64,000 bases of DNA from Candidatus Binatia bacterium (GTDB lineage Bacteria; Desulfobacterota; Binatia; HRBIN30). The position numbers and the translations under genes are program-made. This document shows, one piece after another, positions 1 to 64,000 of this stretch; position 1 is the stretch's first letter; each line of letters opens with the position of its first letter. The notes beneath the pieces are model-generated. The model was given only the letters and a program-made list of their open reading frames with translations, did no database searches and was not told the origin of the DNA. The DNA is taken from assembly GCA_038245295.1 (NCBI GenBank), contig JBBRSP010000023.1, positions 1 to 64,000 of the forward strand. The letters are read 5' to 3'.

Positions 1-130
1 AAGGATGCGGACAGGCGATCTTCGCGCCACGTTCACCGCGCACAGATATTTCGGGCTCGGGCTTTCCAATGGGCGGTTCAGGGAACGCGTTCACCAGAGC
101 CAGGGAAAACGGGATTCTTTCACAAGCTTT

Positions 131-148
131 ACGTCCCCTTTGCGGCAC
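131..148 (+). repeat. REP-like junction motif copy (ACGTCCCCTTTGCGGCAC)
   Basis: Same CGTCCC-N3-TGCG core at 585-600, 675-692 and three times in 4942-4990. Confidence 0.75.
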
Positions 149-152
149 TTTT

Positions 153-574
153 GGTGGGCGGCACGGTGGCAGTCGCGGTTCGGGTCGGCGTGACGGTTGC
201 TTCGCCTTCCGCCAAGGTTCGCGTGAAGGTCGGCGTCGCCGTGAAGACCTGTGTCGCCGTCTCCGTCGGGGAATTCCACGTTCCGGTCGGTGTCGGCGTT
301 GCCACCGCGATCGTCGGTGTCGATGTCGCATCGCCGCAGCCGGGCCCACTGCCGCCGTGGGCACGCGTATCCCACAAGCCCAAGCTGCCGCCCCACTGGC
401 GTGCGTTCCAGCACACCTTGCCGCGGATCGACGCGCTAGCGCGCGCGCCATCAACGACCTCGGATTCTCCCCAGGCGATATTTTCGACCAAACTAAGCGT
501 CACATCTGCTTCCAATTCGGGCATCTCCATTGCGCTCGTACACCGCATCCCTTCGATCGATTGCGAATTGCGAG
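153..574 (+). repeat. ~420-bp direct repeat, copy 1 (copy 2 at 4512-4933)
   Basis: Collinear near-identity at constant offset 4359, read by eye. Confidence 0.95.
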
Positions 575-692
575 AATCGCAACCGCGTCCCGTATGCGGC
601 TCTTCAAAATCCATACTTCCTTCTCGCGTCAGCGCCTTCTTGGTTCCGTCCTACGAATTGCGCGAATCGCCTCTACGTCCCGTTTGCGGCAC
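562..692 (+). repeat. Two ~40-bp imperfect direct repeats (CGAATTGCGnGAATCGC...CGTCCCGTnTGCGGC) at 562-600 and 652-692
   Basis: Direct reading of the sequence. Confidence 0.85.
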
Positions 693-2400
693 CTCTGTCG
701 ATGACGGCGGCCGAAGTAACCTTGCCGGTCTTGCGGGCCACCAGCTCAAGCTCGATAGTCCGCGCATCCATCGGCGGGATTGTATCGATGGCTACTGTCT
801 TGGCATCACTCGCCCCGACGTGTGTTCCGTCGGCCAGCTTGGCGCCGACCAGGGTGGCGCCGCTCACCTGCAACGGGTCCAGGCTCAGAGTGACCAGGTT
901 GGCGGGCGTGGTGGTGCTGCTGTTCTGCACCGTGACGCGCAGCGAGTAGGTCTCGCCGGCTTGCACGACGTCGGGCTGGTTGAAGGTCAAACTCAAGCTC
1001 GGGTGGCGCACCAGCACATTGCCGCGCGCCGTGCCGTGCAGAACCACCGGCGGCTGGCCGTTGCCGAGATCGAGCAGCGCTTCGATCTGGACGACGATCG
1101 AATACGAGCCGAGCTTGCGGCCCTGGACCAGGAACTCGGCCCGGCCCTGTTCGGACGGCGCCAGCTCACTTGCCGGGTGATCCGTGCTCGCCGGCGGCGT
1201 GCTGCGCTGCACATTGGCGCACAGCGCTGGGTCCTCAGCCGTGAGCGCCAGAGGATTGTCGGACGCAAGATCACACAACCCTGAGCCAATCCGGCCGCCA
1301 GCCGTGGCGGCCGGCCACAAGGGATCATCACCGCTGGGGTTGGCAAATTCGCGCACACCGTTGGCACCCAGGGGCAGCTCCAGTTTGGCCGACGCCTTCG
1401 TGATGGTGAGCTTGCCACTCGGAGGTGTGACGTTCGAGAGCAGCAACATCACTTGGAAATACTGATTGAGATAGGCGACGTTGCCAGGGATGACGATGAC
1501 GCCGGGGATCGGCGGGATCTTCCCCACCTCCCCATCGTTGGGCCTCGACAGGATGAACGGCGCAACGTCGAACTCAGCCTTCCCAAGGCCCGGCCCGGCG
1601 CCGAAGGAGCCGAGACCGCTGTTGCTGCCGGGTTCGCTGATCGAGTCGTCTTGTTTGAAGGCGACATCGAGGGAAATCGGCACGGGGGTGGAGTTCGTGG
1701 CGATCGCGAAGCGGAACTCGTAGGCGGTGAAGCTATCACCGTCGAGCAGGATGCCGTGATCGCGGATCTCGTCCATCGACAAGGGGCGCGTATAGAGGTC
1801 GGAGACCGTTATCTGTTCGGGTACATGAATGCTGATCGAGGCTGGATCCGCTTGGCCGAGTGTCGCGCCGTCGGCGTCGATGAGACGGATGTCGTCGACG
1901 ACGTAGTTGCCGGTCCACCGCAGCGGCGGGCTCGGTACGGTGCCCGAGTCGTTGCAGCCGCGGCTCAGGTCAGCGCAACCGTCGCGGCTGGTATCGCTGC
2001 CAAGCTCCAGGGGAGAGCCGACCCGAGCGGCGATCTCCTCGCCGTCGGTCGCCAGGCCCGGCCCGCGCACAACGGCGCGCACGCGGTATTGCGGGAACTC
2101 GGCCGAGACGTCGGCGTCGGCACGCATCAGGCGCGTCGGCAGCTGGTAGGCCGTGTTGCGCGGCACCTCGGGGACGGGGACACCGGGTGGCAGGACAACC
2201 TCGAGGTGCAGGCCGAGGATACGGATGTCGGCGTTGCCGAGGGGTTGTTGGCCTTGGGTGGTAGTGGGGAGGAGCAGGGTTAGCGCACAGACCAGACCAC
2301 ACACCGTAGTTGGTAGTCTACAGCGCGGGGCAGACGATAGGAGAGTACGATCTCCTTTCACCGATCGACAGGCGTCTATTCGTCCACCATCCGTGCGCAT
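673..2400 (-). pseudogene. N-terminal fragment of a giant secreted beta-sandwich-rich protein (probable Rhs/teneurin-like precursor), truncated at the junction motif
   Basis: Signal-peptide-like VCGLVCALTLLLPTTTQG, Ig-like beta-rich sequence; the ORF ends in AANGT*, which is encoded by the repeat motif. Start codon uncertain. Confidence 0.6.
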
Positions 2401-2590
2401 CACTCCCCCAAAATCAACTGGCCTGCGGCTTAGCCGGATTGTGGACGAAGGCACTGCGGCCCAGCCATGAGCCGCTCGGTCTCTCGCCGCCGCAGTTTCT
2501 CCAAAGGTGTAATAGTTCAAACTCCAACACCGATGCCATTGTGCCCGTTGCCGCAGCCATGCCCTTGCATCGACCGAGAATCACAAGACT

Positions 2591-2610
2591 CGCAACCACG
2601 CCCCGTTGCG
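2591..2610 (+). repeat. Degenerate REP-like hairpin CGCAAC-CACGCCCC-GTTGCG
   Basis: Perfect 6-bp stem; resembles the motifs at 578-598 and 4934-4956. Confidence 0.55.
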
Positions 2611-2772
2611 AGCCCGAATTCGCACCCCACCGTATATCCGCGCCTTCGCGCGGCACACAACCAAGCCCCCCCTGCAGCCCCCGTTCGCATGCAATCTAGG
2701 TTCGGTGCTAGCTACCAGCTTCGATGACGTTCCCGCGTTGATGTCGTGCTCAAATCTATTCATTTTGGATTA

Positions 2773-3306
2773 TCACTCATGGCACGCCGACTTAGACTTG
2801 ATCATCTTGACTATGCTATCCCGCTGACTGCGAATTTGATCCGGCGATGCGCAAACATCATCCGGTTTAACATCTGGTGGACGAGAGAGAGTCTCGCCGA
2901 ATCTTTGGGCACATCGCGCGGCAAGCGCTTTGACGTTCAGGCGCAATAAACGGTTCAATAAAACCGGTCCCCGCGCGAGCAATTGGCACGTCGCTTCTTC
3001 AGACAGGTGACCGTCGAGGCGAAATCCCAAGATTTCAACTAAACCGGAGGTCGCTGCATCGCTCCGACCGATGCCAATGATCCCAACTGCTAGATCTAGC
3101 TGCGCGGTTCGATCAATCGCGTCGACACATTTCTCTCGCTGCGCTCTTATTAATATACTCGAGTCGCGAACCATTTCTTCCATGATCACGCGTTTCGCGA
3201 GGTTGACGTATTCCGCCTCGCTAGCATTTGCCGCCTTACCCTCAGCCGACGCGATAAACGCCCAACACATATAACAACCAATCAACAAATGATATAATAC
3301 CCTCAC
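2773..3306 (-). CDS. Putative periplasmic immunity protein for the Tlde1-like toxin
   Basis: Overlaps the toxin stop codon by 4 nt; N-terminal hydrophobic signal ending in ASA; lower GC; paired Cys residues. Confidence 0.7.
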   Translation of the reverse strand: MRVLYHLLIGCYMCWAFIASAEGKAANASEAEYVNLAKRVIMEEMVRDSSILIRAQREKCVDAIDRTAQLDLAVGIIGIGRSDAATSGLVEILGFRLDGHLSEEATCQLLARGPVLLNRLLRLNVKALAARCAQRFGETLSRPPDVKPDDVCASPDQIRSQRDSIVKMIKSKSACHE

Positions 3307-4862
3307 GGTGTCACCCCCAGTGTGCTGCCGGGCTCCATATCTATCAGATTATTGAGGCTTCGGATGTCAGGTACTGTTCCGGCGATGCAGCCTTTTGAAC
3401 AAGGTGGCGTACTGTTAGTAAATGGGTTCAGGCAGCTGTGAGAGCGGAGGCCTTTTCGCCGGGTATTAGTTTCCGGATATGGCTCAAGCACTCGACCGTT
3501 CTTCTTCGCAGTCCAACCTGGCACCCAGTGCCATTTACCCAATGGAATTGGGCCATGGTCTTCGATCGATGTGCAGGCCGGATTATTTTTACACTGCCTA
3601 CCGCCAAGATTATTTCCAGAAACAACCGGGATATCGACGGCGGGGGCCGTAGTAAACATCTGATCGATGGGGGTTTGGCTCACCGTATCACTTGTGCATA
3701 TCAATCTCCCGCCTTGCAAACCCAACGCGCAGGAACCCAACCCTGTTTGATCTGTGCTGTTGAGTGGATCGGCCCCGGCATACAAGAACAAGTTGCCCTG
3801 CGAACCTTGAAATCCAATGGGATCACTACTGGTCCATTTCCCCAACTCCGAATCGTAGTCACGTGCCCCGAAACGCACGAGCCCAGTGTCGGAATCATAC
3901 AGACCACCAGCGTACCCGAACGGCTGAAAGCCAGGGTTCGTGTCGAGCACGACGTTACCCCACTCGTCGTAGTCCATGCGCTGCTCGATGACGCCGGTGC
4001 TGGTATCGATAACGAGCCGCACACTCCCAAGATGATCTGAAATGATGCGATAGCGCGCATTGACGCGCAGGATGTAGTCGGGGACGTTGCCTTTGCTGCC
4101 GTGGACGATGACGCCCGTGACTGCGCTGCTGGCATCCAGCTCGGCCACCGGCAGCAAGCCACCGGCGTAGAGGAATCGCTGCACCGGCTGGCCGTTCTTG
4201 TTCTTGCCGACACGATGATTGGCGGCGTCGATCAGATATGTGATCTGGGTTCCATCGGGCAGGGTGGCGCCGCGCAAGTTGCCGTAGAGGTCATAGCTGT
4301 AGGCGGTTACGCGATTGTCGACTGACGGGTCGCTGGACACCTCGGTCTTCGTCTCTACGGCGCCGTTCACGTAGGTGTATTCGTAGTGGCGCGTGACGCC
4401 GAACGGGTCGACAACGTCCGCCGAGGCGAGTTGGTTGCTTGCGCTGACCACGATGTTCTTACTGACGCCGGAGCCGGCTGAACCGCAGCCGCTGCTGACG
4501 ACTGGGGTGTTCGTGGGTGGCACGGTGGCGGTGTCGGTTGGGGTCGGCGTGAAGGTTGCCTCGCCTTCCGCCAAGGTTCGCGTGAAAGTCGGCGTCGCCG
4601 TGAAGACCTGTGTCGCCGTCTCCGTCGGGGAATTCCACGTTCCGGTCGGTGTCGGCGTTGCCACCGCGATCGTCGGTGTCGATGTCGCATCGCCGCAGCC
4701 GGGCGCACTGCCGCCGTGGGCACGCGTATCCCACAAGCCCAAGCTGCCGCCCCACTGGCGTGCGTTCCAGCACACCTTGCCGCGGATCGACGCGCTAGAG
4801 CGCGCGCCATCAACGACCTCGGATTCTCCCCAGGCAATATTTTCGACCAAACTAAGCGTCAC
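3303..4862 (-). CDS. Orphan Rhs core cassette with C-terminal L,D-transpeptidase-like (Tlde1/DUF2778-like) toxin domain
   Basis: Rhs core (SDHLGSVR, QPFGYAGGLYD, RFGARDYD, DPLNSTDQTGL); C-terminus carries GPIPLG and RSH...SKGCI motifs. No credible native start. Confidence 0.85.
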   Translation of the reverse strand: MTLSLVENIAWGESEVVDGARSSASIRGKVCWNARQWGGSLGLWDTRAHGGSAPGCGDATSTPTIAVATPTPTGTWNSPTETATQVFTATPTFTRTLAEGEATFTPTPTDTATVPPTNTPVVSSGCGSAGSGVSKNIVVSASNQLASADVVDPFGVTRHYEYTYVNGAVETKTEVSSDPSVDNRVTAYSYDLYGNLRGATLPDGTQITYLIDAANHRVGKNKNGQPVQRFLYAGGLLPVAELDASSAVTGVIVHGSKGNVPDYILRVNARYRIISDHLGSVRLVIDTSTGVIEQRMDYDEWGNVVLDTNPGFQPFGYAGGLYDSDTGLVRFGARDYDSELGKWTSSDPIGFQGSQGNLFLYAGADPLNSTDQTGLGSCALGLQGGRLICTSDTVSQTPIDQMFTTAPAVDIPVVSGNNLGGRQCKNNPACTSIEDHGPIPLGKWHWVPGWTAKKNGRVLEPYPETNTRRKGLRSHSCLNPFTNSTPPCSKGCIAGTVPDIRSLNNLIDMEPGSTLGVTP

Positions 4863-4933
4863 ATCTGCTTCCTATTCGGGCATCTCCATTGCGCTTGTAC
4901 ACCGCATCCCTTCGATCGATTGCGAATTGCGAG
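4512..4933 (+). repeat. ~420-bp direct repeat, copy 2
   Basis: Matches 153-574. Confidence 0.95.
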
Positions 4934-4990
4934 TCGCACCCACGTCCCCCTTGCGAGCCGCGTCCCGGTTGCGCCTCCGTCCCCTTTGCG
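4934..4990 (+). repeat. Three tandem copies of the CGTCCC-N3-TGCG motif
   Basis: ACGTCCCCCTTGCG 4942-4955, GCGTCCCGGTTGCG 4960-4973, CCGTCCCCTTTGCG 4977-4990. Confidence 0.8.
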
Positions 4991-5005
4991 AGGCCCGCAG
5001 CATTT

Positions 5006-5911
5006 CTAGCCTGCCCGCCGGGTGCAAGACACCGTTCTTGCCCTCTCAATGAGACTACGGACAGCAACTGCCTGATCGGCTGAGGAAACTTGAAGTGGCA
5101 AACAAGGACAAGCCGACCAACCGCGGGTCCACACTCGACAGCGCACGCCACTCGTGAGCGATATCGAAACACCGGTACGAGCTACCTCGACAGCGTCTAT
5201 ACTTGTAAGTGGTAGCTTCGCCTCCGAGCCAATTTGAACGAACCCGTCCTTAATCTGCGCGATGTCGAATCGCTCACGCCACAACCACAGGCGAAGCACA
5301 ATCGGAAGCACCGGTAAGAACAGCGGTGCCAAGTTTGTTGGTCCGCTGAAGAGCAGCGCTGGTATGCCAGCGAGAAGAAATACGAACCAGAACGGCGGTA
5401 GAAACGCTGCCCAGCGTCGTGATACTGGAATCGCAATTCGGATGCCCGCCGACTCGAGGTAATCTATCAAACGTTCGGTGCATTTTCGCGATCCCTTAAA
5501 AATGACGGGTCTGTGGAGGCCAACACACTGCAAAACGACAAGCGATCCGGCATCAGCTTCTTGGTCGTCGCACCGGGGGATCAGCCACGCCCTGGAAACG
5601 AGATCGCGAGAAAGAATCGTATCCATATCCAGGGACAGGCCAGCGCCTGTTACGGATCCGACTCCTTTCCCGACATAGTACCATCGAGATTGATACAACT
5701 TTGTACCAAGCCCGACGAGCCCTAGCCCTACCACTCCAAACAGCCCACCGGCGTAAGTTACGAATGTGGCCGGCACCAGGATAACGCCCAAGAGGTACAC
5801 GAAGCAGCCGGCGACAACTCGGTAGTATGAAGGGCGCCACACGTCTAATGCGCGAACTTGGTCGGCCATCGACTCGCTCATTTCCATCGATACGCTTCGA
5901 GGGTCTGCCAT
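5006..5911 (-). CDS. Membrane protein, putative immunity protein for the upstream Rhs toxin
   Basis: Directly follows the Rhs stop; two hydrophobic helix pairs, each followed by a beta-rich soluble segment; lower GC. Start uncertain (5935/5911/5887). Confidence 0.65.
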   Translation of the reverse strand: MADPRSVSMEMSESMADQVRALDVWRPSYYRVVAGCFVYLLGVILVPATFVTYAGGLFGVVGLGLVGLGTKLYQSRWYYVGKGVGSVTGAGLSLDMDTILSRDLVSRAWLIPRCDDQEADAGSLVVLQCVGLHRPVIFKGSRKCTERLIDYLESAGIRIAIPVSRRWAAFLPPFWFVFLLAGIPALLFSGPTNLAPLFLPVLPIVLRLWLWRERFDIAQIKDGFVQIGSEAKLPLTSIDAVEVARTGVSISLTSGVRCRVWTRGWSACPCLPLQVSSADQAVAVRSLIERARTVSCTRRAG

Positions 5912-5916
5912 CGACT

Positions 5917-8900
5917 TTACCTTCCTGCGCCGCAAGCGTGGTCAATGTAGGCGCGGAGCTTGTCTGCCTGCTTTGGCCAGGTAAAGTATGTTGCACCACG
6001 TGGGGCAAAGTAGTCGTTGTACCAACTGGCGTTCGGGGCGTCCCCTGTGTGCCGCAGATACACAGAGCCGTTACGCTCGAATGTTTCAAACTTAATCGTG
6101 GCACCAGCTCCGTCAAAGTGCGTTTGGTCCGTTGTGAACACGAACGACGTCGCATCGAGCTCAGTGACTGTGACTCCATTACCGCTCACGCACCCATCGA
6201 ATGGTCCGCGGGGGCCAAGGAGATCGTATGTACTGCCCAGCTTGAGTGGGCCCTGCGGCGCAAACCTTGGCATGAGGCACTGCCATCCGCTGATGTTGGC
6301 GCTTCGGTCGATAACCCAAAATGGGAAAATGGCGTTCGGGTCCCCCTGTAGGGCAGCCATGGTCGAAAACGTGTTTCGACAGGGGGACACCGGACCAATT
6401 TCCTGTTCCTTCACATAGTGATACAGCCCGCTTGGATCGCTAAAATTCCCAGGATCATTCCCAACGTACGTGTAGACATTCCCCTGCCCACCCCCGAACC
6501 CAATCGGATCCCTCGCCGTCCACCGCCCGATCGCCGGATCGTAGTCGCGCGCCCCGAAGCGCACGAGGCCGGTGTCGGGATCGTACAACCCTCCGGCGTA
6601 GCCGAAGGGCTGGAACCCGGGGTTGGTGTCGAGCAGAACGTTGCCCCACTCGTCGTAGTCCATGCGCTGCTCTACCACGCCGGTATTGGTGTTGATGACC
6701 AGGCGCACACTGCCAAGGTGATCGCTGATTAGCCTGTAGGTCGTACTCCCGCGTTTGATGTAATCCGGGACGTTGCCCTTGCTGCCGTAGACGATAACGC
6801 CGGTGACGCTGTTGCTCGCATCCAGTTCGGCCACCGGCAGCAGGCCGCCGGCGTAGAGGAAGCGTTGCACCGGCTGGCCATCCTTGTCCTTCCCGACACG
6901 GTGATTCGCGGCATCGATGAGGTAGGTGATCACGCTGCTGTCCGGCAGAGTGACGCTACGCAGGTTGCCCCACAGATCGTACGAGTACGAGGTTATGAGA
7001 GTGGTGGAGTGTTGGCTGTTCGGCGACTCGACCTTCGTTGCCAGAGCACCGTTCGTGTAGGTGTATTCGTAGTGGTGCGTGACGCCGAAGGGGTCGATGA
7101 CGTCGGCTTTGGTCAGTTGATTGTCGCCGGTCACGACGATGTTGGTCGTCACGCCTGAGCCGCCGGAGCCGCATGATTCTGCATCGACGGTCGCCGTCGC
7201 CGTAGCACTCGCGGTGCGAGTCGGGGTTTTGGTGATTGTGGCGGTGGCGACGGGTGTTTCGGCGGTCGGTGTCGCTGTCGGTGGTGGATCGGTCGCCGTC
7301 GGTGTTGCGGTGAGCGATGGAGCATCGGTTGGCGTCGCCGTTGGGCCGCCCGGCGTCCATGTGACCGTCGCGGTTTGGGATGGCGTCCGCGACGGCGTGT
7401 ACGATCCGGTCGGCGTGCGGCTCGGCCCAGGATCGACGCCGCAGCCGCTGCTGCCGCCGCGGTTGCCGTGGTCATCGTACGTGTGATGCGCCAGCAGCGT
7501 GCTTCCGCTGTAGATGTTCTTCAATCGATTCGCGCCATCGAACTCGTATGTGCGTGACACTGTGCTCTCGAGGTCGCCGGTTGTCGGATCGATGATCTGC
7601 TCGGTCTTGCCAGTGATGCGACCGCTCGCCGCGTCTCTGGTGTAGGTAACCTGGAATACGGTCTGGCCGTCGACCTTCGCGGTGTATCCCCCTGGCTCGC
7701 CAAAGGCGTTGAGGTTGTCATACGTGTCCGTAACCGCGTAGGTGCCGCTCAGGGTCGTGCCTTCGAGAAAGCTGGCATCATTGCTGCGATCGAGCTGCAT
7801 GGCGCCGACTTGCGTGACCACGCCGTCCGGGTCGACCGTGCGACTGATCGTCGTGCCGCCGACGCTCATCGATGTCGCCTGGAACGTGGCGTTGCGCCCG
7901 ATGCCGACACTGCCGGTCACGGGGCCGGTTGTAGTCACAGCGTTCACCGCCGCTCCGCCGTACCCGTAGTCGATTACCCCATCGGGCGTGGTCACTTTGG
8001 TCAAGTGATCGCGGGTATACTGCAACGTCACATCACCAACGCCCGTTAAGTTGCCATGCGCGTCGAAGGTGAGAGCGCCCCACGGGCTCGTGCCACCGTT
8101 TGGAATGCGATCGAGTGAGTAGCTGACGGAGATTTGACCAGCCGGAACCGTATCGGTGAGCTGGTAATCGACCGGGTTGTACGAGGCGCTCTCGTTGTAG
8201 TCCGCATCCTGAGGCGAGCTGACGTTGTCGATGTTGCCGTCGTTGTCGGGCGTGATACCAAACGATTCGCCCGGTGAGGTCACGCTGGTCGGATCGCCTG
8301 CCGTGTCGCGGCCGATGTTGACGCTGCCGAGCGGTCCGGTGATGCTCGACACCGCCGCGCCGGCATATCCAAAGCCGAGTGAGCGGCCGCCCTGGCTGAT
8401 CGAGCTGACGCGGCCGCCGGTGTATCCGATGGCGATAGCTGGCAGGCCGGGAAGCTGGACGCTCTGTGGGCGGCCGGCAGCGTCGGTGGTGGTTTGGATG
8501 GTGCGCCCGCCCGGTGTGGTGGTGGTGATCTGGTTGCCGTCGATGCTGGTGCTGGCGGTGGAGCCGTTGAGAGTCCCCGAGTCGCTGGCACTGGTGATCG
8601 TGCGTGGATCGTCGGGGTCGCCCCACTCGACGTTGTAGGTCCCGGCCGCGGTGATCTGATCCTCGGTTGCGGTCGAGGAGAAGCTTGCGTTGCGGCCGGC
8701 TTCGTAGCTCGATGTGCCGCTACCCGAGCCGCTGGCGCTGCTGAAGGTTGCGGTCGCGTTCTGGCTCGCATCAACCGAGACGCTGCCCAGCACGCGATCG
8801 TCGATGTTGTCGGGGGTTGAGGCATAGCCGAGGTTGATGCGGTCGCGCGTACCGCCCGGCGAGTAGAGATCAATGATGCTGAGCCCGGCCGTGCCGTCGG

Positions 8901-9318
8901 CCACATACAGCAGGCCGCTATCGGGATCGCCCGCGGCGCCGAGGGGCCTGCCACCGGGGGTGAGGATCTTGCCCATCCCATTCGGGATCTCCTCGGCCGC
9001 AAAGAGCTGGTCGCCTACCGGAGCACGGAACTGGACTGAGATGTTCGGGTCGGTGGTGCCGTGGTAGGTGCCGTCGACTTGCTCAGCGTCCAGGTCGAAG
9101 CTGGAGTTTTGCAACTGCACCGCTTGCAAGCCAATCGTCGACATGTTGGCGATGAAGGCGCGTTCGACACCGAGCTGCGCCACCGAATTCGTGCTGTCGT
9201 ACGGCTCGGCCGCCGGACCACAGGCCAGCAGCTTGACGTGGTCGGCGAAACTATTCTCCGTTGCCTTCAACTCGGAGCCTCGAATGTCCGTCTTTCCCCG
9301 CCAAGTCAACCGCGCCAA
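5917..9318 (-). CDS. Rhs/YD-repeat protein, apparently 5'-truncated, with an uncharacterised C-terminal toxin domain
   Basis: YD-type repeats, Rhs core, DPGNFSDPSGL cleavage motif (about 6424-6460), divergent ~170-aa tail; no signal peptide. Confidence 0.9.
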   Translation of the reverse strand: MARLTWRGKTDIRGSELKATENSFADHVKLLACGPAAEPYDSTNSVAQLGVERAFIANMSTIGLQAVQLQNSSFDLDAEQVDGTYHGTTDPNISVQFRAPVGDQLFAAEEIPNGMGKILTPGGRPLGAAGDPDSGLLYVADGTAGLSIIDLYSPGGTRDRINLGYASTPDNIDDRVLGSVSVDASQNATATFSSASGSGSGTSSYEAGRNASFSSTATEDQITAAGTYNVEWGDPDDPRTITSASDSGTLNGSTASTSIDGNQITTTTPGGRTIQTTTDAAGRPQSVQLPGLPAIAIGYTGGRVSSISQGGRSLGFGYAGAAVSSITGPLGSVNIGRDTAGDPTSVTSPGESFGITPDNDGNIDNVSSPQDADYNESASYNPVDYQLTDTVPAGQISVSYSLDRIPNGGTSPWGALTFDAHGNLTGVGDVTLQYTRDHLTKVTTPDGVIDYGYGGAAVNAVTTTGPVTGSVGIGRNATFQATSMSVGGTTISRTVDPDGVVTQVGAMQLDRSNDASFLEGTTLSGTYAVTDTYDNLNAFGEPGGYTAKVDGQTVFQVTYTRDAASGRITGKTEQIIDPTTGDLESTVSRTYEFDGANRLKNIYSGSTLLAHHTYDDHGNRGGSSGCGVDPGPSRTPTGSYTPSRTPSQTATVTWTPGGPTATPTDAPSLTATPTATDPPPTATPTAETPVATATITKTPTRTASATATATVDAESCGSGGSGVTTNIVVTGDNQLTKADVIDPFGVTHHYEYTYTNGALATKVESPNSQHSTTLITSYSYDLWGNLRSVTLPDSSVITYLIDAANHRVGKDKDGQPVQRFLYAGGLLPVAELDASNSVTGVIVYGSKGNVPDYIKRGSTTYRLISDHLGSVRLVINTNTGVVEQRMDYDEWGNVLLDTNPGFQPFGYAGGLYDPDTGLVRFGARDYDPAIGRWTARDPIGFGGGQGNVYTYVGNDPGNFSDPSGLYHYVKEQEIGPVSPCRNTFSTMAALQGDPNAIFPFWVIDRSANISGWQCLMPRFAPQGPLKLGSTYDLLGPRGPFDGCVSGNGVTVTELDATSFVFTTDQTHFDGAGATIKFETFERNGSVYLRHTGDAPNASWYNDYFAPRGATYFTWPKQADKLRAYIDHACGAGR

Positions 9319-9360
9319 GCCTAGTCAAAAGGGCGACAGGGCTGCTTCGTGATCGGAAGT

Positions 9361-9414
9361 GGCGGGGCGATGGAGGACACCCACCAGGGCGGGGCCATGG
9401 AGGACACCCACCAG
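9361..9414 (+). repeat. 27-bp tandem repeat x2 (GGCGGGGCsATGGAGGACACCCACCAG)
   Basis: 9361-9387 and 9388-9414, one mismatch. Confidence 0.95.
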
Positions 9415-9652
9415 CGTCGTGGTCTTCGTGAGCGATACATCGTTGGGATCTGTTCTGGTGTCTACCTGGGCGGGCACGAGCCAGCATTCGCTAGGAACGC
9501 CCGCCGCGCGATCGACGGCGGGCGCGCGGCGCACGCCTCGCGTTGACTTCAGAAATTCCTGCGGCTACCACGCTTTCTTGTTATTGGACACGGAGATAGG
9601 CCTGGATGGGTGTCATCCGGGCCTTCTTTGTAATTGGCCCTAAGGAGGCTGT

Positions 9653-10969
9653 GTGAAAGTCTGCGTCATCGGCACGGGCTACGTTGGTCTGGTTGCCGGT
9701 ACCTGCTTTGCCGAGAGCGGCAATGATGTCGTTTGCGTCGATGTCGACGAGAACAAGATCAACCGGTTGCGCCAGGGTATCGTGCCGATCTACGAGCCCG
9801 GTCTCGAAGAGCTCATCAAGCGCAACGTCGCCGAAGGGCGGCTCATTTTTACGACGGATCTCGCCGACGGTGTCTGCAAGTCGCTGATCTGTTTTGTCGC
9901 CGTCGGTACGCCACAAAGTGAGGACGGCAGCGCCGACCTGACCGCCGTGTTGAAGGTCGCCGATGCGATCGGCGCCGCCATGAACGACTACAAGGTCGTC
10001 GTCGATAAGAGCACCGTACCGGTCGGAACCGCCGAGAAGGTTCGCAAGGCGATCGCGGCGCGCACCAATCATGCTTTTGATGTCGTCTCGAATCCCGAGT
10101 TCTTGAAAGAGGGCGCGGCGATCGACGATTTCATGAAGCCGGATCGTGTGGTCATCGGTAGCGACAGCGCCAAGGCGACTGAGATCATGAAGGAGCTCTA
10201 CGGGCCCTTCGTGAGGACCGAGCAGCCCATCGTCGTCATGAGCGCGGCCAGCGCCGAGATGACCAAGTACTGCGGCAACGCCATGCTGGCGGCGCGTATC
10301 TCGCTCATGAACGAGTTTGCCAACCTGTGTGAGCGCGTCGGCGCCGACATCGACGACGTGCGTCGCGGCATCGGCTTCGACAAACGCATCGGCCAACACT
10401 TCCTCTTCCCCGGTGTCGGCTACGGCGGCTCCTGTTTTCCAAAGGATGTCAAAGCCGTCATCCGTACGGCCAAGGAGCACGATCTCGATTTTCGCATGCT
10501 CGGTGCGGCTGAGGCGGTCAACGAACGACAGAAGCGTACGCTGTTCGAAAAGGTTGCTTCGCACTTCGACAATAAGCTCAAGGGTAAGAAGTTCGCTGTC
10601 TGGGGCCTGGCGTTCAAGCCGCGCACCGACGACATGCGCGAAGCTCCGGCGATCACCATCATCGATGCGCTGCTCGATGCCGGTGCCAGTGTGCATGCCC
10701 ATGACCCGGAAGCCCTCGAAGAAGGGCGCAAGGTGTGGGGCGATCGCATCCAGTATCATCGCGTCAACTACGAAGCGCTCGATGGCGCCGACGCGTTGTT
10801 GATCGTCACCGAATGGAACGAATTCCGCCGACCGGATTTCGAGCGCATCAAGAAGGCGATGAAGCATCCGGTCATTTTTGACGGACGCAACATCTACGAT
10901 CCGCAGGATATGCGGCAACGCGGTTTCGTCTACTACTCCGTCGGCCGCCGACCGGTCCGTCCCGAGTAG
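9653..10969 (+). CDS. ugd: UDP-glucose 6-dehydrogenase
   Basis: [43 protein letters not shown] motifs. Confidence 0.95.
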
Positions 10970-10990
10970 TCGGGCAACAGGAGGGCGCTC

Positions 10991-11950
10991 ATGGCACGAA
11001 TCCTCATCACCGGTGGCGCGGGCTTCATCGGCTCGCACTTGTCGGATCGCCTGCTCGGCGACGGGCATGAAGTCATCGCCCTCGACAATCTGTTCACCGG
11101 ACATCCGCGCAACATCGGGCATCTGTCGGGGCACGAACGTTTCAAGTTCATCAAACACGATGTAACCGAGTACATGTACGTCGATGGCAAACTCGACGCG
11201 ATCATGCACCTCGCATCGCTGCCAAGTCCGGTCGACTATCTGCGTGAACCCATCAAGACCCTCAAGGTCGGCGCCCTTGGGACACATAAGGCGCTCGGCC
11301 TGGCGCGCGCCCACAAGGCGAAGTTCTTCCTGGCCTCGACCTCCGAGGTTTACGGCGATCCGAAAGTCCATCCGCAGCCCGAGACCTACTGGGGCAACGT
11401 CAATCCGATCGGTCCGCGCGGCGTCTACGACGAATCGAAGCGCTACGCCGAAGCGATGACGATGGCGTACCATCGCTACCACGGCATCGACACGCGGATT
11501 GTCCGCATCTTCAACACCTATGGACCACGGATGCGCCCCGACGATGGGCGTGTGGTGACCAACTTCATCGGCCAGGGCCTGCGTGGTCGGCCTTTGACGG
11601 TCTACGACGATGGAGCGCGTACACGCAGCTTCTGTTTTGTCAGCGATCTCGTCGAAGGCTTTGTTCGCTTGTTGAACTCGAACGAGGTCGATCCGGTGAA
11701 CCTTGGCAATCCGAGTGAGATGACGGTCCTCGAGTTCGCCAAGACGGTCCAACGATTGACGGGCGGCAAGTCGGAGATCAACTTTGTCGCACCAAACGAC
11801 GAGCGCACCAAGGATGATCCGCTGATCCGTCAGCCCGACATTACCAAGGCGCGCACCATTCTCGGTTGGGAGCCCAAGGTCGGGCTCGAAGCGGGCTTGG
11901 GGAAAACGATCGACTACTTCCGCGGACTGCTCGCGGCGGAGGGCAAATGA
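10991..11950 (+). CDS. UDP-glucuronate decarboxylase (UDP-xylose synthase) family SDR
   Basis: [40 protein letters not shown]. Confidence 0.9.
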
Positions 11951-12870
11951 AAATTCTGGTTACCGGCGGCGCGGGGTTCATCGCCTCGCACGTGGCCGAC
12001 GCCTTCATCGCGGCAGGCCATCAAGTGGCGATCCTGGACGACCTGTCGTCGGGTAAGCGCGAGAACATCAATCCCAAGGCGACGTTCTACCAGATGGACG
12101 TGCAGGACCCGAAGGTCGCGGATGTTTTCCGCACGGAGAAGCCAGAAGTCCTCTGCCATCACGCGGCGCAGATGGATGTTCGACGCTCCGTGGCTGATCC
12201 GCAGTTTGACGCTCGTGCCAATATCCTCGGCTTGCTTAACCTGATGGAGAACGGCCGTCAGAATGGTCTCAAGCGCGTGACATTCTCGTCGACGGGTGGT
12301 GCGATCTATGGTGAGCAGGAAGTCTTCCCGTGTGCCGAGGCGCACCCGACGAATCCGCTGAGTCCCTACGGCATCGCCAAGTTAGCGAGCGAGAAGTACC
12401 TGTTTTTCTATCACGCGCAGTACGGCATCTCGTACACGGCGTTGCGTTACGCGAACGTCTTCGGCCCGCGCCAGAACCCGCACGGAGAAGCCGGTGTCGT
12501 GGCCATCTTCAGCGAAAGACTGCTGCGCGGCGAGCAGCCGGTGATCAACGGTGACGGCAAGCAGACACGCGACTACATCTTCGTCGGTGACCTGGTGCGC
12601 GCCAATGTTGCGGCGCTTACCTCGGACTACGTTGGTGCGTTGAATCTCGGCAACGGCATCGAGACCGACGTCAACCAACTCTTTGGCCACCTGCGCACCC
12701 TCTGTGGTTCGTCGGCGCCGGAACAGCACGGTCCCGGCAAGGCAGGCGAGCAGAAGCGCAGTGTCATCGACAACTCCCTGGCGAAGAAGATTCTCGGCTG
12801 GAGTCCGCACGTGACTCTGGAGCAGGGACTGCGTGAGACGGTCGAGTTCTTCCGCAAGAAGGCACACTGA
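11947..12870 (+). CDS. NAD-dependent epimerase (UDP-glucose 4-epimerase-like)
   Basis: [38 protein letters not shown] overlap with the previous gene. Confidence 0.9.
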
Positions 12871-12891
12871 GGGGGCTGCAAAGCCCGCAGC

Positions 12892-14691
12892 ATGGATAGT
12901 TCGCACATCCGCAATTTCTCGATCATCGCGCACATCGATCACGGCAAATCGACACTCGCCGATCGGTTGCTGGAGTTCACCGGCACGATTACCGAGCGCG
13001 AGAGCAAGGCGCAGAACCTCGACAGCATGGACCTCGAGCGTGAGCGCGGCATCACGATCAAGGCGAGCGCCGTACGCCTGCATTACAAGGCGCGCAACGG
13101 TGAAGACTATATCCTCAACTTGATCGACACCCCGGGCCACGTTGATTTTACCTACGAAGTGTCGCGCAGCCTGTCGGCCTGTGAGGGGGCGTTACTCGTT
13201 GTCGACGCCGTTCAGGGCGTTGAGGCGCAGACGCTGGCCAACGCCTACCTCGCACTCGATGCCAATCTGGAGATCCTGCCGGTCATCAACAAGATCGATC
13301 TGCCCGGTGCCGATGTCGAACGGGTGCGTGCCGAGATCGAAGAGGTCATCGGGCTCGATGCCACCGCCGCCGTGCCGGCCAGCGCCAAGCAGGGTATCGG
13401 CACCGAAGAAGTGTTGGAATCGTTGATCCGTGACTTCCCGCCGCCCAAGGGTGATCCCAAGGCGCCGCTGAAGGCGTTGATGTTCGACAGCTGGTTCGAT
13501 CCGTACAGTGGTGTGATCATCGTCGTGCGCGTGTTGGACGGTTCGCTGCGTAAGGGTACACGCATCTTGCTGATGGCGACGGGGCGGTCGTACGAAGTTC
13601 TGCGCGTCGGTGTGTTTGCGCCGCGCCCGCAAGACGTCGACGAGCTCACTGTCGGCGAGGTCGGCTTCGTCGTTGCCGGCATCAAACAGGTGAACGAAAC
13701 GCAGATCGGCGACACGGTCACCGACGCGACTCGCCCGACGGCGGCACCACTGCCCGGCTTCAAAGCCGTGAAGGCGATGGTGTTCAGCGGCCTCTATCCT
13801 TCCGAAACGTCGCACTACGAGTTGCTGCGCGACGCGGTGGAGAAGCTGCAGCTCAACGACTCGTCATTCTCGTTCGAGCCCGAGAACTCGGTCGCCCTCG
13901 GCTTCGGATTCCGTTGCGGTTTTCTCGGCTTGCTGCACATGGAGATCATTCGCGAGCGGCTGGAGCGCGAGTTCGGTCTGACGCTGATTACGACGGCCCC
14001 GACCGTGGCGTATCGTGTCACCACCACGGCCAATGCCGTGCTCACCGTCGATAGCCCGGCGAAGCTGCCACCCATCCAGAACATTGCCAAGATCGAAGAA
14101 CCGATCATCCTGGCCAGCATTCACGTGCCGGAGACCTATCTCGGCGGTGTGCTGGCGTTGTGCCAGGAGAAGCGTGGCCGTCAACGCGAGCTCAAGTATC
14201 TCGGCCGCAGCCGGGTCCTGCTCACCTACGAGCTGCCACTGAACGAGGTCGTTCTCGATTTCTTCGATCGCTTGAAGTCGGTCAGTAAGGGCTATGCGTC
14301 GCTCGACTACGATTTCATCGAGATGCGCGAATCGGATCTGGTCAAGCTCGACGTGCGGATCAACGACGAGCCGGTAGACGCTTTGTCGCTGATCGTGCAT
14401 CGCGACCGCTCCTATCCGCGCGGCCGCGAGCTCACCGAGAAGATGCGCGAGCTGATTCCGCGACAGATGTTCGAGGTGGCGATTCAGGCCTCGATTGGCG
14501 GAAAGATCATTGCTCGCGAGACGGTGAAAGCAATTCGTAAAAATGTGACCGCGAAATGCTATGGCGGAGACATCAGCCGCAAGCGTAAACTGCTTGAGAA
14601 GCAGAAAGAGGGTAAGAAGCGCATGAAGCAGGTTGGGCGGGTAGAGATCCCCCAGGAGGCGTTTCTAGCCGTGCTGAAAATCGAAAGCTGA
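12892..14691 (+). CDS. lepA: Translation elongation factor 4
   Basis: [56 protein letters not shown]. Confidence 0.99.
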
Positions 14692-14767
14692 GACTCGCAC
14701 GCATTTACATCATGCAATCGCTGTGGAAGCATCCGCCCGTCGTGATTGCGTGGGTGGAGGTCGGAGG

Positions 14768-17221
14768 ATGGAAGTGAATCATACACTCAGGTGGATCTGG
14801 GTCGTGCCGCTGATGCTGCTGGCGCAGACGGCGGGTGCGCAAAGTACAATATTTCGAGCCGCAAAGACCTTCGGTCTTGGTGGTACTCCCGAAGGGGCCA
14901 CCGGGGTCGTTGTGCTAGCGGATATTGGTTCTCCGGATGGCGGCCTCGATAGAAAGCTCGACTTCGTGGGTGCTGGCCAGAATCAATTCCTTCCGATTCT
15001 GTTCGGCAAAGGCGACGGCACGTTTTCGATCGGAGCGGGTGTCGATGTCGGGACAATTCCTACGGCCGTGGCAGTCGGGAATCTCGACGGTGATCAGTTC
15101 CCCGACATCGTTGTTCTCGACGCGGGGAACACCGGTAGCACCTGGCGCGGTGTCGGAGACGGTACGTTCACCAACTCTGGAGTGACGTTTGCCGCCGGAT
15201 CAATCCCCGCCGCGGTGGTGCTGGCCGATATCAATCACGATCAGAAGCTCGATGTGTTGATTGCCGACGAAGGGTCGCAGAATGGCCGTCTCACGGTTCT
15301 GTTGGGCAACGGCGACCTGACCTTCACGCCACTGGTCGACTCGTTTGTCTCTGGCTTTGGCTCATCCGCTCTCGTGGCGCTTGACCTCAATCGCGACAAC
15401 AACATCGACGTGGCTGTCGCCAATGAAGGCAGCGACGACGTGTATATCTTCCGCGGCGACGGCACAGGTGGGCTGACCCAACAACAGATTGTTCATGTGG
15501 GCAAGGCACCGAATGGTATCGCCGCTGCCGATCTGAATCGCGATGGCCGCATCGACCTGGTCGTCTCGAATCGCGATAGCGATTCTGTGGCGGTCCTCGA
15601 CGGTCAGCCGGACGGTAGCTTCGCCGCCGCGCGCTTCTTCCCCTGCGGTAGCGCCGCCGCCTCGCCGCGTGGCATCGCCGTGGGGGATGTCGATATGGAC
15701 GGCGATCCGGACGTGCTGGTCGCAAACAATTTCAGCTTCGACGTAGGCGTGCTGCTTGGTGACGGCCATGGTGGACTCGGGGCGCCGCACGGGTTCGTGG
15801 CTGACTTCGAGCCGTTGGGTGTTGCCGCCGGTGATCTCAATGGTGACGGTGCGATTGATGCCGTCGCTGTGACGCGCGGGCGTGATGCTCCGACAGCGGC
15901 CGTCCTCCTCAGTCTGGGAACCGGTTCCTTGTCTGGAGTTGGCAACCTGCCTGTCGACCCGAACCCGACGGGCCTGGTCGCGGGAGATGTGAACGACGAT
16001 GGTCGTGCCGATCTGATCGTTGCACACGCTGGCGCGGATCAAGATCCATCGAGCATCCGGGTGTTGCTGTCGACTCTCGGCGGCGGCTTCAAGGATGGTG
16101 TTGCCGCCAGCGTCAGTGGCGACGCGGTCTCTATCGCGTCGGGCGATGTGAACCGTGACGGCCGACTCGACTTCGCGGTTCTCAACCGCCAGGGCGGTAC
16201 GGCTCAGGTCTTCCTTGGGCGTGCCACGGGCGGGTTTGCGGCGCCTCTCGAAGTCCCGGTCGGCAGCTCGGCCAACGCTCTGATCATGGGCGACTGGAAC
16301 GGTGATGGACGCAGCGACCTCGCGGTGATCCGCCAACCAACGACTGGCCCTGGGCAACTCGTCACACTGCTGGCGAAGGCTACCGGCGGCTTCGCCGATC
16401 CCGTCTCGGTGAACGTCGATCAGTTGCCTTTCGGACTCGACTCGGCGGACGTCAATGAGGATGGCAAGCTTGATATCCTGGTGGCCAACAACGCCACGAA
16501 CAACATCTCCATCCTGCTGGGCAACGGCAACGGGACATTTCAGACCGCGACATCGGTTCTGGTCGGCGGCGTCGGCCCACGATCGATCGCTCTCGCCGAC
16601 TTTGACCGCGACGGCCACGATGACATTGCCGTGAGTTTGTCGACCGGCAACTCTGTGCAGGTGTTGTTTGGCAACGGCCAGGGCCGATTCCCGGATACCC
16701 TATCGCGTGCGCTATCGATTGGTGGAATTCCCTCGTCTGTCGCAGCGCGTGATGTCACCGGCGACGGCAATCCCGATATTCTCGTCACCGATGAAGTGAA
16801 TAGCGTCGTGCGCGTGTTCGCCCGTTCGGTGGCCAACGTTCGTGCCTTCTCCACATCCGACACCGTCCAGGTAAACCGGCGACCCATCGGTATCGTTACC
16901 GCCGACTTCGACGACAGTGGCACGTACGATGTCGGGACGGCGAATAGTTCGGCATCGGCGACCGCGTCGGTTTTATCCAACATCAAGCCCTCAACCCTGC
17001 ATCGCGGCGACGCGAATAGTGATGGGGTCTTGTCGGCCGCTGACTTCGTCCCCGTCGTTCGCGAGCTCGCTGATGGCGTCAATAAGCGCGCCGATGATGT
17101 TGGCCGTGGCAGTGTTCCCAGCAGCCTGGCGGTCGACGCCAACGGCGATGGTCGCGTGACCCTGCAGGACCTGCGCGCGGTGACCCATCGCATCTTCAAC
17201 GTTGTGCCGGTGGGACTGTAA
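14768..17221 (+). CDS. Secreted FG-GAP/VCBS repeat protein with C-terminal dockerin-like domain
   Basis: Signal peptide; more than 10 DxNxDGxxD repeats; C-terminal GDANSDGVLSAADF...DANGDGRVTLQDL. Confidence 0.9.
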   Translation: MEVNHTLRWIWVVPLMLLAQTAGAQSTIFRAAKTFGLGGTPEGATGVVVLADIGSPDGGLDRKLDFVGAGQNQFLPILFGKGDGTFSIGAGVDVGTIPTAVAVGNLDGDQFPDIVVLDAGNTGSTWRGVGDGTFTNSGVTFAAGSIPAAVVLADINHDQKLDVLIADEGSQNGRLTVLLGNGDLTFTPLVDSFVSGFGSSALVALDLNRDNNIDVAVANEGSDDVYIFRGDGTGGLTQQQIVHVGKAPNGIAAADLNRDGRIDLVVSNRDSDSVAVLDGQPDGSFAAARFFPCGSAAASPRGIAVGDVDMDGDPDVLVANNFSFDVGVLLGDGHGGLGAPHGFVADFEPLGVAAGDLNGDGAIDAVAVTRGRDAPTAAVLLSLGTGSLSGVGNLPVDPNPTGLVAGDVNDDGRADLIVAHAGADQDPSSIRVLLSTLGGGFKDGVAASVSGDAVSIASGDVNRDGRLDFAVLNRQGGTAQVFLGRATGGFAAPLEVPVGSSANALIMGDWNGDGRSDLAVIRQPTTGPGQLVTLLAKATGGFADPVSVNVDQLPFGLDSADVNEDGKLDILVANNATNNISILLGNGNGTFQTATSVLVGGVGPRSIALADFDRDGHDDIAVSLSTGNSVQVLFGNGQGRFPDTLSRALSIGGIPSSVAARDVTGDGNPDILVTDEVNSVVRVFARSVANVRAFSTSDTVQVNRRPIGIVTADFDDSGTYDVGTANSSASATASVLSNIKPSTLHRGDANSDGVLSAADFVPVVRELADGVNKRADDVGRGSVPSSLAVDANGDGRVTLQDLRAVTHRIFNVVPVGL

Positions 17222-17224
17222 GTC

Positions 17225-17662
17225 ATGCCGACGGAAGCCCAGCTCCAAGCGGAACTGCAAGCGGCGATGAAGGCTCGCGACAGTCAAAAGTTGTCCGTCC
17301 TGCGCGATGTCATCACCGCCGTGAAGAATCTGAAGGTCGAAAAAATGGTTCCGGCGCTGGCGGAGGCCGATGTTACCGGCCTGATGCGCAAGGAGATCAG
17401 CAAGCGCGCCGAAGCCATCGAGTTCGCCAAACAAGCGAATCGTCAAGACCTGATCGACAAAAACAACAGTGAGAAGGCGCTCCTGGAGGCCTACCTCCCG
17501 GCGCAAATCGACGCCGAACGTCTCGAAGCGATTGTGCGGGAAATCAGTGCTGAGGTGGGCTCGACGCAGATTGGCCCGGTGATGGCCAAGTTGCGCGAAC
17601 GTCATGCGGGTCAATACGACGGCAAACTAGCCAGCGAGCTCATCAAGAAGCTCGCCGGCTAG
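17225..17662 (+). CDS. GatB/YqeY domain protein
   Basis: AAMKARD, EAYLPAQ, IGPVM...GQYDGK pattern, 145 aa. Confidence 0.9.
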   Translation: MPTEAQLQAELQAAMKARDSQKLSVLRDVITAVKNLKVEKMVPALAEADVTGLMRKEISKRAEAIEFAKQANRQDLIDKNNSEKALLEAYLPAQIDAERLEAIVREISAEVGSTQIGPVMAKLRERHAGQYDGKLASELIKKLAG

Positions 17663-17705
17663 TTGCTTACTGTGTTCCTGATGCGGAGAGGCCGCCCGAC
17701 GTTGG

Positions 17706-17966
17706 TCAGGCGGCTTTCTGCGTTTTTGGCCTCTTCGGTACGAACCGACCGCGCCATGTGGCTTGCCACTGGCGTCCCGGACCCTCCAAGACCTTCACTT
17801 CTTCTGGATGTTCAAGCTCATGGATGCGCTTCAGAAGCGCTTCCGGGTCACTCCAACGCCCGAGGGTTGAGGAATATCTCTCGTCTTTGGCTTGCCACGC
17901 CTCCGTGACGTGGCCGGCGATTTCGATGCGAACGCGACGTAGGACAGACTCGCTCTGTTTTTTCAT
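17706..17966 (-). CDS. Small hypothetical protein
   Basis: ATG with GAGGA upstream, protein-like composition, fills the intergenic gap. Confidence 0.6.
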   Translation of the reverse strand: MKKQSESVLRRVRIEIAGHVTEAWQAKDERYSSTLGRWSDPEALLKRIHELEHPEEVKVLEGPGRQWQATWRGRFVPKRPKTQKAA

Positions 17967-18110
17967 GGTCAGTGTCCTCGAAACGCATTATGTGTTCGAC
18001 GAGGTCACTAGACAACCTACGAACTGTGTCATTTCCGCGAAACCTTTTCCCACGGTTGTTGCTTGGGACTCGAAATCGTCGAAGAGTGGTAAACCAGAGG
18101 AGGGCGTGGA

Positions 18111-18470
18111 ATGGCGAAGCGGGTTCTCGATCATGCGGCGGTCAGAGTCGCCGACGTGCGGCGTTCACGGCAGTTTTATGAAGAGTTGCTCGGGTTTGCC
18201 ACGGTCCCGCGTCCCGAGCTCGGCATTCCCGGCGTTTGGTATGGTCTTGGCGGCAGCCAGCTCCATTTGATCGAGATGCCGGCGGTGCCTGGCGGCGGGT
18301 TGAATCCTACCGATCCGCACTTCGCTGTCGAGGTCGACGACTTGCCGGCGCTGCGGGCTCGATTGGAGGGGGCCGGCTGCGAGATCCTGGCAATTGGCGA
18401 CCAGCAGATGTGGGTCCGCGATCCGGACGGATACACCGTCGAGCTCCGCGCTCCGGCGGCGATGCGTTAG
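18111..18470 (+). CDS. VOC/glyoxalase family protein
   Basis: LDHAAVRV, FYEELLGF, HFAVEV, RDPDGYTVEL. Confidence 0.9.
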   Translation: MAKRVLDHAAVRVADVRRSRQFYEELLGFATVPRPELGIPGVWYGLGGSQLHLIEMPAVPGGGLNPTDPHFAVEVDDLPALRARLEGAGCEILAIGDQQMWVRDPDGYTVELRAPAAMR

Positions 18471-18503
18471 CGCAACCGACTGTTGGTTTTAGGGGGATAG
18501 CGC

Positions 18504-19040
18504 TCACACCGCCGTATCGGCGGCGAGCTTGCGGAACAGGCGCTGGAACTCCCATTCGATCAACGCTCCGGCAACACCGACCTGACCGCCACCGAGTCGT
18601 ACGTAGACTCCGGTTGTCGATGGATTGCGAACGCCGATTTCGAGTGTCTTCGTCCCCTTGCCGCCCTTGAGCTGGATCTCGACCACGCCGTGGGGCGGAT
18701 CGAGGCCAAATTGAGCCAATTCATCGGGGCGTGTGTCGAGCTCGCTGAGCAGCCGCAGGGTGCTCACGTCCTTCAGAAACTCGGCGACCAGGCCCGGGTC
18801 CTGCCCGCTCCAACTGTCAGCTTGCCGAAGACTGGCGCGTTGTATGCCGTTGGCGCGCAGCACTATGCGCTCGACCTCGGCTACTGTAACCGCGACGAGG
18901 GGCGGGTTCGGGTTGATACTGTCGTCGTTCGGACTGCCGGTCGGCGCCGGTGCGGCGCCTGGATTATACCCGGCGCGATAGAGTAGCGCGCCTGTCACAG
19001 CCAGCAGAGCGAATAGAATAACGGTAACTCGGTGCCCCAT
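18504..19040 (-). CDS. DUF4340-like membrane-anchored periplasmic protein
   Basis: N-terminal TM, LAQFGLDPP...LEIG..NP...GVYVR; last gene of the Gld-like operon. Confidence 0.75.
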   Translation of the reverse strand: MGHRVTVILFALLAVTGALLYRAGYNPGAAPAPTGSPNDDSINPNPPLVAVTVAEVERIVLRANGIQRASLRQADSWSGQDPGLVAEFLKDVSTLRLLSELDTRPDELAQFGLDPPHGVVEIQLKGGKGTKTLEIGVRNPSTTGVYVRLGGGQVGVAGALIEWEFQRLFRKLAADTAV

Positions 19041-19041
19041 A

Positions 19042-20457
19042 TCATCGGCCCGAGCGTCGGCGCCGCCGCGTCGCGATGATCGTTCCGACGATCGCTACGG
19101 TCCCGGGAACCAACACGACGGCGATCCAGAACACGATCGAGTCTTGTCGCTCGGTCAGATAGATCGGCGAGATCGTTCCCTTCGGGGCGGACTTGTGGCG
19201 CACGGCAATGAGCTCGGAGTCTTCGACCAGAACTGCGGCTGCGCTGAGGAACAGGTCCTTGTTGCCGCGCCAACCCAGGGCCAGGTTCGTCCCGAAATCG
19301 GAATCACCGAAGACGAGCACCCGACCTTGGCGTTTCGGCGTGTCGTTTTGGTCAGTGTCGGGCGCCGACAGCTTGGTCGGTTCGGCAATCGTGATCAGCA
19401 GGCCGACCGGGAACGGGCCGGGCTTGTCGATCTCGCGACGAAACTTGGCGTCACGTTCGGGCAATACGTGATCGTTCATCACGTAGGCCCAGCTCTCTTC
19501 GCTGCTGTACGCCAGCGGGTACACTTTTGTCTTACGACTCACCTCGTCATCAATGGGAAACAGTGTGCGTGCGACAGGGAACACGGCGGCGTCAAGCTCG
19601 GCTCGCAACAGCTTGGGATTGAAGGCCGGTACTTGAAGCATCGAGCTATCGGTCCCCATGAGACGATTTCGCTCATCCATGACCACGTCATTGCCGGCAC
19701 GGACACCGAAGTCGGCGAGGAAGGTTTCAGCCGATTTCGAAGCGATCGGGTCGATCAGCAGGAGAACCTGCCCGCCATTGTCGACATAGTGTTCCAATTC
19801 ACCGAGCTCACCGGTCAAGAATTCCTTTGTCGGGCCGGCCAGCACTACGGCCGTGCATTCGGCCGGGATGCCTTTGGAAGGGACATTCTCGAGGATGTCT
19901 GATCCGATGTGATCGGCCTCGAGAGCCTTGCCGACTTCGCTGTATCCGGTGCGGTCGTTGTTGTCGAACGGGTTACGCTCACCGTGGCCGATGATGAAGC
20001 ACAGCTTGCGTTCGCCCGTGCGTGTCAATTTGAGTAGGGCGGTGGTGATTTCCTCTTCGTCGACGCCGCGCAGCGGGAACGACTTGTCTCCGGCCGAGAG
20101 CACGCCGCTGTTGGCATTCGACACGTTGTACTTCTGCGCCATCGCCGGGTTGCGGTCGAGGTCGTTCAACTGGAACGTGAAGTCGGGCGCCGCCTTGTGG
20201 AACAGCTGGAGGACGTCGATCATTTCGCGGCGTTGACCTTGCTCTTGGCTGCTGAAGAAGGCGGTCACCTTGACCGGGATCTTGAGGCCGGCGGCGACTC
20301 GTTGCGACGCGTCCGACAACACGAAGTGCTGCGTCGGGCTGAGATCGAATCTTTGATTGTAAACCTCCGCTAGCAAGATGGCGATCAGAAAAATCGCAAT
20401 CGCCAGCGCGATCTGCACGGCCGCCGCGAACCCGTGGCGTAGGGAAGAGGAGCCCAT
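19042..20457 (-). CDS. GldG-like ABC transporter auxiliary component
   Basis: RFDLS, GHGER, VVLAGP, VFGDSDF, GNKDLF, terminal TMs. Confidence 0.9.
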   Translation of the reverse strand: MGSSSLRHGFAAAVQIALAIAIFLIAILLAEVYNQRFDLSPTQHFVLSDASQRVAAGLKIPVKVTAFFSSQEQGQRREMIDVLQLFHKAAPDFTFQLNDLDRNPAMAQKYNVSNANSGVLSAGDKSFPLRGVDEEEITTALLKLTRTGERKLCFIIGHGERNPFDNNDRTGYSEVGKALEADHIGSDILENVPSKGIPAECTAVVLAGPTKEFLTGELGELEHYVDNGGQVLLLIDPIASKSAETFLADFGVRAGNDVVMDERNRLMGTDSSMLQVPAFNPKLLRAELDAAVFPVARTLFPIDDEVSRKTKVYPLAYSSEESWAYVMNDHVLPERDAKFRREIDKPGPFPVGLLITIAEPTKLSAPDTDQNDTPKRQGRVLVFGDSDFGTNLALGWRGNKDLFLSAAAVLVEDSELIAVRHKSAPKGTISPIYLTERQDSIVFWIAVVLVPGTVAIVGTIIATRRRRRSGR

Positions 20458-20460
20458 CGA

Positions 20461-21210
20461 TCAGCCTCCCGCTCCGACGCCGCGCCACTTGCGCGCTGCC
20501 AAAGACTGCAAGGTGAGAAACAGGAACAGGAGACTGAAGAGCAGGAAGAAGATGATGTCCTGCGTGTCGATCACGCCGCGCGCGAAATTGAGATAACGAT
20601 CGAACAGCGACACTTTGAGCAGGACCTGAATGACCTCGACATCGGCGACCGATTCGTTCCAGGTGATGTACCAGAAGACGATGAGGATGCCGTACGTGCC
20701 CATCGCGGCAACGACCTGGTTCTCGGTGAGCGATGAAACAAACAGGCCGACGGCGATGAACGCCGTGCCGAGAAGCAGCATGCCGAGGTAGGCCGCCAGG
20801 AATGGCCCGAGCTCGAAGGGGTAGAACTGGTAGAAGACGATCGGCCCGATGGCTGCCGGCGCCAACATGGTGACGAAGAAGATCCAGGCGGCAAGGAATT
20901 TCCCGCCGACGATATCGATGTCGCGTAGCGGGTAGGTCCACAGTAACTCGATTGTTCCCAGCTTCTTCTCTTCGGCGAACAGCCGCATCGTCACCAGCGG
21001 CAACAGAATCATCGAGCAGTAACGTACGTCGAGAAACACCTGCTGCCACAGGCCGCTAGGCAACACGTAGCCTCCGAACAGGATGAAGTAGCGCAGCCAG
21101 CTGTAGAAGAAGCCTCCCGTCAACAGCAGGAAGACGGAGAGCAGAACGTACGCGACGTACGAGCTGAAGTAGGAGCGTAGCTCACGCCGACAAACGACTA
21201 GGAATTTCAT
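20461..21210 (-). CDS. GldF-like ABC-2 permease
   Basis: RRELRSYF, TMRLFAEEKKLGTIELL, SSLTENQVVAA; six TMs. Confidence 0.9.
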   Translation of the reverse strand: MKFLVVCRRELRSYFSSYVAYVLLSVFLLLTGGFFYSWLRYFILFGGYVLPSGLWQQVFLDVRYCSMILLPLVTMRLFAEEKKLGTIELLWTYPLRDIDIVGGKFLAAWIFFVTMLAPAAIGPIVFYQFYPFELGPFLAAYLGMLLLGTAFIAVGLFVSSLTENQVVAAMGTYGILIVFWYITWNESVADVEVIQVLLKVSLFDRYLNFARGVIDTQDIIFFLLFSLLFLFLTLQSLAARKWRGVGAGG

Positions 21211-22159
21211 TGTGGTTCTGAGCTCCGGCTTCGGCATGGACCAAGCTGATGAAGATATCCTCGAGCGACAAGGTGACGGGGCGCAACTCCAGCAGCCCCC
21301 AGCCGGCGGCGGCCACCTCGCGCGCCAGCACCGCGCGGATATCGGTATCGGGTGTGGCGGTAATCTGAGCGATTGCGGTTCCGTGGCCTGAGTCGCCGAC
21401 CTCGATGCGCGCCACCCCGGCCAGGCCGGCGAGGCGTTGTTGGATGTCGGCGGCGGCGGCGACTACTTCGAGGTGGATCTGCGATGCGGCGCGCAGACGA
21501 TGGTTGAGCCCCGCCGGTGTGTCGACGGCGACGATCCTACCTTTGTTGATGATGATGACACGATCACATGTGGCTTCGACTTCGGAAAGGATGTGGGTCG
21601 ATAGGATGACCGTGCTCTCGCCTTTGAGGCCGCGAATGAGGTGGCGCATCTCGGCGACCTGCTCGGGGTCGAGTCCGGAGGTAGGCTCGTCGAGGATCAG
21701 TACCTTGGGGCGGCCGATGATCGCCTGGGCGATGCCGGTGCGCTGGCGGTAGCCTTTCGACAAGGTGCCGATCAGACGGTGGGCCATATGACTGACGCCG
21801 CAACTGGTCATGACCCGTTCGATCTCGCTCGCCTGCGAGCGCGAGGCGATGCCCTTCATCTGGGCGACGTAACGCAGGTACTCCCGCACCGTCATGTCCA
21901 GATACAGCGCGACACGTTCGGGAAAGTAGCCGACGATCTGCCGGGCTTGCAGCGACTGCGTCGCGACGTCGAAGCCGGCGACGCTGGCGTGGCCGGACGT
22001 CGGCGGGAAGACGCCGCAGAGGATACGCATGGTGGTGCTTTTACCGGCGCCGTTCGGGCCGAGAAACCCAACCACCTCGCCGGGCTCGACCCGGAACGAG
22101 ACGTCGGATATCGCGGTGAAGGCTCCGAAGCGCTTGGTCAGCCGATCCGCTTCGATCAT
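21182..22159 (-). CDS. GldA-like ABC ATP-binding protein
   Basis: GPNGAGKST, LSKGYRQR, ILDEPTSGLDP. Confidence 0.95.
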   Translation of the reverse strand: MIEADRLTKRFGAFTAISDVSFRVEPGEVVGFLGPNGAGKSTTMRILCGVFPPTSGHASVAGFDVATQSLQARQIVGYFPERVALYLDMTVREYLRYVAQMKGIASRSQASEIERVMTSCGVSHMAHRLIGTLSKGYRQRTGIAQAIIGRPKVLILDEPTSGLDPEQVAEMRHLIRGLKGESTVILSTHILSEVEATCDRVIIINKGRIVAVDTPAGLNHRLRAASQIHLEVVAAAADIQQRLAGLAGVARIEVGDSGHGTAIAQITATPDTDIRAVLAREVAAAGWGLLELRPVTLSLEDIFISLVHAEAGAQNHNEIPSRLSA

Positions 22160-22223
22160 GTGCGGCGCACTCTAGTGAAGCATCGTGACGGCCACAATAC
22201 GCTTGGGTTGGTCGACTTTGAAT

Positions 22224-22257
22224 GCGTTGGCTCGCAGCGGGCTTCGCGAGCCAACGC
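22224..22257. terminator. Perfect 12-bp stem hairpin downstream of the anti-sigma gene
   Basis: GCGTTGGCTCGC...GCGAGCCAACGC; no clear U-tract. Confidence 0.55.
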
Positions 22258-22269
22258 TGACGCGGCGGT

Positions 22270-22869
22270 CTAGATGTACTCGTCGTTCACCGAGGTCTTC
22301 GAAATGAACACACAGCCGTTTTGCGTCGTGATTCCCTCGTGCAGCGAGCCGATCTCAGATCGGCAGTAGTCGCCGCTATGCATGACGACACCGCTGACGA
22401 GCAAATCGCCTTCGAGGACGAAGATCTCTTCTTCCCCACCGTGTCGATGCTTCGGCACCACGGCGCCTGGGTTCATTCTAACGAGTTGGGTGTTGATGGC
22501 GCGTTCTGCGTCGTGCGACAGCAACTTCATTTCAACACCCAGCCCGGGAAGCTCGAGCCAAGGCAGACGCTGCGGCCGAGCGAAGTGCAAGCCGTCTTTG
22601 CTCAGGCTTGTCCAATGCGTCTGGTCGGCCGCCGTGGCTATACACTCGAGAACGCGCGTGCGCAGGAACCCACGCGGTGACTCTGGCGGCAGGGCGTGCG
22701 CCAATTCATTGGCGACCGCTTGAAAGCCGCGCAGTTCATCGCGGCAGGTTTCGCAGCCGCCTCCGAGGTGATGCTCAAACTCCAACGCGTCGTCCCTGTC
22801 GAGAGCGCCCAACGCGTAGAGCGAGGCTCGGTCACGAATGTCGTCGATTGAATGATTCAGGGTGTTCAT
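22270..22869 (-). CDS. ChrR-like anti-sigma factor (zinc-binding ASD + cupin)
   Basis: YALGALD...HHLGGGCETC, cupin HRHGGEEEIFVLEGD...H. Confidence 0.85.
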   Translation of the reverse strand: MNTLNHSIDDIRDRASLYALGALDRDDALEFEHHLGGGCETCRDELRGFQAVANELAHALPPESPRGFLRTRVLECIATAADQTHWTSLSKDGLHFARPQRLPWLELPGLGVEMKLLSHDAERAINTQLVRMNPGAVVPKHRHGGEEEIFVLEGDLLVSGVVMHSGDYCRSEIGSLHEGITTQNGCVFISKTSVNDEYI

Positions 22870-23543
22870 GCGGGGCCGCCTTGTAGCGCTCGGGGCGTTG
22901 CCGACATGTGCTGCAGGAGATCGCGCATGCGGATCATTCCGAGGCGAATTCTAGTCTTTACCGTTCCCAAGGGTTGTCCCAACCGATCCGCGATCTCGCT
23001 GTGACTGAGACCGCCATAGTAGGCAAGCTCGATGGCCTCGCGCTGTTCGTCGCTCAACTCCAACATGGCGCTGCGGACGAACCGCTGACGCTCGGCCTCG
23101 GATGTAGACGTCTCTGGGCCAGGCCTGCCGTCTTCGACATCGCCGGCCGACTCGAGTGGGTCGACGGCGCGTTCGCGGCGCCGGGCGCGGACAAAGTCGA
23201 TGGCCCGCGTGCGCGCCAGCGTCATCAGCCAGGCGGCGACACTGCCGCGTTGAGGGTCGAAAACCGAGGCTTGGCGCCATGCCTGCGCGTAGACCTCGAC
23301 CACTACGTCCTCCGCGAGATTACGATCACCGACGATCCGGTTCGCCAGGCTGTAGACCATGGTGCAGGTCAGGTCGTAGAGCTCGCTCATCGCCCTTTGG
23401 TCACCGCGCGCCACACGCAGCACAAGTGCTTCCCCCCCGGAGTCTAGTGGCTTGTTCGATGACACGTTCCGCACCGCCGCCGTGTCTACCACCGTCCGTT
23501 GCTGCGTCGCAACGGGCCTTCTCAGACGCAGGACAATCGCCAT
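22866..23543 (-). CDS. ECF RNA polymerase sigma factor
   Basis: AEDVVVEVY..AW, ARTRAID, LAYYGGLSHSEIA...PLGTVKTRIR; start uncertain. Confidence 0.95.
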   Translation of the reverse strand: MAIVLRLRRPVATQQRTVVDTAAVRNVSSNKPLDSGGEALVLRVARGDQRAMSELYDLTCTMVYSLANRIVGDRNLAEDVVVEVYAQAWRQASVFDPQRGSVAAWLMTLARTRAIDFVRARRRERAVDPLESAGDVEDGRPGPETSTSEAERQRFVRSAMLELSDEQREAIELAYYGGLSHSEIADRLGQPLGTVKTRIRLGMIRMRDLLQHMSATPRALQGGPA

Positions 23544-23657
23544 CCATTCATCCTCACCGAGGCCTACGATGGGTATCGGGGAAACGGATTCACAGAAACC
23601 GGCGTTCCCGTGCGAGGAAGACTGTGGTATCGGCCGTCGCCGCTAGCAGAGGAGCTT

Positions 23658-24809
23658 GTGTCGAAGCCAGCAATACAGGGAATCGTCCGTGCCGACGCAC
23701 TCGAGCTGATTCGCCGGTCCAGCGAACGCATCGAGACCGAGCGGCGTTTGCCGCCGGAAGTCGTCGATGTACTGCGACAGGCCGGCGTCTTCCGCTTGTG
23801 TGTGCCGCTCGCGTTGGGTGGTTTACAAGTGGCGCCGGCGGATCTGCTTTGCGCCATCGAGACCGTAGCGCAAGCCGATGGTTCGGCTGGTTGGTGCGTG
23901 ATGATCGGCGCCACGAGCGGTCTTGTCAGCGCCTTTGTCGATGAACCGACCGGGCGCGAGATCTACGGTGACGCCGCGACCATCTCGGGAGGCGTGTTCG
24001 CGCCGATGGGCCGGGCCAGCGTCGAGGGCGAGACCTACCGCGTCAGCGGTCGATGGTCGTTTGCCAGCGGCTGTCAACATTGTTCCTGGCTCATGGGCGG
24101 TTGCATTGTTGCCGGAGCAGCGCCGCTGCCCAATGGGGCGCCTGATATTCAGCTCGTCTTGTTCCCGGCCGCGGCAGCACGGGTGGTGGATACCTGGGAT
24201 GTCTCCGGGCTGCGCGGCACCGGCAGCCATGACATCGTCGTCGACGATCTGATTATCCCGCAGACGCAATCTCTGTCGCTGATCACCGGTCAACCGCATT
24301 ATCCCGGCCCCCTCTATGCGTTTCCCCTGTTCGGGCTGCTTGCCGCTGGTGTGGCGGCGGTTGCCCTCGGGGTGGCGCGGCGGGCCATCGAGGAGCTGAC
24401 GTTACTCGCTGGGAAAAAGACCCCGTCGGCAAGTCGCCGACGGTTGGCCGAACGCGCCATGGTTCAAGTGGATGTTGCGCGAGCCGAGGCGCTCGTGCTG
24501 TCGGGACGGGCCTTTCTCTTCGAAGCCATTGCTCAAGCATGGGATGCCGCCCGCGCCACCGGCAGGATACCGACGGAACAGCGCGCCCGTCTGCGTCTGG
24601 CGGCGACGAACGCGACGACCAGCGCTGCCCAGGCCACCGATCTGATGTACACCGCCGGGGGCGGTTCTTCGATTTACGCGTCGAACGCCTTGCAGCGCTG
24701 CTTTCGCGACGTGCACGTCGCCACGCAGCACCTCATGGTCAGTAGCTCAACCCTCGAGTTGGCGGGCCGCATCTTGCTCGGGTTGGAAACCGACACATCG
24801 CAACTTTGA
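23658..24809 (+). CDS. Flavin-dependent monooxygenase oxygenase subunit (acyl-CoA dehydrogenase fold, HsaA-like)
   Basis: [47 protein letters not shown] precedes the GTG. Confidence 0.88.
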
Positions 24810-24817
24810 GGTGACCG

Positions 24818-25603
24818 ATGGAATTCAAGACTCTGCAGCTCGAACGCCTTGGCCCGGTCTTGCGTGTGACGATTGCGCACCCGACGAGCCCTCTGAATGC
24901 CGTCGACGAAGCGCTTCATTCGGATCTGACCAGGCTGTTTTCGATGTTACGCCGCGAGACAGAAGCGCGCGCTGTGATTCTGACCGGACGCGGGCGCGCT
25001 TTTTCCGCCGGCGGTGACTTCAACTGGTTCCCTGAGTTGCAGGAGCCAGGACGTGCCGAGTTGCTGCGCCGGGATGGGAAGCAACTCATCTGGGACCTTC
25101 TCGACATCGAGATCCCGATCATCGCGGCACTCAATGGGCCGGCGATCGGACTCGGGGCTTCGATCGCGTTGCTCTGCGACATGATCTTCATGGCCGACAG
25201 CGCCACGATCGCCGACCCGCATGTGCGCGTCGGCATCGTTGCCGGTGATGGTGGCGCGGCAATCTGGCCACTCGCGGTCGGTCCAGCGCGTGCCAAGCAG
25301 TATCTTCTCACCGGCGATCCGTTGACCGCGGTAGAAGCCGAGCGCATCGGGTTGATCAACAAGGTCGTTGCCGCCGATCAGCTGCAAGCCGAAGCGTTGG
25401 CCTTTGCCGAGCGCCTCGCCGCCGGCGCGCCGTTGGCGATTCGCTACACGAAGCTGTCCGTCAATAAACTCGTCAAGGATGCGCTCAACGTCGCGTTCGA
25501 TACGTCGATGGCGTACGAGATCGTCACCTTCCAGAGTGAGGACCACCAGGAGGCATTGGACGCCATCAAGGATAAACGTGCCCCACGGTTCCGCGGCCGG
25601 TAG
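24818..25603 (+). CDS. Enoyl-CoA hydratase/isomerase family protein
   Basis: AFSAGGD, PIIAALNGPAIGLG, AERIGLIN. Confidence 0.93.
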   Translation: MEFKTLQLERLGPVLRVTIAHPTSPLNAVDEALHSDLTRLFSMLRRETEARAVILTGRGRAFSAGGDFNWFPELQEPGRAELLRRDGKQLIWDLLDIEIPIIAALNGPAIGLGASIALLCDMIFMADSATIADPHVRVGIVAGDGGAAIWPLAVGPARAKQYLLTGDPLTAVEAERIGLINKVVAADQLQAEALAFAERLAAGAPLAIRYTKLSVNKLVKDALNVAFDTSMAYEIVTFQSEDHQEALDAIKDKRAPRFRGR

Positions 25604-25684
25604 GGTCGGTTCGCGAATGCCCCGACGCGGCAAGGAGTCCTGAGGCAGCTCGCCGCGGTTTGACTCATCCTGCTCCTTCACCCT

Positions 25685-26845
25685 ATGGGCTACCGGATGA
25701 CTGACTCCGTCTATTTCACCGACGAACATCGCGCCTTTCGCGACATGGTGCATCGTCTGGTGAGCACCGAGCTTGCGCCGCACGTCGACGAGTGGGAGGC
25801 GCAAGGCTTTTTTCCGCGCCGTGTTTACGAACAATGCGGCGCCCTCGGCCTGTTGGGGCTGATGCATGACGAAGCGTACGGCGGCACGCCCGGTACTGAT
25901 CTGTTTCATCTCTTGATCCTGGCCGAAGAACTGGTCATCGCCGGCCTCTGTGGCAGCTTCGCCGCGAGTGTCCTCACCGCCTACATTGCCACGCCACCCT
26001 TGCGACGCTGGGGAACCGAGGCACAGAAGCAGCAGTTTCTACCACCAGTGATTCGCGGCGAATGGGTTGCGGCGCTCGGCATCACCGAGCCCGACGCCGG
26101 CTCGGACGTTGCGGGCATCCGTACCCGCGCCGTACGCGACGGCGACTTCTATGTCGTCAACGGATCAAAGACCTTCATCACCTGCGGAGCCGAAGCCAAC
26201 TATGTAACAACGGCGGTGCGCACGGGTGGGGAAGGGCACCGCGGCCTCTCGTTACTCGTCATTCCCACGGACACCCCTGGTTTTCGCGTCGCCCGACGCT
26301 TGGAAAAAATGGGCTGGCGGTCGTCGCAAACCGCTGAGTTGGCGTTCGAAGACTGTCGTGTGCCGGTCGGCAATCTACTCGGCCGCGAGAACGACGGCTT
26401 CAAGATGATCATGTCGAACTTTCAGGTGGAGCGCCTCATGCTTGCCACCTCGGCCTGGGCGAGCGCCGAGTTGGCACTGCAGCAAGCGCTATCGTATGCG
26501 CAGACCCGCCGCGCCTTCGGGTCGAAGCTCAGTGAGAAGCAGGTGATCCAACACAAGCTTGCCGCCATGGCCACTCAAGTCGATGTGGCGCGCGAGTACG
26601 TTCGGCGCGTTGCCTACCGTTACGTCCACGGTGACGACTGCACGAGCGAAGTATCGATGGCTAAGAACTTTGCTTATCAGGTGGCAGATTTCGTGATTGA
26701 CGAAGCTGTACAAATCCACGGCGGCATGGGCTACATGATCGGAACCGTGGTGGAGCGGCTCTACCGCGATAATCGAATTCTAGGCATCGGCGGGGGCACC
26801 AACGAGATCATGAACGAGATCATCGCCAAACGACTGGGCCTGTAG
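25685..26845 (+). CDS. Acyl-CoA dehydrogenase
   Basis: ITEPDAGSDV, NGSKTFIT, QIHGGMGY, GGGTNEIM. Confidence 0.95.
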   Translation: MGYRMTDSVYFTDEHRAFRDMVHRLVSTELAPHVDEWEAQGFFPRRVYEQCGALGLLGLMHDEAYGGTPGTDLFHLLILAEELVIAGLCGSFAASVLTAYIATPPLRRWGTEAQKQQFLPPVIRGEWVAALGITEPDAGSDVAGIRTRAVRDGDFYVVNGSKTFITCGAEANYVTTAVRTGGEGHRGLSLLVIPTDTPGFRVARRLEKMGWRSSQTAELAFEDCRVPVGNLLGRENDGFKMIMSNFQVERLMLATSAWASAELALQQALSYAQTRRAFGSKLSEKQVIQHKLAAMATQVDVAREYVRRVAYRYVHGDDCTSEVSMAKNFAYQVADFVIDEAVQIHGGMGYMIGTVVERLYRDNRILGIGGGTNEIMNEIIAKRLGL

Positions 26846-26854
26846 GCTCCGTAG

Positions 26855-27928
26855 ATGCAGTTGTCTGTCGATCAGATTTCCGCGCTGCTCGTGGGAACCG
26901 ATTTGTTCCAGGGCTTCCAGCCGACGACGCTGCGTCATGTTGCGTCGATCTGCCGGGTTGTCGAATTGGCCGCGGGCCAGGTGTTGTTTCTGGTCGACGA
27001 GGACGGATCCTCACTCTACGTCGTGGTCGACGGTATACTGCAGGTTTACCGCGGTGAGCGCATCATCGCGCAGATCCAACCCAACGAATACGTCGGCGAG
27101 ATGGCGTTGTTCGACCCGGGCCCGCGCAGCGCCTCGGTGCGTGCCGTGACGCCGGCCCAGGTGATCGAGGTGTCGCGCGACGTATACGACCAGTTTCTGG
27201 CTAGCGAACCGCAAACCTTGGTGGCGATGATGCGAACGATGACGCGCAGGCTGCGCAACATGCACGCCGACACCCAGGTGGCCTACGAACACGTGAATTT
27301 GCAGGTCCACGACATGCTGAATCTGGTCAACGTGCTTGCCAGCGCATCTTTGATCGAAGATGCCCTGCCGAAAGACGACGAAAACCAGCGCTTCGTGCGT
27401 ATGATTCTCAGCGTTCAGGAACGGCTGGCTCAGATGATGCGCGTCGCCCTGCAACGAGCCCGCGGCGCCAGCAAAGAGTATGTGAAGGCTCCGACGGATT
27501 TGGCCAATCTGGTGCACGAATGTGTCGAGCGTGATCTGGCTCTGCATCCCGACCTGGGGCACGTTCGTATCTCGATTGAAACCGCTCCCGCACTCCCGGC
27601 CTGTGTATGCAATGCCAGCGACGTGCGCCGCGTCGTCGAGAATCTGGTGATCAACGCCTCGCAGGCGGCACCCGGAGGCGACATCAAACTGGGGCTGACG
27701 CATGACGACGACATTGTCCGCTTATCGGTGCGTGATAACGGTTCTGGCATTGCCCCGGAAACCCTGCCGCGCATCTTCGAGCCGCATTTCACGACGAAGC
27801 CCTACGGCAATGGCCTCGGCCTCGCGTCCTGTCGGCAGATCATCGAGACGCTGCACGGCGGCCACTTGATCTGCGAATCGCAGCCCGGCCGCGGCACTAC
27901 GTTTACCTGCGAGTTTCCCAGATCCTGA
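26855..27928 (+). CDS. Cyclic-nucleotide-binding domain histidine kinase
   Basis: GEMAL..PRSASVRA; VHDMLN H-box; NLVINA, DNGSGI, FTTK, GLGL boxes. Confidence 0.88.
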   Translation: MQLSVDQISALLVGTDLFQGFQPTTLRHVASICRVVELAAGQVLFLVDEDGSSLYVVVDGILQVYRGERIIAQIQPNEYVGEMALFDPGPRSASVRAVTPAQVIEVSRDVYDQFLASEPQTLVAMMRTMTRRLRNMHADTQVAYEHVNLQVHDMLNLVNVLASASLIEDALPKDDENQRFVRMILSVQERLAQMMRVALQRARGASKEYVKAPTDLANLVHECVERDLALHPDLGHVRISIETAPALPACVCNASDVRRVVENLVINASQAAPGGDIKLGLTHDDDIVRLSVRDNGSGIAPETLPRIFEPHFTTKPYGNGLGLASCRQIIETLHGGHLICESQPGRGTTFTCEFPRS

Positions 27929-27937
27929 GCTGGACGG

Positions 27938-29218
27938 ATGGGAGTTGTATTCCCGTTCTACTGGCTGCTTGGTTGTGCGGCTGTCTGCCTCGTTGGCTGG
28001 CGGCGTCTTGGCACGGTTGCCTCGCCGTGGACGATCTTCGGCATTGCCCTGGCTGTTCGGCTAGTTCCGGCGTTGGTCGCAAGCACACCAAGCGGTGCGC
28101 TGATTCACTACGACCTCGAGTCGATGGACATCGTGGCGCGTCTGGTGCGACGCGGCGAGGACGTTTACGCGGCGACGGCGCGTTACCCCTATTTGCCGTT
28201 CCAGATGTATCTCTGGGCTGCGGCCAGTTGGTTGAGTGAACACGCGGGCTTGCCGTTCGAGGTATTGATCAAACTACCGTTGGCGCTCAGCGATGCTTTG
28301 ATCTGCGTGTTGATGTCGTCGTGGAATCGGCAACCCGCTGCCGGCGAACACGACCGCGCCGCACTGATCTATGCCTTCAACCCCGTTTCGATCACCGTTG
28401 CGTGTATCCATGGGCAGTTCGACTCGACAGTGATTGCCTTTCTGGTGGCCTCGATGCTGCTCGTGCGTCGCCGCGCTCGTCCGGCCTTCGCCGGCGCGGT
28501 CTTCGGGCTGAGCATCCTAGCCAAGCCGTGGCCGATTTTTCTCCTCCCGCTGGCCCTTTCGCAGCTCGGCCGATGGCGTCAACGCGCCGAGTTCGTCACG
28601 GGTGCCGGTGTCGTCATCTTGCTGGTAACTCTTCTCTATTGCGCTGTCTTCGCTGTCTCACCGCTGACCGTGGCGGGTCGAGTCGGAGGATACAGCAGCA
28701 TGGTTGGTGCTTGGGGAATCCCGCTGATTGCCAGTCGGATCGCCGGCGCCGGCATGGGAGCTATCTTCGCCGCGCACGGAGTCAGTGCGGAAATCGTGCT
28801 CCAGGTGGGCAAACTTCTTCTGTTGCTCCTGCTGGCGAGTGCCGGCATTTGGCTGCAGCGCCTGCCCATTGAGCGCGCTTGCTGCATCGTCCTGCTGGCG
28901 TTCGATGTCTTCACCTACGGCTGGGGTTTCCATTATCTCGCATGGGTCGTGCCCTTCCTGTTGCTAGCGGACCAGGGTGTCGCCGCATGGATCTATCTGG
29001 CAAGCGCGACCCTGTCGTTGCTGGTGGTGCTCTACGGGATGGGCGGCCTGGCCCTCATGCTGCCTGGCTGGCCCCTGGCGGTTACACATCCGGCGGCGGC
29101 GGCATTGTTCATGTGGAGTGCCTGCATTGTGGTAAGCCTCCTGCTTCTCGTCGAATGGTTGCTCGGCGTGCCTTCCCTCCGGCGCGGCGCCGAACTAGAA
29201 GTGCCGCCACGTCACTAA
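27938..29218 (+). CDS. GT-C fold membrane glycosyltransferase (GT87/PIG-M-like)
   Basis: YPYLP, YAFNPVSI...HGQFDS, KPWP; polytopic membrane protein. Confidence 0.75.
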   Translation: MGVVFPFYWLLGCAAVCLVGWRRLGTVASPWTIFGIALAVRLVPALVASTPSGALIHYDLESMDIVARLVRRGEDVYAATARYPYLPFQMYLWAAASWLSEHAGLPFEVLIKLPLALSDALICVLMSSWNRQPAAGEHDRAALIYAFNPVSITVACIHGQFDSTVIAFLVASMLLVRRRARPAFAGAVFGLSILAKPWPIFLLPLALSQLGRWRQRAEFVTGAGVVILLVTLLYCAVFAVSPLTVAGRVGGYSSMVGAWGIPLIASRIAGAGMGAIFAAHGVSAEIVLQVGKLLLLLLLASAGIWLQRLPIERACCIVLLAFDVFTYGWGFHYLAWVVPFLLLADQGVAAWIYLASATLSLLVVLYGMGGLALMLPGWPLAVTHPAAAALFMWSACIVVSLLLLVEWLLGVPSLRRGAELEVPPRH

Positions 29219-29233
29219 AGAGGAGACCAGCCC

Positions 29234-29536
29234 ATGGGAATCACCGTAGTCGCCAAACTGAAGGTGCAGGCGGGTAGCGAAGAGCAGTTTACGACGGCTG
29301 CCGCCAAGATGATCGAGTACGTCAAGGCCAACGAGCCTGGCACGCTGCAGTACATCCTGCACCGCGCCGATGGCGACGCCTCGACCTTCATGTTCTACGA
29401 AGTGTACACGGACAAGGACGCCATGAAGGCGCACAGCGGTAGCCCGGCGATGATGGAGTTGTTCGGCGCCATCGGCGGCTTGCTCGACGGCGCCCCCGAG
29501 ATCGCCAAATACGACGAGATCGCCGGCAAGAAGTAA
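29234..29536 (+). CDS. ABM-family (putative quinol monooxygenase) protein
   Basis: EPGTLQY, FYEVYTD..A..AH. Confidence 0.9.
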   Translation: MGITVVAKLKVQAGSEEQFTTAAAKMIEYVKANEPGTLQYILHRADGDASTFMFYEVYTDKDAMKAHSGSPAMMELFGAIGGLLDGAPEIAKYDEIAGKK

Positions 29537-30159
29537 TGTCAATTCGCGCCGTTATTTTTGACGTCGGCGGGGTGGTCGTGGGCTCACCGTTGCATGCGAT
29601 TGCAGGCTACGAACGTGACCACGGCATCCCCGCCGGGTTCATCAACCGGGTCGTCGTCGACACGGCGCCGCACGGCGCGTGGTCACGCCTCGAACGCGGC
29701 GAGCTCGACCTCGAGGCGTTCTACCCGGCCTTCGAGGCCGACTGTCTGGCGGGCGGGCAGGGCATCTCGGCGCGGCTGATGATGGAACGTGTCGCCGCCT
29801 CGACGGGGCCGCGTCCGCTGATGCTCGATGCGGTGCGGCTCATTCGCGAACGCGGCCTCCGTACCGGTGTGATCACCAACAACTGGATCGGCGAAGAGAG
29901 TGCCATGGCGCCACTAAAGCCGTTGTTTGATGTCTTCATCGAATCAGCGGTGGTGGGCATGCGCAAACCCGATCCGCGCATCTTCGAGATGACGTGCCGC
30001 GCCCTCGAGGTCGAGCCGACCGAGACCGTGTTCCTCGATGACATCGGCATCAACCTCAAGCCGGCACGTGCCATGGGCATGAGTACCATCAAGGTAGCCG
30101 ATCCCGAGCAGGCCCTCGCCGAGTTGCAGGCATTGCTCGGTTTTCCCCTAACCGTGTGA
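29536..30159 (+). CDS. HAD-family hydrolase
   Basis: FDVGGV, TNN, RKPDPRIF, FLDDIGINL. Confidence 0.92.
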   Translation: MSIRAVIFDVGGVVVGSPLHAIAGYERDHGIPAGFINRVVVDTAPHGAWSRLERGELDLEAFYPAFEADCLAGGQGISARLMMERVAASTGPRPLMLDAVRLIRERGLRTGVITNNWIGEESAMAPLKPLFDVFIESAVVGMRKPDPRIFEMTCRALEVEPTETVFLDDIGINLKPARAMGMSTIKVADPEQALAELQALLGFPLTV

Positions 30160-31934
30160 CCCTCCCACGCCCCGAGTACGGCCGCCGCCTGGAGGTGGCC
30201 CAAGCGCAGGCAGAACTTCTGCGGCGTCGCGATCGTTTGCTGTCGCGCTGGCGTCTCGTCTTGTTTCTCCTGGCGGTGGTTCTGCTGCTCGTCGCGTTCG
30301 ACTCGCATAGCTTCTCCTCCTATTGGGCCCTGCCGCCGGGTGTTGTCTTTCTGGTGCTGGTGTTTGTGCACGAAGACGTGGCGGCGCGTCTGTCGAGGGC
30401 CGAGCGCATTGTGCAGTTCTACGAAGCGGCGATCGATCGACTCGAAGAACGGTGGATGGGCAAGGGCAACCCCGGCAACGAATATCCCGCCGCCGACCAT
30501 CCGTACGCTGCCGACCTCGACCTCTTTGGGCGCGCATCGTTGTTCGAACGCATCTGCAGCGCCCGCACACTGGCGGGCGAGCGCGCTTTGGCACAGTGGT
30601 TCCTGGAGACCAGCCCGCCGGATGTCGTGCGCGCGCGTCAGACCGCCGTGGCGGAGCTGACACCGTTGCTCGACTTGCGGGAGGCTCTGCACGTTGCGGC
30701 GTCGGCCGTGCGTGCGGGTGTCGACCCTGAGGCCCTCACCGGCTGGGCCAGTCGTCCCGGCGCGTCGGTCGGCCTGGCTCGTGTAGCGGCGGCGGTCGTT
30801 GTGGCGCATACGGTGCTCGCCTTCGCCGCGGCCATGATGGGTTTGGGATTCCTCTGGCTCGGTATCGCTCTGCTGCTGCAAACGGTGGTTGGGTCACTGC
30901 TGTCGCGGCGTGTGCATGAGATCATCCACGGCGTGGCGCAGCCTGATCACGGCCTCGACCTGTGCGCCGCGGCGTTGAAGTGTGTCGAAGCGCAGCAGTT
31001 CAGTGCGGCTCGACTGGTCGAGTTGCGGCACAGCCTCGACGCGGATGGCGAGCCGCCGTCGCGGCGCATCGCGCGATTGCATCAGCTGGTGCAGTGGCTC
31101 GATGCGCGCAAGAACCAACTGCTCGCGCCGGTTGCGGGTCTGGTGATGTGGACCACGCATTGTGCCCTGGCAATCGAAGCCTGGCGACTCGCGACTGGGA
31201 ATGTGGTCGGTACGTGGATCGCGGCGCTCGGCGAGATCGAAGCGTTGCTCTCCCTGGCGGGATACGCGTTCGATTACCCGAATGATGTCTTTGCCGAGAT
31301 CCTCGATGGTGGCCCCGCGCTCGACGCGGTTGGCCTGGCGCATCCGCTCATCAATGAGACGCGGGCGGTGCGCAACGATGTCCATCTCGGCAAAGCACCA
31401 CAAGCGCTCATCGTGAGTGGGTCGAATATGTCCGGCAAGAGCACACTCCTGCGGTCTGTTGGGACCAACGCCGTCCTCGCCTTCGCCGGCGCACCGGTCC
31501 GGGCTCGGTCGCTGCGGCTATCAGTGCTGGCTGTGGGCGCGTCGATTCGCACTCTCGATTCCCTGCAGGACGGAACGTCGCGCTTCTACGCCGAAATCCA
31601 ACGACTCAAACAACTCATGGATCTGGGCGGCGGCAAAACGCCTCTCCTGTTTCTGCTCGACGAAATTTTGCATGGCACCAACTCCCACGATCGCGGCATC
31701 GGCGCCGAAGCCATCGTCCGCGGTTTCCTGGCATGCGGCGCCATCGGGTTGGTGACGACACATGACCTGGCGCTGACGCGAGTCGCGGAAGGGTTGGCAC
31801 CGGTCGTCATCAACGTTCACTTCGAAGACATCCTCGTCGACGGTAAGATGAGCTTCGACTACCGCATGCACCCGGGCGTGGTCACTCACAGTAACGCACT
31901 GGCCTTGATGCGTGCGGTAGGGCTTCAAGTGTGA
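30156..31934 (+). CDS. Membrane-associated MutS-related ATPase (domain V only)
   Basis: GSNMSGKST, SRFYAE, LLDEILHGTNS, TTHDL; N-terminal TM segments; no mismatch-binding domain. Confidence 0.9.
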   Translation: MTLPRPEYGRRLEVAQAQAELLRRRDRLLSRWRLVLFLLAVVLLLVAFDSHSFSSYWALPPGVVFLVLVFVHEDVAARLSRAERIVQFYEAAIDRLEERWMGKGNPGNEYPAADHPYAADLDLFGRASLFERICSARTLAGERALAQWFLETSPPDVVRARQTAVAELTPLLDLREALHVAASAVRAGVDPEALTGWASRPGASVGLARVAAAVVVAHTVLAFAAAMMGLGFLWLGIALLLQTVVGSLLSRRVHEIIHGVAQPDHGLDLCAAALKCVEAQQFSAARLVELRHSLDADGEPPSRRIARLHQLVQWLDARKNQLLAPVAGLVMWTTHCALAIEAWRLATGNVVGTWIAALGEIEALLSLAGYAFDYPNDVFAEILDGGPALDAVGLAHPLINETRAVRNDVHLGKAPQALIVSGSNMSGKSTLLRSVGTNAVLAFAGAPVRARSLRLSVLAVGASIRTLDSLQDGTSRFYAEIQRLKQLMDLGGGKTPLLFLLDEILHGTNSHDRGIGAEAIVRGFLACGAIGLVTTHDLALTRVAEGLAPVVINVHFEDILVDGKMSFDYRMHPGVVTHSNALALMRAVGLQV

Positions 31935-32107
31935 AGGCGCGTCGCACTTCCGATAGACACGTGGGGGCGGCGATTCTTGGCGTTGTCAGGCGTTTGCATT
32001 CGTGAGAGGATTCGTTCACTTTTGGATACCGGACGGGCTCGGACAGAATTGGGCTCGAATGTCTGTTTTCAGCATGTTGGGCTACGTGCTGGCTGATCGG
32101 AGGGGGA

Positions 32108-33430
32108 ATGACGTCAATTGGCACCCTGGGGGCACGGTGGGTGGTAATGCTTGCCGCATTGATAGCGTGGCGCGGAATCGCGGCCGCACAGGTTCGGACG
32201 TTGACAGTCAGCCCTTCCGTTCGCCTCGTTCCTACCGGCGGCACAGCGAGTGTCGACCTCGTCGTCGATGACGCAACCGATCTGCTCGCCGCCGATATCG
32301 GGATCGTCTACGACGGTTCCGTGTTGTCCGTACAGCCGGCCGGCGCAACGACGGCGACGGGGTGTTTTCTTACCGCCAATATGGCACCGGACGGGAACAT
32401 CTGTCTGGGCTTGGCCTGTACCAACCCCTTGATGGGTACCAACGTCACCCTCGCATCGATCCAATTCAGTAACATCACGGCCATGATGCCGCCCGGACCC
32501 GATGCGCCGACGGGGATATCGGCGGTAACCATCAGTTCCGCAGGGTGCCACGGCAGTACACCGCCGGCGGGGGGCTGCCTGCTGAACGACAACAGCCCTG
32601 ATGATGACAGTTGCCTGGTCAGCAACGGATTGATCAATGTCGGCGCTCCGCCCACGGCGACGCCAACAACCGTCTCGGCTACTCCCACGAGTGTTCCCAC
32701 CGTCACCGCCACGGCGACGCCGGAAGACGGCGGCTTCGCGCCGCCGGACGCCAATACGGCGAAGTGCGAGAAGCTGTTCGCTAAACAACGCAAGAAGCTC
32801 TCCCTATGCTCGACGAAGTGTCAGCTCAAGCAGGCGGATGCCGCGCTCAAAGGACAGGCATTTGACGACGACGCCTGCGAAGAAGGTATAGGTAAACCTG
32901 TTTCGTGCCGCGCCTCATACGACGCCGCCGTATCAAAACTCCTTGGGCGTGTGCCGCCCATCTGTCCGCCCTGCATCAATCCTACGACGCAGACGACCGT
33001 TGCCGACGGGGTGCTGCATTTTGCCGATGATAACAACGGGCTGATCTATTGCGCCGGGACGACGCCGCTGGGTGGAGACGATACCGGTTTCGTCCCACCG
33101 GACGCGAACGCCGCCGGTTGCGAAAAGTTGGTCGCCAAGAACGTCAAGAAGCTCTTCGTGTGCATGACGAAGTGTCAAATCAAACAGGCAGGCGCCGCTC
33201 TCAAGGGCGTACCGTTTGACGAGGAGGCGTGCGAAGAGGGAAGTGGCAAGCCGATCTCTTGTCGTGCCAGCTACGACAAGACTACGACAAAGTTGCTGGG
33301 CCGCATGCCGGCGATCTGCCCAGCATGTCTCGACGCAACGGCGCAGAGTCATTTGGCCGATTTGGTGATCAACTTTGTCGACAACAGCAATGGGTCGATC
33401 TACTGTGCCGGTTCCACGCCGCTGCCATAA
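32108..33430 (+). CDS. Secreted protein: cohesin-like domain, PT linker, two Cys-rich repeats
   Basis: Signal peptide ending [24 protein letters not shown]...TLASIQF; duplicated GFxPPDAN...IYCAGxTPL unit. Confidence 0.8.
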   Translation: MTSIGTLGARWVVMLAALIAWRGIAAAQVRTLTVSPSVRLVPTGGTASVDLVVDDATDLLAADIGIVYDGSVLSVQPAGATTATGCFLTANMAPDGNICLGLACTNPLMGTNVTLASIQFSNITAMMPPGPDAPTGISAVTISSAGCHGSTPPAGGCLLNDNSPDDDSCLVSNGLINVGAPPTATPTTVSATPTSVPTVTATATPEDGGFAPPDANTAKCEKLFAKQRKKLSLCSTKCQLKQADAALKGQAFDDDACEEGIGKPVSCRASYDAAVSKLLGRVPPICPPCINPTTQTTVADGVLHFADDNNGLIYCAGTTPLGGDDTGFVPPDANAAGCEKLVAKNVKKLFVCMTKCQIKQAGAALKGVPFDEEACEEGSGKPISCRASYDKTTTKLLGRMPAICPACLDATAQSHLADLVINFVDNSNGSIYCAGSTPLP

Positions 33431-33477
33431 AGGCAGACGCGGTCGTGGCAACGATGTTGATGAGTTCGGAGGGGTAG

Positions 33478-35151
33478 ATGCTGTCGATGCGCAGGTGGAG
33501 CATGAGGTGGTTGGTATCGCTGGGGGCGCTGCTGCTCTGCGGCGGCGTGGCGACGGCGCAGGTTCGTACGCTTAGTGTTAATCCATCCGTGCGATCCGTC
33601 CCGGCCGGCGGTACCGGGAGTGTCGATCTGGTCGTCGATGATGCGAACAACCTTGTCGCCGCCGACATCGGGATCGTTTACGACGGCTCCCTCCTATCGG
33701 TGCAGCCGTCAGGGCCGACCACAGCGACGGGATGTTTCCTCACTGCCAATACGTTGCCCGACGGGAACATATGTCTGGCCTTGGCTTGTACAACCGCGCT
33801 GATGGGCACGAACGTGACTTTGGTGTCGATTCAATTCAGCAACATCACAGCGAATATGGCGCCGGGGCCGGATGGCGCGATGGGGACGTCACCGGTAACC
33901 ATCAGCGCTTCGGGATGCCACGGCAGTTCTCCGCCCGTGGGCGGATGTGTCCTCAACGATAGCAATACCGCTGATGATAGCTGCCTGACCGTCGACGGCA
34001 CGATCTTCGTCGGCGCGACGCCGACACCGACGCGAACGGCGACACGGACGCCGACCAACACGCCGACGCAGACGTCATCGCTGACGCCGACAATCACCCG
34101 CACGCCGACCAACACGCCGAGCTTGACGCCGACGCGGACGCCGACGCGCACGCCCACCATCACGGTGACACCTAGCAATACGGCGACGCAGACGCCGACA
34201 CGGACGGCGACAATTACACCGACCTTGAGTCCGACGCGCACGGCAACCAATACGCCAACCGATTCCCCGACGCAGACGCCGACGCGGACACCGACAAATT
34301 CGCCCACTCAATCGGCAACACTGACCCCGCCGATAACGAACACGCCGAGCGTCAGCCCCACGATGACTGACACTCCGACGATCACGGCTACACCAACGGA
34401 CACACCGACCGCTACGCCGACCGGTTCACCGACGCAGACGCCGACACAAACAGGAACGTCGACCGAGACGGCAACGCGAACACCGACACTGTCGCCAACG
34501 TCGACCCCCACGGGGACCGATACGGTATCGCCGACGAGCACGGCGACACAGACGCCGACGCGAACGCCGAGCAGCACGCCGACGATTACCGGCACCGCGA
34601 CGGAGACGCCCACGATCACGCCCACCGGTTCACCGACACAGACGCCAACCCAAACAGGAACGTCGACAGAGACGGCAACGCGAACACCGACCCTGTCGGC
34701 TACAATAACCAGGACCCCAACCGAGACGGCGACGATGACTGCCACGCCCTCGGTAACGAACACTCCGAGTCAGACGGCGACGCGAACCGCCAGCAACACA
34801 CCAACCGCCACCGGTTCGCCTACCGAAACGCCGACACAATCGCCGACCCGCACGTCCACGGGGACGCGGACGCCGACAAGTACGGCAACGGTCACCGGAA
34901 CGCCCACGATTACTCCACTGCCCTCGGCCACGCCGACTCTAGCGCCGCGCGAAGACTCCGCCGGTGCTCAGGCCTGCCGCGATGGCTTCGACAACGACGG
35001 CGATGGATTGATCGATTGCGCCGACCCGGACTGCTTCGCGTCGAGCCTGTGCGGCACCCCGGCTCCCGTGCTGTCGCCCCACCTGATAGTTGCTATGGCG
35101 GCGACGTTGGTGCTGGTCGGCTGGTTCGGATTGCGGCGCCGACAAGGGTAG
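33478..35151 (+). CDS. Surface protein: cohesin-like domain, ~310-aa Pro/Thr stalk, Cys/Asp motif, C-terminal membrane anchor
   Basis: Paralogous N-domain to 32108; TPT repeats; [26 protein letters not shown] + hydrophobic helix + RRR. Confidence 0.85.
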
Positions 35152-35161
35152 GTGATTGAGA

Positions 35162-35192
35162 GCGAACCGCCCGCGTTTCGGGGGTGGTTCGC
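35162..35192 (+). terminator. Hairpin after the 33478-35151 gene
   Basis: GCGAACCGCCC...GGGTGGTTCGC. Confidence 0.55.
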
Positions 35193-35274
35193 AAAGGGGC
35201 CTGCGCATCGCTCCGCGCCATTCCTTTCGGCGCAGGGGCCCAAGGGCTCAAGCCCGTCGCTAAGATGGGCGGTG

Positions 35275-36264
35275 TCACGGCGTTGGAATGGCGAGCTGTT
35301 GTCCAGGCGTGGCAGCTTGAAGCGGGTGCGTCCGCACTTCGAGCGGCGCGTGAAACATCGCCAGAATCTGATCTTCGTCGTGCGGTTGGTACGGGCGCGC
35401 CAAGACGATGGTCGACTGCAGGAGCTGATAGGAGCCCGAGTGCTTTAGCCGGATCATGTCCTGCAACGTGAAGCCGGCGCTGGCGGACGCCGGTTGTGGC
35501 GATTCCGCCGCCGGACTCGCCCGCTGCACGAGACTGCCCCGCGTGATCCCCCAGGTCGTCCACTCGGGCGGCAGGATGAACACCTGCAGCAGCGATCCGG
35601 ATGCGCCGCTGACAGCCCACCATTCGTGATCGCGGTGGGTGGCGATTGCCTCCTCACCGCCGGAGTTGAGGAGCGTGCCGCGTGGGTTGGCGGCGTCCCA
35701 GTAACGCTGTGGCGCGCTGGTGTCGGAAAACTCAAAGACATTCTCGAAGCGAAAGTCGCGCAGCGCCTTGAGGGCCATCCACGGCACCGACATCTGCGTC
35801 GGCGTCGAGAACGAGCTGAAATAGTGGAGGGTGTAGACAGTGCCAGTCGGCAGGTCGGGGAAGAGTGGGCCGAGATCGACCGACAGGTGAACACGCCGCA
35901 CCGAACGAACCCAGCCGTTCTTGATGCCATCGACGCGCACAATTGAGTTGCGCTCCGTAAACGCCAGTCGGATGTCGCCGAACAGCAGTGAAAAGGTCGG
36001 TTCGCCGAGCATCCGCGTCTGGCGTAGGAGGTTCTCGCTGTTGCCGGCCGCGGCGGGCGTAACTCTCAGGCCGGTGAGGAAGTTCAGCCCTTCGGCGTAG
36101 TCGACTTCATAGAGATCTGAGGTGGCGCGATTACGGGCCTGATCAAACGGACCTCGGCAGCCGCGGGTGGGGAGCCGATTGGCGTGCAGCAGCAAGAGCA
36201 AGCAGATGAGCAACGGTGGGCCGTTGGCCAAGCGCTGCCCCCGCGTATAGCCCCTACCGACCAT
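35275..36264 (-). CDS. Hypothetical, probably exported protein
   Basis: 329-aa ORF with globular composition and a hydrophobic stretch near the N-terminus. Confidence 0.65.
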   Translation of the reverse strand: MVGRGYTRGQRLANGPPLLICLLLLLHANRLPTRGCRGPFDQARNRATSDLYEVDYAEGLNFLTGLRVTPAAAGNSENLLRQTRMLGEPTFSLLFGDIRLAFTERNSIVRVDGIKNGWVRSVRRVHLSVDLGPLFPDLPTGTVYTLHYFSSFSTPTQMSVPWMALKALRDFRFENVFEFSDTSAPQRYWDAANPRGTLLNSGGEEAIATHRDHEWWAVSGASGSLLQVFILPPEWTTWGITRGSLVQRASPAAESPQPASASAGFTLQDMIRLKHSGSYQLLQSTIVLARPYQPHDEDQILAMFHAPLEVRTHPLQAATPGQQLAIPTP

Positions 36265-36494
36265 GAACAGCCTTTCGATTCGCGACGATCCCGGTCGGCC
36301 CCGCGGTGCCTACCCGTGGCGCCCGCGTGCGTGCGGACTGTTGCAGAATCCGCGATGCCAGGAAACCGGCAATCGCCTCGGAGGCAAAAGGCTCCGCCAT
36401 GGATGGTTGACAGAAGTGTTGCCATTCGTGGACAAGGCATTGTCACGACACGTCGCTGCCTGGGCGAGGTGAATCAATCGGATGCGAGGGTGAG

Positions 36495-37427
36495 ATGGAA
36501 CTTCGAGCGCTCGGCAAAGATGTTTACGCGTGTCTGCAGGAAGATCGCGGTCTCGGCACCAGCAACTCCGGATTCATCAATCGCGGCGGCGGCATGGTCG
36601 TCGATACGTTCTGGGATCTACCGCACACGCGCTCCATGATTGAGCTCTACGCCGGGGTCTGGAAAGAACCAGCGCGGCGCGTTCTCAACACCCATCACAA
36701 TGGCGACCACTGCTGGGGCAACCAACTGTTCCCGCAGGCTGAGATCGTCGGGCATCGCTTGTGCGCCGAGTTCTTCCGTAGCGAAGACCCAAAGGCGATG
36801 GAGAGTTTGCCGCTACTTGCCAGTCACCCCGATGCGTCGCTGGCGGCGATCGGCCGGGCGTTTGCCGGTTGGGATTTCCGTGGCATCGAGTTGCGGCCGC
36901 CGACCACGCTCATCGACGAGCAAATGGATTTTGATCTCGACGGTATTCTGGCGCGGGCCATCTACGTCGGCCCGGCGCATACGGCCGGCGATACCGTGGT
37001 GCACCTGCCCGAATCGGGGATCGTATTCATGGGGGACGTGCTGTTTCGCTTGTGCACGCCGATTGGCTGGCAGGGGACGTATGCCAAGTGGATCGACGCC
37101 CTCAATCGCGTCGCCGCGTTGGCCCCGGCAGTGGTCGTACCGGGGCACGGACCAATTTGCGGTGCAGAGGGCTTGATCGAGATGCGTGACTATCTCGCCT
37201 ATGCACGCGCCGAAGCGAAGACGTTCTTCGATCGCGGCCTCAGCGCCATCGATGCGGCGAAGCGGATCGACATCGGCCCTTACGCCAACTGGACGCAACC
37301 GGAACGTGTCGTCTTCCAGATCGAACGCGCCTATCACGAATTCCGCGGCGAGCCGTTGGATACGCCGATCGAAGCAGCGGCGATGTTTCGGGCGATGGCG
37401 GAGGTGCGCCAGGAGCGCGGTTGGTAG
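36495..37427 (+). CDS. MBL-fold metallo-hydrolase (cyclase-like)
   Basis: THHNGDHCWGN, AHTAGD, VPGHG. Confidence 0.92.
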   Translation: MELRALGKDVYACLQEDRGLGTSNSGFINRGGGMVVDTFWDLPHTRSMIELYAGVWKEPARRVLNTHHNGDHCWGNQLFPQAEIVGHRLCAEFFRSEDPKAMESLPLLASHPDASLAAIGRAFAGWDFRGIELRPPTTLIDEQMDFDLDGILARAIYVGPAHTAGDTVVHLPESGIVFMGDVLFRLCTPIGWQGTYAKWIDALNRVAALAPAVVVPGHGPICGAEGLIEMRDYLAYARAEAKTFFDRGLSAIDAAKRIDIGPYANWTQPERVVFQIERAYHEFRGEPLDTPIEAAAMFRAMAEVRQERGW

Positions 37428-37431
37428 AGGC

Positions 37432-37471
37432 CATGTGACCCACAGGACGTATCGTTCCTATGGGTCACATG
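37432..37471. terminator. Inverted repeat between convergent genes
   Basis: CATGTGACCCACAGGA...TCCTATGGGTCACATG (15/16). Confidence 0.65.
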
Positions 37472-37477
37472 ACTCGA

Positions 37478-38602
37478 CTACTTCGAGCGACGCGGCATCT
37501 CGGCTTCGGCAATCGCCGTCGCCGTGATCTCCTCACGATGGTTCACGCACTCAACATGAAAGCCGACGTAGCTGCGCCCATTGCGCTCTGACTTCTCGGT
37601 CACCTTGCCGCGTACCCATGTGACATCGCCCATGTAATTGAACTTCAGATAGCGCGCCTCGATCTTGTTGATGAAGGCATTGTCGCCGATCCATTGGGTG
37701 ACGCCCTGGATCAGCCACGAGCAGCGCTCCGGTCCGAGGTCGTAGGCGCCCGGCAGGCCGAGGAGGTTCTTGGTGAAGGCGTTGTCCCAGTGCACGCGTT
37801 GCGGTGGTTCGGGAATGCCTTGCTCGTTGGGGATCATCAGTGCCGGGTGTTTGGCGTAGAGGTTGGCGGCGACCTTGTTGCCGACCAGGTAGATGCCGAA
37901 GTACGACTCGAAGGCGATTTCGGCCGTCGGCGTCAGCGGTCCCTTGATCAGTTGGTGCAGCTCGTCGCCGACCTTGACGTCTTCCCAGTAGCGTTCGGCC
38001 GTGCGCTTCTCGTTGGCGTACTCTTCCATGAAGCGATCGATGTCGGGCTTGGTCCATTTTGCCAGCTCGATCTCGCCGTACTTCTTCTTCTCGGCCGCTT
38101 TGGCCCGCTCGATGCGCATCCACGTGTCGTTGCGTACGCCGAGATAGTTGTTGTCCTGGTCGTAGTACTTCGCTTCGTAGGTTTGATAGACGGTGCGGCC
38201 GCCGCCCATCGTACTTTCCTTCTCGCGAATTTCCTTGAGGTACGACTCGGAGCGAATCTTGTCGCCGAGCAGGGGCGGGCGCTCCCATTCATAGTACGAC
38301 CCGCTCCAGATCGAATGGACGCCGGGCAGTCCTTCCGGCAATCCCGAGTGGCCGACGGCACGCAGCGTATCCATGGTCTGGACGATGATCGGCGGTGCAG
38401 TCAGCGTACCCCAGCGGGATTTCTTGGCATGCTCCTCATCGAGAAACATCGGATTGAGATCACCGATGGCGAGGGCGAGATGATAGATGGCGTCGCGTGT
38501 GACTTCGGTGCGCCACGGGCGTCGGCCTTCGAATCCTTTGCCGACGCGCGATCGGATGCGCGCCAATCCCTCTTCTGTGATCTTTCCTGGCGTATCGGCC
38601 AT
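37478..38602 (-). CDS. Double hot-dog (MaoC-like) dehydratase
   Basis: IGDLNPMF, YWEDVKVGDEL, QRVHWD, YMGD. Confidence 0.85.
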   Translation of the reverse strand: MADTPGKITEEGLARIRSRVGKGFEGRRPWRTEVTRDAIYHLALAIGDLNPMFLDEEHAKKSRWGTLTAPPIIVQTMDTLRAVGHSGLPEGLPGVHSIWSGSYYEWERPPLLGDKIRSESYLKEIREKESTMGGGRTVYQTYEAKYYDQDNNYLGVRNDTWMRIERAKAAEKKKYGEIELAKWTKPDIDRFMEEYANEKRTAERYWEDVKVGDELHQLIKGPLTPTAEIAFESYFGIYLVGNKVAANLYAKHPALMIPNEQGIPEPPQRVHWDNAFTKNLLGLPGAYDLGPERCSWLIQGVTQWIGDNAFINKIEARYLKFNYMGDVTWVRGKVTEKSERNGRSYVGFHVECVNHREEITATAIAEAEMPRRSK

Positions 38603-38627
38603 GACGTGAATCTCCTTTGTCTGATCT

Positions 38628-39323
38628 TCAGGACGTCTTGCGCCGTTCATTGGCGCGTTTCTGTGGCCCGATCAGGCGGTAGATCGCCTTCTCGAGAAAG
38701 TCGCGTTGCAAGGCGAGAGCGCGGTCCGAGAGCGGATCGAGACCGGGTGCGATGGTGCGCAACGCGGCCGTATTGGTGAAGTAGGCGAAGACGAGACCAA
38801 AGAGTCCGAGGGCGAGATGCGGCAATTCCTCAGGATCCCAGCCGGCGCCATCGGCGGTGGCACTCAAGACCTGAAAGCCCTCGCGATAGAGGGGCTCCAT
38901 CCGGCGTTCGATCCACTGCTTGGCGCGGTCGCTCTCCGACATCAGTAACCGCTGCATCAGCCGCGCCAGATGCGGGTGATGGGCGAGGTGGGCGACCATG
39001 CTGTCGACGGTGTCGTGGATACGATCCGGATTCTGGGCGCCCGCCTGCCAAGCCTCGCCGATGAGTTGCACGATCGGCATCAGTCCACGTTCGAGCACGG
39101 CGTCATAGAGTGCGAGTTTTGATGGGAAGTGATTGTACAAACTAGGCGCCGTCAGGTTCATCTCACGCGCCAGATCACGCACCGCCACGCCGTGTACCCC
39201 GTGCAGGGCAAAGAGACGCTCGGCGGTATCGAGGATCACCTCGCGCGTCGGCGCCGGGGCCACGGCTTGCGACGAGGCCCCGCGCTTGCGGCGCGGCGAC
39301 GGCGAAACAACTTGAAGAGGCAC
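38628..39323 (-). CDS. TetR-family transcriptional regulator
   Basis: ILDTAERLFA...VRDLA...SLYNHFPSK HTH. Confidence 0.95.
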   Translation of the reverse strand: MPLQVVSPSPRRKRGASSQAVAPAPTREVILDTAERLFALHGVHGVAVRDLAREMNLTAPSLYNHFPSKLALYDAVLERGLMPIVQLIGEAWQAGAQNPDRIHDTVDSMVAHLAHHPHLARLMQRLLMSESDRAKQWIERRMEPLYREGFQVLSATADGAGWDPEELPHLALGLFGLVFAYFTNTAALRTIAPGLDPLSDRALALQRDFLEKAIYRLIGPQKRANERRKTS

Positions 39324-39338
39324 GCCGCGTGACTACTG

Positions 39339-39352
39339 AACAAACGTTCGTT
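39339..39352. promoter_or_regulatory. Palindromic operator AACAAACGTTCGTT next to a minus-strand TTGACG -35 box
   Basis: AAC-N-AACGTT-N-GTT palindrome just upstream of the TetR start; -35 at 39353-39358. Confidence 0.65.
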
Positions 39353-39407
39353 CGTCAAGCCGAGGTGGCGTCGGGGGTGGTGTCAGCGTGGGCCGAGAGT
39401 ACGGTTC

Positions 39408-40406
39408 CTACGACAGAAAGTTCCACTTCGCCATCGTCCACAAGTCGCGCGGGTTATCGCCGAGTTTGCGCACGGCCGAAGCTTCGAAGCCGGAGTGCAT
39501 CAAGCAATTCTGGCAGGCGGGGTCCTGGCGGCTTTCCCAGTAGTTCCAGTCGACGCCGTTCCAGTACTCGTCCCACGTCTTGTAGTAGCCGCCCTCGATC
39601 AAATAGCAGGGCCCCTTCCAGCCCTTCGGCGTACGTGTCGGATTACCCCACGGCGTGCACGGGTAGTCGCGTTGCCCGGCCGCAAATTCCAGGAACAGCG
39701 GCGTCGAATACAGACGATACCGCTTCGAGAGCTCGAGCACCTCGCTGAACTTCTTGTGGATCTCTTCTTTGAACAGGAAGTGATTCTGTTTGATTTTCTC
39801 GTAATGGTAGCCCGGCGATAGCAGGATCCCATCGACGCCGATCTCGGTGAGGAAGGCGCACATCTCGTCGATCTCGCTCATCGCTGTTTCGCGGTAGACC
39901 GTTGTATTGGTGCACACGGCGAAGCCGAGGCGCTTGCCTTCCTTGATCATCTCGATCGCCTTGTCGAAGACACCGGCACGATCGACGACGAAGTCGTGGG
40001 TCTGCTTCATACCGTCGAGGTGCACGTTGATCGACAGCCGCTTGTGCGGCTTCACCTTCTTGTAGAAGCGATCGAGCAGAATACCATTGGTGCAGAGATA
40101 GATGTGACGTTTGCGTTCGATGATGCCTTGGACCAACTCCGGTAGCTCCGGGTAAATCGTCGGCTCACCGCCGCAAATCGACACCACCGGGGTTCCCGCT
40201 TCATCGACTGCCTGCAGCGACTCCTCCAGCGAGAGCCGATCCTTCAGGTCGCCGTTGTAACGTTCGGGCGAGCAGCCAAGGCAGGCGAGGTTGCAGGTGT
40301 GCAAAGGCTCGAGCATCAAGACGTACGGGTAACGGTCCCGTCCGAGGCGGCGATTCTTTAGCTGCCACTTCATCATGTCGGTCGTGATGTGCATCGGGAA
40401 TCGCAT
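39408..40406 (-). CDS. hpnH: Adenosyl-hopene transferase (radical SAM)
   Basis: VLMLEPLHTCNLACLGC, CTPWGNPTR, CLMHSGFE; hopanoid context. Confidence 0.92.
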   Translation of the reverse strand: MRFPMHITTDMMKWQLKNRRLGRDRYPYVLMLEPLHTCNLACLGCSPERYNGDLKDRLSLEESLQAVDEAGTPVVSICGGEPTIYPELPELVQGIIERKRHIYLCTNGILLDRFYKKVKPHKRLSINVHLDGMKQTHDFVVDRAGVFDKAIEMIKEGKRLGFAVCTNTTVYRETAMSEIDEMCAFLTEIGVDGILLSPGYHYEKIKQNHFLFKEEIHKKFSEVLELSKRYRLYSTPLFLEFAAGQRDYPCTPWGNPTRTPKGWKGPCYLIEGGYYKTWDEYWNGVDWNYWESRQDPACQNCLMHSGFEASAVRKLGDNPRDLWTMAKWNFLS

Positions 40407-41851
40407 CAGATTGCTCCCAGGGAGGCTTCGAGATTTGGCTCGAAGGCTGAACGGCCACGTGTCTGCGCCGCCGTCAAGGGTTGACGTACGGACTGCCGAG
40501 TAACGAATTGCTCTGCCAGCCGCGCCGCCAGCCGTCCACTAACGACGGCGCTCTCGATCGTCGCCGGTAGGCCGGTCTGGATCCAGTCGCCGGCGAGAAA
40601 CAAGTTGGCGACCGGTGTTGCCACGGCCGGACGCCAGCGCTCGGCCGCAGGCGTGGTGGCGATGGTTGCCGACTTTTCCTTGACGACCACCGTTCGGCGA
40701 ACGATGGCCTCGCGCGCCCGTGGCACCAGGGCCCGAATGTCGGTCACGACGGTCTCTGAGATCTCCTGCAAGCTGCGGTCTACGACGTCACGCCCGGCGC
40801 TGATGACGGCACTCAGGCACTCGCCGCTTCCATGGCCAGGGCTAGCCATCAGCCGCGTGCGGTTGAACAACCATTGCGTCGTCGTGCCGACGCATCCCGT
40901 GAAGTCGGCATCGAGGACCGGTCGATCGAACCATACATGAGTCGAGACGATTGGTGACGACTCGAGGAGCCGCAGCAGGTTGAACGGCGAGCCCTGCCGC
41001 AGTTCGTCCGGCAGCAATGCCAGCAGCGGTGCCGGCGGTGTGGCAACGATACACGCATCGAAGGCCAGCCGTTGACCGTCGCGCAAGCGAGCTCCAACGA
41101 CCTGGCCATCGGCGAAATCAAGAGATGCGACAGCGCTGCTCGTTAACACCCGGCCGCCGTTTTGTTCGATGCAGCGGCGTGCATCACCGGTGTAGAGCTC
41201 GCTCAAGCCGACGTTCGGCAGAACGAACTGAGACTCTGAACGCGCTCCGAGGAAGGCCCGCGCCAAAACCTCGACGAACGGTGCAGCGGCAGCTCGTGTC
41301 GGCATCTCGTTGAGGGTGGCGATCGCCACCGGGTTCCAAAAGCAGTTGCGCGTATTGACGGGCTGGCCGCAGGCGATGAGTATTTCGCTGACGGTCATTG
41401 ATGTCAGCCGCGCATCGCGCTGTCGTCGCCACAGCAGCAGCCGCAAGCCGCCGAGTAGAGCGCGGTAACGCTCCGACGTAGATAGGAGACGATAACGCAG
41501 CACGCCGCTCAGCATATGGAGGGGACCGGGCAGCGTCGCCGCGGCAATCGTCCCGCGTCGACCATCCCGGTGGCGCATGTCGACGCGCAAGTTTTGCTGC
41601 CGCGTCACCTTGTGGCTTGCACCGATCTGCTCGAGGAAGGCGAGGGTCTCGGTGTAGCAACCCATCATGGCGTGCTGGCCATTGTCGACGAGCTCGCCGC
41701 TCACGTCGTCGACAAAGGAATAGGCGCGTCCGCCCAACCTCGGACGACCTTCGAGTAAGGTGACGGAGAGCTTTCGCGTCGCCAGCTCGACGGCGGCGGC
41801 CAGTCCGGCGATTCCGCCGCCGATCACCACGGTGTGCCGTGGGCTGAGCAT
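40406..41851 (-). CDS. hpnE: Hydroxysqualene dehydroxylase
   Basis: GGGIAGL, LGGRAYSF, DNGQH, LAGDWIQTGLPATIESAV. Confidence 0.92.
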   Translation of the reverse strand: MLSPRHTVVIGGGIAGLAAAVELATRKLSVTLLEGRPRLGGRAYSFVDDVSGELVDNGQHAMMGCYTETLAFLEQIGASHKVTRQQNLRVDMRHRDGRRGTIAAATLPGPLHMLSGVLRYRLLSTSERYRALLGGLRLLLWRRQRDARLTSMTVSEILIACGQPVNTRNCFWNPVAIATLNEMPTRAAAAPFVEVLARAFLGARSESQFVLPNVGLSELYTGDARRCIEQNGGRVLTSSAVASLDFADGQVVGARLRDGQRLAFDACIVATPPAPLLALLPDELRQGSPFNLLRLLESSPIVSTHVWFDRPVLDADFTGCVGTTTQWLFNRTRLMASPGHGSGECLSAVISAGRDVVDRSLQEISETVVTDIRALVPRAREAIVRRTVVVKEKSATIATTPAAERWRPAVATPVANLFLAGDWIQTGLPATIESAVVSGRLAARLAEQFVTRQSVRQPLTAAQTRGRSAFEPNLEASLGAI

Positions 41852-43578
41852 TATGAGGCCCTCACGGGGAGCTGTGCACGTCCCCATGCCGTCAGAGCCA
41901 GGGTCAATTTTTCATAAGCGGAGAGCGTGATGCGCCCTTCGAAGACGTCGAAATGGCGAGCCTCGATGCGATCGAGGAGGCGCTCGTAGATCGACCGCAT
42001 CGCCTCGGCGGGGGCCAGCGACAGACGGTCTTGCGGCGCCAGGGCGCCGGCGGCTCGCAAATAGTAGGCGCGTGCGCGGCCGCATTCGAAGGCCATGAGA
42101 GCGCCGACGTTGTTGGAGTACTGGCCGCTCATGAGAACAGCTTCGCTGCAGTCGAAGCGCCGCAGGTCCTCGAGTGGCAGGTAGATTCGGCCACGCCGTG
42201 CGTCCTCTTCGACGTCGCGCAAGATGTTCGTCAGCTGAAACGCGATGCCGAGGTCGACGGCGAACTGCCGCGCGCTGTCGGTGCGATGCCCGAAGATAGC
42301 GATACACAAGAGGCCGACCGTCGATGCGACGAGGTAACAATATTCGTAGAGAGCATCGAAGGTATCGTAACGCCGGTGACTGAGATCCATCTCGACGCCG
42401 CGGATCAGGTCGAGGAAGTGCTGGCGTTCGAGCGGAAAGCGCCGGGCGGCGTCGGCAAGGGCAACACCGATCGGATGGGTTGGCCTGCCGTCGAAGGCGG
42501 CGTGTAGCTCGTCGCGCCAACGTTGCAACATCTGGGATGGGTCGCGCCGAGTGTCGTCGTCGGCGATGTCGTCGATGAACCGACAGAAGGCATAGACGGC
42601 GAACAGGGCTTGTCGGCGCGGTAGCGGCAAAAGGCGGAAGGCGTAATAGAAGTTGCTGGAGCTGCGCCGGGTGATCTCCTGGCAGCGCTGGTAGGCCGCG
42701 GTGAGATCCGGGCTCATCACGCTGCGCATCGAGGTCAGTGATGCGGCTACGACCCGCACCTTGTCGCTGATCGACAACCGCGGTCTGGCCTGAGCCACCT
42801 CGACGCTCTGGCTGGCGATACGTTCGAGGATCGCCAAGCCGCCACTGACGAATAAACGCAGTTCACGTGCCAGGTCCTTCTCGACGCTATCCGCGAGTGC
42901 TGACCCGGCGTGGAGCAGCTGTCGGGCTCTTTCGACCTCGAAGCAAATCAAGCGTGTTAGAGGTGGGCTCGGCTCGTGGTGCAGGATCTCGTCGGCACTG
43001 CAGTCGAAGCGCTGTAAGTCTTCGAGGGGCAGATAGACACGGCCTTTCGCCGCATCGATGGAAATGTCTTGCCAGAAGTTTGCGAGCTGCAGGCCGCTAC
43101 AGATCTGGTCGGCGAGATGTTGGCGGTGCGCATCATGGTAGCCGAAGAGGTAGAGAACCAGTTGGCCAACCGGGTCGGCGGAGTCGTGGCAGTAGGCAAG
43201 CAGATCGTCATACGTGGCAAACGGTCGGAATCGCACATCGCTGCGGAATGCGCTGAGTAAGCGGCGGAACGGATCGGCTGGAATCGCGAAGTGCTGAATC
43301 GTCTGCTGCAGGGCGACGAAGACCGGTTCGTTCGGCACGCCCCCGTAGCAGCGTTCGAGCTCCGCCTCCCATGCCGCAAGCTTGGCGAGACGTTCGTCTG
43401 CGGAGTCGCTCCCTTCGTCGGCCAGATCGTCGGCGTGGCGTGCGAACGCGTAGATCGCCGCGATGTGACGCTGCATGGATCGCGGCAGAAACCACGAGCC
43501 GACGACGAAGTTCTCGTAATGTCCATGAGCAATGTTCAAACAATGCCGATAGGCGGCTTCGACCGTTTCACTGGCCAT
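41851..43578 (-). CDS. hpnCD: Fused hydroxysqualene synthase HpnC - presqualene diphosphate synthase HpnD
   Basis: N-half HYENF, DDLADE, LQLANFWQD; C-half SNFYYAF, DDIADD, FQLTNILRD; one reading frame. Confidence 0.9.
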   Translation of the reverse strand: MASETVEAAYRHCLNIAHGHYENFVVGSWFLPRSMQRHIAAIYAFARHADDLADEGSDSADERLAKLAAWEAELERCYGGVPNEPVFVALQQTIQHFAIPADPFRRLLSAFRSDVRFRPFATYDDLLAYCHDSADPVGQLVLYLFGYHDAHRQHLADQICSGLQLANFWQDISIDAAKGRVYLPLEDLQRFDCSADEILHHEPSPPLTRLICFEVERARQLLHAGSALADSVEKDLARELRLFVSGGLAILERIASQSVEVAQARPRLSISDKVRVVAASLTSMRSVMSPDLTAAYQRCQEITRRSSSNFYYAFRLLPLPRRQALFAVYAFCRFIDDIADDDTRRDPSQMLQRWRDELHAAFDGRPTHPIGVALADAARRFPLERQHFLDLIRGVEMDLSHRRYDTFDALYEYCYLVASTVGLLCIAIFGHRTDSARQFAVDLGIAFQLTNILRDVEEDARRGRIYLPLEDLRRFDCSEAVLMSGQYSNNVGALMAFECGRARAYYLRAAGALAPQDRLSLAPAEAMRSIYERLLDRIEARHFDVFEGRITLSAYEKLTLALTAWGRAQLPVRAS

Positions 43579-45535
43579 GGTCTCCTCCGAACGCTTCTAG
43601 TCGGTGGCGATACTGACCGAGCGCCATGAGCGGGAAGTAGTTCCGGTACATGTCGTAACGCAGGTAGAAGTGGCGCGGAAAACCGGTGCCGGTGAAGAGC
43701 GTCTCATCCCACGTGCCATCGCTTCGTTGCGTGGCGAGGAGATGGGCGATACCGCGTTCGACCGCTTGGCTCGATCCGGGTTCCCCGGCGAGCAGGCCGA
43801 GGATTGCCCAGGCGGTCTGTGACGGTGTTGAAGCGCCGCGTCCGGCTTGGCGTTCGTCGGCGTACGACTCGAGTGATTCGCCCCAGCCACCGTCGGCATT
43901 CTGATGCGCCTTCAGCCAAGCGACGGCACGCCTGATGGGTAGAGAGCTCGGATCGTCGCCAATGGCACGCAGGCCGGAAAGGACGGACCAAGTGCCATAG
44001 ATGAAATTGGCGCCCCATCGTCCCCACCACGAGCCGTCGTCGCGTTGGGTACGCAGGACATAGGCGTGAGCGCGGCGAGCGCGTGGATGGGTCAGGTTGA
44101 ATCCGTAGTTGCCCATCATCTCGAGCAGCCGGCCGGTCAGGTCCTCGCTCGGCGGATCGATCATCGCCTCCATGTCGGCGAAGGGAATCTGGTTGAGGAA
44201 CTCGGCATCGTTGTTGGTGTCGAAAGCACCCCACCCGCCATTTCGGCTCTGCATGCCAAGCGTCCAGTTGATGCCGGCGGCGATGCCGCGCTGCTGCTGC
44301 AGGGCATCGCTTGCGGTGATGCGCCGCAGCACCATCAGGATGACGGCGCTGTCGTCGACGTCGGGGTACCAATCGTTGGCAAACTCGAAGGCCCAGCCGC
44401 CCGGCGCGAGGTCGGGGTTGTAGACCTTCCAGTCGCCAGGCTTGAAGATCTGATTGCGCAGCAGCCAATCGGCGGAGCGAACCAGCGCCGGATGATCTGC
44501 CGGGGCACCCGAATCGAGCAAGGCCTTGGCGGCGAGCGCGGTATCCCAGGTCGGGGAAACGCAGGGTTGGAAGAACAGGGTGTCGCCGTCGGACGTCACG
44601 AAGTTATCGATCTCCGCCATTCCCTTCTTCACGACGGGATGGCTATCGGCGTAACCAAGGGCGCGTAGGGCCATGACGCTGTTGATCATCGGCGGTTGGA
44701 TACCGCCCCAGCCGCCGTTCCAGTCCTGGTGCTCCACGATCCATTCTTCGGCGCGTTTCAAGGCGCGAGCCCGCAACGGCTTCCATGAACTTCGACCGAC
44801 AAACTTCAGTGCGGCATCGAGTCCGAGAAAGAAGTTGCGCCAGGTGAGCCACTCGCGGCTCGCAGGAAAACCCACGTTTTCAGCGGTGGGTGGATTGAGC
44901 CAGAGCTCGCCGACGCCTTGCTGTGCATCGATGGTGATGGCGGGTTGCTTGGCCATCAGGATCGTCAGGGGCACAACGGTCCCGCGGGCCCAACTCGACA
45001 GCGCGTAGATGTTGATCGGGAACGATGGGGGTAAGAGGATCAGCTCGACGGGCATCGCCGGCAACCCCCACCACGGAAACTGTCCGAAGTAAGCCAGGAA
45101 GGTCCGTGTAAACACCCCCGCCTTGGCCAGGCCCCCATGGGCTCGGATGAAGTCGGCCGCACGGCGCAGCGGCGCCTCATCAGCGCCGCTGCCGGCGAGC
45201 TTCAGTGCGAAATAGGCTTCGATCGTGTCGCTGACATGACCGGCTCCGCCTTCGAAGAGTGGCCAGCTGCCGTCGGCCTTTTGGGTTGCCAGCATGTGGT
45301 CGACGATGCGGCGCTCTGTGCCGACCGGCCGCCGACCCATGAAGCGGTTGAAGATGATGTACTGGGCGTCCATCGAAACATTTGCTTCGAGTGGGGCGTG
45401 CCAGAAACCTGCGTGGACTTGTTGGCTGAAGAACCAACGATGGCTGCGCTCGATCGCGGCGTCGAGAGACGCCTCTCCCGGGTCAATTGCGGCAGTTGGG
45501 ATCGAGTTGCAGCTCAGATCGCTTAGATGATGCAT
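43568..45535 (-). CDS. shc: Squalene-hopene cyclase
   Basis: YPDVDDSA (DxDD), QW repeats, GTGFPRHFYLRY; GAGGAAAG upstream of the ATG. Confidence 0.97.
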   Translation of the reverse strand: MHHLSDLSCNSIPTAAIDPGEASLDAAIERSHRWFFSQQVHAGFWHAPLEANVSMDAQYIIFNRFMGRRPVGTERRIVDHMLATQKADGSWPLFEGGAGHVSDTIEAYFALKLAGSGADEAPLRRAADFIRAHGGLAKAGVFTRTFLAYFGQFPWWGLPAMPVELILLPPSFPINIYALSSWARGTVVPLTILMAKQPAITIDAQQGVGELWLNPPTAENVGFPASREWLTWRNFFLGLDAALKFVGRSSWKPLRARALKRAEEWIVEHQDWNGGWGGIQPPMINSVMALRALGYADSHPVVKKGMAEIDNFVTSDGDTLFFQPCVSPTWDTALAAKALLDSGAPADHPALVRSADWLLRNQIFKPGDWKVYNPDLAPGGWAFEFANDWYPDVDDSAVILMVLRRITASDALQQQRGIAAGINWTLGMQSRNGGWGAFDTNNDAEFLNQIPFADMEAMIDPPSEDLTGRLLEMMGNYGFNLTHPRARRAHAYVLRTQRDDGSWWGRWGANFIYGTWSVLSGLRAIGDDPSSLPIRRAVAWLKAHQNADGGWGESLESYADERQAGRGASTPSQTAWAILGLLAGEPGSSQAVERGIAHLLATQRSDGTWDETLFTGTGFPRHFYLRYDMYRNYFPLMALGQYRHRLEAFGGDHGQ

Positions 45536-46445
45536 ACTTTCCTCGTGAATGTGTGCCCAGGTCGGTTGTGAATGCTTGCCAACCACCCGACTCGAAGCGA
45601 CGAGCCAACTCGTCGGCGTCGCTCGGGCAGAGGCAGATGACTGCCCCACCGCCGCCGCCGCCGGTTAGCTTGGCACCGAGCGCTCCATGGGCGCGGGCCA
45701 TGGCGATCATCGCGTCAAGCTCGTCCGTCGAGACACCCAGCTGTTTCAGAATGGCGTGGTTGGCGTTCATGAGTGTACCGAGTCGATCGAGATCGCCGTC
45801 GTCCAAGGCGTCGATGCCCTGTTCAACCAACTCCTGCACCTGATCGAAGAGCGGCTCGAAACGTGATGGATTGTCCTGCCAACGCGAACGCAGCTCTGTG
45901 ACGACCTTGCGGGTCTGGCGCGGCGACCGACCAATGGCGACGACGAGTGGGGTCGAGCGACGACAGGGCAGGGGGCGCAATGCCTTGCCGCGCTGAAAGG
46001 CGATCAAGCCTTGGTAGGTGGCAACGCTGTTGTCGATGCCGGACGGATGGCCGTGGAAGACTTCCTCGATGGCGTATGCGTGAGCGCAAATCGCTTCGAG
46101 GTCGAGCTCGCGATTGGTGAGGGCGGCGAGAGCGCGCACGAGGGCGACGCTCAAAGCTGCGGAGCTGCCAAGGCCGACGGCCAGGGGCAGGTTGGTCTCG
46201 ATGCTCAGGTCCAGGCCGTGGCGCGGGATATTCATTCGTGTTGCCGCGACCACGACGGCTTGCTCGAGGCGAGCATCGGCAAAGGCCTTGGGCGCTTTGT
46301 CGGAAACGCTCAGTTGCACCGACACGTGTCTATCGATCGACGCGGCAATTGCCGCTCGCCCGTAGACCACGACGTGTTCGCCCAGCAAAATGACCTTGCC
46401 GGGCGCCACGCCGCGGGCGCGAGCGGGGTGCAACACAGGTGTCAT
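45483..46445 (-). CDS. mvk: Mevalonate kinase
   Basis: PGKVILLGEH.VVYG, GLGSSAA, PSGIDN, KLTGGGGGG. Confidence 0.93.
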   Translation of the reverse strand: MTPVLHPARARGVAPGKVILLGEHVVVYGRAAIAASIDRHVSVQLSVSDKAPKAFADARLEQAVVVAATRMNIPRHGLDLSIETNLPLAVGLGSSAALSVALVRALAALTNRELDLEAICAHAYAIEEVFHGHPSGIDNSVATYQGLIAFQRGKALRPLPCRRSTPLVVAIGRSPRQTRKVVTELRSRWQDNPSRFEPLFDQVQELVEQGIDALDDGDLDRLGTLMNANHAILKQLGVSTDELDAMIAMARAHGALGAKLTGGGGGGAVICLCPSDADELARRFESGGWQAFTTDLGTHSRGKYASSKRSELQLDPNCRN

Positions 46446-47734
46446 GCGGCTGCTTGCGCGGCGAGCAGGATTTCGCGGGCCTTGCTGAGTTTGATCTCGC
46501 CGCAGGCGATCATGTCGTCGACAATCTGGTCGACGAGATCCTCGGGAGCACCGGCGGCGAGTGCCAACCCGCGGGCGTGCAAGGCCATGTGGCCGCGTTG
46601 AATGCCGTCCGTGACGAGGGCGCGCATGGCGGCGAAGTTCTGGGCCAGACCGACGGCTGCCATGACCGAAGCCAGGTCGCGCGCCGATTTGACGCCGAGC
46701 AAGCGCAGGGCGAAGCGGACGCGTGGATTGCATTCTGTGTTGCCGCCGACGGTGCCGACAGCCAAGGGAAGCTCGATCGAACCGACCAAGCTCTCCTCAA
46801 TGACGCGCCATTCGCTGAGGGGGCCGTATTGTCCTGCCCGCGCCGCGTAGGCATGCGCGCCGGCTTCAATGCCCCGCCAGTCCTGGCCGGTGGCGAGGGC
46901 AACCGCATCGATGCCGTTCATGGCGCCCTTGTTGTGGGTGGCGGCGCGGTACGGGTCGGCGGCGGCGAAAGCCCACGCCTCCATCATGCGTTCCGCAACT
47001 TGGCGTCCCGAGAACAACTTCGTCTCCAGCAACGCGAAGGGGATTTCAGCACGCGCACGGGCCAGCCGCTGATCGGCAAGGTTGGAGAGGATGCGCAAAC
47101 GAGCTTCGCCGCCGGCAAGCTCTTCAATCGTGGGCGACAGGGCCTCGGCCATGGTGTTCACGACATTGGCGCCCATGGCGTCGCCGACATCGACGATCAG
47201 GTGGATGACCAGCATCGGCCCAATCGCGGTCTGCGGCAGCGGGCGTATCTCAATGCGGCGCGCGCCACCGCCGCGCTTTTGCATGTTGGGATGGATGGCG
47301 TTGGCCATGGTCAGCAACTGCGGTTCGGCGGCTGAGATACGTTGCACGGCGCCGTCCAGATCGGCCACGCGCAAGAGCTGAATCTGCGCGATCATCAGTG
47401 GTGCGTCGGCTTCGGCCGTGAAGCCGCCGGCGCCACGAATCAAGCGAGCCGCGAAGCTGGCAGCGGCGACGACCGAGGGCTCTTCGATCGCCATGGGGAC
47501 CAGTCGCTCCACGCCGTTGATCAGAAAGTTCAGGCCGACACCGAGCGGCAAGCCAAGGACGCCGACGGCGTTCTCGATCATGTGATCGGCGGTCTCGAAG
47601 TGGAGCGGCGAGGGTTCGGAGAGAACGGAGATCTCAGCCAAATCGACATCGGAACGTTCGGCGAGACGCCGCAGGCGCTCCGGTCGATCCATTTTATAGA
47701 AGCCTTCGATTCGTGATCCGCGTGTGTTGTGCAT
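46442..47734 (-). CDS. mvaA: Class II HMG-CoA reductase
   Basis: MIENAVG, EEPSVVAA, DAMGAN, THNKG.MNG, GIQRGHM. Confidence 0.96.
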   Translation of the reverse strand: MHNTRGSRIEGFYKMDRPERLRRLAERSDVDLAEISVLSEPSPLHFETADHMIENAVGVLGLPLGVGLNFLINGVERLVPMAIEEPSVVAAASFAARLIRGAGGFTAEADAPLMIAQIQLLRVADLDGAVQRISAAEPQLLTMANAIHPNMQKRGGGARRIEIRPLPQTAIGPMLVIHLIVDVGDAMGANVVNTMAEALSPTIEELAGGEARLRILSNLADQRLARARAEIPFALLETKLFSGRQVAERMMEAWAFAAADPYRAATHNKGAMNGIDAVALATGQDWRGIEAGAHAYAARAGQYGPLSEWRVIEESLVGSIELPLAVGTVGGNTECNPRVRFALRLLGVKSARDLASVMAAVGLAQNFAAMRALVTDGIQRGHMALHARGLALAAGAPEDLVDQIVDDMIACGEIKLSKAREILLAAQAAA

Positions 47735-47752
47735 ACCTTCCTCGTGTAGTGG

Positions 47753-48832
47753 CTAGTGGTTGCCGGCAGTGGCGCGTAACCATGAGTTGATGCGTTCGCC
47801 GAGGACGACGGGTTGACGCCGCAGGTCGTCGAGAGTGCGTGATCCGGTCAGTAACATTGCCGTCTTGAGAGCATCGAGTAGCTCGTCGACGAACTCGATC
47901 GCTCCGTCGATGCCGCGCTCGCGGTGCGCCCGGAAGATCGGCAGAGCGGCGCCGCAGATCCGCGCCCCGAGGGCGATCGCTTTCGCCATTTCAAGGCCGG
48001 TGCGTAGGCCGCCGCTGGCAATCAGCTCGAGGCCGGTGGGTCGAAGCATGGCGAGGGATGCCGCCGTGGGGATACCCCATGATGAGAACACCGAGCCGAG
48101 CTGGCGACTGTGGGTGTCGCCGCGCAAGGCTTCGACTCGTACCCATGAGGTGCCGCCGGCTCCGGAGACGTCGACGTGGCGAACGCCGGCCCGTTGCAGC
48201 GCGACGCCGACGGCGCTCGAGATCCCGCAGCCGGTTTCCTTGGCGATCACAGGAACAGTGAGCTCACGGCAGAGTCGTGCGAGGGTCGAGTAGCCATCGC
48301 GAAAGCTGCGATCGCCCTCGGGCTGAATCATCTCCTGGGCTGGGTTTAGATGCACGCATAGTGCGTCGGCGGCGACGCTGCGCACGAGCTCGGCGATCGC
48401 ATCGGTCGACTGTTCGCTCGCCTGGATCAGGCCGATATTGGCCAGCAGGAGTGTGGTCGGGGCATGCTCGCGGACGGCAAAGGTCCACGCCGTGCGCGGG
48501 TCGCGCTGCATGACACGCTGACTGCCAAGACCAAAGGCGATCCCGAAATGTTCGGCAACACCGGCGAGATCGCGGTTGATCTCGAATGCCTGCTCGGTTC
48601 CGCCGGTCATTCCGGTGATGAGCAGTGGCGCACGCAGGCGGCGCCCGAGAAAGTCGACGCTGATATCGATGTCGGCGAGGGCCAGCTCCGGAAGCGAGTT
48701 GTGGATCAGTTCGACGTCTTCGAAAAGTGTCGTCTTACCATCGTATTCGACCTCCCCCGTGCCGCACACGTCGAGGTGCGATTGCTTGCGGCTTTGCAGG
48801 GCCGTGCTGGCGAAGTCCTTAGCTACAGCCAA
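47753..48832 (-). CDS. fni: Type 2 isopentenyl-diphosphate isomerase
   Basis: RK..H, MTGG, GSQR, HLNPAQE, KETGCG, GAGGTSW. Confidence 0.96.
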   Translation of the reverse strand: MAVAKDFASTALQSRKQSHLDVCGTGEVEYDGKTTLFEDVELIHNSLPELALADIDISVDFLGRRLRAPLLITGMTGGTEQAFEINRDLAGVAEHFGIAFGLGSQRVMQRDPRTAWTFAVREHAPTTLLLANIGLIQASEQSTDAIAELVRSVAADALCVHLNPAQEMIQPEGDRSFRDGYSTLARLCRELTVPVIAKETGCGISSAVGVALQRAGVRHVDVSGAGGTSWVRVEALRGDTHSRQLGSVFSSWGIPTAASLAMLRPTGLELIASGGLRTGLEMAKAIALGARICGAALPIFRAHRERGIDGAIEFVDELLDALKTAMLLTGSRTLDDLRRQPVVLGERINSWLRATAGNH

Positions 48833-49841
48833 TGGTGACCCCTTTGTCCGACAGATTCAGATCGAGTGGAGTGATCCCACCGGCACGCCAGGCCTGTCGG
48901 ATGCCATCGGCTGCCACTGTGTCGGTGCTGAAGGCGATGCCGCAATCGCCACCACCCGCGCCGGAGGCCTTGGCCGCCGCGCCGTGGGCGTGGGCGATAT
49001 CGATCAAGGTGCGCAGACCCGGGGTGATGATTGGCAATCCCAGCGCCGTTCCAAGCTGCTCGATTGCGGCCGCCAGATCGTCAATCGGATTCAGGTCGAG
49101 GTTGCCGGTTCGCAGGGCTTCGGCGAACTTGTCGACAGCCGTTCGGCTGAAGTGAACGAAGCTTCGACGATCCTCGCGTTGCCCGTTGGTGGCAGCGAGA
49201 TAGCGACTGACGAGGTTGAGCGTTGATGCCGGCGTGCCGGTCCATCCGACCAGAAAACTGACCCCGCCAGGTAGCGCCAGGTGCTCGACCTCCGGTAGCG
49301 AGTCACCGTGCGGCTGCAGGCGAACGACACCACCGAAGACCGACGCCGCGATATCACCGCCACTGCCGGTTCCACGCTGCGCCTCGCGGTGGGCCTCGAA
49401 CGCCGCCGCGAAGACATCGTGCCGTGCGGCGTCGACGTTGCGACCGGTCGATGCAAATAGCGCCGCCGTCCACGCTGCGGTGACCGCGGCACTGCCGCCG
49501 AGTCCGGTCTTTACGCCGCCGACACCGTCGAGATCACTTTCGATGGTGACCTCGAATCCCTCGCCCCGAAGCTCGGGCAGTCGAGCCAAAGCCGCTCGGT
49601 AGGCACTCAAAACAAAGGCCCATGGTGTCTCCCCTGAAGCGGGCACGTTGTCCGCTGGAAATTCGATGGGGGTGACGTTGGCGGCGGACGTGATGCGGAC
49701 GTTCTGTCGGTCTGTCCGCTCCAGTGTCACGGTAACGAAGCGATCGACTGCCGCGATGATCGCCGGACAGCCGTCGAGGACGGCATACTCGCCCAGGAGA
49801 AAGAGTTTGCCTGGGGCGCGTGCGACCAATCGCCGGCTCAT
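48819..49841 (-). CDS. mvaK2: Phosphomevalonate kinase
   Basis: APGKLFLLGEYAVL, KTGLGGSAA, GSGGDIAAS, KASGAGGGDCG. Confidence 0.9.
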   Translation of the reverse strand: MSRRLVARAPGKLFLLGEYAVLDGCPAIIAAVDRFVTVTLERTDRQNVRITSAANVTPIEFPADNVPASGETPWAFVLSAYRAALARLPELRGEGFEVTIESDLDGVGGVKTGLGGSAAVTAAWTAALFASTGRNVDAARHDVFAAAFEAHREAQRGTGSGGDIAASVFGGVVRLQPHGDSLPEVEHLALPGGVSFLVGWTGTPASTLNLVSRYLAATNGQREDRRSFVHFSRTAVDKFAEALRTGNLDLNPIDDLAAAIEQLGTALGLPIITPGLRTLIDIAHAHGAAAKASGAGGGDCGIAFSTDTVAADGIRQAWRAGGITPLDLNLSDKGVTIGCS

Positions 49842-50824
49842 TTGACCTCCAGCAACTCGGCGTCGGGGCCGGGCTCGGACAGCAAGGTTCTGTGCACGCC
49901 GGGCACGCGGCCGAGCGCCGCGGCGACCTCATCGCGCTGATCGATCGGGCAAATGACTTTGACTTGCGGGCCGGCATCAATGGTGAAGTAACAGCTGAGG
50001 CCCTCATCCCGCAGTTGTCGGACCCGTTCGATCACCGCCAACGTGGCGGGCTTCCAGTAGAAGAGGGGTGGTTTGGCAGCCAGAGCAACCGCATGCATCT
50101 TCAAGCAGTTGTGTTCAGCCGCGAGACCGACCGCCTCGATGTCGCGTGCCAGAATGCCGCGTCGGATGTCGTCGAGGTCATCCTCGTGGGAGGCCAGCCA
50201 GGCGCTGAAGAATGGCGACTGCTTGACGGCGCGCGCCATGCCCTCGCGGGACCCAACGTCCTTTTTCCCCTCATGTGTAATGGCGACGACGACGCCAAGC
50301 GGCCAGTGGTCGGCGCTGGCAATCGGGGTTGCAAACGAATCCGACCCGTCGCTTATCTCCCCCGGAAGCCACTCGACATAACCGCCATGGATCGAGCGCG
50401 CCGCCGAGCCCGATCCAAGCCTGGCGACGATCGACAACTCGGTCGGCGACAAGGCAAGGTCACATGCCGCGGCCGTGGCTACTGCCAGGGCAGCGAATGT
50501 CGAAGCAGAGGATGCAATCCCAGCGGCTACAGGAAAACTCGTGTCGATCTCGACGGCGAGGGGCATGCGACGTGACGCCCGCTGACGCACGAGATCGAGG
50601 AACGTACTGATGCGCTGTGCTTCCTGGTGCGGTGCCGCTGCGCCATTCATGAGCACGCTATCGACTGCCTGCCGCGCGGCAGGGGCGACGCGTGCGGTCG
50701 TCGTCAGGCCGGCCAGCGTGACGGACAAACTTCCCGTATAGGGCAAGTTGAGCTTGTCGTCGCGCTTACCCCAGTATTTGGCCAGCGCCACATTGGCGCA
50801 GGCGCGAGCGAGTGCGCAGCTCAT
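49838..50824 (-). CDS. mvaD: Diphosphomevalonate decarboxylase
   Basis: NVALAKYWGK, AAGIASSAS, GSGSAARS, FTIDAGPQV. Confidence 0.95.
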   Translation of the reverse strand: MSCALARACANVALAKYWGKRDDKLNLPYTGSLSVTLAGLTTTARVAPAARQAVDSVLMNGAAAPHQEAQRISTFLDLVRQRASRRMPLAVEIDTSFPVAAGIASSASTFAALAVATAAACDLALSPTELSIVARLGSGSAARSIHGGYVEWLPGEISDGSDSFATPIASADHWPLGVVVAITHEGKKDVGSREGMARAVKQSPFFSAWLASHEDDLDDIRRGILARDIEAVGLAAEHNCLKMHAVALAAKPPLFYWKPATLAVIERVRQLRDEGLSCYFTIDAGPQVKVICPIDQRDEVAAALGRVPGVHRTLLSEPGPDAELLEVK

Positions 50825-51012
50825 TTGCTAACCGTCCGGTCAGGGGCGGGTCGATCGAAAGCGATTTGCAAGTCTTCGTGTGCCATCTTGATCGTTGAGA
50901 GAGCGGGCTGCCATTCCTTCCAAACCGCTCGGTCAGGTGTTTATCCGTTCGCCTCCCGAACTGTCAATACTGCGAACGAGAAACGTGTCGAGGGCCGAAA
51001 TGCAAGGCCGTC

Positions 51013-51780
51013 TCACCTCGTCCACGCCGGCGGACGTTTTTCGATAAAGCTCCGAAATCCCTCGACGACCTCGTCCGATGCCAGTGATTCGGCGAACATC
51101 GCGTAGTCCACAGGTGGCAGGTGGCGATTGATGTCGCGTTTGAGTGCGGTGCGGGCGCGCGGTCCTGTTTGTCGCACCAGGGCGATGGTTTCCTCGACCA
51201 CCGCGGCGAATTCATCGGGCTCGGCCACACGGGAAATGATCCCCATCGCGAGCGCCTCGGCGGCTGAGAAGTACTGGGCCGTGTAGAGCAGGTATTTGGC
51301 GCGGGCGACGCCGACCCGGCTTGCGAGACGCGCTGCCAGGAAACAGTCGGCGACCCCGCGCAGCAATTCGGGCGCGCGGAACTTTGCGCGACTCGACGCG
51401 ATCGAAATGTCACTCATCAACGTCATGTTCAGCCCGCCTCCCTGACACATTCCGTTGATTGCCACGATGATGAGTTTCGGGCAGCGCTCGAACTCGGCGA
51501 ACGGCAACATGTCGAAGCGATCCGTCTCACGATCGATGGTCGCGGATTGCTCGTGCTGACCACCCATCTCGCCACCGACGCAGAAGTACTCACCGCTTCC
51601 CGTGATCAGTACGATATCTACCGCGGCATCGCGCTCAGCGAGAACCGCCGCCTTCTTGAGGCCGTGGTACATTTCAATCGTGCAGGCGTTGCGTCGTGCC
51701 GGCCGATCGATGACCACGCGTAGGCACCCGGCGTCCTTGGTTGCTCGCAGAAACTTCGAGCCAAGATCCAGTGTTTCCAT
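51013..51780 (-). CDS. Enoyl-CoA hydratase/isomerase family protein
   Basis: FCVGGE, AINGMCQGGG, FRAPEL; GGAGG upstream of the ATG. Confidence 0.9.
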   Translation of the reverse strand: METLDLGSKFLRATKDAGCLRVVIDRPARRNACTIEMYHGLKKAAVLAERDAAVDIVLITGSGEYFCVGGEMGGQHEQSATIDRETDRFDMLPFAEFERCPKLIIVAINGMCQGGGLNMTLMSDISIASSRAKFRAPELLRGVADCFLAARLASRVGVARAKYLLYTAQYFSAAEALAMGIISRVAEPDEFAAVVEETIALVRQTGPRARTALKRDINRHLPPVDYAMFAESLASDEVVEGFRSFIEKRPPAWTR

Positions 51781-51855
51781 CGCGTCCTCCGATACCTCAA
51801 ACAAAGCCGACAAGTCGCCCCCCGACCTCTTGCCATCGGGCTCGATCTTGATATT

Positions 51856-51873
51856 AACGAACGTTAGTTCGTT
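51856..51873. promoter_or_regulatory. Palindromic operator AACGAACGTTAGTTCGTT in a divergent promoter region
   Basis: Matches the 39339-39352 motif; TTGATA at 51848. Confidence 0.6.
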
Positions 51874-51924
51874 TGCGAAAAAAACCTGCCGCGGCAGCGG
51901 CGGCACGAAGAGGAGAGATGACCC

Positions 51925-53040
51925 ATGGCGCGTGAGTACAGACTAATCTCGGCCGACTCTCATATTCTGGAACCGCCACATCTGTGGACGGAGTACATGC
52001 CGAAGAAGTTCCACAGCAAGGCCCCCGTCGTGGTTTCTGACGGCGAGGGCGGCGAGGCCTGGCAGTTCTCGCCAGGGATCCCGCCCGCCCCGATCGGCAT
52101 TTACGCATCCGCGGGGAGTCACGAGGCGCGCTGGACCGGGGTTACGTTCAAGACAGCGAATCAAGGAAACTTCCACGCCAAGCCGCGTATGGAAGAGCAA
52201 GATATCGACGGCGTCGATGCCGAAGTCCTCTTTGGCTCGGCACGCATGATGAGCCATTTCTTTTCCGATCCAGATCCCGAATTCCAAATGGCCGGCGTGC
52301 AAGCGTACAACAACTGGTTAGCGCAAGATTTCGTCAAGATCGCGCCGGACCGATTCATCGGGCTGGCGGCGATGCCGGCCCTGAACGTCGAAGCGGCAAT
52401 CAAAGAGATGGAGCGTTGCCTGAAGCTCGGCCTCAAGGGGGTCTGGCTCAACACGATGCCGAGCGTCGGGTCGGCGATCCGACCCGAAGATGACCCGTTC
52501 TGGGAAGCCTGCCAGTCTCTGGGCGTCGCGGTTCACTTCCACGTTCGCGTCATGCGTCAGGTGCTGAAGCCAAAGCCAAAGGGTGTGCGCGGCGATGACC
52601 TCACGGGCCTCGCAACGGTTGGCGCCTCCAGCATGATCGTCGATCTCCCTGAGATCATCAGCTCCGGCGTCCACGATCGCTTCCCGAATCTAACCTGGGT
52701 GGCGGTCGAGACCGGCGCCGGTTGGGTGCCCTATATCCTGGAGCAGATGGACGATCGCTGGTGGCGCAACCGCGGTTGGTTGCCGATCAAGATGCAGCAC
52801 GAGCCGAGTTTCTACTTCAAGCGTAACTGGCGCGTCGCTTTTATGAATGATCGCTACGCCATCGCCAACCGTCACACGATCGGCATCGACAATATGATGT
52901 GGTCGACCGACTACCCGCACCACGGGTGTGATTGGCCGGAGACACGTCGAGTCGTCGATGGCGCCTTCCTTGGTGTCCCTGAGGAAGAGCGCAACAAGCT
53001 GTGCGCCCTCAATGCGGCGAAGCTCTATGGTCTGATCTGA
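51925..53040 (+). CDS. Amidohydrolase family protein
   Basis: ISADSHILEP, MWSTDYPH, NAAKLYGL. Confidence 0.93.
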   Translation: MAREYRLISADSHILEPPHLWTEYMPKKFHSKAPVVVSDGEGGEAWQFSPGIPPAPIGIYASAGSHEARWTGVTFKTANQGNFHAKPRMEEQDIDGVDAEVLFGSARMMSHFFSDPDPEFQMAGVQAYNNWLAQDFVKIAPDRFIGLAAMPALNVEAAIKEMERCLKLGLKGVWLNTMPSVGSAIRPEDDPFWEACQSLGVAVHFHVRVMRQVLKPKPKGVRGDDLTGLATVGASSMIVDLPEIISSGVHDRFPNLTWVAVETGAGWVPYILEQMDDRWWRNRGWLPIKMQHEPSFYFKRNWRVAFMNDRYAIANRHTIGIDNMMWSTDYPHHGCDWPETRRVVDGAFLGVPEEERNKLCALNAAKLYGLI

Positions 53041-53042
53041 TC

Positions 53043-53121
53043 CCAGGTGGGACGCGACCTCCGGAGCGTTTCACTCAGCCGCACGGCTGGGTGAGCGCCA
53101 TGAGGTCGCGCCCACCCCTGG
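53043..53121. repeat. Long nested inverted repeat between convergent genes
   Basis: GGTGGG/CCCACC, CGCGACCTC/GAGGTCGCG and CACTCAGCCG/CGGCTGGGTG arms. Confidence 0.75.
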
Positions 53122-53138
53122 TGTCACCTGTCGGAAGT

Positions 53139-54587
53139 TCAATCCGCCTTCGCCGCCGCACGTGTCGCGGTGATCAACTCGTCGAGATCTTTGATGGTCG
53201 TCGCCGGGTTGATGATCGTGGTGCGTAGGTAAAGTCCGTCACGCAACTGCGTCTGCACGATGTAGAACGAGCCGTCCGCCAGCAACCGCTCGCGGATGCG
53301 ACGCTGCAGCATGTCGAGATCAACAGCTCCAGCCGGCGCGTAGCGGAAACAGACGATGTTGCATTCCGGTTCAACCGCCACCTGAAAGTCGCCGCTGTCT
53401 CGCAGACGCTGCGCAAACTGGCGCGCCAACGCGATACGCCCGGCGACATAGCTGGAAAAGTATTCCTCGCCGTAAAGCGACAATGCCACATAAAGCTTGA
53501 GGCTCATCATACGCTTCGTGCACTCGAGGGTTCGCAGCCCGACATCGAACCAACGATCTTCGGCCGTCCCTTCGGCAAACAGGTACGATGCGTTTTGGGC
53601 GAAGGCTTCGCGCGAGTGCCGGCCGTCGCGAAACAAGACGGCTGTGATGAGTGCGGGCATCAGCAGCATCTTATGGGCGTCCCAAACCACAGAGTCGGCA
53701 CGCTCAATACCGCGCAAGGCGTCGCGGTGCTCGGGGCACAAGGCGATCGACGCTCCGTGAGCCCCGTCGACATGGAGCCATAGATCGTTCTCGTCGCAGA
53801 AGTCGGCGACCGCATCGAGCCGATCGAAGGCGCCTGTTGCCGTTGATCCGGCACTCGCCGCGACACCGATGACACGCAACCCCTGCGAATGAGCCCGGCG
53901 CAACGCATCTGCCAAGGCGGCGGGCCGCAACCGGTACCGCGCGTCCGTCGGCACGACAACGACGCCGTTGGCCCCCCAACCCATGATCTGCGCCGAGCGT
54001 CGGACGCAGTAGTGTGTCTGGTCGGAGGCGAGAACCGCGAGCGGCGGTTGCTGCGCCTGGCCCTCGTTCCAGATGTCGAAGCCCGCCTTGGCCTGCCGCA
54101 TGGCGAGGAGGGCGGTCAGGTTCCCTGAAGAACCACCGGAGGTCAGAACCCCGGCGGCCTGATCGCCCCAACCGAGAAGACCCGCCATCCATTCGAGAAC
54201 ACGGCGCTCCATGATGGTGACTACCGGCCCCATCTCGTAGACCGCCATGCCATTGTTGAGCAGCGCTGCCACCAGTTCGCACAACGCCGCTACGGGCAGC
54301 GGCGACGTTACCTGATGACCGATGTAGCGCGGGTGATGCAAATGATTCGAGCCGTCGATCACGCGCGATAAGAGCGCCATCAGCTCGCTCGGGCCGCTTC
54401 CTTTGAAGCCGGCGGGCCACGCCTGCGACACCTGGGCTGAACCAGCCGGAGGCAAGACGGGTGTTGGCGGAGCCGTTGCCACGCGGGCCAGATAGTCTGC
54501 CAGGAGGTCGACAATCTCATGACCCTGACGGCGAAAACTCGCCGGATCGAATGGGTCGCCTGGCGGGATCTCGGCCCTCACAGACAT
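53139..54587 (-). CDS. Group II PLP-dependent decarboxylase (diaminobutyrate/aromatic amino acid decarboxylase-like)
   Basis: HHPRYIGHQ, TSGGSSGNL, WLHVDGAHG, DAHK. Confidence 0.92.
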   Translation of the reverse strand: MSVRAEIPPGDPFDPASFRRQGHEIVDLLADYLARVATAPPTPVLPPAGSAQVSQAWPAGFKGSGPSELMALLSRVIDGSNHLHHPRYIGHQVTSPLPVAALCELVAALLNNGMAVYEMGPVVTIMERRVLEWMAGLLGWGDQAAGVLTSGGSSGNLTALLAMRQAKAGFDIWNEGQAQQPPLAVLASDQTHYCVRRSAQIMGWGANGVVVVPTDARYRLRPAALADALRRAHSQGLRVIGVAASAGSTATGAFDRLDAVADFCDENDLWLHVDGAHGASIALCPEHRDALRGIERADSVVWDAHKMLLMPALITAVLFRDGRHSREAFAQNASYLFAEGTAEDRWFDVGLRTLECTKRMMSLKLYVALSLYGEEYFSSYVAGRIALARQFAQRLRDSGDFQVAVEPECNIVCFRYAPAGAVDLDMLQRRIRERLLADGSFYIVQTQLRDGLYLRTTIINPATTIKDLDELITATRAAAKAD

Positions 54588-55741
54588 GCGTACACGGCGT
54601 CGATCAGTTTGACGACGCGCGGATCGATCAACCAGACGCCGAGATGCAATTCGTTCATCACATAACCGAAGCCAAGACGCGCATCGGGATCGGCGAATCC
54701 CATCGAGCCACCCATCCCGCCATGTCCGAACGGTCGGCCATTGGGCCCCAGTTTCTCCATGGGTGACGAGACAAAAAATCCCAAGGCGATCGAGGTATGA
54801 AGCGGCATCACGGCGTCGGGGCCGTCGACCTGCTTTTCGATGGCGCGATTGACGGCGTCGGCGCTCAGGATCGTTACACCGTCGCGGCTGCCGCCGTCGG
54901 CGAGTACGCCATAGAGCTTGGCAAGGGCGCGGGCGTTGGTGTGGCCGTTGGCGGCCGGAATTTCGGCGGCGCGCCATTCACGCCGGTTGGCCACATCAGG
55001 CGGCAGAACGGGATTGAGCAGCGTCTTGGCGCGCACACCCTCCGGATCGGCCAATACCTGACTCATCATCTCCATCTGACTCAAGTCCGGCAGCTGCGGC
55101 GGCATCAGCGGCGCGACTCGCGCGTCGAGCTCGGCCGCCAGGCCGATGTGAGCATCCAACCCAAGCGGTCCGGCAACCTCTTCCTTGAAGTACGTGCCGA
55201 CACTCTTGCCACTGACGCGCCGAATGACTTCACCCACCAGCCAACCGTAGGTCAGGGCATGGTACCCATGCTTGGTGCCTGGCTCCCACCATGGCTTCTG
55301 TGCGGCGAGGGCGCTCGTCATGCGTTCCCAGTCGTACAGCGCCTCCGTTGGCAGGAACTCGCTGACCGCCGGAAGGCCGGCTTGATGGCTGAGCAGGTAG
55401 CGAACCGGCAGATTGTCTTTGCCCGCCTGCGCGAACTCGGGCCAGTAGCGTGCGACAGGCGCGTCGAGGTCGAGTTTGCCCTGGTCGGCCAGGCGGTGCG
55501 CGCAAATTGCCGTCAGCCCCTTGGTGGTCGAAAAGACGTTGGCGATGGAATCGCGCTGCCACGGCTGCGTGTGTTCGCTGTCCGTGTACCCGCCCCAGAT
55601 GTCGACGACGCTGCGCCCATCGACCGTCAGCGCCAGGCACGCGCCGGTCTCCCCCAAGGTTGAAAAGTTCTCGAGGAAGACTTCGCGGACTCTGGCAAAT
55701 TTCGCATCACACTGGCCTTCGATTCGCGGCTGTTTACCCAT
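54578..55741 (-). CDS. Serine hydrolase, beta-lactamase/family VIII esterase
   Basis: STTK (SxxK), LLSHQAGL, GYHA, FGHGGMGG. Confidence 0.93.
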   Translation of the reverse strand: MGKQPRIEGQCDAKFARVREVFLENFSTLGETGACLALTVDGRSVVDIWGGYTDSEHTQPWQRDSIANVFSTTKGLTAICAHRLADQGKLDLDAPVARYWPEFAQAGKDNLPVRYLLSHQAGLPAVSEFLPTEALYDWERMTSALAAQKPWWEPGTKHGYHALTYGWLVGEVIRRVSGKSVGTYFKEEVAGPLGLDAHIGLAAELDARVAPLMPPQLPDLSQMEMMSQVLADPEGVRAKTLLNPVLPPDVANRREWRAAEIPAANGHTNARALAKLYGVLADGGSRDGVTILSADAVNRAIEKQVDGPDAVMPLHTSIALGFFVSSPMEKLGPNGRPFGHGGMGGSMGFADPDARLGFGYVMNELHLGVWLIDPRVVKLIDAVYACL

Positions 55742-55941
55742 CGTCGACTCCTCCGTCGCTGGCGTTGATACCTGCCAATCGTGCCAATTCCTAGCTCAGC
55801 ATGGCGCTCGGCAGGAGTTGGCGGACAACTCGATGGCCCTTCGACACTCAGACGGCAACACGATGGCGCTGCGTGACAGGAGTAGTCCTCCTCTGCGGAC
55901 ACTCCCCTAGGCATCGCCACGCCGCGGTGATCGTCCCTCCG

Positions 55942-55958
55942 TTGGCACGACGCTCGCT
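55942..55958 (+). promoter_or_regulatory. Possible sigma54 -24/-12 promoter
   Basis: TTGGCACGACGCTCGCT has GG-N10-GC; it would imply a nearly leaderless GH44 transcript. Confidence 0.35.
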
Positions 55959-55966
55959 ATAGATCC

Positions 55967-58900
55967 GTGATGCTTCCGCGTCTCGTCGCAACTGTCTGTC
56001 TTTTCTCGGTGCTGCTCTTTGGTGCAGCGATCGATGCCCGCGCCGACTCCCTGGTCTACGACAACAGCCTGGCCTCTCCCTGGCAAGATTGGTCTTGGGA
56101 CCCAATCACTCGCAATCTGGCCCAGACCACCGTCGTCCACGGCTCTCCGACTGCGATCTCTGTGCTCTTTACCGGCGGCTGGAGCGGCTTGCAGTTCGGT
56201 CGCAATGCGGCACTCGATGTCAGTGCGTTCGACAGCTTGCATTTCTTCGTGCACGGCGGTCCTAGCGGCGGTCAGAACCTGCGCGTCACCATCGGCAATG
56301 CCAGCACGTCGCTGGACTTCGCCCTCACACCAACGGCGGGCCAATGGACCGAAGTGAATGTCCCATTGCTGGCTCTCGGCTCGCCGCGCTCCGTGACGTA
56401 CCTGTACTGGTTCAACAACACGGCGGGTTCCCAGCCGATTTTCTACCTCGATGATATTGTGTTCACGCAGGCCGGCTTACCGACCCCGACCCCTGTGCCG
56501 CCCGGGCAAGCGCCGCGCTTGCGTGTCGACGCACAGACGGCTCGCCACCCGATCAGTCCGTTGATCTACGGCATGAACTTCGCCGATGAGACCTTGGCGA
56601 GCGAGCTCCACCTGCCGCTCAATCGTTGGGGTGGAAACGCGACAACCCGCTACAACTATCTCTTCGACACCTCGAATCACGCCTTCGATTGGTTCTTCGA
56701 AAATATTCCCGATGACAACCCGAACCCTCAGCTCTTGCCCAACGGATCAACCACCGATCGCTTCATCCAGCAGAACCGCCGCACCGGCACCGATACGCTG
56801 CTCACTGTCCCGCTGATCGGCTGGACGCCGAAGTCGCGGGTTCGGTTGTGCGGCTTCAGCGTCCTGAAGTATGGCGCGCAGCAGTCGACCGATCCCTACA
56901 ACGCCGACTGCGGGAATGGCGTGCGTACCAACGGAACACGCATCACCGGCAACGACCCGCACGATACCAGCACCGCGATCGGGCCGGATTTCGTGCAGGG
57001 CTGGATGAGCCATCTGGCGTCGCAATTCGGCGACGCGGCCAGCGGTGGTGTGCGTTTCTACAACCTCGACAACGAGCCGATGCTGTGGAACGACACGCAC
57101 CGCGACGCGCATCCGTCGGCGACCAGCTATGACGAGATGCGCGATCGTACGTTTGCTTACGCCTCGGCGATCAAACTCACCGATCCGACGGCGCGCACCT
57201 TCGGGCCGGCGGAATGGGGTTGGTCCGGCTACTTCTGGTCGGCTCTCGATGCCGCTCCCGGCGGTGCCTGGTGGAACAATCCGCAGGATCGATTGGCGCA
57301 TGGCAACGTGCCGTTTGCCGACTGGTACCTGCAACAGATGCACACCTACGAGCAGCAGCACGGCACCCGCATCCTCGATTACTTCGATCTGCACTACTAT
57401 CCGCAGTCGTCGGGCGTCTCCCTCTCCGGCGCCGGTGATGCCGCGACGCAAGCTCTGAGGCTGCGCTCGACGCGATCGCTGTGGGATCCCACCTATGCGG
57501 ACGAGAGCTGGATCGGCGAGGTGGTTCGCCTCCTGCCACGCATGCGAGATTGGGTGCAGAATAACTATCCCGGCACCAAGATCGCGATCGGCGAGTACAA
57601 CTGGGGCGCCTATGACCACATCAACGGTGCCTTGGCCCAAGCCGATGTCCTCGGCATCTTCGGACGCGAGAGCCTCGACGCTGCCACCCTATGGACCGCG
57701 CCGTCGACTGCTCAGCCGGTCACGTATGCGTTCCGCATCTTCCGCAACTACGACGGAGCGGGGGCCACATTCGGGGATACCTCCGTGTCGGCCATCAGCG
57801 ACGATAGCGGTAGTCTCTCTTTGTTTGCCGCCGAGCGCAGCACCGATCATGCGCTGACAATCGTCGCCATCAACAAGACCGCCGCGCCGCTCAATGGATC
57901 CGTCGAGGTAGCCGGAATTGCCGCGTCTGCCCCGGCGCGCCTTTACCACTACAGCAGTGCCAATCTCGGTTCGATTGTGCGCGACCCGGATGTCCCCGTG
58001 ACGGCCGGCGCCCTGGTGACCTCGTTCCCGGCCAACTCGATCAGCCTGTTCTTACTGAGCGCCGCTGCGGCGGCGACACCGACCTTTACGAGCACACCAA
58101 CCGTGGCTCGAACCGCGACCCAGACTCCGACACGCAGCGCCACCGTCGGCGTCGGGCCGGGTATCGCCGGGTCGATTCATGCCCAGGGAACGAATGCCGC
58201 CGTGCCGGATGTGCAGATGACGCTGCGCGGTGCCACGCCGTCGTCGCAGCTGACCGATACACTCGGCACGTTCGGTTGGCCGGCATTGAGCGCCGGTAAC
58301 TGCGAGATCGAGCCAAACAAGGTCGGCGGCGGCAACGCCAACATTACCAGTCTCGACGCCGTGCTCGCGCTGCAGGCTGCCGTGTCGTTGTATACGCCGG
58401 ACGCCTTGCAACGTGTGGCGTGCGACGTCAACGGCAATGGCGCGATCTCGTCCATCGATGCCGTGCTGATTCTGCAGTATCGCGTCGGCATGATCACCTC
58501 GTTCCCCGCCGCGGTCCGGTGCGGTAGCGACTGGGCGTTCCTGCCGCTCGTGACGGCTTCCGCCGATGTTCAGCCAATTCCTCCTGCGGTAACAGCGACC
58601 AGCTGCCAGCCGGGTAAGGTGATCTACGCGCCCTTGGCGGGTCCCCTTGCCGGCCAGGACTTCCGCGCCATGCAGTTCGGCGATTGCGCCGCCAGTTGGC
58701 AACCCTCCGGACAGGCTGCCGCGATCCGAAACGCGGCTACTCCCAAGCTCGGTGCGCCGATGCGACGCGGGCGCCGCTGGATCGTTCCCGTTCAGATGGC
58801 GGTCGTTTCGGGAGCCAATACCTTCGAGGCTGAGGTGCAATACGACGCTGATCAGTTCACCGTGGCCGGCGTGCGGAAACGCGCCGCCCAGTCCCTGTTG

Positions 58901-59059
58901 CTGGCGTCGAACTCCGTCGGTTTAGGTCATTTGCGGATCGCGGCAGCCTCAGCTTCTGGGATCGAACCGTCAGATCGCCTCTACATCGAGCTGCGGGCGA
59001 AGGGGAGTGCCGGAGTGCCGCGATTGCGGTTGCTCCGTGCGCGTGGTTGGGGCGGTTGA
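55967..59059 (+). CDS. Secreted GH44 endoglucanase with N-terminal CBM-like domain, PT linker, dockerin-like and cohesin-like C-terminal domains
   Basis: ISPLIYG, RWGGNATTRYN, LDNEP, DLHYYPQ, IGEYNWG; ITSLDA...DVNGNGAISSIDA. Confidence 0.92.
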   Translation: MMLPRLVATVCLFSVLLFGAAIDARADSLVYDNSLASPWQDWSWDPITRNLAQTTVVHGSPTAISVLFTGGWSGLQFGRNAALDVSAFDSLHFFVHGGPSGGQNLRVTIGNASTSLDFALTPTAGQWTEVNVPLLALGSPRSVTYLYWFNNTAGSQPIFYLDDIVFTQAGLPTPTPVPPGQAPRLRVDAQTARHPISPLIYGMNFADETLASELHLPLNRWGGNATTRYNYLFDTSNHAFDWFFENIPDDNPNPQLLPNGSTTDRFIQQNRRTGTDTLLTVPLIGWTPKSRVRLCGFSVLKYGAQQSTDPYNADCGNGVRTNGTRITGNDPHDTSTAIGPDFVQGWMSHLASQFGDAASGGVRFYNLDNEPMLWNDTHRDAHPSATSYDEMRDRTFAYASAIKLTDPTARTFGPAEWGWSGYFWSALDAAPGGAWWNNPQDRLAHGNVPFADWYLQQMHTYEQQHGTRILDYFDLHYYPQSSGVSLSGAGDAATQALRLRSTRSLWDPTYADESWIGEVVRLLPRMRDWVQNNYPGTKIAIGEYNWGAYDHINGALAQADVLGIFGRESLDAATLWTAPSTAQPVTYAFRIFRNYDGAGATFGDTSVSAISDDSGSLSLFAAERSTDHALTIVAINKTAAPLNGSVEVAGIAASAPARLYHYSSANLGSIVRDPDVPVTAGALVTSFPANSISLFLLSAAAAATPTFTSTPTVARTATQTPTRSATVGVGPGIAGSIHAQGTNAAVPDVQMTLRGATPSSQLTDTLGTFGWPALSAGNCEIEPNKVGGGNANITSLDAVLALQAAVSLYTPDALQRVACDVNGNGAISSIDAVLILQYRVGMITSFPAAVRCGSDWAFLPLVTASADVQPIPPAVTATSCQPGKVIYAPLAGPLAGQDFRAMQFGDCAASWQPSGQAAAIRNAATPKLGAPMRRGRRWIVPVQMAVVSGANTFEAEVQYDADQFTVAGVRKRAAQSLLLASNSVGLGHLRIAAASASGIEPSDRLYIELRAKGSAGVPRLRLLRARGWGG

Positions 59060-59091
59060 CCTGCCGCGGCGCGCAAGACTAACCAACGAGC

Positions 59092-59868
59092 ATGCCGTTT
59101 CTGCAGCTCGACGATGCCCGACTCTATTATGAAGTTCATGGCCCCGCCGATGCACCGCCCCTCGTGTTCGCACACGGCGCCGGTGGCAACCACCTGTCGT
59201 GGTGGCAGCAGGTACCACATTTCAGCAAAGGGCATCGCTGCCTGACCTTCGATCACCGCGGCTTTGGGCAGTCGGTAGAAACGAGCGGAGCTCGCGGCGG
59301 TGCGGCCTTCACCGATGATCTGCTGGCGCTGATGGATCATGTTGGCATGGCGTGCGCCACACTGGTGGCGCAATCGATGGGTGGATGGACCTGTCTGCAT
59401 CTGGCGCGGCGGTATCCCGAACGCGTCGATCGACTCGTCATGTGCGACACACACGGCGGCGTGATGAGCGAAGAGATCGGCGCGGCGTGGATGCAAGGAG
59501 TGAACGCGATGAGCGCGTTGCCGCCCGGGGTTCACCCGGCTGCCGGTATGCGCATGGCAACCGAACAGCCGGCGCTGCATTTTCTCTATACCCAGATCAA
59601 CGGCCTCAGTGCCGAACGCGCGCCGCACGAGCTCATGCAGATCCTCGCGGCCGCCGGCACCCTGAGCCCCGAGGCTGTGGCGGGTATTACATTGCCGGTT
59701 CTGTTCATCGTTGGAGAAGAGGACATGGTGATCCCGCCACACGTCTGTGAACTCGCCGCCGCGCTATTCCAGAGCTCGAAGATCGTGCGAGTCGAACACG
59801 CCGGACATTCGGTCTATTTCGAGCGCGCCGCCGAGTTCAACGTCATCCTCGATCACTTTCTACGTTGA
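59092..59868 (+). CDS. Alpha/beta-fold hydrolase
   Basis: DHRGFGQS, AQSMGG, GEED, AGHS. Confidence 0.93.
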   Translation: MPFLQLDDARLYYEVHGPADAPPLVFAHGAGGNHLSWWQQVPHFSKGHRCLTFDHRGFGQSVETSGARGGAAFTDDLLALMDHVGMACATLVAQSMGGWTCLHLARRYPERVDRLVMCDTHGGVMSEEIGAAWMQGVNAMSALPPGVHPAAGMRMATEQPALHFLYTQINGLSAERAPHELMQILAAAGTLSPEAVAGITLPVLFIVGEEDMVIPPHVCELAAALFQSSKIVRVEHAGHSVYFERAAEFNVILDHFLR

Positions 59869-59981
59869 CACCGTCGCCCTGACAGCACAGCGCGGAGAAA
59901 GCGCTGGACTGGAAATGCTTTCCGCTGCACAAGGATTTACGTCATACGGAGAGCGGGGCGCGACTCGCATTCCGCGGCCCT

Positions 59982-60560
59982 GTGGCGGTTACCGGGCTGA
60001 GCGGCCAACTACGCCTGTCGACGCACGCCAACGTTCGTCTCCGAGCCACTCTGACGCTGATGCCGACGATGGGCGGTGGCGGCGGCGGTGGTCGAACTGC
60101 CGCCGGGGCAGCCCTGTTCTTGCAAAACTGCTCGGGTTGTCACGGCACCGATGCGCATGGGCTTGGCGGACGGCCGGACATTCGCTGCACCGCGAGCAGC
60201 CGCATCTACAACGCGATGCGCACCGGACGCGGCAATGGCTTGATGCCGGTGTTTGCGGCAAGTGCGGTCCCTGATGCCCAGGTGGAACAGATCGTCTCCT
60301 ACCTGGGATCGCTGTGCGACGGCACTCCGGCCGGCAATTTCCGATCCAATTGCGTGACCTGTCACAGCGCCACCGCCGGCGGTGGTGTGAATGCCAACGG
60401 TGTGCACGGGCCGAATATCCGCTGCACGGGCACCAATGACTTTCTCGAGAAAGTTCAAGTCGGCAGCGATGCCATGCCGCCGTTTCGAGAGTTCACAACG
60501 ACGGACATCGAGGCGATCGCCAGCTACGTCCAGCAGGATTTCTGCCCGCTCGGGGATTGA
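59982..60560 (+). CDS. Diheme c-type cytochrome (5' end doubtful)
   Basis: CSGCH and CVTCH, each with a downstream MP axial-ligand motif; no signal peptide. Confidence 0.75.
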   Translation: MAVTGLSGQLRLSTHANVRLRATLTLMPTMGGGGGGGRTAAGAALFLQNCSGCHGTDAHGLGGRPDIRCTASSRIYNAMRTGRGNGLMPVFAASAVPDAQVEQIVSYLGSLCDGTPAGNFRSNCVTCHSATAGGGVNANGVHGPNIRCTGTNDFLEKVQVGSDAMPPFREFTTTDIEAIASYVQQDFCPLGD

Positions 60561-60567
60561 CCGTCCG

Positions 60568-61029
60568 TCAATGCTCTGGGGCGGGCAGCGATGAGACGGG
60601 TTCGTCGAGTTGTAAGATGACGCGCACCGAGTCGTCCGCCTCGCTGAGCCAGACGTAGCCGATGGCGTTCACATCGGCGGCAACATAACGCTTTACCGCA
60701 TCGCTCGATGACAAAGTCATCGGCGGGAAGGAGCCGTGGAAATATTGGTCGTTCCAATAGTCGGCGAACGTCGGGCTGCCACCGCCGAGGACACGACGCG
60801 AGAACGTCTCGCGTGGGATACTTCCCGCCTCGCGGTTGATCGGCACGACAGGGGTGCCATCCTCCCAAAAGCGCCGTTTCTTGAGGTAGACGTTGCTCAG
60901 GTCATGGACTGTCAGCGCAGCGCGACGATCGCGGTGGATGATGACGGCGATCGTCGAATCGGCCGCCGGTGCCGATGTCGCGAGGACGGCACTGATCAGG
61001 AGACTAGCGATGGCGGCAAGTCGGCGCAT
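60568..61029 (-). CDS. Small periplasmic binding-protein-like protein
   Basis: Signal peptide; IAVIIH...YL....W.DG...P, AIGYV. Confidence 0.8.
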   Translation of the reverse strand: MRRLAAIASLLISAVLATSAPAADSTIAVIIHRDRRAALTVHDLSNVYLKKRRFWEDGTPVVPINREAGSIPRETFSRRVLGGGSPTFADYWNDQYFHGSFPPMTLSSSDAVKRYVAADVNAIGYVWLSEADDSVRVILQLDEPVSSLPAPEH

Positions 61030-61030
61030 A

Positions 61031-62164
61031 TCAAAACAGGATGGCAAACGACGCCTTGACGCCGGGCGGCGACTCGTCGGCGCGGTGGTCGGCCAGCAGA
61101 TACTCACCCTTCACCACGACATACGGAACCGGTTTGTACGCCAGTCCTAGAATGAAAAGGTTTACCTCGGGTTGCGGCGCGCGCTGATCGAAGTGCTCGT
61201 AGCGGCCGACGAGATGCAAATGCGGGCACACTTCGAGCGCACTCTGGAGGTAGAGCCCCCATTGGTTGCCGATCCCCGATGGCGCACCGACGTAGGCGAA
61301 CTCACCCATGAGCTCGAGCGGACCATGCTGCCAGGCCATGTCGAGCCCGCCGAGATGCTGCCACTGCCCCGTGTCGGTGAAGCTGAAATAGGACGCGCCG
61401 ACGCTGGCGCCACGATCGCTGCCGTACTCGAGGCGGGCGCCGACGCTGTGGTCGGCTGGTTGAGGCACATGCGACTCGGCGGCGATCGGATTGAGGAACT
61501 GACCATAGAGTGTGTAGGTCAGGCTGCCGACCGCAGGGAAGAACGAGCCAAACAACATGGCACCGTTGCTTTGCTTGGCGAACGCCAGGGAGGTGACCAG
61601 GGGGCGCGAGGTGGTCCACACCAAGGGCTGCGCGTGGATGACGTTCCACCGGCCGACCGGTGTCAGGAACTGACCGAAGCGCACGTTGAGGTTGTCGGAG
61701 GCAGCGAAATCGCCATACAGGCGCTCGACCACGAAGGTTTTCTCGTTGGTGCCGCCATGGCCGTGATCATCGACGAGGAAGAGGTCTTCGACCTCTTGCT
61801 CCGTGAACAGGTGGAAACGCGGCGTCGGATCCCACACGAGGAAGAAACTAAGATCGTCGAGGCCGAGACGCGCCGGGCCGCCTTCATCACGCTCCAAATT
61901 GAGATTGGAATAACCACCCAGGCTGAACCCCGTATCACCAAGGTGCAGTCCGCGGCCCGGCGTGTAGGCGAGGGCGGCGACCGGCGCGGAAACAGATACC
62001 GGCGCTGCCGCGACGATATCGAGGTCGCTGTCCTGGTCCGGCACATCACGCGCGGCGCTTGCCCGGGAGCCGAGGAGAATCGTCGCGACAATCGCAAGGA
62101 TGAGAATGCGGCCGGCTCCCGTGTACAGACTCGCAGTAGCAGTGGAGTGGCGCGTGCCTTGCAT
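61031..62164 (-). CDS. Outer-membrane beta-barrel (porin-like)
   Basis: Signal peptide, GQFLTPVGRWN..H, alternating beta strands, C-terminal Phe. Confidence 0.8.
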   Translation of the reverse strand: MQGTRHSTATASLYTGAGRILILAIVATILLGSRASAARDVPDQDSDLDIVAAAPVSVSAPVAALAYTPGRGLHLGDTGFSLGGYSNLNLERDEGGPARLGLDDLSFFLVWDPTPRFHLFTEQEVEDLFLVDDHGHGGTNEKTFVVERLYGDFAASDNLNVRFGQFLTPVGRWNVIHAQPLVWTTSRPLVTSLAFAKQSNGAMLFGSFFPAVGSLTYTLYGQFLNPIAAESHVPQPADHSVGARLEYGSDRGASVGASYFSFTDTGQWQHLGGLDMAWQHGPLELMGEFAYVGAPSGIGNQWGLYLQSALEVCPHLHLVGRYEHFDQRAPQPEVNLFILGLAYKPVPYVVVKGEYLLADHRADESPPGVKASFAILF

Positions 62165-62211
62165 AGTAGTGAAGAGGTCGTGACACTACGCAAGCACCGG
62201 GATCGCCGCAA

Positions 62212-64000
62212 GTGAAAAGTCTTCGCCGTCTATTTTCGTCGCTCCGCGCCAAGCTCCTCCTCTTTTCGTTGCTCCTCGTGGTGGTGCCCGGCGCACTGTT
62301 CGCGATTGTCGCGACCGTGAGTGCGCGCCACGCGTTGGAGAATGCGGTCGGGCGCCAACTCGCCGAGGTGGCGCATGATGCCGCCGCCGAGCTGGCGGAG
62401 TTGCTGGTGCGTGAGCGTGCCACCCTGGCGACGTGGGCGCGTCAGGACCTGATGCGTGAGATCGTCGTTGGGGATGTCGACAAGCGTATCGCGCGGTTCC
62501 TTACGGCGCTTCAGGGAACCGAAACCGGGTACCTCGAGCTGCTGTGCACCGACGCCGGCGGCCGCGTCGTCGCCGCCACCGATCCACAACGCGTTGGTCA
62601 GAGTTACGTCGACGAGGAATGGTATCTGCGGGCCCTGCAGGGGCAGGAGTTTCTCGCCGGGCCGTTTCCGCAGGGCGTCGATACGTCATCGGTGCTGTAC
62701 ATTGCGGCGCCGATCTACGATCCGGAGACGCCGAACGTCGTTCTGGGAGCTCTCCTTGGCACCTACGATTGGGGCCGCGCCGTGGCCCTCGCCGAGCGTC
62801 TGCGCAAGAGTTCGGCGACGCTCAAACTGACCGTCGATGTGCTCATTCTCGACGGCGACGGCGCGGTGATCGTCGAGACCCGCGGTGACACGTTCCCGAC
62901 ACGTCGGGGGCAGAACCTACGCCTGGCGGGATGGCTGGCGGCACAGTCACCGACGCCGCACTTGCGTCCACGGTTTGTCTACGAACCGCAAGCGCAGGCT
63001 CTGGTAGGCTTCGCCTCGCTGAAGGCTCCGGAGCCGCACTGGCGGGCTTTGGTGCTGCAGCCGCTGCATGAGGCGCTGGCGCCGGTCTATCAGCTGCGTC
63101 GCCGCCTGCTGCTGCTCCTGGCCGCCGTCCTGCTCGCCGGTGTTGGTGTCGCGGTGCTGCTTGCCGAGCGCGTCACTCGGCCGGTGCGCGAGTTGACGCG
63201 GGCGACGCAGGACATCGCCCGCGTCGGACAGGCCCGTCGACCCGTCAGCGTGCGCTCGCATGACGAAATCGGTCAACTGGCACACGCGTTCAACACGATG
63301 GGACGTCAGCTCAAGCGGGCCAACGACGACTTGCTCGAGGCGGCCAAGTTCGCCTTTGTCGGCGAGGTGGCCGCCGGCATCGCTCACGAGGTGCGCACGC
63401 CGCTTGGGATCCTGCGCAGCTCGGCACAACTCCTTGGTCGTTCGCTGCCCGCCGATCGTGCCGACAGCGCCGAGCTCGTCGAGATGATCATCAGTGAAGC
63501 CGACCGCCTGGACGGCGTGGTCGCCGGCTTGCTCGAGCTGGCGCGACCGCGGCAGCCGCTGATCGAAGCAACGCCTCTTGCTACCGTCTTGAATCGAGCT
63601 CTCGACTTCGTCGAGGCGCGGGCCCGGGAGAAGGAGATCCACATCGAGCGCCAGCTCGCGACGGTGCAATCTCCCGCCCGGTGCGATCCCGATCAAATCT
63701 ACCAGGTAGCTCTCAACCTGATCATTAACGCCCTGCAGATACTGCCGCGCGGCGGACACATCACGGTGCGCACCCTGCCGCCCCATGGTGGGCGAGTCGG
63801 CTTTGCGGTCAGTGACGATGGCCCCGGCATTGCCAAGGAAATGCACGAACGCGTCTTCGCGCCGTTCTTCACTATGCGTGAAGGTGGTACCGGCCTGGGG
63901 CTGGCGCTAGTGCAGCGCATCGTGCACGCCCACCAGGGCCTCATCTCGCTGGAAAGTGAGTTGGGGCACGGCACGACCTTTACCGTTGAACTTCCGGAAG
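62212..64000 (+). CDS. Sensor histidine kinase (Cache-like sensor, HAMP, HisKA, HATPase), runs off the window end
   Basis: Not in the ORF track; hand translation from GTG 62212 gives two TMs, DEIGQLA..FN.M, AHEVRTPL, NLIINA, DDGPG, GTGLGL. Confidence 0.93.
   Translation, partial: MKSLRRLFSSLRAKLLLFSLLLVVVPGALFAIVATVSARHALENAVGRQLAEVAHDAAAELAELLVRERATLATWARQDLMREIVVGDVDKRIARFLTALQGTETGYLELLCTDAGGRVVAATDPQRVGQSYVDEEWYLRALQGQEFLAGPFPQGVDTSSVLYIAAPIYDPETPNVVLGALLGTYDWGRAVALAERLRKSSATLKLTVDVLILDGDGAVIVETRGDTFPTRRGQNLRLAGWLAAQSPTPHLRPRFVYEPQAQALVGFASLKAPEPHWRALVLQPLHEALAPVYQLRRRLLLLLAAVLLAGVGVAVLLAERVTRPVRELTRATQDIARVGQARRPVSVRSHDEIGQLAHAFNTMGRQLKRANDDLLEAAKFAFVGEVAAGIAHEVRTPLGILRSSAQLLGRSLPADRADSAELVEMIISEADRLDGVVAGLLELARPRQPLIEATPLATVLNRALDFVEARAREKEIHIERQLATVQSPARCDPDQIYQVALNLIINALQILPRGGHITVRTLPPHGGRVGFAVSDDGPGIAKEMHERVFAPFFTMREGGTGLGLALVQRIVHAHQGLISLESELGHGTTFTVELPE

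What the first reader, a model, noticed from the sequence alone, without database searches (positions are those of the whole stretch)
131..4990. A short CGTCCC-N3-TGCG motif marks the breakpoints of a scrambled Rhs locus
Seen: the motif occurs at 131-148, 585-600, 675-692, three times at 4942-4990, and degenerately at 2591-2610, often inside a CGCA...TGCG hairpin. Two unrelated minus-strand ORFs end inside it (129-614 ends AAKGT*, 673-2400 ends AANGT*), and both copies of the 420-bp duplication end next to it. Inference: these are target or scar sites of a site-specific DNA-shuffling process, possibly a REP-associated HUH (RAYT-like) transposase acting in trans, that cuts and reassembles toxin cassettes. 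That would differ from the usual model of Rhs tip exchange by homologous recombination in the core. No recombinase is present in the window.
Basis: partly seen in the sequence, partly recalled or inferred. Interest (0 to 1): 0.78.

Follow-up and report, generated by a model that had tools for sequence, protein, structure and literature searches.

The report
Transposon ends that cut Rhs genes
The repeated motif is the end sequence of a named but never bench-tested jumping gene (a TIRtron), and genes beside it break a fixed 12-13 bases away, so its enzyme likely cuts there and would be one way bacteria make the spare toxin-gene fragments in their antibacterial Rhs arrays.

Summary
The motif is real (6 exact copies, 0.5 expected) but is only the tip of a ~28-bp terminal inverted repeat (TIR) of a TIRtron, whose HUH/Y1 transposase (TIRYT) is encoded elsewhere in the genome. 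About 50 copies exist genome-wide; the N3-TGCG part and the hairpin are a local flank variant. The window holds co-oriented TIRtron ends. At five independent junctions, shared sequence stops 12-13 bases outside the TIR, two of them confirmed by sample contigs; the cut genes include a giant Rhs-linked protein and also an adenylate cyclase. An IS1182 element targets the TIR and supplies one of the two stop codons. In an unrelated Kiritimatiellae genome, 25 of 39 TIRs lie within 3 kb of Rhs cores (1.3 expected), and orphan Rhs fragments start 7-9 bases outside TIRs at four different core positions. Only 2 of 19 other Rhs stretches carry such ends. So cutting by an HUH enzyme in trans is likely; a dedicated toxin-reassembly system is not shown. 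This scan noted TIRtron-end arrays in other genomes before; its word searches returned no Rhs case.

The parts
1..129 (.). End of an IS1182-family element inserted into a TIR; its end supplies the TAA of ORF 129-614
   Evidence: Matches IS ends on C18, C50, C10, C61, C72; C18 transposase hits NF033551 at 337 bits, cut-off 270; 14 of 17 end words abut the TIR site
130..150 (-). Outer stub of an interrupted TIR (CGTCCC at 132-137) plus 13-nt outer flank
   Evidence: Homology of the duplicate starts at 151; bridged by contigs in X1 and X2
151..356 (-). Copied Thr/Pro linker piece of the Rhs orphan, cut 13 nt outside the TIR (right boundary approximate)
   Evidence: 96% identical to 4510-4715; contig over 229-574 has twice the background depth
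357..563 (+). Inner part of an older TIRtron end; possibly a decayed TIRYT 3' end
   Evidence: 498-591 matches C34:52624-52717; C-terminal HMM 7.0 bits, top 0.2% of 3000 null windows; DNA-level test not above shuffles
564..603 (-). TIR (564-591) plus 12-nt outer flank
   Evidence: PWM 44.8; the next piece starts at 604
604..694 (+). Truncated TIRtron right end: subterminal DNA 604-653, TIR 654-681, 13-nt outer flank 682-694
   Evidence: 604-651 matches DNA just after a TIRYT C-terminal fragment on C34; in sample X1 another copy continues left of 604 into TIRYT 3' sequence, another shares sequence to exactly 694, and 608-677 has 4x depth
695..2400 (-). N-terminal ~570 codons of a 3000-4100-aa giant protein family, cut at the TIR flank
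   Evidence: Relatives match to residue 562-574 of 575 and continue for thousands of residues
2577..2617 (-). Degenerate TIR and flank, intergenic
   Evidence: PWM 30.8; the same TIR-to-gene-start junction is seen on C34
2773..3306 (-). Imm57 immunity gene
   Evidence: PF15596, E 1.5e-9
3303..4715 (-). 5'-truncated Rhs orphan: linker, core and Tlde1-like tip (5' boundary approximate)
   Evidence: TIGR03696 E 3.4e-18; Tlde1_dom E 4e-4, below cut-off
4716..4995 (-). Second copy of the older TIRtron end, TIR 4922-4948 and two 17-18-nt end stutters (4961, 4978)
   Evidence: similar stutters flank TIRYT genes in relatives
5006..5935 (-). Gene behind the second Rhs tip, probable immunity gene by position
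   Evidence: No Pfam or NCBIfam family; role inferred
5917..9256 (-). Second, longer 5'-truncated Rhs fragment
   Evidence: TIGR03696 E 1.1e-20; relatives
9257..9364 (.). Piece shared with C34 (start region of another gene) holding a worn GGGGACAG-type TIR at 9327-9348; this junction lies ~70 nt from that TIR
   Evidence: 87% identical to C34:52149-52256

Best explanation
The motif is the outer tip of the terminal inverted repeat of a TIRtron, neighbouring sequence breaks 12-13 bases outside it, and the element's HUH/Y1 transposase, encoded elsewhere in the genome, likely makes those breaks by nicking there and joining one element end to unrelated DNA. Shown: the TIR flanks TIRYT genes in this genome; ends carry a ~12-13-nt outer flank; genes are cut at that distance; window copies are co-oriented ends without the rest of the element. 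Inferred: the C-terminal helix-turn-helix binds the inner GCGATTC direct repeats; one-ended strand transfer (adjacent deletion, or copying of an end plus attached DNA) left the trimmed giant gene, the 441-bp duplicate and the 17-18-nt stutters. In Rhs arrays this would create 5'-truncated orphan toxin-immunity modules at sequence-unrelated core positions, which ordinary homologous recombination could later use. IS1182 is a secondary passenger that inserts into the TIR.
For: TIR sits upstream of TIRYT genes on C90 and C34, and a sister element on C2 has a perfect ~27-bp inverted pair. 10 of 19 TIRYT loci from other genomes of the family show GGGACG within ~160 nt upstream. Offsets in this genome: 13 (151), 12 (604), 13 (694), 13 (C54 vs C60), 12 (adenylate cyclase on C2, paralogue match ends at residue 354). 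Outer-flank base composition is biased to position 13 and flat beyond. C72 holds a 483-codon internal piece of the giant family with a TIR outer end on each side. G401: 25 of 39 TIRs within 3 kb of an Rhs core, 1.3 expected; 7 of 13 clusters; DDE transposases 4 of 18; 3 of 5 Y1 genes within 1.6 kb of a core. In its 46-kb array, 5 of 6 aligned Rhs copies start just outside a TIR, at 4 different core positions. G027 gives two more TIR-adjacent 5'-truncated Rhs pieces, homology starting at base 16 and 21.
Against: No biochemical or read-level proof of activity; no alternative joints at the sites (contigs only). Not every junction is at a TIR (about 4715 and 9257). Geometry differs: in the window the outer flank abuts 3'-cut genes, in G401 and G027 5'-cut cores. 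Offsets vary between families (7-9, 12-13, 16-21). Gene ends are not enriched at sites genome-wide by a crude test (8 of 45 vs 16 of 143, p 0.30). At the C21 Rhs gene the TIR overlaps the stop without visible truncation, and the C5 Rhs gene has no site. At 10 kb the IS control rises to 8 of 18. Sites in one array are not independent.
Confidence: 0.72

Rival explanations
1. A domesticated, toxin-directed cassette system: TIRYT and mini-TIRtrons are kept in Rhs arrays to excise, move and re-fuse toxin-immunity modules.
For: About 20-fold enrichment of TIRs at Rhs cores in G401, stronger than for DDE transposases; array built of mini-element plus orphan units; all outlying giant-family pieces of G000 that I traced (C3, C12, C34, C72) lie near TIR or TIRYT remnants.
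Against: Non-toxin genes and IS genes are cut alike; 17 of 19 other multi-core stretches show no TIRtron ends; no re-fused functional gene; no intact copy of the giant gene was found in G000; many TIRYT copies are broken.
Confidence: 0.14
2. Passive accumulation: TIRtrons landed in a dispensable island, and host recombination or slippage between short repeats made the deletions, with no enzyme-defined cut.
For: IS elements also crowd these arrays; some junctions are far from TIRs; stutters could be slippage.
Against: Five junctions share a 12-13-nt offset and join to sequence-unrelated partners; recombination between TIR copies would break inside the repeat, not at a fixed distance outside.
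Confidence: 0.09
3. A REP-hairpin/RAYT system or an integron-like tyrosine-recombinase array reading CGCA..TGCG hairpins.
For: Some window copies fold with that stem (z -2.4 and -2.6 for two windows); copies are co-oriented.
Against: The stem is absent from most sites (8 of 55 have the flank) and from the copy beside the transposase; no tyrosine recombinase on C23; NF047646 score 62 is below its cut-off of 80.
Confidence: 0.03
4. Assembly artefact around repeats at a contig end.
For: The window starts at a contig end in an IS; the main supporting run may be the source sample.
Against: Single contigs span 652-4617 and 4904-10500; short ones bridge 109-258 and 545-637; depth doubles over the duplicate; a second sample bridges 106-504.
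Confidence: 0.02

Closest known systems
TIRtron / TIRYT (Di Nocera et al. 2013, PMC3733652, passages read); TnpA-Y1 subclass 2.1 (Quentin et al. 2018, PMC6006769, abstract and sections 11, 15 part 1, 31 read)
   Same: Y1 HUH gene between long TIRs; NHFH, FQ and YIHLNP motifs; C-terminal DnaA-like HTH; TIRs dispersed as singles, dimers and clusters.
   Different: TIR starts GGGGACGY, not GGGGWSAS. The passages read give no cut position, no flank carried outside the TIR, no gene truncation and no Rhs link ('rhs' occurs 0 times in both main texts).
TnpA-REP association with prochlorosin genes (10.1101/2020.03.09.984088, part 1 of 2 read)
   Same: Subclass 2.1 transposases and their C-terminal fragments cluster with a diversifying gene family; a diversifying-recombination role was proposed.
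   Different: Different cargo; the authors' note says no strong evidence for causation. Here breakpoints are mapped to a fixed base offset.
Rhs orphan modules and tip exchange by homologous recombination (10.1101/2025.05.08.652813, passages read)
   Same: 5'-truncated core plus tip plus immunity gene downstream of Rhs genes; transposable elements are common nearby.
   Different: That paper names IS3, IS5, IS30 and IS1595 as disruptors; the passages read do not explain how orphan 5' ends form. Here TIR ends define them in some arrays.
IS1182 family
   Same: NF033551 transposase, short inverted ends, short target duplication; palindrome targeting is recalled, not from a call.
   Different: Here it inserts at one fixed base of another element's TIR with an apparent 3-bp GTR duplication.

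Membership tests
TIRtron / TIRYT | Y1 HUH transposase gene flanked by long terminal inverted repeats | tested here: met
   C2:248479-249699 has a perfect ~27-bp pair. For the window's subfamily, left ends (C90, C34) and a right end were seen on separate contigs, not in one intact copy.
TIRtron / TIRYT | Subclass 2.1 protein signatures NH[YF]H, FQ/W[EQ], Y[IV]HLNP and C-terminal HTH | tested here: met
   Motifs in C2 and C34 proteins; Y1_Tnp over cut-off, Bac_DnaA_C E 1.6e-5 but below cut-off.
TIRtron / TIRYT | TIRs form a dispersed family of singles, dimers and clusters | tested here: met
   46 hits vs 0 shuffled; a dimer folds at z -9.2.
TIRtron / TIRYT | GGGGWSAS start (common, not required: the paper says other TIRs are unrelated) | tested here: not met
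   This family reads GGGGACGY; a separate C27 element has GGGGACAG. Figure 9 and supplements of PMC3733652 were not seen.
TIRtron / TIRYT | Enzyme binds and cleaves at its TIR | not testable with these tools
   Inferred from fixed breakpoint offsets only.
REPtron / RAYT | Tagged single-strand hairpin REPs flank the gene | tested here: not met
   The C90 copy does not fold above shuffles; NF047646 62 bits, cut-off 80.
Integron | Tyrosine recombinase beside the array | tested here: not met
   11 PF00589 hits, none on C23; the DNA left of the contig start is unknown.
Integron | attC-type sites between cassettes | not tested
   No attC model was run; Rfam gave 0 matches in 1-10000.
IS1182 | IS1182 DDE transposase with short inverted ends | tested here: met
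   C18 copy, which shares the window's end sequence, scores 337 vs cut-off 270.
Rhs orphan module | Truncated core, variable tip, downstream immunity gene | tested here: met
   3303-4715 plus Imm57.

The most novel reading that the evidence does not exclude
TIRYT transposases are a recurring, possibly domesticated engine of polymorphic-toxin arrays. Their ends carry a short flank, nick at a fixed distance and splice into arbitrary points of Rhs cores, creating and moving orphan toxin-immunity modules without homology, in lineages as far apart as this genome's order and Kiritimatiellae.
Probability: 0.22. Interest if true: 0.82.

Novelty: new variant of a known kind. Interest (0 to 1): 0.55.

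Why it matters
TIRYTs are among the commonest HUH transposase groups (subclass 2.1, 14.9% of strains in PMC6006769), and I found no experimental study of them in these searches. The junctions here predict a cut position that one oligonucleotide assay can test. How orphan Rhs modules get their 5' ends is not explained by the tip-exchange model; in at least two genomes TIR ends sit at those ends. An IS1182 aiming at a TIR is a further case of one mobile element parasitising another.

Tried and rejected
The strict 13-mer as a genome-wide signal: background level. Hairpin as the recognised structure: not conserved. DNA-level proof of a TIRYT 3' end in 4690-4915: within shuffle range for all 7 candidate ends tried; only weak protein-level support, and the frame was picked by eye first. 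The exact TIR in other genomes: 12 hits in G000, at most 2 per genome in 400 others of the class; the one metagenome hit lies inside a gene and is chance. Homologues of residues 1-110 of ORF 3303-4862: none, weak evidence. Enrichment of gene ends at sites: not significant. Alternative or circular junctions at sites: none listed; a 7682-to-5919 joint at depth 2 is not at a TIR. No RNA holder listed. G029: TIRtron remnant beside an Rhs locus but no breakpoint shown. Five lower-identity Rhs alignments in other G401 loci do not start at TIRs. Of 11 Rhs loci (8 genomes), only the two from G401 had TIRs. Literature searches found no paper linking TIRYT/TIRs to Rhs; subscription journals are mostly outside that library. 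10.1101/2024.07.17.603846 (passages) mentions both topics without linking them.
Full report
Observation. The six exact motif copies are present at 132-4990, all on one strand, against 0.53 expected. The two ORFs end as described, and the duplication is 441 bp at 95.9% with both right ends at CGTCCC. The 13-mer itself is not enriched in the 6.63-Mb genome (27 hits vs 15-23 for other spacers). Aligning the window against the genome showed a longer unit. A weight matrix of it finds 46 sites at score 16 or more and none in a shuffled genome. Many are inverted dimers of about 60 bp. The hairpin it allows is not conserved.

What the unit is. The genome encodes five Y1_Tnp matches and further fragments. 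The unit lies about 110 nt upstream of the transposase genes on C90 and C34, and a sister element on C2 has a perfect inverted pair with the same GGGACG tip. The proteins carry NHFH, FQ and YIHLNP and a DnaA-like HTH tail. These match subclass 2.1 of Quentin et al. (PMC6006769; sections 11, 15 part 1 and 31 read), which those authors equate with the TIRYTs of Di Nocera et al. (PMC3733652; passages read; figure and supplements not seen). Ten of 19 TIRYT loci from other genomes of the family show the same GGGACG tip with their own inner repeats. The exact inner sequence is private to this genome among 401 searched.

The window holds element ends. Bases 604-651 match the DNA just behind a TIRYT C-terminal fragment on C34. 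Contigs of sample X1 show another copy that runs left of 604 into transposase 3' sequence, another that shares sequence up to exactly 694, a third with an IS end at 677, and fourfold depth over 608-677. So 604-694 is a truncated TIRtron right end. The duplicated block probably includes an older right end with a decayed transposase tail. Support for that is weak: 7.0 and 4.1 bits (top 0.2% and 1.4% of 3000 null windows), with no DNA-level signal.

Breakpoints. Shared sequence stops 13 nt outside the TIR at 150/151, 12 nt at 603/604 and 13 nt at 694/695, 13 nt between the C54 and C60 ends, and 12 nt in an adenylate cyclase paralogue on C2. Flank composition is biased to position 13 and flat beyond. 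ORF 673-2400 is the N-terminus of a 3000-4100-aa family, and its similarity to relatives runs to residue 562-574 of 575. C72 carries an internal 483-codon piece of that family with a TIR outer end on each side. Pieces on C3, C12 and C34 also lie near TIR or TIRYT remnants. Against a simple picture: junctions near 4715 and 9257 are not at TIRs; the C21 Rhs gene has two TIRs at its stop but no visible cut, and the C5 Rhs gene has none; gene ends are not enriched at sites (8 of 45 vs 16 of 143, p 0.30). A relative has the same order of Rhs tail, small gene and giant-gene start, so the locus looks trimmed rather than permuted.

IS1182. Window bases 1-129 are the end of an IS1182-family element. 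Fourteen of 17 end words in the genome abut the same base of the TIR, and left and right junctions from different copies imply a 3-bp GTR duplication. The TAA that ends ORF 129-614 comes from this junction. The TAG of ORF 673-2400 is part of the TIR variant GGGACGTAG.

Reads. Only assembled contigs were available. In X1 (possibly the source sample) single contigs span 652-4617 and 4904-10500, short ones bridge 109-258 and 545-637, and the duplicate has double depth; X2, a second sample of the same study, bridges 106-504. No alternative joint at a site was listed.

Other genomes. Of 11 Rhs loci found with the window's Rhs protein, two adjacent ones from a Kiritimatiellae genome (G401) form an orphan array punctuated by GGGGTC-type TIRs, with a TIRYT gene inside. 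In that genome 25 of 39 TIR matches lie within 3 kb of one of 28 Rhs cores, 3.3% of the sequence, 1.3 expected; by clusters, 7 of 13. DDE transposases give 4 of 18 at 3 kb and 8 of 18 at 10 kb, and 3 of 5 Y1 genes lie within 1.6 kb of a core. These counts are not independent. In the 46-kb array, five of six aligned Rhs copies begin 7-9 bases outside a TIR (12 for one lower-identity alignment), at four different core positions; the sixth follows a TIR-like sequence of another family. G027, of the window's order, has two more such cases at base 16 and 21. But of 19 further multi-core stretches from 12 genomes only G027 and G029 had TIRtron ends, so this is one route among several.

Mechanism. 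Shown: TIR identity, carried flank, fixed offsets, cut genes. From established HUH chemistry (PMC6006769 section 31): single-strand cleavage and ligation through a catalytic tyrosine. Inferred: the HTH tail binds the inner direct repeats, the enzyme nicks 12-13 nt outside GGGACG and joins that end to unrelated DNA. Repeated one-ended events would leave co-oriented ends, stutters, trimmed genes and, in Rhs arrays, orphan modules. I put this at 0.72, a toxin-directed domesticated system at 0.14 and passive host recombination at 0.09.

Novelty. The element type is named. Eight literature searches found no report of its cut position or of a link to Rhs arrays. The nearest idea is the proposed role of the same subclass at prochlorosin genes, which its authors later called unresolved (10.1101/2020.03.09.984088, part 1 of 2 read). 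Earlier notes of this scan describe TIRtron-end arrays in other genomes and a cut about nine bases outside; I had identified the TIRYT before reading them and tested the offset here. A word search for the Rhs combination returned nothing.

Noticed in passing
window 1-137; C10, C16, C18, C20, C22, C44, C45, C50, C61, C62, C72: IS1182-family elements insert at one fixed base of the TIR (14 of 17 end words). In G401 an IS1182-like transposase also lies against TIR inner ends.
   Followed up: partly
L015 (G000:C72) 217-1893: A 483-codon internal piece of the giant-protein family bounded on both sides by TIR outer ends, with a TIRYT tail beside it: an inside-out composite.
   Followed up: partly
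L176 (G401:C2) 5767-7300: An Rhs core-and-tip fragment reads in frame through a TIR into a full TIRYT, giving one 533-aa open frame; may be chance.
   Followed up: no
L035-L037 (G027:C3:392-435 kb): Tandem array of giant-protein genes, each preceded by a short N-terminal fragment (residues ~33-178 or ~264), with no TIRtron seen; cause unknown.
   Followed up: no
L190 (G412:C8) 13414, 17023, 18955: Three copies of a GTAG-tagged REP-like hairpin in an Rhs array, one 138 nt from a truncated core.
   Followed up: no
L008 (G000:C21) 8869-9500: Behind the 2277-aa Rhs gene lie two direct TIR copies 457 bp apart, enclosing short tandem CACGAAGACACGAAG-type repeats and no clear immunity gene.
   Followed up: partly
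window 673-2400 and relatives L026-L034: A family of 3000-4100-aa secreted-looking proteins; its N-terminal 575 aa match no Pfam or NCBIfam family.
   Followed up: partly
window 9361-9422: Short 19-bp direct repeat (ATGGAGGACACCCACCAG type) with copies on C20 and C10; another repeat family at the island border.
   Followed up: no
window 7180-7460 and 4490-4715: Both Rhs fragments carry a Cys-flanked Thr/Pro linker inserted among the YD repeats just before the core.
   Followed up: no
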